This document shows positions 1 through 64,000 of a stretch of 64,000 nucleotides of DNA, piece by piece (the stretch's first letter is position 1; each line of letters begins with the position of its first letter). The stretch spans positions 215,016,001 through 215,080,000 of the forward strand of contig OX597815.1 of NCBI GenBank assembly GCA_951406725.2, read 5' to 3'. A model generated the notes under the pieces. The model searched no databases, was not told the DNA's origin, and worked only from the letters and a program-made list of their open reading frames with translations. The translations under genes were made by a program, and so were the position numbers. The DNA is from Octopus vulgaris (lineage: Eukaryota).

Positions 1-594
1 TTGTAAAAGAGCACAAATATTCAATAACTTTTTGCCTGAAATATTTACACACAATGGCATTAAAAATGGATTGAAATTGAAATAATAGTAACTGGTAATT
101 AAAGATATGCTGAAATCTTACTTCATCTTCTTCTTCTGTGGATTCATAAGACTTACAAGTGAAAGACCTGGATTTTCTATACCAGTGAGATTTAAATCTT
201 CATAAATTCAAGAGTATAAACAGCTTCATACTCAAGTTGAGTGTTGCATTGAAAATACTCTGTTTTTCTACCCTGTCAGTATCTTAATATGCATATATAT
301 ATACACACACAAGCATGTATATACATGTGTATGTGTGTATATTAGTACTAGATGCCTTATGGTACTTAACAATGGCTAATTAAATTCATTCCCAACAATA
401 CAAAGTACTGTGTTGTACTATAACATTTGAAGATATATAATATATATATATATATACAAAAATTCTATAATTGTAAGCATAATTAGAATTAGGGTTCAGC
501 AAAAATTGCTTCACCACATACAGTAACTTAGAAATAGCAGTTGAATACTATTCTACTACCATAAGATATCTCCCAGATTTTTATTATTATTATC

Positions 595-631
<37 letters not shown>

Positions 632-979
632 CAATAGCACTGAAATATCACTACTGATATAGTAGTTTTTATTACTATTGATGATATTAATAACTTGGTT
701 GTTGTTACTATGGTAGTCTTTATCAATACATGACACTGAACAGTATAACAAAATGTTGCTTCTATAATATATATCAATGTAAGACTATTTCTAGAGTAAG
801 ACAAATTATCAATTCTAGATCATACTATTTGACAGGGCATGCTCTAGTTGTCACAATAAGCTATATTATGAATAATAAACAATTGGCTGAGCATAGATTC
901 ATCTTAATAGTATGTTGTATTTAATGAGGATGCTTTCAATCAATATATGTATTTATTAATTATATTAACTAAACTTTAA

Positions 980-1190
980 CCCTTTTGATACCTACATGCC
1001 TGAGAACACTCTGGTTTGATGATGCAAATTTTCTGTTTTAAAGTTAAAACCTGCTGTCAAAATTTCATCGTAATTTATGTTCCAAACATTTGATTAATAA
1101 TGACAAAAGCTATTTTACTAAATTGTTCATATTTTTCAAAATTAATTAAAACAAAAGCTGTGTGTTTCAACATATATCGTAACAAAAGGG
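980..1190. mobile_element. piggyBac-type MITE (family with CCCTTTTG terminal inverted repeats)
   Basis: TTAA|CCCTTTTGATAC ... GTAACAAAAGGG|TTGA. An inverted copy lies at 8798-9006 and a related element at 33576-33785. Confidence 0.7.
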
Positions 1191-1929
1191 TTGAGGAGGC
1201 TTGTGGCTAGCAGCATTGTGCATGGATTCTAGAAAAAGATTATAAATGTGCTGTAATAAAATAAAAATAGTATCTCAAATGATATTTTAGAGCTGTTGCA
1301 AAAAGGGAAATTTGATTTTTAGAGTTCCAGAACAGAGTTCTTTTAAAAGAAAAATATATATACAGAAGTAGGCGAGATGAGCAACATAAGAATATTAATG
1401 GTATTTTTGCATGTGGAGAATTATTTACTATGATGAGACACATTTTGTTTCGCAGTGCTGTGTGTGTGTGTGTCTGTGTGTCTGTGGGTGTGTGTGTGTG
1501 TCTGTGTGTCTGTGTGTGTGTGTGTGTGTGTGTTTCATTTTCATTTTATATTTTCCATACTATCATGAGTTGGACAGGTCAACTGCAACACATTGTCTTG
1601 CCTCTTGTTGCAGTCTTTCATTATTTTCTTCATAAGATCAGGCTCTAAATCTTTGATATATATATAGGCGGTGCCCCAGCATGGCCACAGTCAAATGACT
1701 GAAACAAATAAAAGAATATATCTCAAAGATATATTTTTATAACTGGACATATATTTAACTGCATATAAATATGCATATATGTGTGTGTGTATATAGATAT
1801 ATATATATCATCATCATCATCATTCATTTAGCGTCCGTTTTCCATGCTAGCATGGGTTGGACGGTTCAACTGGAGTCTGGGGAGCCCGAAGGCTGCACCA
1901 GGCCATATATATATATATATATGTATGTA

Positions 1930-1969
<40 letters not shown>

Positions 1970-1983
1970 CATATATATATGTA

Positions 1984-2022
<39 letters not shown>

Positions 2023-2544
2023 TGGAAGTCAGCTTGTGCCCAAGTATGACTATTTCCTTAACTTAGCAAGTCTGTGCAAGCTTTCCCTAAGTCCAAGAAG
2101 TTTTTGTGCCTGAAATCGTTTTGAGTGGAATCGTGCGGGTGTGAAGCCGTGCAACCAGTGGCATAACGGAGGTTGAGACAACCAGAAACCAGCCACACTT
2201 CAGGGTTTTTTTTTTATATGAGATTCCCTTCTATTTGAAGGAAGTTATAACAAAGACTAGGAGTTTTTCACTTCCATTGGTTCACATGCTAATTAATCCA
2301 TAGCAAGATCCTAACAGGTGTTACTACTCAGGATCAGAGTGGACCTGGGAACACTAGTGGCTAAGAGATGGCTCCACACTCCTCAATCCTGGAACTCCTT
2401 TAACCAGGCCCAACAACTGGATGGAGTTTAAAGTCATATACAGGAAAAAAATATACATAGATATATAGGTGCTGTGTTATATTAAGTATATATTATATAT
2501 ATCAAAATATATATATACACGCATATATATATATATATATATAT

Positions 2545-2896
2545 AAGAATGTTTTGCGTAATAAGATAAAAAACAAGGCTGTATAGATATTAGAGCATTT
2601 ATAGATAGAAGGTCTTACAGCTGTTTCTAGGATATTAATTAATAATATCCCTTAATATTAATTAATATCCTAGAACCACTGTAAGACCTTCTATCTATAA
2701 ATGCTCTAATATCTATACAGCCTTGGTTTTTTATCTTGTTGCGCAAAACATTCTTATATACACACGCTGACATAGAACCAACGTTGAACCCTTTATTCGC
2801 AATATTACCGAATCTGGACCTTAACTATGGTCTGTCTATAGCACTTATTCAGCATTACCTGACATCTTTGGTTCTCAATGACACCACTATCTCTTA
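2545..2896 (+). mobile_element. Fold-back element in (TA)n; probable 5'-truncated, 5'-inverted Penelope-like pseudo-LTR
   Basis: Near-perfect inverted repeat 2545-2755 with ~100-bp arms. The right arm continues as a unique tail to ~2896. The left arm read on the minus strand gives stem II plus GAAA-C-AGCT-G-TA, the 3' half of a hammerhead. Confidence 0.7.
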
Positions 2897-3056
2897 TACA
2901 TATAAACTTAGATATGTTTTGACCAAAGATAGGTCCAGGCCATGTCTGACTTAATATTAATAGCACCACCTGATAGGATTAGCTAAATCCTTTTTAAGTA
3001 ATGTTTTCTGGTATCATGGTCCATTCAAGTAGGGAGTTCTTGTTGAATGAGTTGTA

Positions 3057-3439
3057 TCTCTCTATATATAAACGGCAGTTTGTCTGTGCGTGTTTCTGTG
3101 TGTCTGTTTGCTTGTACCCTCACCCTGACCACGGCTTTCAACCGATTCTGATGAAACTTGACACACACATAGCCCAATGTCATAATTCAAAACTAACGCA
3201 GCCAAAATTTTGAAAAGTTCCCCCAGTTCTGAAAAAAATCGATAAATTCGACATGGGGTCCAGAATCAGAAACACGAACCACAAACTGTCTAGGGGACGC
3301 AACTCCATCCTTTTTTAACTCTCAAAAAAATTTACCATCATTTTTTTCCATTTTTTGCTATTTTTTGGCTATAACTCTCTAAAAATGCTTTATAGTTATT
3401 TCCCTTACAAATCTGAGCAACGCCGGGCGATACTGCTAG
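3057..3439 (+). mobile_element. Non-autonomous Helitron
   Basis: Starts TC(TCTCTATATATAAA), ends with the GC-rich subterminal motif gagcaacgccggg then CTAG. Sits between host A (3056) and T (3440) with no TSD. Confidence 0.85.
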
Positions 3440-3612
3440 TTCAAGTATAAATGGCTTATCCGGTATTCCTTGAAAAAATTTGTCCAGATTCTGTTTAAAG
3501 GTGATAGGATCCTTTTCCTCTTTGATCTATTTCAGGACAATGTTAAATATCATCATCATCATCAATTAACATTTGTTTTCCATGTTTTCATATATGGTAT
3601 ACACATGGGGGT

Positions 3613-3915
3613 GGAGGCGCAATGGCCCAGTGGTTAGGGCAGTAGACTCGCGATCGGAGGATCATGTTTTCGATTCCCAGACTGGGCGTTGTTTGTGTTT
3701 ATTGAGCGAAAACACCTAAAAGCTCCACGAGGCTCCGACAGGGGGTGGTGGTGACCCCTGTTGTACTCTTTCGCCACAACTTTCTCTCACTCTTTCTTTC
3801 TGTTTCTTGAGTAATGCTGCAATGGACTGGTGCCCTGTCCAGCTGAAGGGAACACATACGCCAAAGAAACCAGGAAACCAGGCCCATGGGCCTGGCTAGG
3901 CTTCAAAGAGGACGA
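3613..3915 (+). mobile_element. tRNA-derived SINE (tRNA-Arg-like head; resembles octopus OR-type SINEs)
   Basis: A-box-like tggcccagtgg, gactcgcgatc anticodon-like arm, B-box-like gttttcgattcc. A second, 3'-truncated copy is on the minus strand at ~25000-25163. Confidence 0.75.
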
Positions 3916-4614
3916 TGAAAGAAAAATACTCATAGGGAGGGACACTGAGAAATAAAGAGAAAGGATGGAGGCAAAATTTGATTGAGAAAGAAGTTTGTGT
4001 GTGTTGTTGTGTATGAAGAAGAGAAGAAGTGGATAAAGATGAGAATGGGTGGAAGTAAAAGGAATAAGAATACCTGAAAGAGACAAAATGAAACACAAGG
4101 AAAATTGAAGTGAGGCATGAAGCAAAATTATTAAGAATTACTGAAAGGAGGCAGAATGAACCCTCTCATTTCTGACAGGTACTACATTGCTGTGTGTATA
4201 TATGTGTGTGTGAGTATGTATATATGTGTGTATATATAGATAGATAGATAGATACATACATACATACATACATACATACATACATAGATGTAAATTTGTG
4301 TGTATGTTTGCATGTTATATGATATAAACAAGAATTACATATTCCAAACCATGGGTTTTTTTTGTTTTGTTTTATTTGTACCTTCAGGCAGCCATACAAC
4401 CCAGGTATGTTGATCTCAATCCTACATATGTAAGACCCTACACGGTTCCAACTCAAGCAAAAAATTTGCATATACACACACAGATACATACATACATACA
4501 TAAATTGAATATTTCAGTATATCACTACACATGCTTTCATAGCATGTTTATTCCAAATACAAATACAGTTGCATCACTTAATAGATGATATTATAAGTTA
4601 TATTCCTCACCAAC

Positions 4615-4656
<42 letters not shown>

Positions 4657-4982
4657 CTTACACTTATATACATATTTACAAAATATATTTATATTATTGC
4701 TATATTAACACAAGTCAATGTTTGATAATATATTTTATTACCGCACTGGTGTTTGAATAACATTTATTTTATATGCTGTCATATAATAATTAATATTAAC
4801 AATTTTAACAATATATACTATTATCACTCTGCTGTGTTTTCAATATTAATTATATCAGAAGTGCTCTCTCTCTAATTATTTCGTTCTAACTGCTTGTTTG
4901 CTTACTCTTGGCTTTCTAAAATTTAATATTGACCATTTGAAATAGTCAGACTGAAGCTGGTTTGTCATTTGTTTTATTCTTT

Positions 4983-5036
<54 letters not shown>

Positions 5037-5606
5037 GTACATATATATACATATACATATGTATACATATACATATATATATACATATATATACATATAC
5101 ATACATATATATATATATATATGTGTGTGTATATATATATATATATATGTGTGTGTATATATATGTATATATATATATATATATATTTTTATATATATTT
5201 TATATTTTATCTAGTTTCAGGTCACGAGCTGTGGCCATGCTGGGGCACTGCCATTATATATACATATAATGTATATATAAAATGCTATATATGATATATA
5301 TGTTATATATAAACATATGTATATATGTATACATACATATTATTTGTGTATGTATATATGATTTATATATATATATAAAAACACAATTTTTTAACAAGAA
5401 TAGTGTTGACATAACTTCAAATTTCATTCTGTGTAGCCTTCTTCATCAGCCTGTCCAATTAAGGCTACAAAGCCAAAACTTTGCAGTTACAGTCAACACT
5501 GTTCTTGTTGAAGAATAATAAATATGTACTGTATGAAAAGTATGAGTTATCCTTCAGTATAATGTAAAGTTGTTTTTGGTGAGTGTGTGTGTGTATATGT
5601 ATGCAG

Positions 5607-5645
<39 letters not shown>

Positions 5646-5696
5646 GTGACTGCTTGATAATTCAGAAACTATCTTCTTTGTCTATGTTTAATTCAG

Positions 5697-5831
5697 GAGT
5701 GACTGTGGATTGCTCTCCAAATAAAGAGGATGAAAAACCCTGTCATGTGAACGCAGTGTGCACTCAGATTGGTCACACGTACCGGTGCAAGTGTAAGGAT
5801 GGTTATCGAGGCAATGGACGCTGGTGTCAAC
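5697..5831 (+). CDS. NELL: NELL-like protein, internal exon A (EGF-like domain); the gene begins upstream of the window
   Basis: ttcag| acceptor and |gtaagt donor, phase 1-1, 135 bp. Encodes VTVDCSPNKEDEKPCHVNAVCTQIGHTYRCKCKDGYRGNGRWCQ, a 6-Cys EGF pattern. Confidence 0.9.
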
Positions 5832-6154
5832 GTAAGTCCTGATATTAATCTTGTTTCTCATTGCACTTATATGTATCATCATTGTCATCATCATCATCAT
5901 CATCATCATATAATGTCCGTTTCCCATGCTGGTGTATGTTAGATGGTTTGACCAGAGCTGGTAAGCTGGAGAGCTGCACCCAGCTCCAGATGTCTTGGTT
6001 TCCATAGCTGGATGCCCATCCTAACAACAACCACTTTACAGAGTGAACTGGATGCCTTTTATGTGTCACTGGCACTGATCACTACCACAATTTCACTTAG
6101 CTTGATGTGTCTTCTCAAACATAGCAAATCGCCAGAAGTCTCACATACAGCAGT

Positions 6155-6380
6155 AAGGCAGCAGAACTGTTAGCACACCGGGAGAAATGCTTAACGGTAT
6201 TTCGTCTGCCGCTATGTTCTGAGTTCAAATTCCGCCGAGGTCGACTTTGCCTTTCATCCTTTCGGGGTCGATTGAATAAGTACCAGTTACGCACTGGGGT
6301 CGATATAATCGACTTAATCTGTTTGTCTGTCCTTGTTTGTCCCCTCTGTGTAGCCCCTTGTGGGCAGTAAAGAAATAAGA
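6155..6380 (+). mobile_element. tRNA-derived SINE family C (representative copy)
   Basis: ggcag...gagttcaaattccgccgagg...ggggtcgat...taaagaaataag. More than 15 copies are present, e.g. 12325-13050 (x3), 17555-17790, 17900-18570 (x3, minus), 20500-20760, 20975-21590 (x3, minus), 31095-31290, 32798-33000, 47320-47470, 48355-48570. Confidence 0.85.
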
Positions 6381-7287
6381 GGTCTCACATACATACACAT
6401 ATATGTATACACTCACACACATGCATATCTATGTGTATGTATACATCATCAACGTCTTTTAATGTCTATGTTCCATGCTGACTTGGTCTGGATGGTTTCA
6501 CAGGATCCAAAGACTGCATTGTGTTCCAATGTCTGCTTTGGCATGGTTTCTATGGCTGGATGCCCTTCCTAATGCCAACCACTTCACAGTGTATACAGGC
6601 TGCTGTTCTCATGCCACCAGCATTACTGAGATTGCAGTTTACAAGAGAGAAAGTTGGCTTTATGCTTGTGAGGAAAGGGTTCAGGGGCCCTGAGGGGCAC
6701 GTACCCACCCCAAGGAAAGAAGTGCACCTTTCTAAATAACGTTATTACACCCTTTTCTCCTGAAATTTTATTCCCTTCTGACTTTGTGCCCTCCCTTCGA
6801 AAAATTCCTGGGAGTTAAAGTATGAGAGAAGGGTAGTGGGATAGAGCAGGTTCTTGCAGAGGAATTGCTTGGCTACTCACATTTACTACAAGAGGGAGAG
6901 AATGACCAGTTCAAGCTATGAAGAGATAAATGGTCACGATGAGATGTCCAAGTAACCACTCAAAGCACAAGGTGAGTAAAGGTGGGTGCGGAGTTTGCGA
7001 GTTTGTATGGGAGTGGGAGATGAGGAAATGGGGAGGCAGACTACAACTGTAAATTTTGTAGGGCTGAAGGGTGGATGACCAATGAGTCATAAGTTGGAGC
7101 AGAGAAAAGCAGGGAGAGAAAGCAAGGAGATAGTAATGATGATACAGTTGACAAGGGGAGGACAAAAGAGAGAAATGACATGCTGTTGGGTAGGCTACAT
7201 GAGTAGTGGGAAGAGAATATGTGTGTGTATATATATATATGTGTGTGTGCATGTGTATATATATATATATATATATACATACATGCA

Positions 7288-7323
<36 letters not shown>

Positions 7324-7339
7324 TGTACACACACACACT

Positions 7340-7370
<31 letters not shown>

Positions 7371-7691
7371 TAGAGCTTATTTGACAGCTCTTCTGTTTTG
7401 TCTACCAGGCTATTCAAGGACCTTTATCTAACATGTGTGTGAGTACATGTATGTATATGTACATAAAACAGGTGTATAAAAGTAAACAACACATTCCATG
7501 CAGTATATCACTAAATAATTGACCAGCTTTTGTTCCTGCAACAATTCTACCCTTTTCACTTCTGTGCAGGGTGTCAAGCTATCAGTTGAATATTCAGTAG
7601 CTCATTTCCTGGCAAAGACTCATCTTTCAGTAGCTCAATGCATCTAGATATAAGCAGATACAATAAATAATTCTTCAGTTGTTGTCTTTAA

Positions 7692-8257
7692 CCCTTTAGC
7701 ATTTAAACTGGCCATATCTGGCCAACTATTCTGCATGTTTTATGTTCAAACTGGTTAGGTCTGACCTCTAACATCTATCCTACAATATCAATATCTAGTA
7801 TGAACCTGGAAAAATTTTAAGCAGAGAGTTACTTACTTGCAAATAAATGTGTTAACATGTGACATTATTGACCGAGGTTACCGTGGTCTTTTCCGCAGGC
7901 TTTTCTTTCCACGGATAAACCTTATCTGTTGCCACCTTTACACTTTACATCATGACATTTCTGTGATACACGATCCCTATTGATCGTTTTTTGTTTTTTT
8001 ACGATCCCTTTTGATCGAAAACCTACTCCCCTTTTTTTCTTTTTTTTTCTCCCCAAAAAGAAAAGCTCTACTTTGTAATTTGTCCCCTCTGTGTGGCTAA
8101 TAAAGAAGCTAATATTAGCCCTGTGTAGCTAATAAAGAAGCATAAATATAAGCAATCACATCATTAGAATCTTAAAACTACAAGATAATGTATGATTAAT
8201 TTAAAAGAATTTGAATATAAGCATTACATTTGACAGAGAAATCTAAATGCTAAAGGG
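7692..8257. mobile_element. piggyBac-type MITE (CCCTTTAGCATT TIR) carrying a nested ~350-bp insertion
   Basis: TTAA (7688-7691) CCCTTTAGCATTTA ... TAAATGCTAAAGGG TTAA (8258-8261). Copies lacking this insert lie at 33367-33800 and 47959-48156. Confidence 0.8.
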
Positions 8258-8419
8258 TTAATCAGTAAGTTATCATACAACTGTCAGATTTTGGGGCAAC
8301 TTTTTGTAGGAGGTGAAGTACCCATTATGTTTTATAAACGTTGAACTGTTAGACTAAAATCCTCATCTCAAACCTTCCTTGGAATATAGTTTAGAGGGGA
8401 TTGCTTAATTATGATAGTT

Positions 8420-8775
8420 ATCATCATCATCATCATCGTTTAACGTCTGCTTTCCATGCTAGCATGGGTTGGACGATTTGACTGCGGTCTGGCAAACCAG
8501 AAGGTTGCACCAGGCACCAATCTGATCTAGCAGAGTTTCTACAGCTGGATGCCCTTCCTAATGCCAACCACCCCGAGAGGGTGCTTTTATGTGCCACTGG
8601 CACGAGGGCCAGTCAGGTGGTACTGGCAGCGACCACGCTCAAATGGTGCTTTTTATGTGCCACCTGCACAGGCGCCAGTCCAGCGGCACTGGCAACGACC
8701 TTGCTCGAATGTTTTTTCACATGCCACCAGCACAAGTGCCAGTAATGTGATGCAGGTAATGATCATGCTCGAATG
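8420..8775 (-). mobile_element. Interspersed retroposon family B with (GAT)n tail (SINE or RTE-tail-like; representative copy)
   Basis: Conserved core ggcattaggaagggcatccagctgtagaaac ... caacccatgctagcatggaaa ... (gat)n, with internal gtgccaccggcac repeats. Other copies: 1808-1904, 5880-6075, 6444-6620, 9086-9420, 13968-14297, 14570-14655, 15715-15860 (minus); 22918-23184, 26780-26958 (plus). Confidence 0.8.
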
Positions 8776-9696
8776 GTGCTTGTCTAGATATATATAACCC
8801 TTTTGTTGCCATATTCCTGTTGAAATACACTGTCTTTCATTCAAGTAATTTTGGAAATAATGAAGAATTTAGTAAAATAACTTTTGTTGTTATTAAGCTG
8901 GTGCTTGAAACATAAATTAACATGAAATTTTGAGGGATGGTTTTAATTTAGAACACTTTAAAAGCAGGAAGTTTGTTTCTTAGAACCAGAGTTGGTATCA
9001 AAAGGGATAAACTGCAGCCAAGATAAAGTTTTCAGTAATATCCAAATAATGCAATGAATTTGACAGAGCATTTATCCCAAATATTTCATCATCATCATCA
9101 TCATCGTTTAATATCCACTTTCCGTGCTAGCACGGGTTGGAAGGTTCAACTGGGGTCTGGGAAGCCAGGAGGCTGCACCAGGCTCCAGTCTGATCTGGCA
9201 GTGTTTCTACAGCTGGATGCCCTTGCTAACGCCAACCACTCTGTGAGTGTAGTGGGTGCTTTTTACATGCCACCGACACAGGTGCCAGGGGAGGCTGGCA
9301 GTGGCAACGATCAGTGGGTGCTTTTTTACATGCCACCAGCACAGAAACCAGACAAGGTGGCGCTGGCATTGGCCACGTTCGGATGCTGCTTTTTATGTGC
9401 CACCGGCACGGGTATCATAACTACAATTTCCATTTGATATTTATTTGATGGTAAAAAAAAATATCTCTATTTTTGTAGACGATACTAGTTATTTATTAGT
9501 CAAGTTTGATGCTTCAGTATAAATTGATTTTACATTCCAAACAGCCCCATGAAGATGTTTTGAGTAAATTTTCCTTGTTGCTTGCAAACATATGCATATT
9601 TCTGGACATTATATTACTTCACAAATATTTTTTTTCAAGCCACTAATTGTTTTATATCGCAAATTATTCATACTTTTGTTATATTCGTTTATACAG

Positions 9697-9792
9697 CTGT
9701 ATGTGAGTCGGAGTGTAAAAATGGTGGTCGCTGCATTGCTCCAAATAAATGTGAATGCCGATATGGATATGTGGGTAAATATTGTGAAAATG
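9697..9792 (+). CDS. NELL: NELL-like exon B (short EGF domain)
   Basis: tacag| ... |gtaagt, phase 1-1, 96 bp. [31 protein letters not shown] resembles the short NELL EGF (C.NGG.CI..N.C.C..G..G..CE). Confidence 0.93.
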
Positions 9793-10611
9793 GTAAGTTT
9801 CTTCACTAAAATTTCAAATGTTTCTGTTGTTTTGGAATGTGACTCAGGGAAAACTCTTTGTTGAAAATTGATATTAAAATTAATCTCTTTTGTTGTAAAT
9901 AATAAATTATTTAAGCCTACAATTTTTTATGTTACACCCTGCAAGAAGCAAATTTCCATATTCATACCATTTTGGTGTGGCTGACATCAGATTAACTGTC
10001 ATCAAATTCATCATGCCATATTAAATGTTTAGTAGAATACAGAATATTTTCCTATATACTGTTTTTCTGACATATAAGTTACAATAGAATATAGTGTAAC
10101 ATTCAAATATTGTTACTCACTTTCCAAATCCTGAAGTATTTTACATAGATTTCTTTTTTTGGTCCTGCTGTATAAGTTGACCTACCTTTTTTGGTCAGAA
10201 AACTTCAACTTATATGTGGAAAAATATGGTATGACTTAAAACAGAATTTAGTTTTAAAATGTTATAATTTATATAATTACCAGGGCTGTCATAGTAGCAT
10301 TATAGGTCCCTGAACAAATCAATGTCTTGGGCCTTATATTTATTTGTTGAGAGCAAGCCACACCATACAAGGATCTAAATTGAGCCCTTTAAACTGTGGG
10401 TCCCCTGGGAAGATACCCAGTTTGCCAATGCCTTAAGATGGCAATATAACCACCCCAAACTGACAGAGAAACTCTTTTTTACTTTATTTTCTATGTCATC
10501 CTCTTTCTTTTTCTTTTCTTTTCCTTACACTTGCCTCTGTATACATCTCTTTCCAATAAGCTTTTACTGTATTTTAGTTGTTTCATTGTATGTTCCATCA
10601 TTTTGTTTCAG

Positions 10612-10755
10612 ATATCAATGAATGTAAACTGGGTATTGATGCCTGTCAGGGCCAGTCAGAATGTGTCAACATTCCTGGATGGTACTACTGCCGTTGCAAA
10701 CAGGGATATGATAGCTCTTGGCATCAACACTCCATGTATGGCTTGCAATGTGCAG
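10612..10755 (+). CDS. NELL: NELL-like exon C (calcium-binding EGF)
   Basis: tttcag| ... |gtaatt, phase 1-1, 144 bp. DINECKLGIDACQGQSECVNIPGWYYCRCKQGYDSSWHQHSMYGLQCA has the NELL-type N.PGWY.C motif and the long loop before the last Cys. Confidence 0.95.
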
Positions 10756-10889
10756 GTAATTTACATTTTCATCAACATCCATCTTCATTGTCATATTGTA
10801 CATATTTTCCCAGAAACCATTTGTTAGTGAATAATAAATTAGAATATAATATATAGATTTATCAGTGAAAAGAATGAACTTATGTTATA

Positions 10890-11283
10890 CTAGTAGTATC
10901 ACCCGGCGTTGCTCGGGTTTGTTTTCTTTTCAACCCTTTAGAATTGGAATTTTTGAAAAGTAAAAATTTTGCATTATGTAGCTTGTTATTCTCTTTAAGT
11001 GAACATTTTTCTGGTTGAAATACACCGAAAAATGGTGATACAGCAGTCAAAAAATTGTAAAAAATAGGGATTTTCATAGAAAAAAAGCACCTTTTTTATG
11101 TAAATAATTTTTGGTGCTAACATGGTCCAATTTGAATTTTATCTTCTACGAAATAAAGAGCAAGCCTTTTTCTATCATACTCTCAATTTTGGTCAATGTG
11201 TGCTGCAGGGTCTCGGAGGAGATGGTGTTAGTTGAAGGCTACCAAACCTGCCACACACAGACAACTTCAGCTTTATATATATA
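10890..11283 (-). mobile_element. Non-autonomous Helitron, related to the 3057-3439 copy
   Basis: Minus-strand 3' end cccgagcaacgccgggtgatactaCTAG|T. The 5' region (TA)n-aagctgaagttgtctgtg resembles the first copy. Confidence 0.8.
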
Positions 11284-12056
11284 TAATAATATAATATAAT
11301 GAAATTATTGTATACAGTGCTCAGGTGCACCACAACTTGTCAGAAAGTGCATATAAAGTACATGCAGTAATGTAAAAATGTCTGGAAAGCAAACAATGTA
11401 TGAGTCAGATACATGCTTGTGTGTGTAAGGAGGGGAGAAAATCAGGTGTAGTGTTGGCGAATCTCAGAAAGCATGGAAGTTTTGAAGGATGCAGTGCTCC
11501 GACAACTAACAACTGATTCCGGCAGTTTGTTCCACACTTCAGCAACTCTCAGCATGAAAAAATGTTTCCTGAAGTCATGGGAGCTGTGCTGTTTTCTGAC
11601 TTTGTAAACATGTCCACGGGTGTTAGATGGGTGGAGTTTGAAAAGATGCTCAGAGTTATTGTTTTCACGATGGTTGATAATTTTATGGGTGTCTGCCAAG
11701 TCAGTTGCCAGACGTCGGAGTTTCAATGTGTCCATGCCCAGGGAAGTAAGGCATTCAGGATATGGCAAATGCCTGATGGAGGGTATTCTTTTGGTTGCAC
11801 GTCGCTGAACGGCTTCCAGACGATTGATATCCTGGGCAAGATAGGGGTTCCAGACCGGTGATGCAAATTCCAGGTGAGGTCTTACCATAGCTATATAAAG
11901 CCGCAGATAGATAGCCGGAGAGCGGCTCACAAAGGATTTGTTGAGTGATGCCAAGACACCCTCAGCCTTCTTGACAATTTTAGCGATGTGTTTTGTCCAA
12001 TGCAAATCACTGTCGACAATAACACCCAGGTCAGGTTCACATGAAGACTTTTTGAG
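11284..12056 (-). mobile_element. 5'-truncated CR1-group LINE (RT C-terminal region plus 3' UTR)
   Basis: ORF 11442-12116 contains DLGVIVDSDL..., LYIAMVRPHLEFASPVWNP, LEAVQRRATK, NTRGH..K and FF..RVAEVWNKLP. The 3' UTR ends in an (ATT/ATATT)n tail. The first ~20 aa of the ORF come from flanking DNA. Confidence 0.9.
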
Positions 12057-12781
12057 ATAGATATATATGGGGCTTGGGTTAGAAAAAACACACAGTAATA
12101 AATTAATCATCTCCATTCAGTTTGTGACTAGAATCTATGGCAGATTCCTTGACACCAAACTCTTAGCCAGCAGCAACAAAGCTTCCAATGTCATGTATTT
12201 TCTTGCAGACTTCTCTGCATTATTTGTTAAGATCAGGTGCCTTTGTATTTTTGTCTCCTTAAACTTATGAACCTTGCACCAAAATTTGAAACCATTATTT
12301 TTTTTTTTTTTTTTTAAGATTGTTAGCTGGCAGAACCTTCAGCATGCCAGTCAAAATGTTTAGTGGTATTTCTTCGGGTTTTACATTCTGAGTTCAAATG
12401 CCACCTAAGTCAACTTTGCCTTTTCATCCTTTCAGGGTCGATGAAATGCATACCAATTGAGCACTGGGTTCAATCTAATCGGCTAGCCTCCTCCTCCAAA
12501 ATTGCTGGCCTTGTGATTAAATTTGAAACCATTATTTTAAGGTGGCAAGCTGGCGAAATTGTTACAATGCTAGGAAAAATACTTAGCAGCATTTCGTCCA
12601 TCTCTATGCTTTGAGTTCAAATTCTACTGAGCTCCACTTTGCCTTTTATCCTTTCAGGATCTATAAAATAAGTACCAGTTGTCATTGGGGTCAATGTAAT
12701 CGACTTGCCCCTCCCCCAAACTAGCTGACCTTGTGTCAAAATTTAAAATCATTATTTTTATTTTTATTATTATTATTATTA

Positions 12782-12834
<53 letters not shown>

Positions 12835-13075
12835 TTCATTATTAAAGCAACGAACTAGCAGAACCATTAAGCATGCCAGTAGCATTTTGTCTGTCTCTAC
12901 ATTCTGAGTTCAAATTCCACCATGATCGACTTTGTCTTTCATCCTTCCAGGGTCAATAAAATAAGTACCAGTTAAACACTGTGGGTCGAAGTAATCAACT
13001 TTTCCCCTTCCCTAAAATCGCTGACCTATATTAAAATTTGAAATTACTATTATTATTATTATTATTATTTTTCAG

Positions 13076-13192
13076 ATTTGAATGAATGTTTGGGTGAGGG
13101 AGATGGCCATACTTGCCATCCAAGCACTAAGTGCTATAATACTGATGGCAGCTATGAATGTCGTTGTAAATACAAGGATGACTGCTCTCACG
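13076..13192 (+). CDS. NELL: NELL-like exon D (calcium-binding EGF); not in the ORF track
   Basis: tttcag| ... |gtaatt, phase 1-1, 117 bp. DLNECLGEGDGHTCHPSTKCYNTDGSYECRCKYKDDCSH. Confidence 0.93.
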
Positions 13193-14747
13193 GTAATTAA
13201 AATTCATGTTTATTTTTAATCATTTCGTTAAGGATTCCACCTGAAATCATAGTATTATTGAAATAACTATTGTTATATTTCTTGGTAATTAAAACACTTG
13301 TTACTTATAATCACTTCTGTATTACTCTGATTTGATAAATGACGGTACCAAATTCCTTAAGGCATTAATCTGAGGTAACTGAGGACAGTAGTAGTAGTAG
13401 TAGTAGTAGTAGTCGCCGCCATTGCAGCAGCAGCAGTGGCTGTAACATCTCCACCACCACCACTTTTTTAAAACTTTTTTCAGTCATTTGACTGGCCATG
13501 CTGGAGTACAGCCTTTAGTCGAGCAAATCGCTAAGTTACAGGGGCGTAAACACGCCAGCATGGTGGTGGTGGTAGTGGTGGTGGTGGTGGTGGTGGTGCT
13601 GCTGCTGCTGGTGGTAGTGGTGATGATGATGATGATGATGATGATATACCCAGTTTGAGTTTCTTCTCATAAAACTTATTTAGCTGAGATATGTTAGAAT
13701 AAAAAGCAGATTTATTACTATGAGATTTGGGCGTGTCATTTGTAGAGATTCGACCGATTTGCTAACTTGAATAAATAAAATTCGTGAGGAATAGCGGGTT
13801 AGTTTATTTGATATTCTGAAATTGGAGGAAATCAATGATTGAAATATACAATTGATGCAAATCCTTCCTAAATCAATAATGTCAAAAGAGATTGATAGTT
13901 GATTTCTGTAGATGTTCAATTTTTGTGGAGCTTGCAGTTAACTCTACTCCAAGCTTTGAGTATGAAATCATCATCATCATTTAACGTCCGCTTTCCATGC
14001 TAGCATGGGTTGGACGATTTAACTGAGGACTGGCAAACCAGAAGGTTGCACCAGGCTCCAGTCTTGATCTGGCAGAGTTTCAACAGCTGGATGCCCTTCC
14101 TAATGCCAACCACTCCGAGGGTGCTTTTACGTGCTACCGGCACAAGGGCCAGTCTGGGAGTACTGGCAATGGCCACACTCAAATGGTGTTTTTTATGTGC
14201 CACCTGCACAGGAGTCAGTCCAGCAGCACTGGCAACAACCTTGCTCGAATGTTTTGTTCACGTGCCACCGGCACAAGTGCCAGTAAGGCAACGCTCTGTA
14301 AATTAATTCATAAATGGTTTATCCAGCTGCAGAGAAATATCTCCTATTCCCTTAGATTCTATGGGAACTAGGATAAGCTTCCTTGCAGTGAGGCTAAATA
14401 TATATATATATGTCTTAGGTTGAATATAACACTCCATAGACTCTGTGGTGTGTTACATAATTATTTTCATGAATTTACTACCAAGATTACCCTATCAAAA
14501 GCAATCCAATTCAACTAGACCAAAATTACAAACCTTCATTGTCAGGCCCACACACTTCACTGACAGTTCATCATCATCATTTAGCGTTCATTTTCCATGC
14601 TAGCATGTGTTGGACTGGTTAACAGTAGCTGGTAAAGCCAGGGGCTGTACTAGGCTCCATTATAACATCAAATTTATTTTAGAGTAATTTAAATACATAT
14701 TATATGATATTATTTACATATATATATATATATAATATATATATGTG

Positions 14748-14785
<38 letters not shown>

Positions 14786-15861
14786 TATATTATATTATAT
14801 TATATTATATTATATTATATTATATTATATATATACATATAATTTGTATGTGTGTGCACACACACATTAATACAGAATTAATTAACTCACATACTGTATA
14901 GTATGTTAAATAATTATTCACTGCAGCAGATATCCTAGCTCAGCAGATATAACAGATAGTTTATATTCATTTATTATTGACATTAGAGATCAATAATTTT
15001 ATTTATAATAATAATAATAAATAAGATGTAACTGGGAAAATCAGTTCACAACTGCCAGCCTTACTTTTCTTTGAAGTGAAGGCACAAAGTGTTGGTGTGA
15101 TATCTTCAAAGATTTTGAACAGTCTGATTCCTCTATTTTTGTTGTTGCTGTTGTTATTGTTTAGATCCAGCAGATTTATCTTCAAGGCCATTTCAGCCAT
15201 GACCAAAGTGTCTTTTATTCAGGAATAGGGTATCTAGGATTACATTACCACATTATCTAATGTATCTTTTCTAGGTTTTTTTAAAACTGCACAGTGTAAT
15301 TTGAGGAAGGCTTTGGCTGCTGTTTCTTGCAGAATGAGTGACCACACACAAACTTCCTCATTGGTTTGCTGTCTATATATTATACAGTACTGTCTTTCTC
15401 CACTCTGGTTAGTTCTTTTATGGCATCACTCCAGCAAGTAATTTCTTTCCATATCTTGGTATTGATGGCAACTGAGGTTATACATACATGTTTCTGTTTT
15501 GTTTTGTTTTGTTGTTTGTTTCTATGTACTTGGCTGATTCTTTATTTTGGAAACTACAAATTATAAACGCATAATTAATGTCTTTTAGATAGTAGATAAA
15601 TATTTAATAACATTTTTAAATAGAAATACATGCCAATTCTCCCACCACATACACACAGATACACACATATACGCATGCAGACAGGCAGATGGTTATAAAT
15701 ATATCTTCAGATTCATTTAGTGTCCACTTTCCATGCTAGCATGGGTTGGGCAATTTGACAGGATCTGGCAAGCTGCAAGGCCACATCAAGCTCCTCTGTC
15801 TGCTTTGGCATGATTTCTATAGCTGGATATCCTTCCTAAGGTCAACCACTCTACAGAGTGT

Positions 15862-16264
15862 ACTCTTTTACTTGTTTCAGTCATTTGACTGTGGCCATGC
15901 TGGAGCACCGCCTTTAGTCGAGCAAATCAACCCCAGAACTTATTCTTTGGAAGCCTAGTACTTATTCTATTGGTCTCTTTTGCCGAACTGCTAAGTTACG
16001 GGGACGTAAATACACCAGCATCGGTTGTCAAGCGATGTTGGGGGGACAAACACAAACATACACACAAACACACACACACACACACACAGATATATACATA
16101 TATATGACAGGCTTCTTTCAGTTTCCGTCTACCAAATCCACTCACAAGGCTTTGGTCGGCCCGAGGCTATAATAGAAGACACTTGCCCAAGGTGCCATGC
16201 AGTGGGACTGAACCCGGAACCATGTGGTTGGTAAGCAAGCTACTTACTGCACAGCCACTCCTAC
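15862..16264 (-). mobile_element. tRNA-derived CORE-like SINE family A (representative copy)
   Basis: Head gtggctgtg.gg ... gggttcagtccc, CORE-like ggcaccttgggcaagtgtctt, internal (TA/CA)n, tail cagcatggccacagtcaaatgactgaaacaagtaaaaga. Other copies: 20073-20470(-), 23221-23646(-), 23945-24347(+), 25260-25686(-), 26106-26487(+), 39186-39400(-), 44570-45032(-), plus fragments. Confidence 0.88.
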
Positions 16265-16380
16265 ATCTGGGAGCATTTTTTTTGTGCCACCAACACTAGT
16301 GAGGTTACTAAGTATCTTGCACAATAGAAAAAGATTAGGGAAAAAAGAAATAGGGGAGGCTCCTATTACTACATGAGGTG

Positions 16381-16893
16381 TATAAGATGTCCAATAATTA
16401 GCTATCTATTTCAGTGAAATGAGACAAATTATTAAAAGCTCACTTTTATGTTTATCATGTTTAATATGTTAAAGTGTATAAATTTTTAATTTCGTTTATA
16501 ATTTTTTTATAACTTTCTTTTCATTCCTATTGGATCCCACTTATCTGTCCACAACTTTTTTTTTTTTTCCCCATTTGGCTGGAATCATTATCTCAACCTT
16601 TATCACTAGGAAGAAGCAATATTTTAGCTGAACTTAAAGAACACATTCAGCTAACAGTGCAGGAGATAACTCCTGAAAGACTTCATGATGTGTTTCACAA
16701 CACTAGGGATAAATTTGAAATTTGCAGGGATACGAATGGAGCAGATGTTGAAAATTTTCAATAGTTTTGACATAAGATTTATAAATCTATTTGTTTTGGT
16801 ATCATAATTAAATAATAAGCATAAAACTCTGTCAGTTTTTTATAAAATTTGCCCAATCTCATTGAAAAAGATAGCTAATTCTGGGACACTGTA
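16381..16893 (+). mobile_element. Internally deleted Tc1/mariner-superfamily DNA transposon
   Basis: Degenerate ~60-bp TIRs (ta..gtcc...aattagctatct.tttca.tga.at / reverse complement ending ggacactgta) with TA ends. Residual transposase C-terminus LAELKEHIQLTVQEITPERLHDVFHNTRDKFEICRDTNGADVENFQ* at ~16624-16763. Confidence 0.75.
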
Positions 16894-17035
16894 TTTGGCA
16901 GGGAAAGATGGTTTTGTGCTAGGTGTTGAAATACTAAAGAGATAAGCACAGGTGTCTTGATAATATTACTTACATTTTTGCATCCTTCTCACAAGTTTGC
17001 TTTTACATATTATTACTGTATATTTATCTTTATAG

Positions 17036-17118
17036 GTTGTATATTTGAAGGGTATTACCATGAAAACAATTCCAGATGGATTTCTGAAATTGATGTGTGC
17101 TCAGATTGTAGTTGCAAA
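17036..17118 (+). CDS. NELL: NELL-like exon E (first half of a VWC domain); not in the ORF track
   Basis: ttatag| ... |gtaagt, phase 1-0, 83 bp. GCIFEGYYHENNSRWISEIDVCSDCSCK fits the VWC C...W....C..C.C pattern. Confidence 0.92.
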
Positions 17119-18647
17119 GTAAGTTAAAACTAACCACTCCTTACCTTCTTTCACCTTTGATTACAACAGTGTTGTTGTTGTTACTATTGTTGTCATGTAC
17201 CCACAGGTCATCTTTTAAAGCATCTTTTAAATAAAACTTATCTAATTAACCCATTATTTTGTTGTTGTTTTTACATCCATTGCCCCCTTTTGGCCACCCC
17301 ATTATCACCCCACTTTTCTCCAATGCATCCTGATTCTTTCTGCTACCCCCAAGGGAGCAATACTGCCCACTTTGGGAACCACTGTTTTAAAATATTTCTA
17401 GGACTACATTACCTAATGAGTTCATTCATTTTTTTTTTTTTAAGTGATTAGATCAGTTTTAGACCAACGATGTTTCAAGCACTGGCAAGCTTTACTTCCT
17501 CCGTGGTGATCCTCAAAATTGTGGCCAGTGGTACCCAGAAAATAACAATAGATGAAGGCGGCAGGCTGGCAGAAATGTTAGCACGCCAGGCAAAATGCCT
17601 AGTGGTATTTTGTCTGTCTTTACATTCTGAGCTCAAATTCCGCCGAGGTCAACTTTGCCTTTCATCCTTTCAGGGTCAATAAATTAAGTACCAGTTACAC
17701 ACTGGGGTCGATGTAATCGACTTAAACCCTTTGTCTGTTCTTGTTTGCCCCCTCTATGTTTAGCCCCTTGTGGGCAATAAAGAAATGAGAAAATTACAAT
17801 AGCAGCCTTGATCTGTTGTTGTCTTAGCTTTAACTTAAGCCTTTTGTTCCCTGTGGAACATAGGATATCAATGACTTATCTCCACAAAGTCAGCAGTTTT
17901 AAGGGAGGTCAAAGTTAATCAGTGAAATTGATCTCAGTACCAGGGTAGTGCTTTAGTTTATCAACCCCAAAGGGATGAATGATAAAGTTTAACTTTAGCT
18001 GAATTTTGAACTCAGGATATAATGAGTCTTAACTAAATACCACAAAACTCGTTTGATTGATGTTCTGATGATTCTGCCAATGCAATCATAATATAATATT
18101 GCTTTCAAATTTTGGCACAAGTCGATCTATTTTAGGTGAGGGGTTGAGTGGATTACATCAACTCCAGTGCTCAACCGGTATTTACTTTAGTCACCACCAC
18201 CACCACCACCACCCCACCAAAAGAATGAAAGGCAAAGTCGATCACAGTGGAATTTGAACACAGAATTTAAAGACAGATAAAATTCTGCAAAGCATTTTGC
18301 CCAATGTGATAACAATTCTGCCAGTTCACTGCCCTCAATCATAATATTATATTGATTTAAAATTTTGGCACAAGGCCAGCAATTTCGGGGGTGGGTGTAA
18401 GTCGATTACATCTCATCCCTAGTGTTCACTTGGTACTTATTTTATCGAGTCCAAAAGGATGAAAACCAAAGTCGACCTTGGCAGAATTTGAACTCAGAAC
18501 ATAAAGATAGACAAAAATGCCATAAAGCATTTCCCCCAGCATGCTCACCACTCTGCCAGCTTGCCACCTTCAATCATAATATAATATTGAAAATTTTAAT
18601 GCAACTCCCATTACTTAAAATGATTTTTTTGTTTTGTTTTTTTACAG

Positions 18648-18818
18648 CGTGGCGTAGTTAAATGTCACCAAAGGGAATGTGACTGTAGTAAGAGGAAAAT
18701 TAACTACTCCTGCTGTCCACACTGTGCTGAAAAAAGAAGTTGTCCACATCAAGAACACTCATTAGAAATGTCACATGGGCAAAAATGGGTGTATGAGTGC
18801 CAGACGTGTGAATGTTTA
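18648..18818 (+). CDS. NELL: NELL-like exon F (VWC/VWC)
   Basis: ttacag| ... |gtaagt, phase 0-0, 171 bp. RGVVKCHQRECDCSKRKINYSCCPHCAEKRSCPHQEHSLEMSHGQKWVYECQTCECL contains the CCPxC motif. Confidence 0.94.
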
Positions 18819-19269
18819 GTAAGTGTTGTTGTTTTTTTAATATTGAGTTTTATTGTATTTTTAATGTTCCATTTTGTTTATTTTAGACCAGAATTTATAC
18901 ATTACTTTATTTCATCATCATACTGTAATTTAAGGAGGTCCCCTCCCCTCCAATCTGAATGGTAAGGGTTGAGAATGAGTGAGATTGGAATTTGAACAGC
19001 TAAAAGTGAGGAGACTTTGGGTGTTATGTTGGGCTGCTGTACTTGAAAAAAGAATTAATTGATAAGTTTGTTGCTAATTTACAGAGAGAGAGAAATGTGT
19101 TCATCTTACTGGTTTTTAATTTGAAATTAAATGAAATCAAAATGACTAGTAATTCCCTCCCTATAAATGTTGGATTGTTACTGTAAGTTCATCTCCTTAA
19201 AGTATGTTAATAACATCTTGGCCTAGCTGTCATCACCCATGACATGAAGGAGAGAAAAATCAATAAATA

Positions 19270-19470
19270 CAGGAGCCTGGTCGGCTGCTGTCAGTTTGTG
19301 CTGGTCGCTGTCAAGACATCAGGTGTCCTAGGACCTCATATTACTGATTTCCTTCACAGAATAGAGATAAGATGGCCCCATTGGAAAAATGGACTCCAGA
19401 AAGTGGAGCGGCTATGAAGAGTCGCTGGCCATTCTCCTCAGCAATGCCATTGTGGTCATTAAGATAGGGT
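19270..19470 (+). mobile_element. Decayed fragment of a restriction-like endonuclease domain (CRE-like non-LTR element)
   Basis: Translation FVLVAVKTSGVLGPHITDFLHRI resembles the F.P.AVET.G..GP....FL motif near the C-terminus of CRE-type elements. Short and frameshifted. Confidence 0.35.
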
Positions 19471-20274
19471 GATGGGCCACGTATCCCAAAACCCCACTAT
19501 TTCCCACTACTTTACCCCAACACACGCTTTTTTCTTTTTCCATTTCTTTCTTTTATTTTCTCATCTCCCTTCTTTCTTGTTCCTTTATATTTTTACTCTA
19601 CAGTATAATTGCAGTCTCAAAAACAATTGTTTTTCAAACATCAAATAAGAAATAATTATCAAGCTATTAGCCATCTCTACAGAGTGCAAATCTTATTCAA
19701 GATACTAACTCTTGATGAAATATCACAGTTCCAAAAACTAAGTGAAATGGCTCAACCAGGAACAGATCTTGTTTTATTGCACAGTCTGCTTGCCAGAACC
19801 TTACTATCAGACTGCAGAGTTTACTATCACTTGACAGAGTTTACACAAACTAATTTTTATCTGACTTGAGAAAAAAATTATGGGTACAAAATAACATCAT
19901 CTCTAGAGAGATTTGATCTATGATGACAGTTTGCTACTGTACTCATTTTGTCTGCCCTAAAAAATGAATTACAAGTGAAAGCTGGAGCTCAAAATGTAAA
20001 GACAGGCAATGCTGCTAAGCATTTTGTCCAGAGTACTTATGATTCAGCAGCTCACCACCTTACTCTTTTACGCTTTTACTTGTTTCAGTCATTTGACTGT
20101 GGCCATGCTGGAGCACCACCTTTAGTCAAGCAAATCAACCCCAGGACTTATTCTTTGTAAGCCTAGTACTTATTCTATTGGTCTCTTTTGCCGAACTGCT
20201 AAGTTACGGGGACGTAAACACACCATCAGTTGTCAAGCGATGTTGGTGGGGGACGAACTCACACACACAAACAT

Positions 20275-20305
<31 letters not shown>

Positions 20306-22086
20306 CATATATACGACGGGCTTCTTTCAGTTTGCATCTACCAAATCCACTCACAAGGCTTTGGACGGCCCAAGGGTATAGTAGAAGGTACTTGCCCAAG
20401 GTGCCATGCAGTGGGACTGAACCCGGAACCATGTGGTTGGTAAGCAAGCTACTTACCACACAGCCATCCCTGCAACTTAATAAAATAATGATGATAATAA
20501 TCCTTTCTACTATAGGCACAAGATCTGAAATTTAGGGGAGGGGGATAGTTGATTACATCAACTCCAGTTCTCAACTGGTACTTATTTTATCAACCCCCAA
20601 AAGGATGAAAGGCAAAGTCAAATTTGAACTCAAGGTTGACTTTGCCTTTCATCCTTCTGGTGGTCAATAAAACAGATACCAGTTGAGTACTGAGGTTGAT
20701 ATAATCAACTTACCCATCCCCCTGAAATTACTTGCCTTGTACCAAAATTTGAAACCAATAATAATGATGGTAGTTGAAGGAGATTGGAATAGAATGCCCT
20801 GTAGGGTTTCTACAGAAAGTTTGCCTCTTAAGGACAGAAAAGCTTATCAGGAAGGTTTTAAGCACTTGAAAGACGATTGAAAGCTTGTGGATACCTAAGG
20901 TTACCGGTAGTAACCCACTATCCACATAAATTCTACTAGGAATAAGAATGAACTTGAGTCAAATCAATAATAATAATAATCCTTTCAACTATAGGCCAGA
21001 AATTTTGAGGAGGAGACAAGTTGGTTACTAGTTGATTACATTGACCCCAGTGTGTCATTGGTACTTAATTTATCAACTCTGAAAGGATAAAAGGCAAAGT
21101 TGACCTCAGCTGAATTTTAACTCAGAACGTAAAAACAGATGAAATGCCCCAAAGGATTTTGCCCAGGGTGCTAACAAATCTTATTTCTTTATTTCCCTCA
21201 AAGGGCTAAACATAGAGGGGACAAACAAGCACAGACAAAGGGATTAAGTCGATTACATCGACCTCAGGGCGTAACTGGTACTTAATTTATCAACCCTGAA
21301 AGGATGAAAGGCAAAGTCGACCTTGGCAGAATTTGAACTCAGAACCTAAAGACAGACAAAATACCTATTTCTTTACTACCCACATGGGGCTAAACAGAGA
21401 GGACAAACGAGGACAGACAAACAGATTAAGTCGATTATATCGACCCCAGTGCATAACTGGTACTTATTTAATCAACTCCGAAAGGATGAAAGGCAAAGTC
21501 GACCTCGGCAGAATTTGAACTTAGAACATAAAGACAGACGAAATACTGCTATGCATTTTTTCCGGCATGCTAACAATTCTGCCAGCTCTCTGCTAGTAAT
21601 AATAATAATGCAAAGAAGAGAAAGATTTCTGTTTCTATATTTTTGTTTTGTTTTGGTTTTTTGGATTTTTAGGGAGGAGGGGGGGGGGGTTTAAAATATT
21701 GTTAGTTGAAATAAACACCAGAATTTGGTACCTTGCTTTTTAGAATGTTCTTTAAAGTTTACATTACATCTGCCAGTCATTGTAAGGACAGGGATGGAGG
21801 AGAGACAGGAATAAATGTAAATAAATAAATAAACAGTGCTTAGCTAAGTGAATCATTCAAACAATTCTAAAAATGAGTTATCCGTTTCTTCATTCTTTGT
21901 CTTCTAGCTTTCTTGAAATATCTAAGCCAGTTCTTGAGCACTCAAAATAGAAATGGAAGTTGTAGGTTAGCCAAGACCTGTGGCCACAATCCAGCACCTA
22001 TGCAAGATACATTACCATTTTTCAGTATACATATACTGGCATATACACATGTAAATACATACCTATACACACACACACACATCTGC

Positions 22087-22133
<47 letters not shown>

Positions 22134-22304
22134 GCTTCATATATATATATACACATACATACATGCATGCATGTATACATATGAGTGTGTATATATATAT
22201 GTATGTATGCATGTGTGTATGTATATGTATGTACATACATACATGTATGTATATATAACTTTTTTCAAATACACAAAACTACACATGCACACACACATAT
22301 ATTG

Positions 22305-22343
<39 letters not shown>

Positions 22344-22882
22344 GTTTTCACAAAAACATATTTATATCTATCTACAAACATACACCCATACTGCAGCGCA
22401 TCTACATAAATACATACATAAATAAACTTTCGACCATAGACATACATACACCTATACAAATCTATTACATACACACCCACACCCACTTGCACATACACAA
22501 ATATACTTAACATTCATAAATATACATAACTTTCTCATGCCCACACACATACACACACACACAGACATATATACATATATAAACTGTTGTAAAAAGTATT
22601 AGCAACTCAATTTAGCCTCGTCTTTACTTGTTAAGTACTTCCAGATTCTGAAACTTTCATACCTGTGTATGAGCTGCAGTCTTGGTTTTGATTCCTCTAA
22701 TATATTTTATCTGGTTATGAAGGCACATTACCAATTATCAGTTAACATTTATGTATACAGCAAACCCAATGACAACAACCACCATACACCACTGATATAC
22801 ACACAGCATATAGATATTGAGTGAATAGACACAGTGTATAGATGTTGACTATATATACACACACACAACATGTAGATATTGG

Positions 22883-22919
<37 letters not shown>

Positions 22920-24673
22920 GCCATTGCCAGCCTCGTCTGACCTCTATGCCGGTGGCACGTAAAATGTCACCATCCGATCATGGCCGTTTGCCAGTCTCGT
23001 CTGGCACCTGTGCTGGTGGCATGTAAAAATCACCCACTACACTCTCGGAGTGGTTGGCGTTAGGAAGGGCATCCAGCTGTAGAAACCCTGCCAGATCAGA
23101 CTGGGCCTGGTGCAGCCTTCTGGCTTCCCAGACTCCAGTTGAACCGTCCAACCCATGCTAGCATGGAGAGCGGATGTTAAATGATATGTATGTATGTATG
23201 TATGCATATGTGTGTATGTATACTCTTTTACTTGTTTCAGTTATTTGACTGTGGCCATGCTGGAGCACCACCTTTAGTCAAGCAAATCGAACCCAGAACT
23301 TATTCTTTGTAAGCCTAGTACTTATTCTATTGGTCTCTTTTGCCGAACTGCTAAGTTACAGGGACGTAAACACACCAGCATCAGTTGTCAAGCGATGTTG
23401 GGGGGACAAACACAAACACATAAACACACACACATACACACATATATATATATATACATATATATATTTATACATATATATATGACAGGATTCTTTCAGT
23501 TTCCATCTACCAAATCCACTTACAAGGCTTTGGTTGGCCCGAGGCTATAGTAGAAGACACATGCCCAAGGTGCCACGCAGTGGGAATGAACCCGGAACCA
23601 TGTGGTTGGTAAGCAAGCTACTTACCACACAGCCACCCCTGCACCTATAACTATATAAATAGACATGTATGTATAAATATATAAAAGAGCATTAATACTC
23701 ATGAGAGATATTAATGTTAGTGGCCACAATACATTTGTATACATATATATATAATGGTTATGATGAAGCAAGTGGCATAGGTTTAGGCATATAAACTCCC
23801 TGTAAAGCCAATCTGCAACTTGGTTAAGATTTCCAGATGTAGCACTCTGGTCCTTTACAAACTAATTTCATTGACTAAGTAAAAGTGGTCCAACTATGAC
23901 CATCACATGTTATTTTGGGAAAATATATCCAAGACTGATCTGTAAGAGGCCTAGCTGTGTGGTAAGAAGCTTGCTTCCAAGGAATGTGGTTCTGGGTTCA
24001 GTCCCAACATGTAGCACCTTGGGCAAGTGTCTTCTACTATAGCCTTGGTCCAACCAAAGCCTTATGAGTAGATTTTATCAATGGAAACTGAAAGAAGCCT
24101 GTTGAATATATATATATATATATGCGTCTGTGTGTGCGCGCATCTGTGTGTGTTTATCCCAAACCACTGTTTACAGCCGGTGTTGGTGTGTTTATGTTCC
24201 CATAACTTAGCAGTTTGGTAACAGAGTCCAATAGAATACATATCAGGCTTAAAAAGAATAAATATTAGGGTCTATTCAGTAGATTAAAATTCTTCAATGT
24301 GGTGCCCCAGCATGGCCACAGTCTAATGACTGAGACAAGTAAATGATAAATGATAAAAATATATGTTAAAATTCACCAGAAATACTTTAAAACCTCGGCA
24401 AATACAATCATGTGGTTAAAAAATATTCATTTTGTTGTTAAACCTGACTGAGTATTCCTATACTAAAAAGTGGTCCAGAGACGACTCATCTCATCTAGTG
24501 TTTCTCATCATTTACAAGACAGTAGGATGTTATTTGAAGAAAATTTGGCTAATATTTCCAGCTGGTCAAGCACCCATATAGAGGTTTCCTCATTGGTTTG
24601 TTCATTTTCACCTTGTTAATATCAGCGGCATGTACATTGGATTTCAATGAAATTTTGACTTCTATATTTTCAG

Positions 24674-24913
24674 AGTGGAGAGGTTGATTGCTGGCCATTA
24701 GAATGTCCAAAGCTGATGTGTTCTGATGTGGTCAAAATGTCTGGAGACTGTTGTCCACGGTGCATCGATGATGACCCGTGTCATGAAAATGATCAATACA
24801 GTGTAATTAATGCCGGCTTGATTCCAAGCCTTTGTAGATACCATGGTCGTAAATACCGTCATAATGATCACTGGAACCTCCATGGAGATAAATGTACCAC
24901 TTGTAAATGTAAG
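24674..24913 (+). CDS. NELL: NELL-like exon G (VWC/VWC)
   Basis: tttcag| ... |gtaagt, phase 0-0, 240 bp. SGEVDCWPLECPKLMC...GDCCPRCIDDDPC...WNLHGDKCTTCKCK. GEVDCWPL and CCPRC..DPC are characteristic of NELL1/2. Confidence 0.96.
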
Positions 24914-27463
24914 GTAAGTGTGTTTGAAATTTGTTTTTTTTTTTTTTTGTTTTTCCAGTTTCAGCTCTTGAGCTGTGGCCATGCTGGGGCACCGCCATTG
25001 TGGTGAAAGAGTACAGCAGGGATCACCACCCCCTGCCGGAGCCTCGTAGAGCTTTTTTAGGTGTTTTTGCTCAATAAACACACACAACGCCCGGTCTGAG
25101 AATCGAAACCGCGATCCTGCGACCGCGAGTCCGCTGCCCTAACCACTAGGCCATTGCGCCTCTACGATATCACCTGGAGAAAAAATGATATCACCTGGAG
25201 AAAAAAAATTCTCCTGCTTTTTAATTCCTTACTATATTTAGAATTTTCTTTGTTTATGTTTTACTTGTTTCAGTCATTTGATTGTGGCCATGCTGGGGCA
25301 CCACCTTGGAGAATTTTAGTCAAATGAATCAACCCCAGTACTTATATTTTTGTTTTAAATCTGGTACTTATTCTGTTGGTCTCTTTTGCTGAACCACTAA
25401 GTTACAGAGACATAAATAAACACAGCAGCACCACTTATCAAGCAGTGGTGGAGGACAAACAAAGACACACTGACACACAAACACACACACTCACACAGTC
25501 ACATACACACACACACACACACACACACATATGTGATGGGATTCTTTCAACTTCCATCCACCAAACACCAAATCCACTCACAAGACTTTGGTCAGCCTTG
25601 GGCTTATAGCATAAGACACTTGCCCAAGATGTCTGCCTGAAGCCAGAACCATGTGGTTGGAAAGTGAACATCTTAGCACACAGCCCAAATATTTCAGAAT
25701 TGTAATTGCCTAGCAAATGATTTGATCTCTAAGACTGTATGTTCAAACTGAAGCAGTAATATGGAATAGCCATTTTGGCCATCTAAAACACATAAATACT
25801 ATTATATTCGCTTTCTAGTTATTTCTTGAGGTGTTAAAATTTTTGTCATACAACTTCATCTTAGTAACAGACATCATTCCACGGCAACTGCATTATAACA
25901 GAACTATGTCAGTGATCAAGTTACAGTTGTAGGACAAAAATTTTAATGCTTCCATCCAGTCATTTCATCAGCCACCATTCCTGAGAGTCCCAAAGGGGTT
26001 GAGTCCTCTTTCTTTTTCCCAAGGTTTCTCTTTCTACAACTTTTACTTTTGGTCATGGTCAATGGTTAGAAGTGAGTGCATATATATATATATATATATA
26101 TTATAGGCGTAGGAGTGGCTGTGCGGTAAGTAGCTTGCTTACCAGCCACATGGTTCCGGGTTCAGTCCCACTGCATGGCACCTTGGGCAAGTGTGTTCTA
26201 CCATGCCCTCGGGCCAATCAAAGCCTTGTGAGTGGATTTGGTAGATGGAAACTGGAAGAAGCCCATCGTATATATGTATATATATATATGTATGTGTGTA
26301 AATATGTCTGTGTGTTTGTCCCTCCAACATCGCTTGACAACCAATGCTGGTGTGTTTACATCCCTGTAACTTAGCGGTTAGGTAAAAGAGACTAGGCTTA
26401 CAATGAATAAGTCTTGGGGTCTATTTGCTCAACTAAAGGCGGTGCTCCAGCACAGCCACAGTCAAATGACTGAAACAAGTAAAAGAACTGACAGGTGGCG
26501 TAGCTGAAAGAGGATGATGTAGTCAGAAGCCAATGACCACCAGAAGAGAGAGATGACTTCCATTGTTTATATCCAGTTCGTTTCCCCCTCCATACTTTAA
26601 AGAGGCCATAGGCTAACATGTCTTAGGGTCTGATGATATGCCATAAAGATACTCTTTATGGTGAGAAACCCTAAGTAACCCTAAAAACAGGCCTTCACCA
26701 GTAATAAATATATATGTGTGTGTGTGTGTGTGTGTGTATATGCCTGTGCAAAGCCACATAAGAGCACCCTTGCAGTGCCATGTAAAAGCGCCCAGCACTC
26801 TCTGTAAAGTGGTTGGCATTAAGAAGGGCATCTGGCCATAGAAACCATGCCAAATCAGACTGGAGTCTGGTGCAGCTCTTCAGCTTACCAGCTCTGGCAA
26901 ACCATCCAACCCATGCCAGCATAGGCAGCAGATGTTAAATGATGATGGTGATGATGATATATAATGTGGTAAAGCTTCGACAAATAGAAGACTTCTTGAT
27001 CAGCTAAGAGAGTAAAGATAATTTTATAATAAAAGCCACAGATATTTCTAAATACAGCTAACCAGAGTTTGCTGGTCAAAATTATTTATTTCACCATTTC
27101 TCAAGCTGAGGACATGATTTTTTTTGTCAGTTGTCATTTAAACATTATCTGCTCAAAAAGACAAGTGATAAATGGCTTTAAAAATGGTGAAATTGTTGAA
27201 ACAAGCAGTGGACTAATTGTGTGTGTGTGTGTGTGTGTGTGTGTGCATGCGTATGTGTGTATACATATGTATGTGTGTGTCTGTGTAATGTAAATGCATA
27301 TATACTTGTATCTGTAATCAATTGAATAGCATTATGTGAATGCTCAGTGATGTTATGTTATCCAGCTTTCAAAATATTTTATTGCCAACTTATATGAAAA
27401 TGTTGTTTGATTACATTTTTTATGTATTTTTTCTTCTTTTTTTTCTTTTTTTTCTAATTGCAG

Positions 27464-27523
27464 CGTGGACACATATGTTGTTCTTTCAACCAGACTTGTA
27501 CAGCCCTTGAAAGATCTCCGTGA
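27464..27523 (+). CDS. NELL: NELL-like terminal coding exon
   Basis: Long polypyrimidine tract, ctaat branch-like site and ttgcag|. Encodes RGHICCSFNQTCTALERSP*, matching the NELL C-terminus G.ICCS....C. TGA at 27521-27523. Confidence 0.94.
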   Translation, partial: RGHICCSFNQTCTALERSP

Positions 27524-30500
27524 TCGAATAATGTGATTTAAGTTTGCAACGGCGACAGTTTGTTGCTTACATTTTCCAGCAAAATACAGCCATTCCATGC
27601 CGCCATGTATGACAATGTAGAATGCCATCCTAGCTGTATGGGCTTCTACTAAATGTAACTAACTTAAATGAGACTTGGGCGTCCTGTGCTGCCCATGCAT
27701 TCCCTACTCTTCTGGCAGCAGGATGGCTGCGGCTGCAGTAGTTGCTGCTGGAGGTGCATTGGTTCCTTGTCAGCTTTTGGTGTAGCTCTCTTTGAAATCT
27801 CTGCTCATTGTACTAAGACGGACTTCTACAAGAAATTAAATGATTAAAAAAAAAAGCAACAAGTTTGGCATATAACAGACACACAAACTGCAAGAATTAA
27901 ATGATTGGTTGAAGACAGTGAGAAAGGGTGTGTATGAATATGTATGTATGTGTGCATGTATGAGAGAAAGAGAAAAAGCAAGAAGATAAGAGATTCTGGA
28001 GTTCATTCATGGAAAATTGTGTACATTGACTGTGTTGTTCTGGTCTCAGACTAGCTGCCCTTAAGCAAGTATCTCTGTTGATACCAAAATGTAAAAAAAG
28101 ACAACATTGATGTGAAATTTCTGAGAGTCTGTGTGTGCATATGTATTATAGTAAGATATATTAATAGCTGCCTACTGAGCTGAATCTGTCAGAAAACTTT
28201 ACCAAAATATGCTCAGGGAATCTAATAGCATTGCCGCTTTTCTCTTCTATCTGATCTGACTGGTCCTGTCTTCTCCAGGCTTTGTCTGCCAGTTCGGCTA
28301 TACACCCTTATACACCAAGTGGAACTCCTTCCAATTTATTTTATTTTTTAATTTCAAATTGAGGTGGGAAGTATTTGTTATTTTGGCCAAAAACAAAAAC
28401 AAAGGAAAAGAAAAGAAAGGAAAATGACACACACGAAAAAGAAAAATTCTTACTGTTTATTTCTATTCTACCTCTATTATTTTTTTTTTACTGTCATTTT
28501 TTTTTTTGTCAAAGAAATAATTTTAGATGCAGCAAAGATGAAGGACAAGGTCAGACAGTTAAAGATTTAGAGTAGAAATTTAATAGATAAACCCATAAAA
28601 TGGATTCAGACGGCTAAAAATGTTTCAGACCAAAGGAGAGATCAGACAAACAGAGAAATTATATTTCGATTTTTGTTGTAAGAAGACTAGGTTAGACAGC
28701 TTCCAAAATAATTTAGAAACTTCTGCTTACTTCTACATTAAAGACTTATCAGACAAATTGAGAAACAGCACATAATCTTCACAAATGGTAAAACTGTCCA
28801 AATAATATTCCAATTTGTTTCTTTTTAGTTTCCATACATATAAATATATTTGTAGGAACTCCCATATCTTTCCTGTATACTCTTCCATTAGATTCATGGA
28901 TCTCTATTTTTCATATACCCCAAGTCAAATACTATCTCTTTGTTCTCACTCACCTTCAATGTTATCAACTTTCATTTCTCTCTTCCCACCATCTTCCACA
29001 AAAACCACCGAATTTGTGTTACCTTATTCTATGTTTATCAATTCCTATCACATTTTTATTATCATATTCATGTTCACCAATTTCAATCTTACTTCCAGCG
29101 CAATATCTTAAAATAATTGAAAATTACCCTACATTTCATTTTTTTTTTTTGTAAGATACTAAAATATCCTTTGCATATAAGAATACAATGATTATAGTCA
29201 ATTGAAAGCATACCTAGACTATATTATAACATCAAGGCTTATTTAAGAGGTAAAATACATTCTAATCTCATAGATTCAAATTGATCCTCACTTCCAGTTG
29301 CAACAACATATAATATTCTTTATAAAACTTTAGATTATCTCTTCTCCTTTTCCTGTTCACAACACTATGTTGGTGTGAACTAAACAATATGTGAGGAACT
29401 GTATATGTATAAGGTATAAATGTGTGAATGTGTGACTGTGTGCACTTCTTAAAATTCTTAATATTTCCTTTCATTTTTCTTCAGTGGTAGCATTATCTCA
29501 ATTTATATTTTATTTTGTAATAATTTGGTCTTTAACAATAGCACAATAGTTTAATACTTCTACAACTACCATCTTCAGAACAGATTGTGATCCAGATGCA
29601 TTAGAAGATCATGTGACTTAGATTTCAAGAGGCTTCATTAAACACTTGGATTTTTAATTTGTATGACAGCAGTGAAATTAAGTTTTATTTAAGGCAGTTG
29701 GAATATTTGCTTCTATGAGTGTAATGTTAAGGTACTGGATTACTGACTACATGAAATAAGGACAACTTTATTGCAGTTTTAATTTTTAAAAACCTTGTTA
29801 CAGTACTTAAACAATACAAATTACACTGCTTGATCCAAGCTGTCTACTATTAGATGTCACACCTACTTCATGATTTGGTGTTTGATACTAATATGGTTAT
29901 ACAGCTGTAAAAATAGTTGCTCTAACATAATGTAAATATACAAATGTCCATGTGAGCATGGGAAAATGAACATTGAATATATTAAAAAGGCAAAATATTG
30001 CTGTCAATACACCATACTTCAAATTAATTGCTACTTGGGTACAGAACCTCAAATTCACAGTAATGGGGATTATGGAAATAAAAGAATAAGCTTTCATCTT
30101 TGAATTAAATACTTTTAAATCTTTTTATTTTCCCCTTCAGGTAATTTTCTCCTTTAAATATCTTTTTTTTTTTTCAAGTCGTTAAACTTGCAAGCTTCTC
30201 TTTCCAGCAAAGCCTATAAACAATAACTGACACAAAACGTACATGTTGTGTGCATATATATACACACACATGCATTTGTATGTACTAGTTTACATGTGTT
30301 GCTGTTGTCCAAAAGTATAGGAGCTGGGGGCAGAGAATCCGTTTACTTCAAGTGATACAAAGCAAAAAAGTTAACCAAATATTAAATAATAATTAACAGA
30401 TAAAACATAACAGTTATGTATTATTACTAGAATTAAATTACTCTTCTAAAAACGCTTTCTCTATAGTATCCCCTTAATTTGTTTATTAACAGTAATTGAA

Positions 30501-32067
30501 ATTTCTTTCAAGAACTTAAAGCCCCTGGTAAGTTTCTGATTGTTTAACCAAACATGAAAGAAAATTACTTTATTCAAGTAAAGACTAATAAAATTACTCT
30601 ATGTATATTAAAATCATTTTCTGAAGACTGAAAATGATAAATTTCAAATGAAAACCTGATGCCTTTAAGTGAAGTAAGTCATCATGACTCCTCATTATTG
30701 TGTGGTAACTTACTGTGTAGTTTACGGCCACCATCGCACAGCATTATTTTCAACCTGAGGACATTCAAAAGGCAAGGCTCAAATATCATTAAACTACTTG
30801 ATTCTATCTGATATATACTTTTCCAAATTCAGAGTCAAAATGGTAACAGAATTGTGTTTAGTGCTATAACTGGTCATATACTCTGCCCTACCAAATTTTA
30901 GCTTAAATGATTACCACAATGTTGTCCATTAAAACTGCTGTGAAAATGACATATTTAAAGTAAAACTTAAGATTCTTCTATTGAAGTAAGATGGTGAGAA
31001 TAACTTTAACTGGTACCTCTCTAAATACCCCAGAAATTTACTTGTAGATTTGAAACATTCACATTCAGTTGAAATACCTTTGCTACAAAAAAGTAAGGCA
31101 GCATGCTGGCAGAGTCATTAGCACTTTCAGACAAAATGCTTAGCGGTATTTCTTCTGTCTCTTCATATTATGAATTCAAGTTGGACTTTGCCTTTCATCT
31201 TTGATCGATAAAATAAGTACCAAAGTCAATGTAATCTCCTCCCACTCGCCTCAGAAAATTGCTGGTCTTGTGCCAAAATTAGAAACCAATATAAAACAAA
31301 AGTTTAATTTTGAAACAATAAATATAATCTTCAAATTTACTTCCTGACCAAGAGCTTTTGCAAACAAATGATATCAACAGTTTGAAATCTCTCTCTTTCT
31401 ATATATATATTTCCTATTTCAGAAAGTTGTATTATCTTCCTGTCAATAATAATTCATAAAAGTCACAATACTAGGAGTGAAAAGAGATATGGTACTGTAC
31501 AGACACAGCTAGACCATACCAGTACATAATGAAATCAATATTGATCTGGCGATAACAATGGCTAATTTGAATGACATTTTAACCTTTCTTTCTGATCATT
31601 CTCTGTCCTATTTATTCCCAAATATCTAAGTGTTACCTAAAGCAATTACTTCTCTAGTCACAGATATGTTGTATTATGTTCGGGGACAAGTCACCCAAAT
31701 CTATTTGATTCAAAAAAGAAAGGAACATTTCTAAATCATAGAGGAGTGATTAGTATGGCTAGAATCGTTCAGTTGCATGTGTGAAAATGCCATGGGAGTT
31801 AAGATAAACTACTCGACTATCTAGAGGTTTCTTGGAATAAGATTTGAGTTGACTTCAACATGTTGATAGAGACAGACTGAATATTTCATGCTAGATAAAC
31901 ATTCAATTGTTCAGGAACAAGAGTGAAAGAGACAAAAGGAAGTAGCAATTTCCTGTGTCTTAGACATAAATTTATATCTGCACCTTCGTTTCATAACTGT
32001 TCTCTGTGGTTTTCATTTTTATCTCTTTCAAATCTCATTGCTGGTGGTCTACTTACCTGCCAGTCAG

Positions 32068-32130
<63 letters not shown>

Positions 32131-33366
32131 TATATATATATATATATCCCTCTCTCTCCTTCTCACTGTCCCTCTTTCTCTCTGTTACACACACACACAT
32201 TCATACCAACTTTAATATGAAGAATAATTTGCTTTTCTCTTTCATTCCCTTTTATTTTTGTAGAATTCCCAAAAAGAAAACCAAGGCAATCAACTAACTT
32301 ATTTTGCCTTTCTTTTGCACCCTCTTTCATCTAGGCAGAACCTAATAAAGCTTTACATATTTAATGTTGTAATCCTTTAATTATACTTTAATATGTTTCT
32401 TCCTTAAATTTTTGATCAGTTTGCTTCTGAGTAAACTGATTGTAATTCACTGTCTTAGCCATGTGAATAAACAGTTTCACAATTTCATTCTCAAGCAGAC
32501 TCCTTCCTCAATCTAATCATTGATTCTGAAAAATGTTGCACAAAGCTAGAGATTATCCTGAGTTTCAGGCATAAAAGAAATGATCACCACTTCTGACCCA
32601 TGACAGAACATTCACCAACCAACTACAACATGTGTCCTCTTGAAAAAATTTAAGTCCAGCAATCAAAGATAACAAAAAAGAAAAAACACTTATTAATTAT
32701 ATTGTGCTCCCACTACTTACAGGACTAAAAGTAAACTGAACCACTGAGAATTAAACATCTTGTTCTATAATGCATCCATTAATCTTCTCTAAGAGATTAA
32801 GGCTGCGAACTCGCAGAAGTGTTGACACACTGGACAAAGTGCTTAATGGCATTTCTTCTGGCTTTCCATTCTGAGCTCAAATTCTGCTGGGTGTGACTTT
32901 GCCTTTCATCTTTCCAGAATTGATGAAATAAGCACCAGTTGATGTAACTGACTAGTCTGTCTCACAAAATCGCAGGCCTTGTGCCTATAGTAGAAAGAAA
33001 TATTCTATAATATTCCACCAATCTTGAACATATAGGCAGCTCATCTGACTAGAGCTTATTCCAGTTTCTATGGCATTTAAGCAATAGAGAGTATAAGAAG
33101 TACTCCTAAACAGAATACCAGTCTATTGCATTGTTAACCTCCTGACCCCCAGCTATTGCTGGTACTCATGTTCAACAGCATGAACTGAAGCTATGTGAAA
33201 TGAAGTGCCTTGCTGAAGGACACAACACATCACCCAGTCAAGAACTGGAGCCAGGACCTAACAATCATAAGTCCATCGCCTGAAAACACTATGCCACACA
33301 TCTTCACACAAGAAACCTTCTGTGTTTAAAATGTCTGCTGATATTTCACATTTCTTTTTCCTTTGA

Positions 33367-33800
33367 CCCTTAAGCATTCAGATTACTCGGTCAGGTATAA
33401 TACTTATTTATACACATTGTTTTGAATTAATCATACATTATCTTGTAGCTTCAATATTTTGATGATGCTGTTGTTTATTTTTAGAATGACACAATAGAAT
33501 AAGTGTGAGAGGCCAGATTTGGTCAGTTTGAACATAAAGCTGGTAAAATATTTGGGCCCAATACGGCCAGTTTAACCCTTTTGTTACCAACCCGGCTCTG
33601 GCCCTGTTGTACAAATGTCTTGTTTTCAAAAGTTCTCAATTAAAATCTTCCACCAAACCTTAGTTACAATTTATATTCCTAACACTAACTTAATGATAAC
33701 TAAGTCATTTTGCTAAATTCTTTGTTATATTTAAAATAATTGAAAGAAACTCAAAGCATCTAAAATAAATACAGTAACAAAAGGGTTAAATGCTAAAAGG
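33367..33800. mobile_element. piggyBac-type MITE with a second MITE (33576-33785) nested at a TTAA in its terminal region
   Basis: Outer ends CCCTTAAGCATT ... ATGCTAAAAGG|TTAA. Inner element TTAA|CCCTTTTGTTAC ... GTAACAAAAGGG|TTAA. Confidence 0.8.
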
Positions 33801-35328
33801 TTAAAATAAATAGAAAACTAAAAGGTATACAAATATTTCAAAATAAAACTCTTTCCACAGACATAAAACAGAGGTTATAGAAAGCTGCTGTGAAATCAGT
33901 GTATTACTGGTTTTGATCTTTTGACCCCAAAGTAGTTGAAAGCATACATAACTCTCAACAGAATATTAATTTTGAGCCACAGAACATCATACGAGTGGCA
34001 GTTAAACTTCTACACTATTTTTCAATCCACCTGCTACCCAAATATTAAAACACCTGATCATAAATTGTTACCTGGCCCTTGAAGTGAAAACATTAAAACA
34101 CTACCAATTAATGTGTATGTTTTTTGGGTGTTTTTTTTTTGTTCGTTTTTGCTTGTGGAGTTGCAACTGGAAGACTAAAATTTTAAAAGCCAAATATGAG
34201 TTCAGTATGGTCTCTTAAAAATTTTCCTCATATTTTATTATCAGGCCATTTGATTTTTTTTTTATGATGGGGGTAGTCAGATTCTAGCTGTGTTAGTAAC
34301 ATAAATATTGAGTAAACAGGCTTCTTTCTTGAAATACAAGTTATTATACTACAGCAAAAATTTTGGTCATCTGTAAAATATATTACTGGAGGGAGGAAGA
34401 GAGAGAATGTGTTTGCACGTGCTCTAAGTATTTATGTAATGGTTCTTTTCTTTTATTTTGTTGTTTTTCTTTGTAACCTCAAATCTTTATGCTATAGATT
34501 ATCTTAGCTTGTGTCTGTTTCAACTATAATGACATCTGTAGAAAGTTTCATCATGTCACTTAAAAGAATAAAAATTCAGTTTTCATTAATATTGTTGAAA
34601 TTTAAGCAAAAAAAAAGTTTTTCAATAAAACTTATTCAAATAATATGAATTCATGAATAATTATTGACATCAATGAAGAAAAAAAATCCTTAATTACAAA
34701 TAAATATTGTTTTTAATGGATTGTATACAATATCTTTTCCACTAAAAGTCATGTTTATATACCACACCTTGCTTTCAAACAAGACACATTAAAAGATTCA
34801 ATTACCTTATCTATTTCAAAGAGCAGCAGAAATGAGTTAAGCTCCTACCTTACTGAATCTATGATGCAGTTTCAATTCAGATGGTATTTTCTTTTCATTG
34901 TTAATCATTTTTTTTCTCCTCAAAGTATTTTTAACATAATATCTTTATGATGTAATTTCCTTCTCCCTCACCTATGAATTCTTGGTCTCATATCTCATTT
35001 CTTTGTAATAAATCAAGCTTTGATCTTTTATTAGGAGGCTTATTGCTTTTTTGTGGGATTATAATTATCATTATTGCTTCATTTACTACTCAACATAATC
35101 CACTAACTGGGCATTCTTTACTATAAATTTCTCATTATTATATTAATATAATTATCAAAGATGAAGAGTGGTAAAATCAGTAGAATACAGAAAGTGTCCT
35201 TTACTGTATTTGGTTATGTTCCTTTTACATTATGAATTCAAAGTGCACTGAAGCCAACTTGTCTTTTATCTGATTATGAAGTCTTTGAAATAAGTATTAG
35301 CAAAGTACTAAGGTTGAAATCATCAACA

Positions 35329-35402
<74 letters not shown>

Positions 35403-35649
35403 AATGCGTAGTTGTATGCCAATATTAGAAATTAATATTTTTATGAAACAGGCACCATGTGACAGATTTATGAACCTATAATCTAATTTTGGTACTTCGT
35501 TGTACCTTAAACTATTAAGGAAAGACTCTTCCTACCTGCTATAGTAATTAGGAAATTTTTCCCTAAAATGTACTTTACCATTTAAGAGGTAGATAGAATA
35601 AAATGGTGGTATTAAGCAAACCACTTAGAAATAGCACAGTGTTCTAAAG

Positions 35650-35818
35650 CAGTGCTCCACAACCTTTTTTCACTTCTGGTACACTTATATTCTTTTCAAA
35701 ATTCGGTGACACACCCTGAACTAAATATATAACTTAAACGTATAGGGAAAAAATTATATTTAGGTTATACTCTCGCCCACCTAGCATCGTTTCATGGCAT
35801 ACCAGTTGTGGGGCACTG
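35650..35818. mobile_element. hAT (Charlie-like) MITE
   Basis: TIRs CAGTGCTCCACAAC / GTTGTGGGGCACTG. Flanking 8-mers ttctaaag / ttcaagag match at 6 of 8, consistent with a decayed TSD. Confidence 0.65.
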
Positions 35819-37904
35819 TTCAAGAGAATTAATACAAGAGAGAGAGGTTTCACTTTATTCATGTCATGTTTCTAATATCATTACAGAAGTGCATAAATTT
35901 CCCATCATGCTCTCAGTCGATATTGTTGATACATCCCCTTGATGTAATGCAGATTCATCAACTCATTTTTATCCCTGCTTCCTCAGTCCTGTCTTTAAAT
36001 CTTCTTTGGTAGCAATTTTCCAAGTAGTAAGTTCATTGCCATGAGAGTAGAAAAGACAAAGAATCCACCCTCAAAGTCTCAACTAAATTCCACTTTCATT
36101 TATCATTAAGAGAAAGTGGGACCTACTTTCTTTGTTAAATCATTAATTTTCTTCTTTTCCACCATTTAATTGGCTATGTATCTAGCATTTTTTTTTTAAT
36201 GGTCTCTATTGCCAAAGCACTTATTTGTAGTTACCCACTCCACCACTAATAAAATAGGGAACATAAACTAATTTTACATTTGTTTGAACTGTTCTTTTAT
36301 GTTCTTGTGTAACTGATTGACTTTAATTCTTTTGATTATTACCCTTGTAATATTTCAAAAAGTTCTATTCATCTTTCTGTGTGAAATAAAAGAAAGTCTG
36401 GTGTTTGTGGGTGGGTGCGGTCTGTGTGTCTGTCTAATTAATGTACGAATGTAAACTTTGTGGAATATTTACATAAGTATGTTGTTTCTTTAGCTAAATT
36501 TCTACTTCTAGACACAAACCAAACAAACTTTGAACAAAGATTGTATACATTAGTAAACTCTGTTAATATAAACTACAAATTATATTGGCAAAAGAAAATA
36601 AACTGACTAATTAACTCAAAGCTGCAACAGTAGTAGTTGGCTTTGTTGGTAGTTCTGATCAACTCAAGCAAACCACAAACAATTGTTTCATCATAAACAA
36701 TTGATGTATAACTGACTGCATAAAGCTTAGGTTTCCAAATTGAGGATTATGCTGACTTTTTTTGACTGAGGTATAGGACAAGTGGATAAATTACACAGGC
36801 AAAATGATATTTGGTTGAAATACTTCAACAGATATTGAAAACCTAAAATGCAAACTGGGTCTCGAGAAATCTTTTATAAAAAGAAAAAGTTCATATACAA
36901 GCTTGACTCTTAATTCCAAAAGCTCTTGTATAATTTCTTTCTTTACAAATGTGTCATTTTAAATGTACTTCTTAAAATATTCTCTACCTTTTACTTAAAA
37001 TTCTTCTACTTTTCTTTCATCCCACCCAGAAAAAAAAAATCTAACCACTAACACCAAATTCTTCTCAAAAAATCAATCTTTATACTTGTACTCCTTTTTT
37101 CATTTTTCTTTGTTTCTGTTTTTTTTTTTTGATACTCAAGATCATATACTCAATATGTAACACAATATGCAAAGATCCCATCCCTATCCTCAGCATAAAC
37201 AATCGTACTCATTGTATATCTTAACCGTCACCAAACCTACTACCATAATATATCTCAAACCCTCCAACCCATCTTCGCTCTATATCTTCCACTTGGTTTT
37301 TTTCTTTTTTTTTTATGTCTACCCAAAAACTCCATCTTACTGTTTTTCTATAATTTGATAACTGAAGGTTTTGATTCTTACAAGCTGTCTTTTCTCCCTT
37401 TTACTATAACTAAACTATTTTTCATTGGTATTTTTCTACGTTTTTTTTTCTTGTTTTTGTTTTTGTTTGAGTTGATTTCTCCCCACCCCTTCAACTCTTT
37501 AGTGTTTATCTTTGTGGACACAGCTGTTTCTCATAAGTGTGTGCACGTGTATGTATGTATTTTTTTCCAGTGTCTATATGCAAGAGTGCGTGCAGTTCTA
37601 TGATCAAATGTATATATAATATATATGTGTGTATATATACATATATACATATATGTATATGTGTGTATATCTTGCTTATGACTGATTTCATAAATTTATA
37701 TATATAGTTATAAATATATAAGTGTGTGTATGTGCATATGTATGTATATGTGCATGCACACTTAATTGTGTACAATTATGATTCAATATATGTATATATT
37801 TGCATGAACGAATAAATCTGCAAATCTTTGGGAGTTTGCAGTGAAGAATAAAGCGAGTGTTTCATGGGAAGGTTCACAGTTATATGAGTGAGTAAATCAA
37901 ATGT

Positions 37905-38168
<264 letters not shown>

Positions 38169-38282
38169 AAGTAGGGATCCTGTGTAAAAACTCAGGCCAC
38201 ACGCCTTAGAAAAATTTATTAAAATCTCTCAAAAAATGCTTATAAATAGTGTTATACATACATATATATATGTACGAATGCA

Positions 38283-38327
<45 letters not shown>

Positions 38328-38720
38328 GTGATGTATGTATATGTGTATATATATATATTTATATATAATATATATGTTTATACAATATATATATATATAT
38401 TCCCAATCCTTCAGAACCATTCTTGGCATTCTGTAGCCTTGCCGTTGTGTGCAAGTTGTCAGAGATTCGCTGTGTCCAGCTTGCTAGCCATGTTACATGT
38501 GAAACGTGCTTGCACACATTGCCTATCTTACTATACCAACCACTATGTCTAGCTGTTGTGATTAAAAGCACCTTACTACTCTGGCCTCAAATGATGCTGC
38601 CAGATTGTATTATAGTTATTGTGACTAAATAAATAGACACACTTCTTAAATACTACCACTTGCTTTAGATTTTTTCTCTTTTACTTGCTCTAACTCTCTC
38701 TCTCTCTCTCTCTGTTTCTT

Positions 38721-38765
<45 letters not shown>

Positions 38766-38900
38766 ATTTCTTTTTCATCATTTCCTTTCCTACATGATGA
38801 TTCAAAGATAAAAGAAACGGAAAGAAAAAAATAGAGAAAAATAAATATATCTTTTCTTCAAGCTTGCTAACTTTTTGGCAAGTTCTCAAAATTGTTAAAC

Positions 38901-38947
<47 letters not shown>

Positions 38948-39408
38948 AGAAATGTCTTGTTAAAATAATATGTAATATAATTAATAATAATAACAATAAT
39001 AATAATAATGATAATATTAATAATAATAATATAAATAAAACAAAATGAACTTTACTGTTAATTTTATCGTCAAATAACTAAAATTTGTAAAATTTCAAAT
39101 TAATTCTGAATTCAGACTTTTTCATTTTATATTGATTTATTTTTAATATGTTGTTTGTTATTGTTATGTCTTTTTTTAAAAATCTTTTATTTGTTTCAGT
39201 CATTGTACTAAGGCCATGCTGGGGCACTGCCTTGAAGGGTTTTAGTCAAACTGATCAATCCTAGTACTTAACTTTTAAGTCTGGTACTTTTTCTATTGGT
39301 CTCTTTTGCCAGGCTGCTATGTTACAGGGATGCGAACACACCGACACCAGTTGTTAAGTGAGTGGTATTGGTAGGACAAACACAGGTTCAAAGAAACACA
39401 CACATTGA

Positions 39409-39442
<34 letters not shown>

Positions 39443-39446
<4 letters not shown>

Positions 39447-39738
39447 TGCAAATGGTTTTTTTATTACAGCACCATGATTTGCAATCCTGTAAATATTAAT
39501 AATGGTATTTTTATATAAGCTTAAAGCTTATAGCATATAGCAATCACCATGCAATGACTAAGGAAAATAGTCTAATAAAGGGGCATATAAGCCCTTGACA
39601 GGAAAAAGAAGGCTTGCCTATCCATGCGGATAGGAAAGCCTTTTTTTTCTGTCAAGAGCTTATATGCTTCTTTATTAAACTATTTTCCGTAGTCATTGCT
39701 CAGTGATCACCATAAGTTTTAAGCTTATATAAAAATAC
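39443..39738 (-). mobile_element. Fold-back element in (TA)n (Penelope-like 5'-inverted fragment)
   Basis: Inverted repeat 39505-39738 centred on tatcc-atgc-ggata (~39625). The unique tail 39443-39504 abuts the (TA)n at 39412-39442. Confidence 0.65.
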
Positions 39739-40444
39739 TATATATATGTGTGTGTGTGTGTTTATACATATATGTATGTGTGTATGTATATATACATACA
39801 TTCAATTGGCTTCCATTGGTTATTTAAACTGAAACTATTGTAAGGAAAAGAAAACATCATTAGCATTAATAACAAAAATTATTCTAAAAGGTGAAAAAGA
39901 AAACTCTTAAAAGATCAAAAATTAAAATAAATTATGAAAGCAGTAAGTTTGATCCTTGGTCACTATGGTGACAACTCCAAAAATATTTTGGCCTTATTGA
40001 ACCTTCTTAGCTAAGCATATTCAACATACAGCTACCTGATCACAGGATAACCTGGGGAGTTTGGAAAAATTTCCCAAGGCTCCTTCTGGCTGAAGAATGT
40101 ACTTTTAAGTGGAAATTCATGGTGTCTGCAGTTATATCAGGAATAAACAAGAGAGTCTCAACATTAACGCTTAATCTGCTAAAGCAACAGACAAATCTCC
40201 CTTAAATGAAACTCCAGTATTTTAATCAAAGAAGAACACATTTGATGACTTAGTCCTAGATACCCCTAAACACATGGAATAGTCATAACTCGAATACTTT
40301 TGGTCACAGATTTACTCATTCACAGTTGAGCTTGGGTTCAGCAACAGGTATTGAAATATAAGTTAACTTCACTCAAATCAAGTATAGATGGGCAGATGGA
40401 TACCTGTATATATATATATATGTGTGTGTGTGAGTGTGTATATA

Positions 40445-40475
<31 letters not shown>

Positions 40476-40476
<1 letters not shown>

Positions 40477-40725
40477 AGAGAATAAGATGTACGAACGCTG
40501 CAATAATATATATATAAAAATACAAAATGGAACAAGAACGTAAAACATTCAAATAAACGATACAAAAAACATGAACGGGTCATTCGAGGCCTCTAATCTT
40601 CAGTCCAGCTGAAATTGCGAGGATGATCAGATTCTTCACTGACGATTAGAGGCTTCGAATGACCCGTCCGTGTTTTTTGTATCATCTATTTGAATGTTTT
40701 ATGTTCTTGTCCCATTTTGTATTTA
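40476..40725. mobile_element. Fold-back element in (TA)n
   Basis: Arms ~40518-40604 and ~40638-40725 are reverse complements, as shown by the mirrored ORFs MTRSCFLYRLFECF / MTRPCFLYHLFECF. There is a ~33-bp spacer. Confidence 0.7.
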
Positions 40726-40737
40726 TATATATATATA

Positions 40738-40908
40738 CTTTATTTAAAGCAGCAAAAAATTCAACAAAACCTGTTACTCTGAACAGAAAACTCAGAGTAA
40801 CAGGTTTTGTCGAATTTTTTGCTGCTTTAAATAAAGCATATTACTCTACCACTGGTATTTGAGTACTTTTTTTTCCACTTTGTTTCACATTTATGTGTTT
40901 ACTCCGGT
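40738..40908 (+). mobile_element. Fold-back element in (TA)n with the 3' half of a hammerhead
   Basis: Hairpin 40738-40836 with ~45-bp arms, then a tail to 40908 and (TA)n. GAAAA-CTC-A-GAG-TA at 40786-40799. Confidence 0.7.
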
Positions 40909-40935
40909 ATATATATATATGTATATTTATGTGTG

Positions 40936-41521
40936 TAGTTAAAAAGTAAAGGTGGAAACAACATGAAAATATGTTTAAAGATTGTTTCATATTTGTTATG
41001 TTAAGCAACTTTTATATAAAATATTGTTGGTTTCAATGCATATGTCCATCTTATCACATATCAAAGATTCAAAGAAAAATTAGGTTATAAGGAAAAATTG
41101 CAAATTAAAAACAGTTTGTATTCATATTTTGCATGTAGTTAAGAACATCTTTGGAATTGTATCTTAAGGTCTCTTCTTGTTGTCTATGTAGAGGTCTGGA
41201 ATGGGGTTCAAAAGGTCAAGTATGTAGGGGTTTGGAAACCCAATTTCAGACCCCAACATAGAAGAGACTTTAAGATAAAATTCCAGACATGTTCTTAACT
41301 ACACATAAAATATGAGAACAAACTGCCTTAAATTTCCTAATTCTTGACTTTGAATTTTAATATTTGATAAGATGATCATTCATATAAAAACTAATGATAT
41401 TTTATAAAAGTTACTTAATGTAACAAATATAAAACAATCTTTAAACATACTTTCATCCTGTCTCCATCTTTACTTTTTAACTATAACTTCTGATTTGTAT
41501 GGATTATTAACCCCTTTTCAA
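40936..41521 (+). mobile_element. Older, diverged fold-back element (~270-bp arms)
   Basis: tagttaaaaagtaaaggtgga (40936) pairs with tccatctttactttttaacta (41463-41483). Several internal blocks are mirrored. A short tail is followed by (TA)n. Confidence 0.7.
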
Positions 41522-41718
41522 TTATATATATATATATATATATATACCAATTAAGAACAGTCAACATGCTAGATATAGACGTCAAATCGCCATTCTCCAC
41601 AAAAGATTATGTTCTCAGATCAAACTCAACACAAAACCATAGCAATAAACAAGTGAAAATATACGAAATAAATATTTATATTTATTTCGTATATTTTCAC
41701 ATGTATATATTTTCACTC

Positions 41719-41752
<34 letters not shown>

Positions 41753-41757
<5 letters not shown>

Positions 41758-42178
41758 AATATGTTACGTTACTTGATAGTCAAGATAAAACTCTGAGTTT
41801 CAGATGCCGAAGTGGGAATCCACGACATCTCTTCGGTTATCTGGCTATTTCAGATAACCGAAGAGATGTCGTGGATTACCACTTCGGCATCTGAAACTCA
41901 GAGTTTTATCTTGACTATCGAGTAATGTAACATATTATTCTATATATATATATATATATATATATAACTTATTAAATCATCATTTTCCTTTTCCACATTT
42001 CATTTTACATTGTAAAATGAAATGTGGAAATTGATGATTTAATGTCTGTTCTCAGCATATTGGCATGGAAATAATTTTTCTTTTGCCTTTGTTTATAAGT
42101 TGTTTATAATTTTAACCTTTAAAGGTATTTTAATATGCTACCACTTTTGATGAAATTTTTTTCTGAAAAACATTTTAT

Positions 42179-42247
<69 letters not shown>

Positions 42248-42489
42248 AAATTAATTTAGGGTAGAAATTGATATTTATCAATTAGAACCAGTGGTCTAGC
42301 ATATTAAAAAAATCCGAAGATTAAAATATTTATATATACCAATTAAGGACTGAACATGAAAAGTGGACAGTCAACTTTTCGTGTTCAGTCCTTAATTGGT
42401 ATATATAAATATTTTAATCTTCGGATTTTTTAATATGCTAGACCACTGGTTCTAATTGATAAATATCAATTTCTACCCTAAATTAATTT

Positions 42490-42526
<37 letters not shown>

Positions 42527-43027
42527 ATAAAATGTTTTTCAGAAAAAAATTTCATCAAAAGTGGTAGCATATTAAAATACCTTTAAAGGTTAAAATTATA
42601 AACAACTTATAAACAAAGGCAAAAGAAAAATTATTTCCATGCCAATATGCTGAGAACAGACATTAAATCATCAATTTCCACATTTCATTTTACAATGTAA
42701 AAGGAAATGTGGAAAAGGAAAATGACGATTTAATAAGTTATATATATATATATATATATATATAGAATAATATGTTACATTACTCGATAGTCAAGATAAA
42801 ACTCTGAGTTTCAGATGCCGAAGTGGGAATCCACGACATCTCTTCAGTTATCTGAAATAGCCAGATAACCGAAGAGATGGTGTTGTGGATTTCCACTTCG
42901 GCATCTGAAACTCAGAGTTTTATCTTGACTATCAAGTAACGTAACATATTATTGTATAGATAAATTTCCTCTATTTACATAATATTGAGGTCTCTTTCTT
43001 TCTTTTGTTATCTTACCGTTTTCACCA

Positions 43028-43028
<1 letters not shown>
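41753..43028. mobile_element. Composite 1.2-kb palindrome made of three TA-separated fold-back modules
   Basis: 41753-42366 is the reverse complement of 42372-42953, with centre gtggac-a-gtcaac. Each arm contains a ~190-bp hairpin and a smaller hairpin. The unique tail 42954-43028 is followed by (TA)n. Confidence 0.9.
42794..42853 (-). ncRNA. Minimal type I hammerhead ribozyme motif (canonical CUGANGA copy)
   Basis: Minus strand: AGAUAA-CUGAAGA-GAUGUCG(UGGAUUCCCACUU)CGGCAUC-U-GAAA-CUC-A-GAG-UU-UUAUCU. Stem I is 6/6 complementary, stems II and III form, and there is one extra U before GAAA. Three more copies have CCGAAGA: 41783-41842(-), 41852-41911(+), 42863-42925(+). Confidence 0.65.
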
Positions 43029-43075
<47 letters not shown>

Positions 43076-43466
43076 GGAGGGAGAGAGAGAGAAATTTATA
43101 AGTTTTATGTATATATATAGATAGATAGATAGATGTGTGTGTGTATAAAGAGAGAGAGAGTGAGTGAGAGGCATACACACACATACACGTGTATATATAC
43201 AACGCATTCATTATAAAAAATAAGGCAAGTTGCCATTGCCAATTTTGTTAACACTCAGACACTCAGATATGATGTTTCACTAAAATTTAAATACTTTGTA
43301 GTAGGAATTATATTATAAGTGAATCAGGAAGACTGCATTTCTTACATTTAGCAGTTCTTATATTCCACTGGTTTACATTGTTGAAAGTGTTGCAAGAGGA
43401 GAGTGAGTACTCTATGTTCCTGCCTATGAATCTCTTGTGGTAGGTGGAGACGAATAAATTTTATAG

Positions 43467-44042
43467 TACCTTTGCCTTAAGAATTTATTGAATCATATAC
43501 CCCTACTTCAAGAATTTATTGAATGATACTTCTTCAAAAATTGTTGAATGGTATGTTTTCTGCCTTGAGAATTAATTGAGTGGTACCTCTGCCTCAAGAA
43601 TTAATTGGGTAGTACGTCTGCCTCCAAGAATTAATTGAATGTACCACTGCTTCAAGAATTGAATGGTACCTCTGCATCAAGAACTAACTGAGTGGTACCT
43701 CTGCCTCAAGAATTAATTGAATGGTACTTCTGCCTCAAGAACCAAGTGGTACTTCTGCCTCAAGAATTTATTGAATGATACCTCTTCATCAAGAATTAAT
43801 TGAAAGGTACCTCTATCTCAAGAACTGAATGGTACCTCTTCTTCAAGAATTAAGTGAATGGTATCTCTACTTCAAGAATTGAGTTGTAGTACCTCTGCCT
43901 CAAGAATTTATTTGAATGGTGTCTCTATTTCAAGGACTGAATGGTACTTCTGCCTCAAGATTTAATTAAATGGTGCCTCTGCCTCATGAATTAATTGAAT
44001 GATACCTCTACCTCAAAAATATTTTACATAGTTCCTCTGCCT
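43467..44042. repeat. Minisatellite, ~29-bp unit, about 20 diverged copies
   Basis: Consensus CTCTGCCTCAAGAATTAATTGAATGGTAC repeated head-to-tail with no unique spacers. Some units are 25 bp, lacking 4 bp. Confidence 0.9.
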
Positions 44043-44812
44043 AAAGGCGGTGGGTTCACAAATTCTTTAGAGTTTTGGAGAGAATGCTTTGTTTTGACTC
44101 TAAGTGCTCTGAGCTCAAATTTCACCAAAGCCAGTTTGTTCAAGAAAGTGCTAGTTCAGGGCAATGGATTAGTGGGATTGAAATATCAGTTCTGGATCTG
44201 TGCATTCTGAGTTCAAGTTCTGCTCATCACCAACAAAAAAAATTGGTTCTTCTGTTTGGAGAGGTAAGATGCAGATTGTATCAGAAATAGGAAAAAATCT
44301 GTGGGACAGGTTCCTTGATTCAGTCAGAAGATCAGCTTTTGGCATCTCTTGGTTTGATGTCTAGATGGCAAGTTAATGAAAAACTCACCAATTATGCAGT
44401 AGTGTTTGGAGCAGGACTCAGCAAATTGGTCAATATTGACCCCTGTGGGAGTGGGGGGAGGTTATGTGGCTATCCTATGTGTTGAAAGCCCAACTATATC
44501 AATGCAATATGATTGATTTTTATTGTTCTTTATTAATTTCATTAAGTATTCATCTTTTTTTTGTCTTTTCCTTTACTCGTTTCAGCCATTAGTCTGTGGT
44601 CATGCTGGGGCACCACCTTAAGAAATTTTCTTCAAACTAATCAACCCCCATGCTTATTTTCTTTTTAAGCCTGGTACTTATTGTATTGGTCTCTTTTGCC
44701 AAACCACTAAGTTACAGAGACATAAACACACCAATACCAGTTGTTAAGGGGTGGTGGAGGACAAACACAGACAAAGACACTCACATTAAGATATATATAT
44801 TTATATATATAA

Positions 44813-44855
<43 letters not shown>

Positions 44856-47800
44856 CATATACATATATATGATAGGTTTCTTTTAGTTTCCATCTACCAA
44901 ATCCACTCACAAGGCTTTGGTCAGCCCATGGCTATAGTAGAAGACACTTGCCCAAGATGCCACACACCAGGACTGAACCCAGAACCATGTGGTTGGGAAG
45001 CAAACTTCTTACCATACAGCCACATTTGCACCTATTTACATATTCTTTTAAAAATTTCTTATTTAAAAGCAATAATAGCACAAAAGAATGAAGGAATTAA
45101 TGTTTTTAAATCAAGAATTTTTAAAGTAATTACACTTATTAATTTTATTTTCAAAATTTACATGAAGAGGTAAGTGATATAAGTTTGCCAACTCCTGATT
45201 TAGAGTGATGAATTATACCAAAAATACATGGTACCTATTTACAACTTAGTGGACTGTGTCAGAGAAAGTTTAGGGACCTAGTCAGAAATACTGTGCAGTA
45301 CATATGGCAGAATAAAACTGTCAAATCCAACAGCATATCAAAAGTAGAGAATGTAACAATTCAGTATCCATGTTTTTTCCTGTTTCCAACCAAAATGGTG
45401 ATGGGATGTCAATCTACAAGAAGAATTGATGGTTTATAAATGATTTCCAATGTTGTGTGGTGTCTCTGATATAAAATTTTCAATGCTCAAAGATCCACTG
45501 TATCTTAGCTGTAAAATATAATTTATCTTTTATCTCTTGTTTGCTTCAGTCATTACACTGTGGCCATACTGGGGCACCACTTTGAGGTATTTTAGTAGAA
45601 GGAATCAATCCCAATACTTATTTTGTTTTTTTTAGTCTAGTACCTATTTTGTCAGTCTCTTTTCTGAACTGCTAAAAGAGTGGTGTGCATGGACTCTCTC
45701 AAGTTATGAGGTGAGTGGAAGTGAAAAGGTGCAGAAGAGTCAAGAGTATGGGTAGGTAGAGGTTGTGAGAGTCATGTAGAGTAGGTGAAGAGAGATTAAA
45801 ATAATGAATGGAGAACAACTGTTGAGTAGAATTGATAAGTAGGGCATAGGGAAGAGTAGGTGACAACTGTAAAAATTGGATAGGGTTGATCACAGTAAAT
45901 TATGGATAAGGAGTGGAGAGGTCACCAATGATGCAGTGGGGTGAAATAGCAACTAAACCTCCCTTAAATCACACCTTACTATTTCAAAAAATGAATGTGT
46001 ACACTTTATTGGACTAGCCTACTAAGGAGGATGTTGAGGTATTCAGCAGGATTTTAAAGAAAAGCACTACTGTCAGTAGAAAACAAGCTCCTTGAAACTC
46101 AGTGCATTCCTATCCTGAGAAGGAAGTGAGTGCCATGGGAATTACCAAGCCCAGTAAAATATTTGAATATAATTTATATCGATATTTAATTCCATACACA
46201 ACAGATGAAACACATAAAGCCCAGAACTGAGAGATGTGTAAAAGACAAGGGAAAGAACAAATATTCAGACGCTCCAACAGCAGAAATGTTATGGGAAGAA
46301 TGGAACTGAATCCCTCATCATCGTCATCACCACCCTCACCATCACCATCGTCATCACCATCATCATAATCATCATCTAATAATAATAATAATAATAATAA
46401 TAAAAACAATAATAATAATAATAACAATCATTTTTCCTTGCTTACATGGGTCAAATGGAATTTGTTGAAGCAAATTTCTTACAGCCTGATGCCCCTCCTG
46501 TTGTCAACCTTCTTTTCATAAGCATTAATTCACGAAGTATGAGAAGTGAATATAAATTTATTTAACCACCTGTCTTCCATAGGATTACATCTGTTTTGCA
46601 ACCTTCTTGTAATATTAATTTCAGCATACAAGAAATGTATATATATGCAAACACACAATGGGCTTCTTTCAGTTTCTATGTAACTAATCCACTCAGAAGG
46701 CTTTAGTCAGTCCAGAGGTAAAGTAAAAGACACTTGACCATGGTGTCACACAGTGGGACTGAACCAGAAAACATGCTGTCGGGAAGAAAACTTCTTACCA
46801 CAAATTCACACCTGTGCACCTATTGATAGCATTTGCCTTAAATATTACTTTTGTAGCCATAAAAGAAAAGATTGTTTGAATGAAATATACTTCTTTCTTG
46901 AAGAAATTAAAAGTTTATTGTCATTCCATCAATAAAATATTTAGGGAAGATGGAGAACAATTCAAGCAGTAGAAACAATGGCACAACATACTGAGTTTAA
47001 ATATCTCCGAGATCAACTTGGCCTTTTAGCCTTTTGGGTATTGATAAAATACAACACCAGTAAGTACTAAGATATATGTTGACTATTCTCTCACCAAAAG
47101 TCATGACCTAATGGTGATGTGGGAATTCAATATTCACTTATAACCATTTAAATTCATCAGAGCTAGAATTTCTATTTCATTATTTAAGTTGATAAAGTAT
47201 GTTACCAGATACATGAGTCTTATTAAGTTGACTACATGCCTCATACAAGAAATCAATATACACAAAAAAAATAGCACAAACTGTGAAACACCAGACTAAA
47301 AATGATTCTTGATATTTAGTTATATTTTGAGTTCAAATTCCGCTGAGGTCAACTTTGCTGTTCACCATTTTGGGGTCAATAAAATAAGTACCAATTAAGC
47401 ACTGGGGGTTGATGTAATCAACACACCCTCTTGCCCATATTTGCTGGCCTTGTACCAAAATTTGAAACCAAAATTTAGTTCCGTCTATTTTCTTTCTGCA
47501 TTCACCTACTGCTGAAGATCTGAAGATGTGAAAGCACCCTGTATGTCTTGGAATTGATCCAAGCAACTATATACTTTAGCTGAAAAAAATTATACCCTCA
47601 AGTCAGTAAAGCTGACTAATTTTGTAGCACACCTTATCACTCTTAAATAGTACAATGACGTACCACAAACCGCAGGTGAAAATCCTGTGATAAGGCAATT
47701 ATCAGACTTTGAAGTAGAAATTTGTTTTCTTCGAATATCTGATGGAGCAGCTTCTTAATTACTGAAACGAGAGCAAGACAAGGTGTGAATTTATGGGTTT

Positions 47801-48952
47801 AAACAGTTTTTGTTTGTTTTAAACACAGACATGAAGTCCTACTCACCGTGATCTTTATAACTAAATATCAAGTTCTAAAAGCATCCAATGCAATGATTAA
47901 AAAATGTTAAGGAACCACAGACATGCAGTCTTTTCAGATAATCACAGATTAGTTTTAACACTTGAGCATTTAAACCGATCATATCAGGTGCACATATTCA
48001 ACTTGATTTATTTTCAATCTGGCCAGATCCAGCCTCTTACACCTATCCTACAATGTCATTCTAAAAATTTCAAAGCTATGAGATAATGCATGATTAATTA
48101 CAAAAACTGTGAATAAATAAATATTATATTTGACAGAGTAATCTGAATGCTAAGGGATTAAGCTAACAACGTTTTAGACACAAGCAGATTTTGCAGGTAA
48201 CTTCAAACTGAACACCTTTCAGCTTGGATGGAGAAGATATTTATTTTATATTGCAATAAGTAAACAATAACGTTGTTGGCTATGGTTTTCCAACGAAGCA
48301 GTTACTGATTTACTGAATTTCTGACAGTATGTCTGTGTAATTCAGTACAGAACGAATATCCTTTCTACTATAGGAACAAAACCTGAAACGTTGTGGGGAG
48401 TGGCTAGATGGTTACGTTAACCTCAGTAATCAAATTATACTTATTTGATTGACCCCAAAAGGATAAAAAACAAATCGACCTTAACGGAATTTGAACTCAG
48501 ATACAAAAATCAGAAGAAATTCCACTCAGCATTTTATTTTGTTTTGCATGCTAACAATTCCGCCAGCTTGCTGAATTTCGCTTCAGAACAAATATCTTAA
48601 TGTATATATACACACACATATATGCGCACACGTGTGTGTATGTGTACAATTCAACACAATAAAAATACATATACATACAATCATACACATAAATACAAAG
48701 ACCTCAACCAAGCCACTTTCAAACATAATTGAACTTTTAATCTTTAACCATTGTAGCCAAACTACTGAGTACTGAATACTTTTATACATACACATCCATT
48801 TGGCCTTTTGCTTATATAATTTTTTTGCATTCTTTAATACATGCATACATACATACATACATACATACATACATACATACATACATACATACATACATAC
48901 AGACATATGCAAACCTAGAACCTATTCTATCTGTCTCATTTGCTGAACCGTT

Positions 48953-49149
48953 ATACTACACTAATACTTCTATTACTACTACAACTACTACTATCATTAT
49001 TATTCTTATTATTATAATTATTAATATTACTAATACAACAACTACAAACAACAACAACAACAACAACTACTACTACTACTACTACTACTAATACTACTAC
49101 TACTACCACTACAACTACTACTACCACTACGACTACTAGTACTACTATA

Positions 49150-49195
<46 letters not shown>

Positions 49196-49781
49196 TTACA
49201 ACTACAAAAACTACTAATTTTATTATTAATATTATTATTATCATTATTATTAATATTACTATTATTATTGATATTAATAATATTATTAATATTATTATTA
49301 TTATTATTACTATTACTACTACTACTACAGCTACAAATACTACTACTCCTACTGCTACTAAAACTACTATTATTATTATTTTTATTTTTACTACTACTAT
49401 TACTACTACTACTACTACTAATACAACTACTACTATTATTATTATTATTATTAATATTTTATTATTATTATTAATACTATTATTATTATTATTACCATTA
49501 CCATTACTACTACTACTACTACTACAACTAATATTATTATTATTACTATCATTATTATTAATATCATTATTTTTTATTATTATTATTATTATTATTACTA
49601 TTACTTTCAACACTACTACTACTACTACTACAACTATTATAATTAGTATTATCAACATTAATATTCTTATTAATATTATTATTATTACTACTACTACTAC
49701 TACTACTCCTACTACTACAATTACTACTACTAATACTACTACAAATATTATTATTATTATTGTTATTATTACTATTAGTAT

Positions 49782-49813
<32 letters not shown>

Positions 49814-49847
49814 TTATTATTGTTATTATTATTATTATCATTATTAT

Positions 49848-49879
<32 letters not shown>

Positions 49880-50239
49880 TTACTACTATTAATATTTTTG
49901 TTATTATCATTATTACTATTATTACTACTACTACTAATATTACTACTACTACTACTATTATTATCTTTATTACTATTAATACAAGTGCTACTGCTACTAT
50001 GATTATTATTAATATAATCATTATAATTACTATTACTATTACTATTACTACAACTAAATATACGACCACTACTCCGACTACTACCACTACTACTATTATT
50101 ATTATTATTGCAATAAATTTTAATTATTATTAATATCATAATCATTATCAGCATCCTTAATGTTATTATTATTATCGGTATTGTTATTATTATTACTATT
50201 CCCATTACTATTACTGCAACTACTAATACTAATACTAGA

Positions 50240-50279
<40 letters not shown>

Positions 50280-50347
50280 AAACTACTATTATTATTATTA
50301 TCATTATTATTATTATAATAATTTATATCCATATCATTATCATTATA

Positions 50348-50394
<47 letters not shown>

Positions 50395-50860
50395 TGTTAT
50401 TATTATTATTATTATTACTATTACTACAACTACTACAACAACTACTACTACAACTATTATTATTATTATTATTATCAATATTATCATTATTATTATTATA
50501 ATTATCATTGTTATTATCATTATTATTATCAATATTATTATTATAACTATTATTATTAATATTAATATTTCTATTACTATTACTATTACCATTACTACTA
50601 CTACTAATACTACTGCTACTACAAATACTACTACTATTATTATTGTTATTATTATTATTATTATCATTATTACTATTATTATTACTAATATTATTATTAT
50701 TACTATTACTATTACTATTTTTCTTACTACTAGTACTACTACTATTATTGTTATTACTACTACTACTACTACTACTACTACAAATACTACAACTACTACA
50801 AAAACTACTATTATTATTATTATCATTATTATTATTATTATTATAATTAATATCACTATA

Positions 50861-50892
<32 letters not shown>

Positions 50893-51494
50893 CATTATTA
50901 TTATTATTAATGGTATTATTGTTATTATTATTACTATTACTACTACTACTACAACAACTACTACTACAACTATTATTATTATTATTATTATTATCAATAT
51001 TATCATTATTATTATTATATTTATCATTATTATTATTATGACTATTACAATTAATATTAATATTTCTGTTACTATTACCATTACTACTACTACTAATACT
51101 ACTGCTACTACAAATACTACTACTAGTATTATTGTTATTATAATTATTATTATTATCATAATTACTATTATTATTACAAATATTATTATTACTATTACTA
51201 TTACTAGTTTTCTTACTACTACTACTACTACTATTTATGTTACTACTACTACTACTACTACTACTACTACAACGATTATTATTATCATTATTATTAGTAG
51301 TAGTATTATTAATATTACTATTATTATTAATTTCATTATTATTATTACTACTACAACAACTACTACTACTACTAGTACAAAAACTACAACTACTACTACA
51401 ACAACTACTACTACTGCTATTACTACTACTATTACTATTATTGATATTATTATCATTATTCATATTATTGTTATTAATATTAATAGAAATATTG

Positions 51495-51527
<33 letters not shown>

Positions 51528-51783
51528 GCAGTAACAGTAGTAGTAGTATTAGTAGTAGTAATAGTAATAGCATTAGTAATAGTAATTGTAATAGTAATAG
51601 TAATAACAATGATAGTAATAATAATAATGATAATAATTATAAAAATAATAACAATTGTAGTAGTAGTTGTAGAAGTAGTAATAGTAGTGGTAGTAGTTGT
51701 AGTAGTAGAAGTAGTAGTAGTAGTATTAGTAGTAGTAGTGGTAATACTACAAGTAACAGTAATAGTAATGGCAATAGTAATAG

Positions 51784-51828
<45 letters not shown>

Positions 51829-52986
51829 TAATTATAATTATAATAATAATAACAGTAGTAGTAGTAGTTGTAGTAGTAGTAATAGTAGTAGAAGTAGTAT
51901 TAGTAGTAGAAGTGGTAATACTAATAGTAATAATAATAATTATTATTATAGTAGTAGTAGTTGAAGTAGTAATAGTAACAGTAATACGAATATATATTGG
52001 AATATTAATAGTAATAGTACTACTGCTACTACTACTACTACAACAAATACTACTACTACAACTACTACTAAAACTACTACTACTACTACAATTATTAATA
52101 TTATTATTAGTAGTAATAGTTGTAGTTGTAGTAGTAGTAGTGGTAATAGTAAAAGTAATATTAATAATAATAATAACAATAACAATAATGATAGCAATAA
52201 TGATAATGATAATAATAATTTTAGTAGTAGGATTATTTGTAGTAGTAGTATTAGTAGTCGTAGTAGAGCAATAGTAGTAGTAGGAGTAGTAGTAGTAGTA
52301 GATGAAATAGTAATAGTAATAATGATAATAATAATAGTAATAATAATAAGAAGAATTACGAATGATAATAATAATACTAATATTAATAATAATAATAATA
52401 ATTATTATTTTTATTATCATTATAATTATCATCATCATTATCATTATCATTATAATTACTATAACTATAACTAATACTACTACTAAAACTACTACTACCA
52501 CTATTACTACTACTACTACTACTACTACTTATACTATTCTTTTTCTTATTTTTTATTATTATTATTAGCATTAATATTGTTATTATAATTACCATTATCA
52601 TTATCATAATCATTATTATTATCATTATCATCAATATTATTATTACTATTACTATTACTATTACAATTACTACTACTATACTACTTCTACTACTACTACT
52701 ACTACTACTACTATTAATATTATTATTGCTATTACTACTACATTAATGCTAATACTTCTTCTACTACTACTACTGCTACTATTACTACTACTACTACTAC
52801 TACTACAACTATTATTATTATTACTGTTATTATTATGATCATTATCATAATCATTATCATTATTATTATTGCTATTACTATTACTATTACTTTAATTATT
52901 ACTACAACTACTACTACTACTACTATTAATATTATTATTATTATTATTATTATTACTACTACAACTACTAATACTACTACTACTAC

Positions 52987-53022
<36 letters not shown>

Positions 53023-54504
53023 TACTACAACTACTAATACTACTACTACTACTATTATTATTATTATTGTTACTACTATAACTAGTACGACTATTATTAG
53101 TATTTTTATTAATATTAATATTATTACTACTACTACTACAATTAGTACTACTACTACTACAACTTTTATTATTATTAGTATTATTATTATTATTACTAAT
53201 AATATTACTATTAATGTTATTACTATTAATACTATTACTATTAATACTGCTACGACTATTACTGATACTACTACTACTACTACTACTACTATTATTATTA
53301 CTATTATTATCATTATTTCTATTCCTATTACTACTACTACTATTATTAATATTTTTTATTAATATTATTATTATTATTACTACTACAACTACTAATACTA
53401 CTACTACTATTATTATTATTATTATTATTATTACTACTACTACTAGTACGACTATTATTAGTATTTTTATTATTATTAATATTATTACTACTACTACTAC
53501 AATTAGTACTACTACTACTACAACTTTTATTACTATTAGTATTATTATTATTATTACTAATAATATTACTATTAATGTTATTACTATTAATACTATTACT
53601 ATTAATACTGCTACGACTACTACTGATACTACTACTACTACTACTACTACTACTATTATTATTACTATTATTATCATTATTTCTATTCCTATTACTACTA
53701 CTACTATTATTAATATTTTTTATTGATATTATTATTATTATTATTATTATAATTATTATGAATACTATTTTTATTATCATTATCATTTTCATTATCATTA
53801 TCATTATAATTACTATTACTATTTCTATTACTATTACTACTACTACTACTATTACTCCTACTACTATTACTACAACTACTACTACAAATACTATTATCAT
53901 TTTTATTTTTATTATTACTATTATTTTTACAATTACTCTTACTATTACTACTATCATCATCATTATTATTATAATTATTAATATTATTACTACTACTACT
54001 ATTACTACTACTACTACAACTATTATTATTAATATTATTATTATTACTTTTACTATGACTACTACTACTACAACTACTACTTTATTATTAATATTATTAT
54101 TATAATTACTATTAATATTATTATTATTAATACTACTACTATTACCAATACTACTACTACAAATACTACTACCTCAACTACTACAACTACTAAAACTACT
54201 ATTATTATTATTATTTTTATTATTATTATCATTATTATTAATAATACTATTATTATTATTACTATTACTATTACTATTAATATTTCTATTACTATTACTA
54301 TTAATACAACTACTACTACCACAACTACTACTACTGATTTTACTACAATTATTATTATTTTTATTATTGTTGTTATTATTGTTATTATTATTAATATTAT
54401 TATTATTATTATTATTACTATTACTATTTCTACTACTACAAGAACTACTATTACTACTACTACTATTATTATTATTATTAATATTATTATTATTATTATT
54501 GTTA

Positions 54505-54541
<37 letters not shown>

Positions 54542-64000: not shown

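What the first reader, a model, noticed from the sequence alone, without database searches (positions are those of the whole stretch)
41753..43028. Palindrome of palindromes: a three-module fold-back unit duplicated in inverted orientation as one piece
Seen: the whole 41753-42953 segment is one hairpin with ~600-bp arms and a centre near 42369. Each arm is a string of three unrelated modules joined by (TA)n, and two of the modules are hairpins themselves. Mismatches inside the 190-bp inner hairpin (acgtt/acatt, ttgat/tcgat, loop ctggctatttcag vs ctgaaatagccag) recur in mirror image in the other arm, so the inner hairpin formed and diverged before the large inversion. Only the right arm continues into a unique tail (42954-43028) and (TA)n, the same long-arm-plus-inverted-short-arm layout as the single elements nearby. 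Known: Penelope-like elements often carry an inverted partial pseudo-LTR at the truncated 5' end. Inference: a chain of neighbouring ribozyme-bearing fragments was copied as one composite, protein-free unit, i.e. recursive fold-back retroposition.
Basis: partly seen in the sequence, partly recalled or inferred. Interest (0 to 1): 0.82.

Follow-up and report, generated by a model that had tools for sequence, protein, structure and literature searches.

The report
Palindrome built from older retroelement palindromes
Three small repeat insertions, two of them hairpins, sit side by side and were copied once in mirror image to give a 1.2-kb palindrome; this is likely a one-off local DNA copying error rather than a new composite jumping unit, although a single retrotransposon-driven copy is not excluded.

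Summary
The nested palindrome is in the window as described. The arms (41755-42362, 42376-42953) differ at 8 bases and 2 small indels over 518 non-TA bases, and the inner hairpins predate the large one. Contigs of a public run branch exactly where the arms part, so an artefact is unlikely.

Modules A, B and C are pieces of three separate high-copy repeat families. Only A has a (degenerate) hammerhead fold, and the 'unique' tail is A's own family tail. The private haplotype of this B copy has about 2-3 times single-locus depth in two runs, so no dispersed composite family is seen.

The left end carries a base found only in the inner hairpin's partner arm, so it was copied from that arm and is no independent sign of reverse transcription.

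Odds: local DNA template switch at the C element's fold-back 50%; one read-through RNA inserted by a Penelope-like enzyme 33%; artefact 7%; mobile composite family 3%. No genome was available, so the genome-wide junction test is open. The scan has noted Penelope-type hairpins, and one palindrome extended from such an element, elsewhere in this genome, but not this sequence.

The parts
41547..41719 (-). Element D, left neighbour: same repeat family as module C, with its own small fold-back; outside the large palindrome
   Evidence: (joints from D to C in contigs; loose end before 41559)
41720..41753 (.). (TA)17, left boundary of the palindrome
41754..41940 (.). Module A, left copy: arm A1 41754-41843, 7-nt loop 41844-41850, arm A2 41851-41940; hammerhead cores at 41836 (-) and 41858 (+); no tail; the end base at 41754 is of the A2/A3 type
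41941..41966 (.). (TA)13 linker
41967..42180 (+). Module B, left copy: short inverted arm, apex 42010, long arm; orientation (inferred from long-arm geometry) opposite to A and C
42181..42244 (.). (TA)32 linker (16 units in the other arm)
42245..42362 (-). Module C, left copy: 3' end and tail of the C/D family
42363..42375 (-). Apex: 6-bp imperfect inverted repeat (5 of 6 pair) around base 42369; natural C/D-family sequence belonging to the left arm
42376..42492 (+). Module C, right copy
42493..42524 (.). (TA)16 linker
42525..42738 (-). Module B, right copy, apex 42695; its apex-spanning contig is found exactly in 3 of 4 runs
42739..42764 (.). (TA)13 linker
42765..42953 (.). Module A, right copy: arm A3 42765-42854, loop 42855-42861, arm A4 42862-42953; hammerhead cores at 42847 (-) and 42869 (+)
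42954..43028 (+). 75-nt tail of the A family, present only on A4; high-copy in contigs of public runs
43029..43052 (.). (TA)12, right boundary, followed by (GA)n and non-repeated flank

Best explanation
Three unrelated repeat fragments joined by TA tracts, likely inserted one at a time by Penelope-like enzymes, were likely copied once in mirror image by a local template switch during DNA synthesis, giving a single 1.2-kb palindrome that holds older hairpins. Step 1 (shown): A, B and C are separate high-copy families, and A and B had their own fold-backs, with diverged arms, before the large copy was made. Step 2 (inferred): DNA synthesis turned round at the C element's fold-back point, a 6-bp imperfect inverted repeat, and copied about 600 bases of neighbouring sequence backwards. 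Step 3 (inferred): at the far end the new strand used the partner arm of the inner A hairpin for its last 1-13 bases, ran into (TA)n and rejoined the chromosome at a TA tract, which is its own reverse complement. The same end results if both arms first had the tail and the left one lost it later by such a switch. Which arm was the original is not settled.
For: (a) A1, A2 and A3 end in C before (TA)n and A4 has G plus tail. G plus tail is a common family state: an exact 36-nt contig over 42941-42976 has depth 7500 in X2, and the only other letter listed at 42954 is T. A1 otherwise carries A4's two private alleles, the nearest 13 bases away, so its end was templated by the partner arm. A cDNA started on an A4-type RNA would not give this base. 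(b) Neither arm is a subset of the other, and the apex sequence belongs to the arm without A's tail; in 3 of 3 other hairpins where I could read it by eye (inner A, 40481-40737, 40738-40905) the loop belongs to the tail-bearing arm. (c) The apex has 5-of-6 microhomology. (d) The arm-shared B contig at about 42020-42065 has 1.9, 2.8 and 5.0 times the depth of a non-repeated flank contig in X1, X19 and X20 (X20 is shallow, flank depth 3.9; X2 has no flank contig), while B-family bins sum to 10^3-10^4. (e) B lies opposite to A and C and has its own fold-back, as expected of separate insertions. (f) None of the 8 arm substitutions is A-to-G on the A/C sense strand, so there is no editing trace of a hairpin-rich RNA step; weak. 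(g) Two-switch copying between inverted arms is an established mechanism (PMC8604942, passages; PMC11724301, abstract).
Against: The outer ends lie exactly at A's short end and long end, as a Penelope-type insertion predicts directly (PMC11167929, parts 1-2 of 4). Depth cannot tell two copies from three, so a donor locus is not excluded, and the tool warns that contig depth is no copy number. In 4 of 6 listed C-family joints one arm starts at 42374-42378, like this apex (tables cut, one may be clipping). So the apex looks like a usual product of that family, which fits a pre-existing C hairpin or a reverse transcriptase stop equally well. A 600-base backward copy is much longer than the local fold-backs of about 5-34 bp in PMC11724301 (abstract), and the 1-nt spacer is unlike the 40-80 bp of ODIRA junctions (PMC10766186, passages). 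Whether other A-family short ends also carry C could not be read, because the read tool skips TA junctions.
Confidence: 0.5

Rival explanations
1. One-off Penelope-type insertion of a read-through RNA (5' transduction). A transcript starting in C ran through B and the A hairpin to A's tail; the 175-nt A4-plus-tail piece served as the cis signal; reverse transcription started at A's two start sites on the two target strands, and the two cDNAs were joined at the C apex.
For: The outer ends match A's short and long ends. A Penelope enzyme starts at two nearby internal RNA sites, extends both target strands, needs only a short stretch near the hammerhead, and does not need ribozyme cleavage (PMC11167929). 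pLTRs can move unrelated sequence in trans (PMC3846280, passages). Both boundaries are (TA)n. The apex position recurs among C-family copies (4 of 6 listed joints). Depth allows a third copy.
Against: The C at 41754 needs an extra conversion step. The apex loop is on the arm without the tail, unlike 3 of 3 other hairpins read, which rules out simple self-priming from the tail-bearing strand. Published cargo lies between repeats of one family, whereas C and A are unrelated. No editing trace. X1 depth is 1.9 times the flank, closer to two copies than three.
Confidence: 0.33
2. Assembly artefact: a fold-back long read or polishing error created or homogenised the left arm.
For: No listed contig spans the apex or a flank junction, and the left-arm B alleles (41979, 42002) were laid in 0 of 4 runs while the right-arm version was laid in 3 of 4. 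At 6 of 7 informative differences the left arm keeps the inner hairpins paired (sign test p = 0.125).
Against: The arms differ at 8 bases, 5 of them transitions and 4 at CpG/TpG or CpG/CpA pairs, and by 16 TA units. Both ends continue into different flanks, which needs two turns. In X19 the contig with the alleles private to A1 and A4 (42910-42953, depth 50.4) ends exactly where A1 and A4 part, and the G-plus-tail branch has depth 27.3; a heterozygous base there would look the same. Contigs drop rare variants, so a missing allele is no proof of absence.
Confidence: 0.07
3. A composite, protein-free C-B-A unit that has moved repeatedly as a family.
For: Only that the three modules were duplicated together once. 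One X2 contig joins B-family to C-family sequence in another arrangement (42611 to 42428, 30 letters between).
Against: The private B haplotype and the B apex contig have single-digit multiples of flank depth in the 3 runs with a flank contig. A-family copies elsewhere have many different apexes (15 shown of 18 joints). Sequence look-ups among earlier findings gave no relevant look-alike (these cover only noted windows).
Confidence: 0.03

Closest known systems
Canonical Penelope-like element insertion with an adjacent inverted 5'-truncated copy and one-sided tail (PMC8557442, passages; PMC3846280, passages)
   Same: Module A: head-to-head arms, tail on one side only, type I hammerhead fold, (TA)n target
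   Different: No ORF and no tandem pLTR; tail 75 nt instead of 30-40; the whole hairpin is itself duplicated inside a larger palindrome
pLTR-mediated trans-mobilisation of unrelated DNA in Adineta vaga (PMC3846280, passages)
   Same: Unrelated sequence carried together with a PLE-type end, if the RNA route is right
   Different: There the cargo lies once between two direct pLTRs of one family, with a target duplication; here the cargo is in both inverted arms, between two unrelated families, and no donor is shown
Template switching between inverted-repeat arms and fold-back inverted duplication (PMC8604942, passages; PMC11724301, abstract; ODIRA in PMC10766186, passages)
   Same: Short imperfect inverted repeat at the turn, two switches, one end homogenised to the partner arm
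   Different: About 600 bases, longer than the yeast local events; 1-nt spacer and no triplication, unlike ODIRA
Metazoan non-LTR retrozymes (bioRxiv 10.64898/2026.07.22.740005, part 1 of 5)
   Same: Non-coding repeat with a type I hammerhead fold, tied to PLEs
   Different: No head-to-tail units; the fold is degenerate and locked in a hairpin
Terminons (PMC6431247, passages)
   Same: Chain of modules with a hammerhead near a 3' end
   Different: Terminons are giant, coding and telomere-bound; here the modules are tiny, non-coding, of mixed orientation, joined by (TA)n, and only one has the fold

Membership tests
Non-autonomous PLE-type inverted insertion (module A) | Inverted 5'-truncated copy joined head-to-head | tested here: met
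   A3/A4 and A1/A2 with 7-nt loop; other family copies have other apexes
Non-autonomous PLE-type inverted insertion (module A) | Tail at one end only | tested here: met
   42954-43028 on A4 only; family sequence; 75 nt against 30-40 in PMC8557442
Non-autonomous PLE-type inverted insertion (module A) | Type I hammerhead in the repeat | tested here: inconclusive
   Fold with stems of 6, 7 (4 in A4) and 4 bp in all four arms; 4 found against a mean of 0.02 in 100 shuffles. Core is off the recalled consensus (C for U at the second core base in 3 of 4 copies, U at the cleavage base, an extra U); not the minimum-energy fold of A2 or A4; no Rfam hammerhead among 104 matches
Non-autonomous PLE-type inverted insertion (module A) | (TA)n target | tested here: met
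   TA tracts on both sides; target preference in PMC8557442
Non-autonomous PLE-type inverted insertion (module A) | Sequence link to a PLE with RT and GIY-YIG domains | not testable with these tools
   No genome held; none of the 9 ORFs of 130 aa or more in 1-49000 lies in the finding
PLE-mobilised cargo (trans-mobilisation) | Cargo between terminal repeats of one family | tested here: not met
   C and A are unrelated
PLE-mobilised cargo (trans-mobilisation) | Donor copy elsewhere | tested here: inconclusive
   Depth 1.9-2.8 times flank in the two deeper runs: two or three copies
PLE-mobilised cargo (trans-mobilisation) | Target-site duplication | not testable with these tools
   Both ends lie in (TA)n, where a duplication cannot be read
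Non-LTR retrozyme | Two or more head-to-tail units, each with a complete hammerhead | tested here: not met
   Only inverted, truncated copies; definition
Terminon-like chain | Hammerhead-ended segments with telomeric repeats and ORFs | tested here: not met
   No fold in B or C; no telomeric repeat seen in the sequence; no long ORF
Template-switch inverted duplication | Short inverted repeat or microhomology at the turn | tested here: met
   42363-42368 / 42370-42375, 5 of 6 pair
Template-switch inverted duplication | Source is local: only two copies, and an unduplicated ancestral allele exists | tested here: inconclusive
   Depth fits two or three copies; no contig shows the ancestral allele
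ODIRA in the strict sense | Inverted triplication with 40-80 bp spacers and an origin inside | tested here: not met
   Duplication with a 1-nt spacer (PMC10766186); origin not testable

The most novel reading that the evidence does not exclude
A 175-nt leftover of a Penelope-like element (degenerate hammerhead plus tail) acted as a cis handle that let the enzyme copy a read-through RNA spanning two unrelated repeats and two RNA hairpins, from both target strands. Hairpin insertions would then be re-copied into larger hairpins recursively, making Penelope-like elements a source of ever longer double-stranded RNA templates and of 5' transduction into both arms.
Probability: 0.33. Interest if true: 0.6.

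Novelty: new member of a known kind. Interest (0 to 1): 0.3.

Why it matters
On the favoured reading this is a dated record of how retroelement hairpins and TA tracts seed longer palindromes: a curiosity, not a new system. On the RNA reading it would show that tiny Penelope-type remnants can carry upstream sequence into both arms of an insertion. It would also give a natural test of how such inverted insertions are made (two cDNAs rather than self-priming, since neither arm contains the other). Either way the 600-bp near-perfect stem would be a strong double-stranded RNA substrate if transcribed (predicted fold: 453 of 601 pairs long-range); transcription was not tested.

Tried and rejected
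No whole genome is held, so the genome-wide junction search could not be run.

Raw reads: X21 and X23 laid 0 reads and X22 laid 41, mostly on the tail, so they are no test. Contigs do not show TA junctions, because the tool skips them, and none listed spans the apex. The left-arm B alleles had no cover in 4 of 4 runs, which proves nothing with contigs.

An exact 28-nt pattern from A found 0 matches in each of metagenome, viral and prokaryote contigs, as expected for an animal repeat. Rfam gave only sub-threshold hairpin-type matches (104, none at gathering score). A relaxed hammerhead scan of 39300-43300 added two hits outside B and C, at the chance level (mean 2.1 in 40 shuffles). The shuffle control crashed and was redone.

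Rejected: simple self-priming from the tail-bearing strand (apex loop on the wrong strand); chain assembly by template jumps between co-oriented RNAs (B is reversed and has its own fold-back); an editing trace (none on the sense strand); MITE (arms meet head-to-head with a one-sided tail and variable apexes).

Searches for a printed description of nested or cargo-bearing PLE palindromes found none in the listings; the library lacks most subscription journals. No supplements were read; those of PMC8557442 and PMC3846280 may list related families.

Full report
Observation. The window holds one hairpin centred on 42369, with arms 41755-42362 and 42376-42953. Over 518 non-TA bases the arms differ by 8 substitutions (41754, 41816, 41824, 41859, 41878, 41979, 42002, 42357 on the left), a 3-nt and a 1-nt indel, and one TA tract of 32 versus 16 units. 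Five substitutions are transitions and four are at CpG/TpG or CpG/CpA pairs. Each arm is A-(TA)n-B-(TA)n-C. Masked self-BLAST shows no similarity among the modules and confirms the A and B hairpins. The alignment of the four A arms shows two alleles shared by A1 and A4, their alternatives shared by A2 and A3, and the 7-nt loop in mirror image.

What the modules are. Contigs of public runs show A, its tail, B and C each as high-copy families. Other A copies fold back at many different points (15 shown of 18 joints), so each insertion makes its own apex. The tail is the deepest part of the A family, not unique sequence. A type I hammerhead fold occurs 4 times in the 64-kb window, once in each A arm (mean 0.02 in 100 shuffles of 39300-43300), and not in B or C. 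Against the consensus core, which I recall and did not take from a call, it is degenerate. It is not the minimum-energy fold of A2 or A4 alone, and Rfam lists no hammerhead among 104 sub-threshold matches. A thus has the anatomy described for Penelope-like elements: inverted truncated copy, one-sided tail, TA target (PMC8557442, passages; PMC3846280, passages). A sequence link to a coding element could not be tested. C is the 3' end and tail of the same family as the left neighbour D (joints and a loose end). B has its own fold-back and, judged by its long arm, lies opposite to A and C, so the chain was most likely built by separate insertions into TA tracts.

Is it real? No listed contig spans the apex and the tool skips TA junctions, so the proof is indirect. 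In X19 the contig with the two alleles private to A1 and A4 covers 42910-42953 at depth 50.4 and stops exactly where A1 and A4 part; the branch with G and tail has depth 27.3. A heterozygous base there would look the same. The arm-shared B contig is 1.5-2.6 times as deep as the right-arm B apex contig in X1, X19 and X20. Against this, the left-arm B alleles were laid in 0 of 4 runs, and the left arm keeps the inner hairpins paired at 6 of 7 informative sites (p = 0.125); dropped variants in contigs, natural homogenisation or polishing could each explain that. Raw reads gave no test (0, 41 and 0 reads). I put an artefact at 7%.

Does the chain move as a unit? The B haplotype of this locus has 1.9, 2.8 and 5.0 times the depth of a non-repeated flank contig in X1, X19 and X20 (X20 flank depth only 3.9; X2 has no flank contig), and 2.5 times the median of 15 joint contigs in X19, while family bins sum to 10^3-10^6. 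The tool warns that depth is no copy number, so I read this only as a few copies, not tens. A dispersed composite family is unlikely (3%); two copies versus two plus a donor cannot be told.

How was the one duplication made? Neither arm contains the other: the left has the natural upstream bases of C at the apex (42363-42375), and the right has A's tail. The apex is a 6-bp inverted repeat with one mismatch. Because the apex sequence is on the arm without the tail, self-priming from the tail-bearing strand cannot give it; in 3 of 3 other hairpins read by eye the loop is on the tail-bearing arm.

The left end is the key. A1, A2 and A3 have C before (TA)n; A4 has G and the tail. G plus tail is common in the family (exact contig, depth 7500, X2; the only other letter listed is T). 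A1 is A4-type up to 13 bases from its end, then A2-type. Its end was therefore most simply templated by the inner hairpin's partner arm, and that step alone puts the end at the short-end position. A two-switch copying event of the kind described for inverted-repeat arms (PMC8604942, passages), turning at the C fold-back and leaving through the A hairpin into (TA)n, explains apex, end base and low copy number in one event (50%). Its weak points are the length, about 600 bases against about 5-34 bp in PMC11724301 (abstract), and the 1-nt spacer against 40-80 bp in ODIRA (PMC10766186, passages).

The RNA rival stays open (33%). A Penelope enzyme starts at two nearby internal sites, extends both target strands and does not need ribozyme cleavage (PMC11167929, parts 1-2 of 4), and pLTRs can move unrelated DNA (PMC6431247, passages). 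A read-through RNA from C to A's tail, copied from both strands and joined at the apex, gives the right outer ends. In 4 of 6 listed C-family joints one arm starts at 42374-42378 (tables cut), so the apex looks like a usual product of that family; this fits a pre-existing C hairpin and an RT stop equally. The rival needs an extra conversion for the end base and shows no editing trace (0 of 8 substitutions A-to-G on the sense strand). If C proves common at A-family short ends, it becomes the better reading. About 7% is left for routes not listed.

Known and new. Module A works like, and probably is, a non-autonomous Penelope-type inverted insertion; membership is not proven without a coding partner. 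It fails the retrozyme definition (bioRxiv 10.64898/2026.07.22.740005, part 1 of 5) and the Terminon anatomy. I found no printed description of a nested PLE palindrome in the listings. PMC5625713 (passages) reports unusually many hairpin-forming loci in Octopus bimaculoides. Earlier notes of this scan describe many such hairpins in this genome and one 35-kb palindrome extended from such an element (unchecked); sequence look-ups found no relevant copy of this chain. Verdict: a real, probably single-locus nested palindrome made by known processes; interest 0.3.

Noticed in passing
window 39502-41719: Five more fold-back elements between TA tracts directly left of the finding (39502-39741, 40481-40737, 40738-40905, 40936-41483, 41547-41719), of different families and ages (about 73-89% by self-BLAST for the four it lists): a dense insertion cluster.
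   Followed up: partly
window 40738-40905: This element shares the 11-base stem III word of module A's hammerhead fold but is cut off just inside it; possibly a related family.
   Followed up: no
window 42374-42378: In 4 of 6 listed contig joints of the C/D family one arm starts within these 5 bases, next to a run of T: a possible preferred stop or RNA 5' end of that family (tables cut; one case may be clipping).
   Followed up: partly
window 42611 and 42428 (contig of run X2): One contig joins B-family to C-family sequence with 30 other letters between, a different composite elsewhere in that genome.
   Followed up: no
window 2546-2754 and 20535-20721: Two further hairpins; the second is a fold-back inside a dispersed repeat that has many copies in the window.
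   Followed up: no
window 43466-44046: Degenerate tandem array of 25-29-nt units.
   Followed up: no
window 48900-61000: Long low-complexity trinucleotide region, GC 16-26%, with a strong skew switch near 58000 and large inverted blocks.
   Followed up: no
window 11442-12116 (-): 224-aa open frame that looks by eye like the C-terminal part of a LINE reverse transcriptase (recalled resemblance, not scanned).
   Followed up: no
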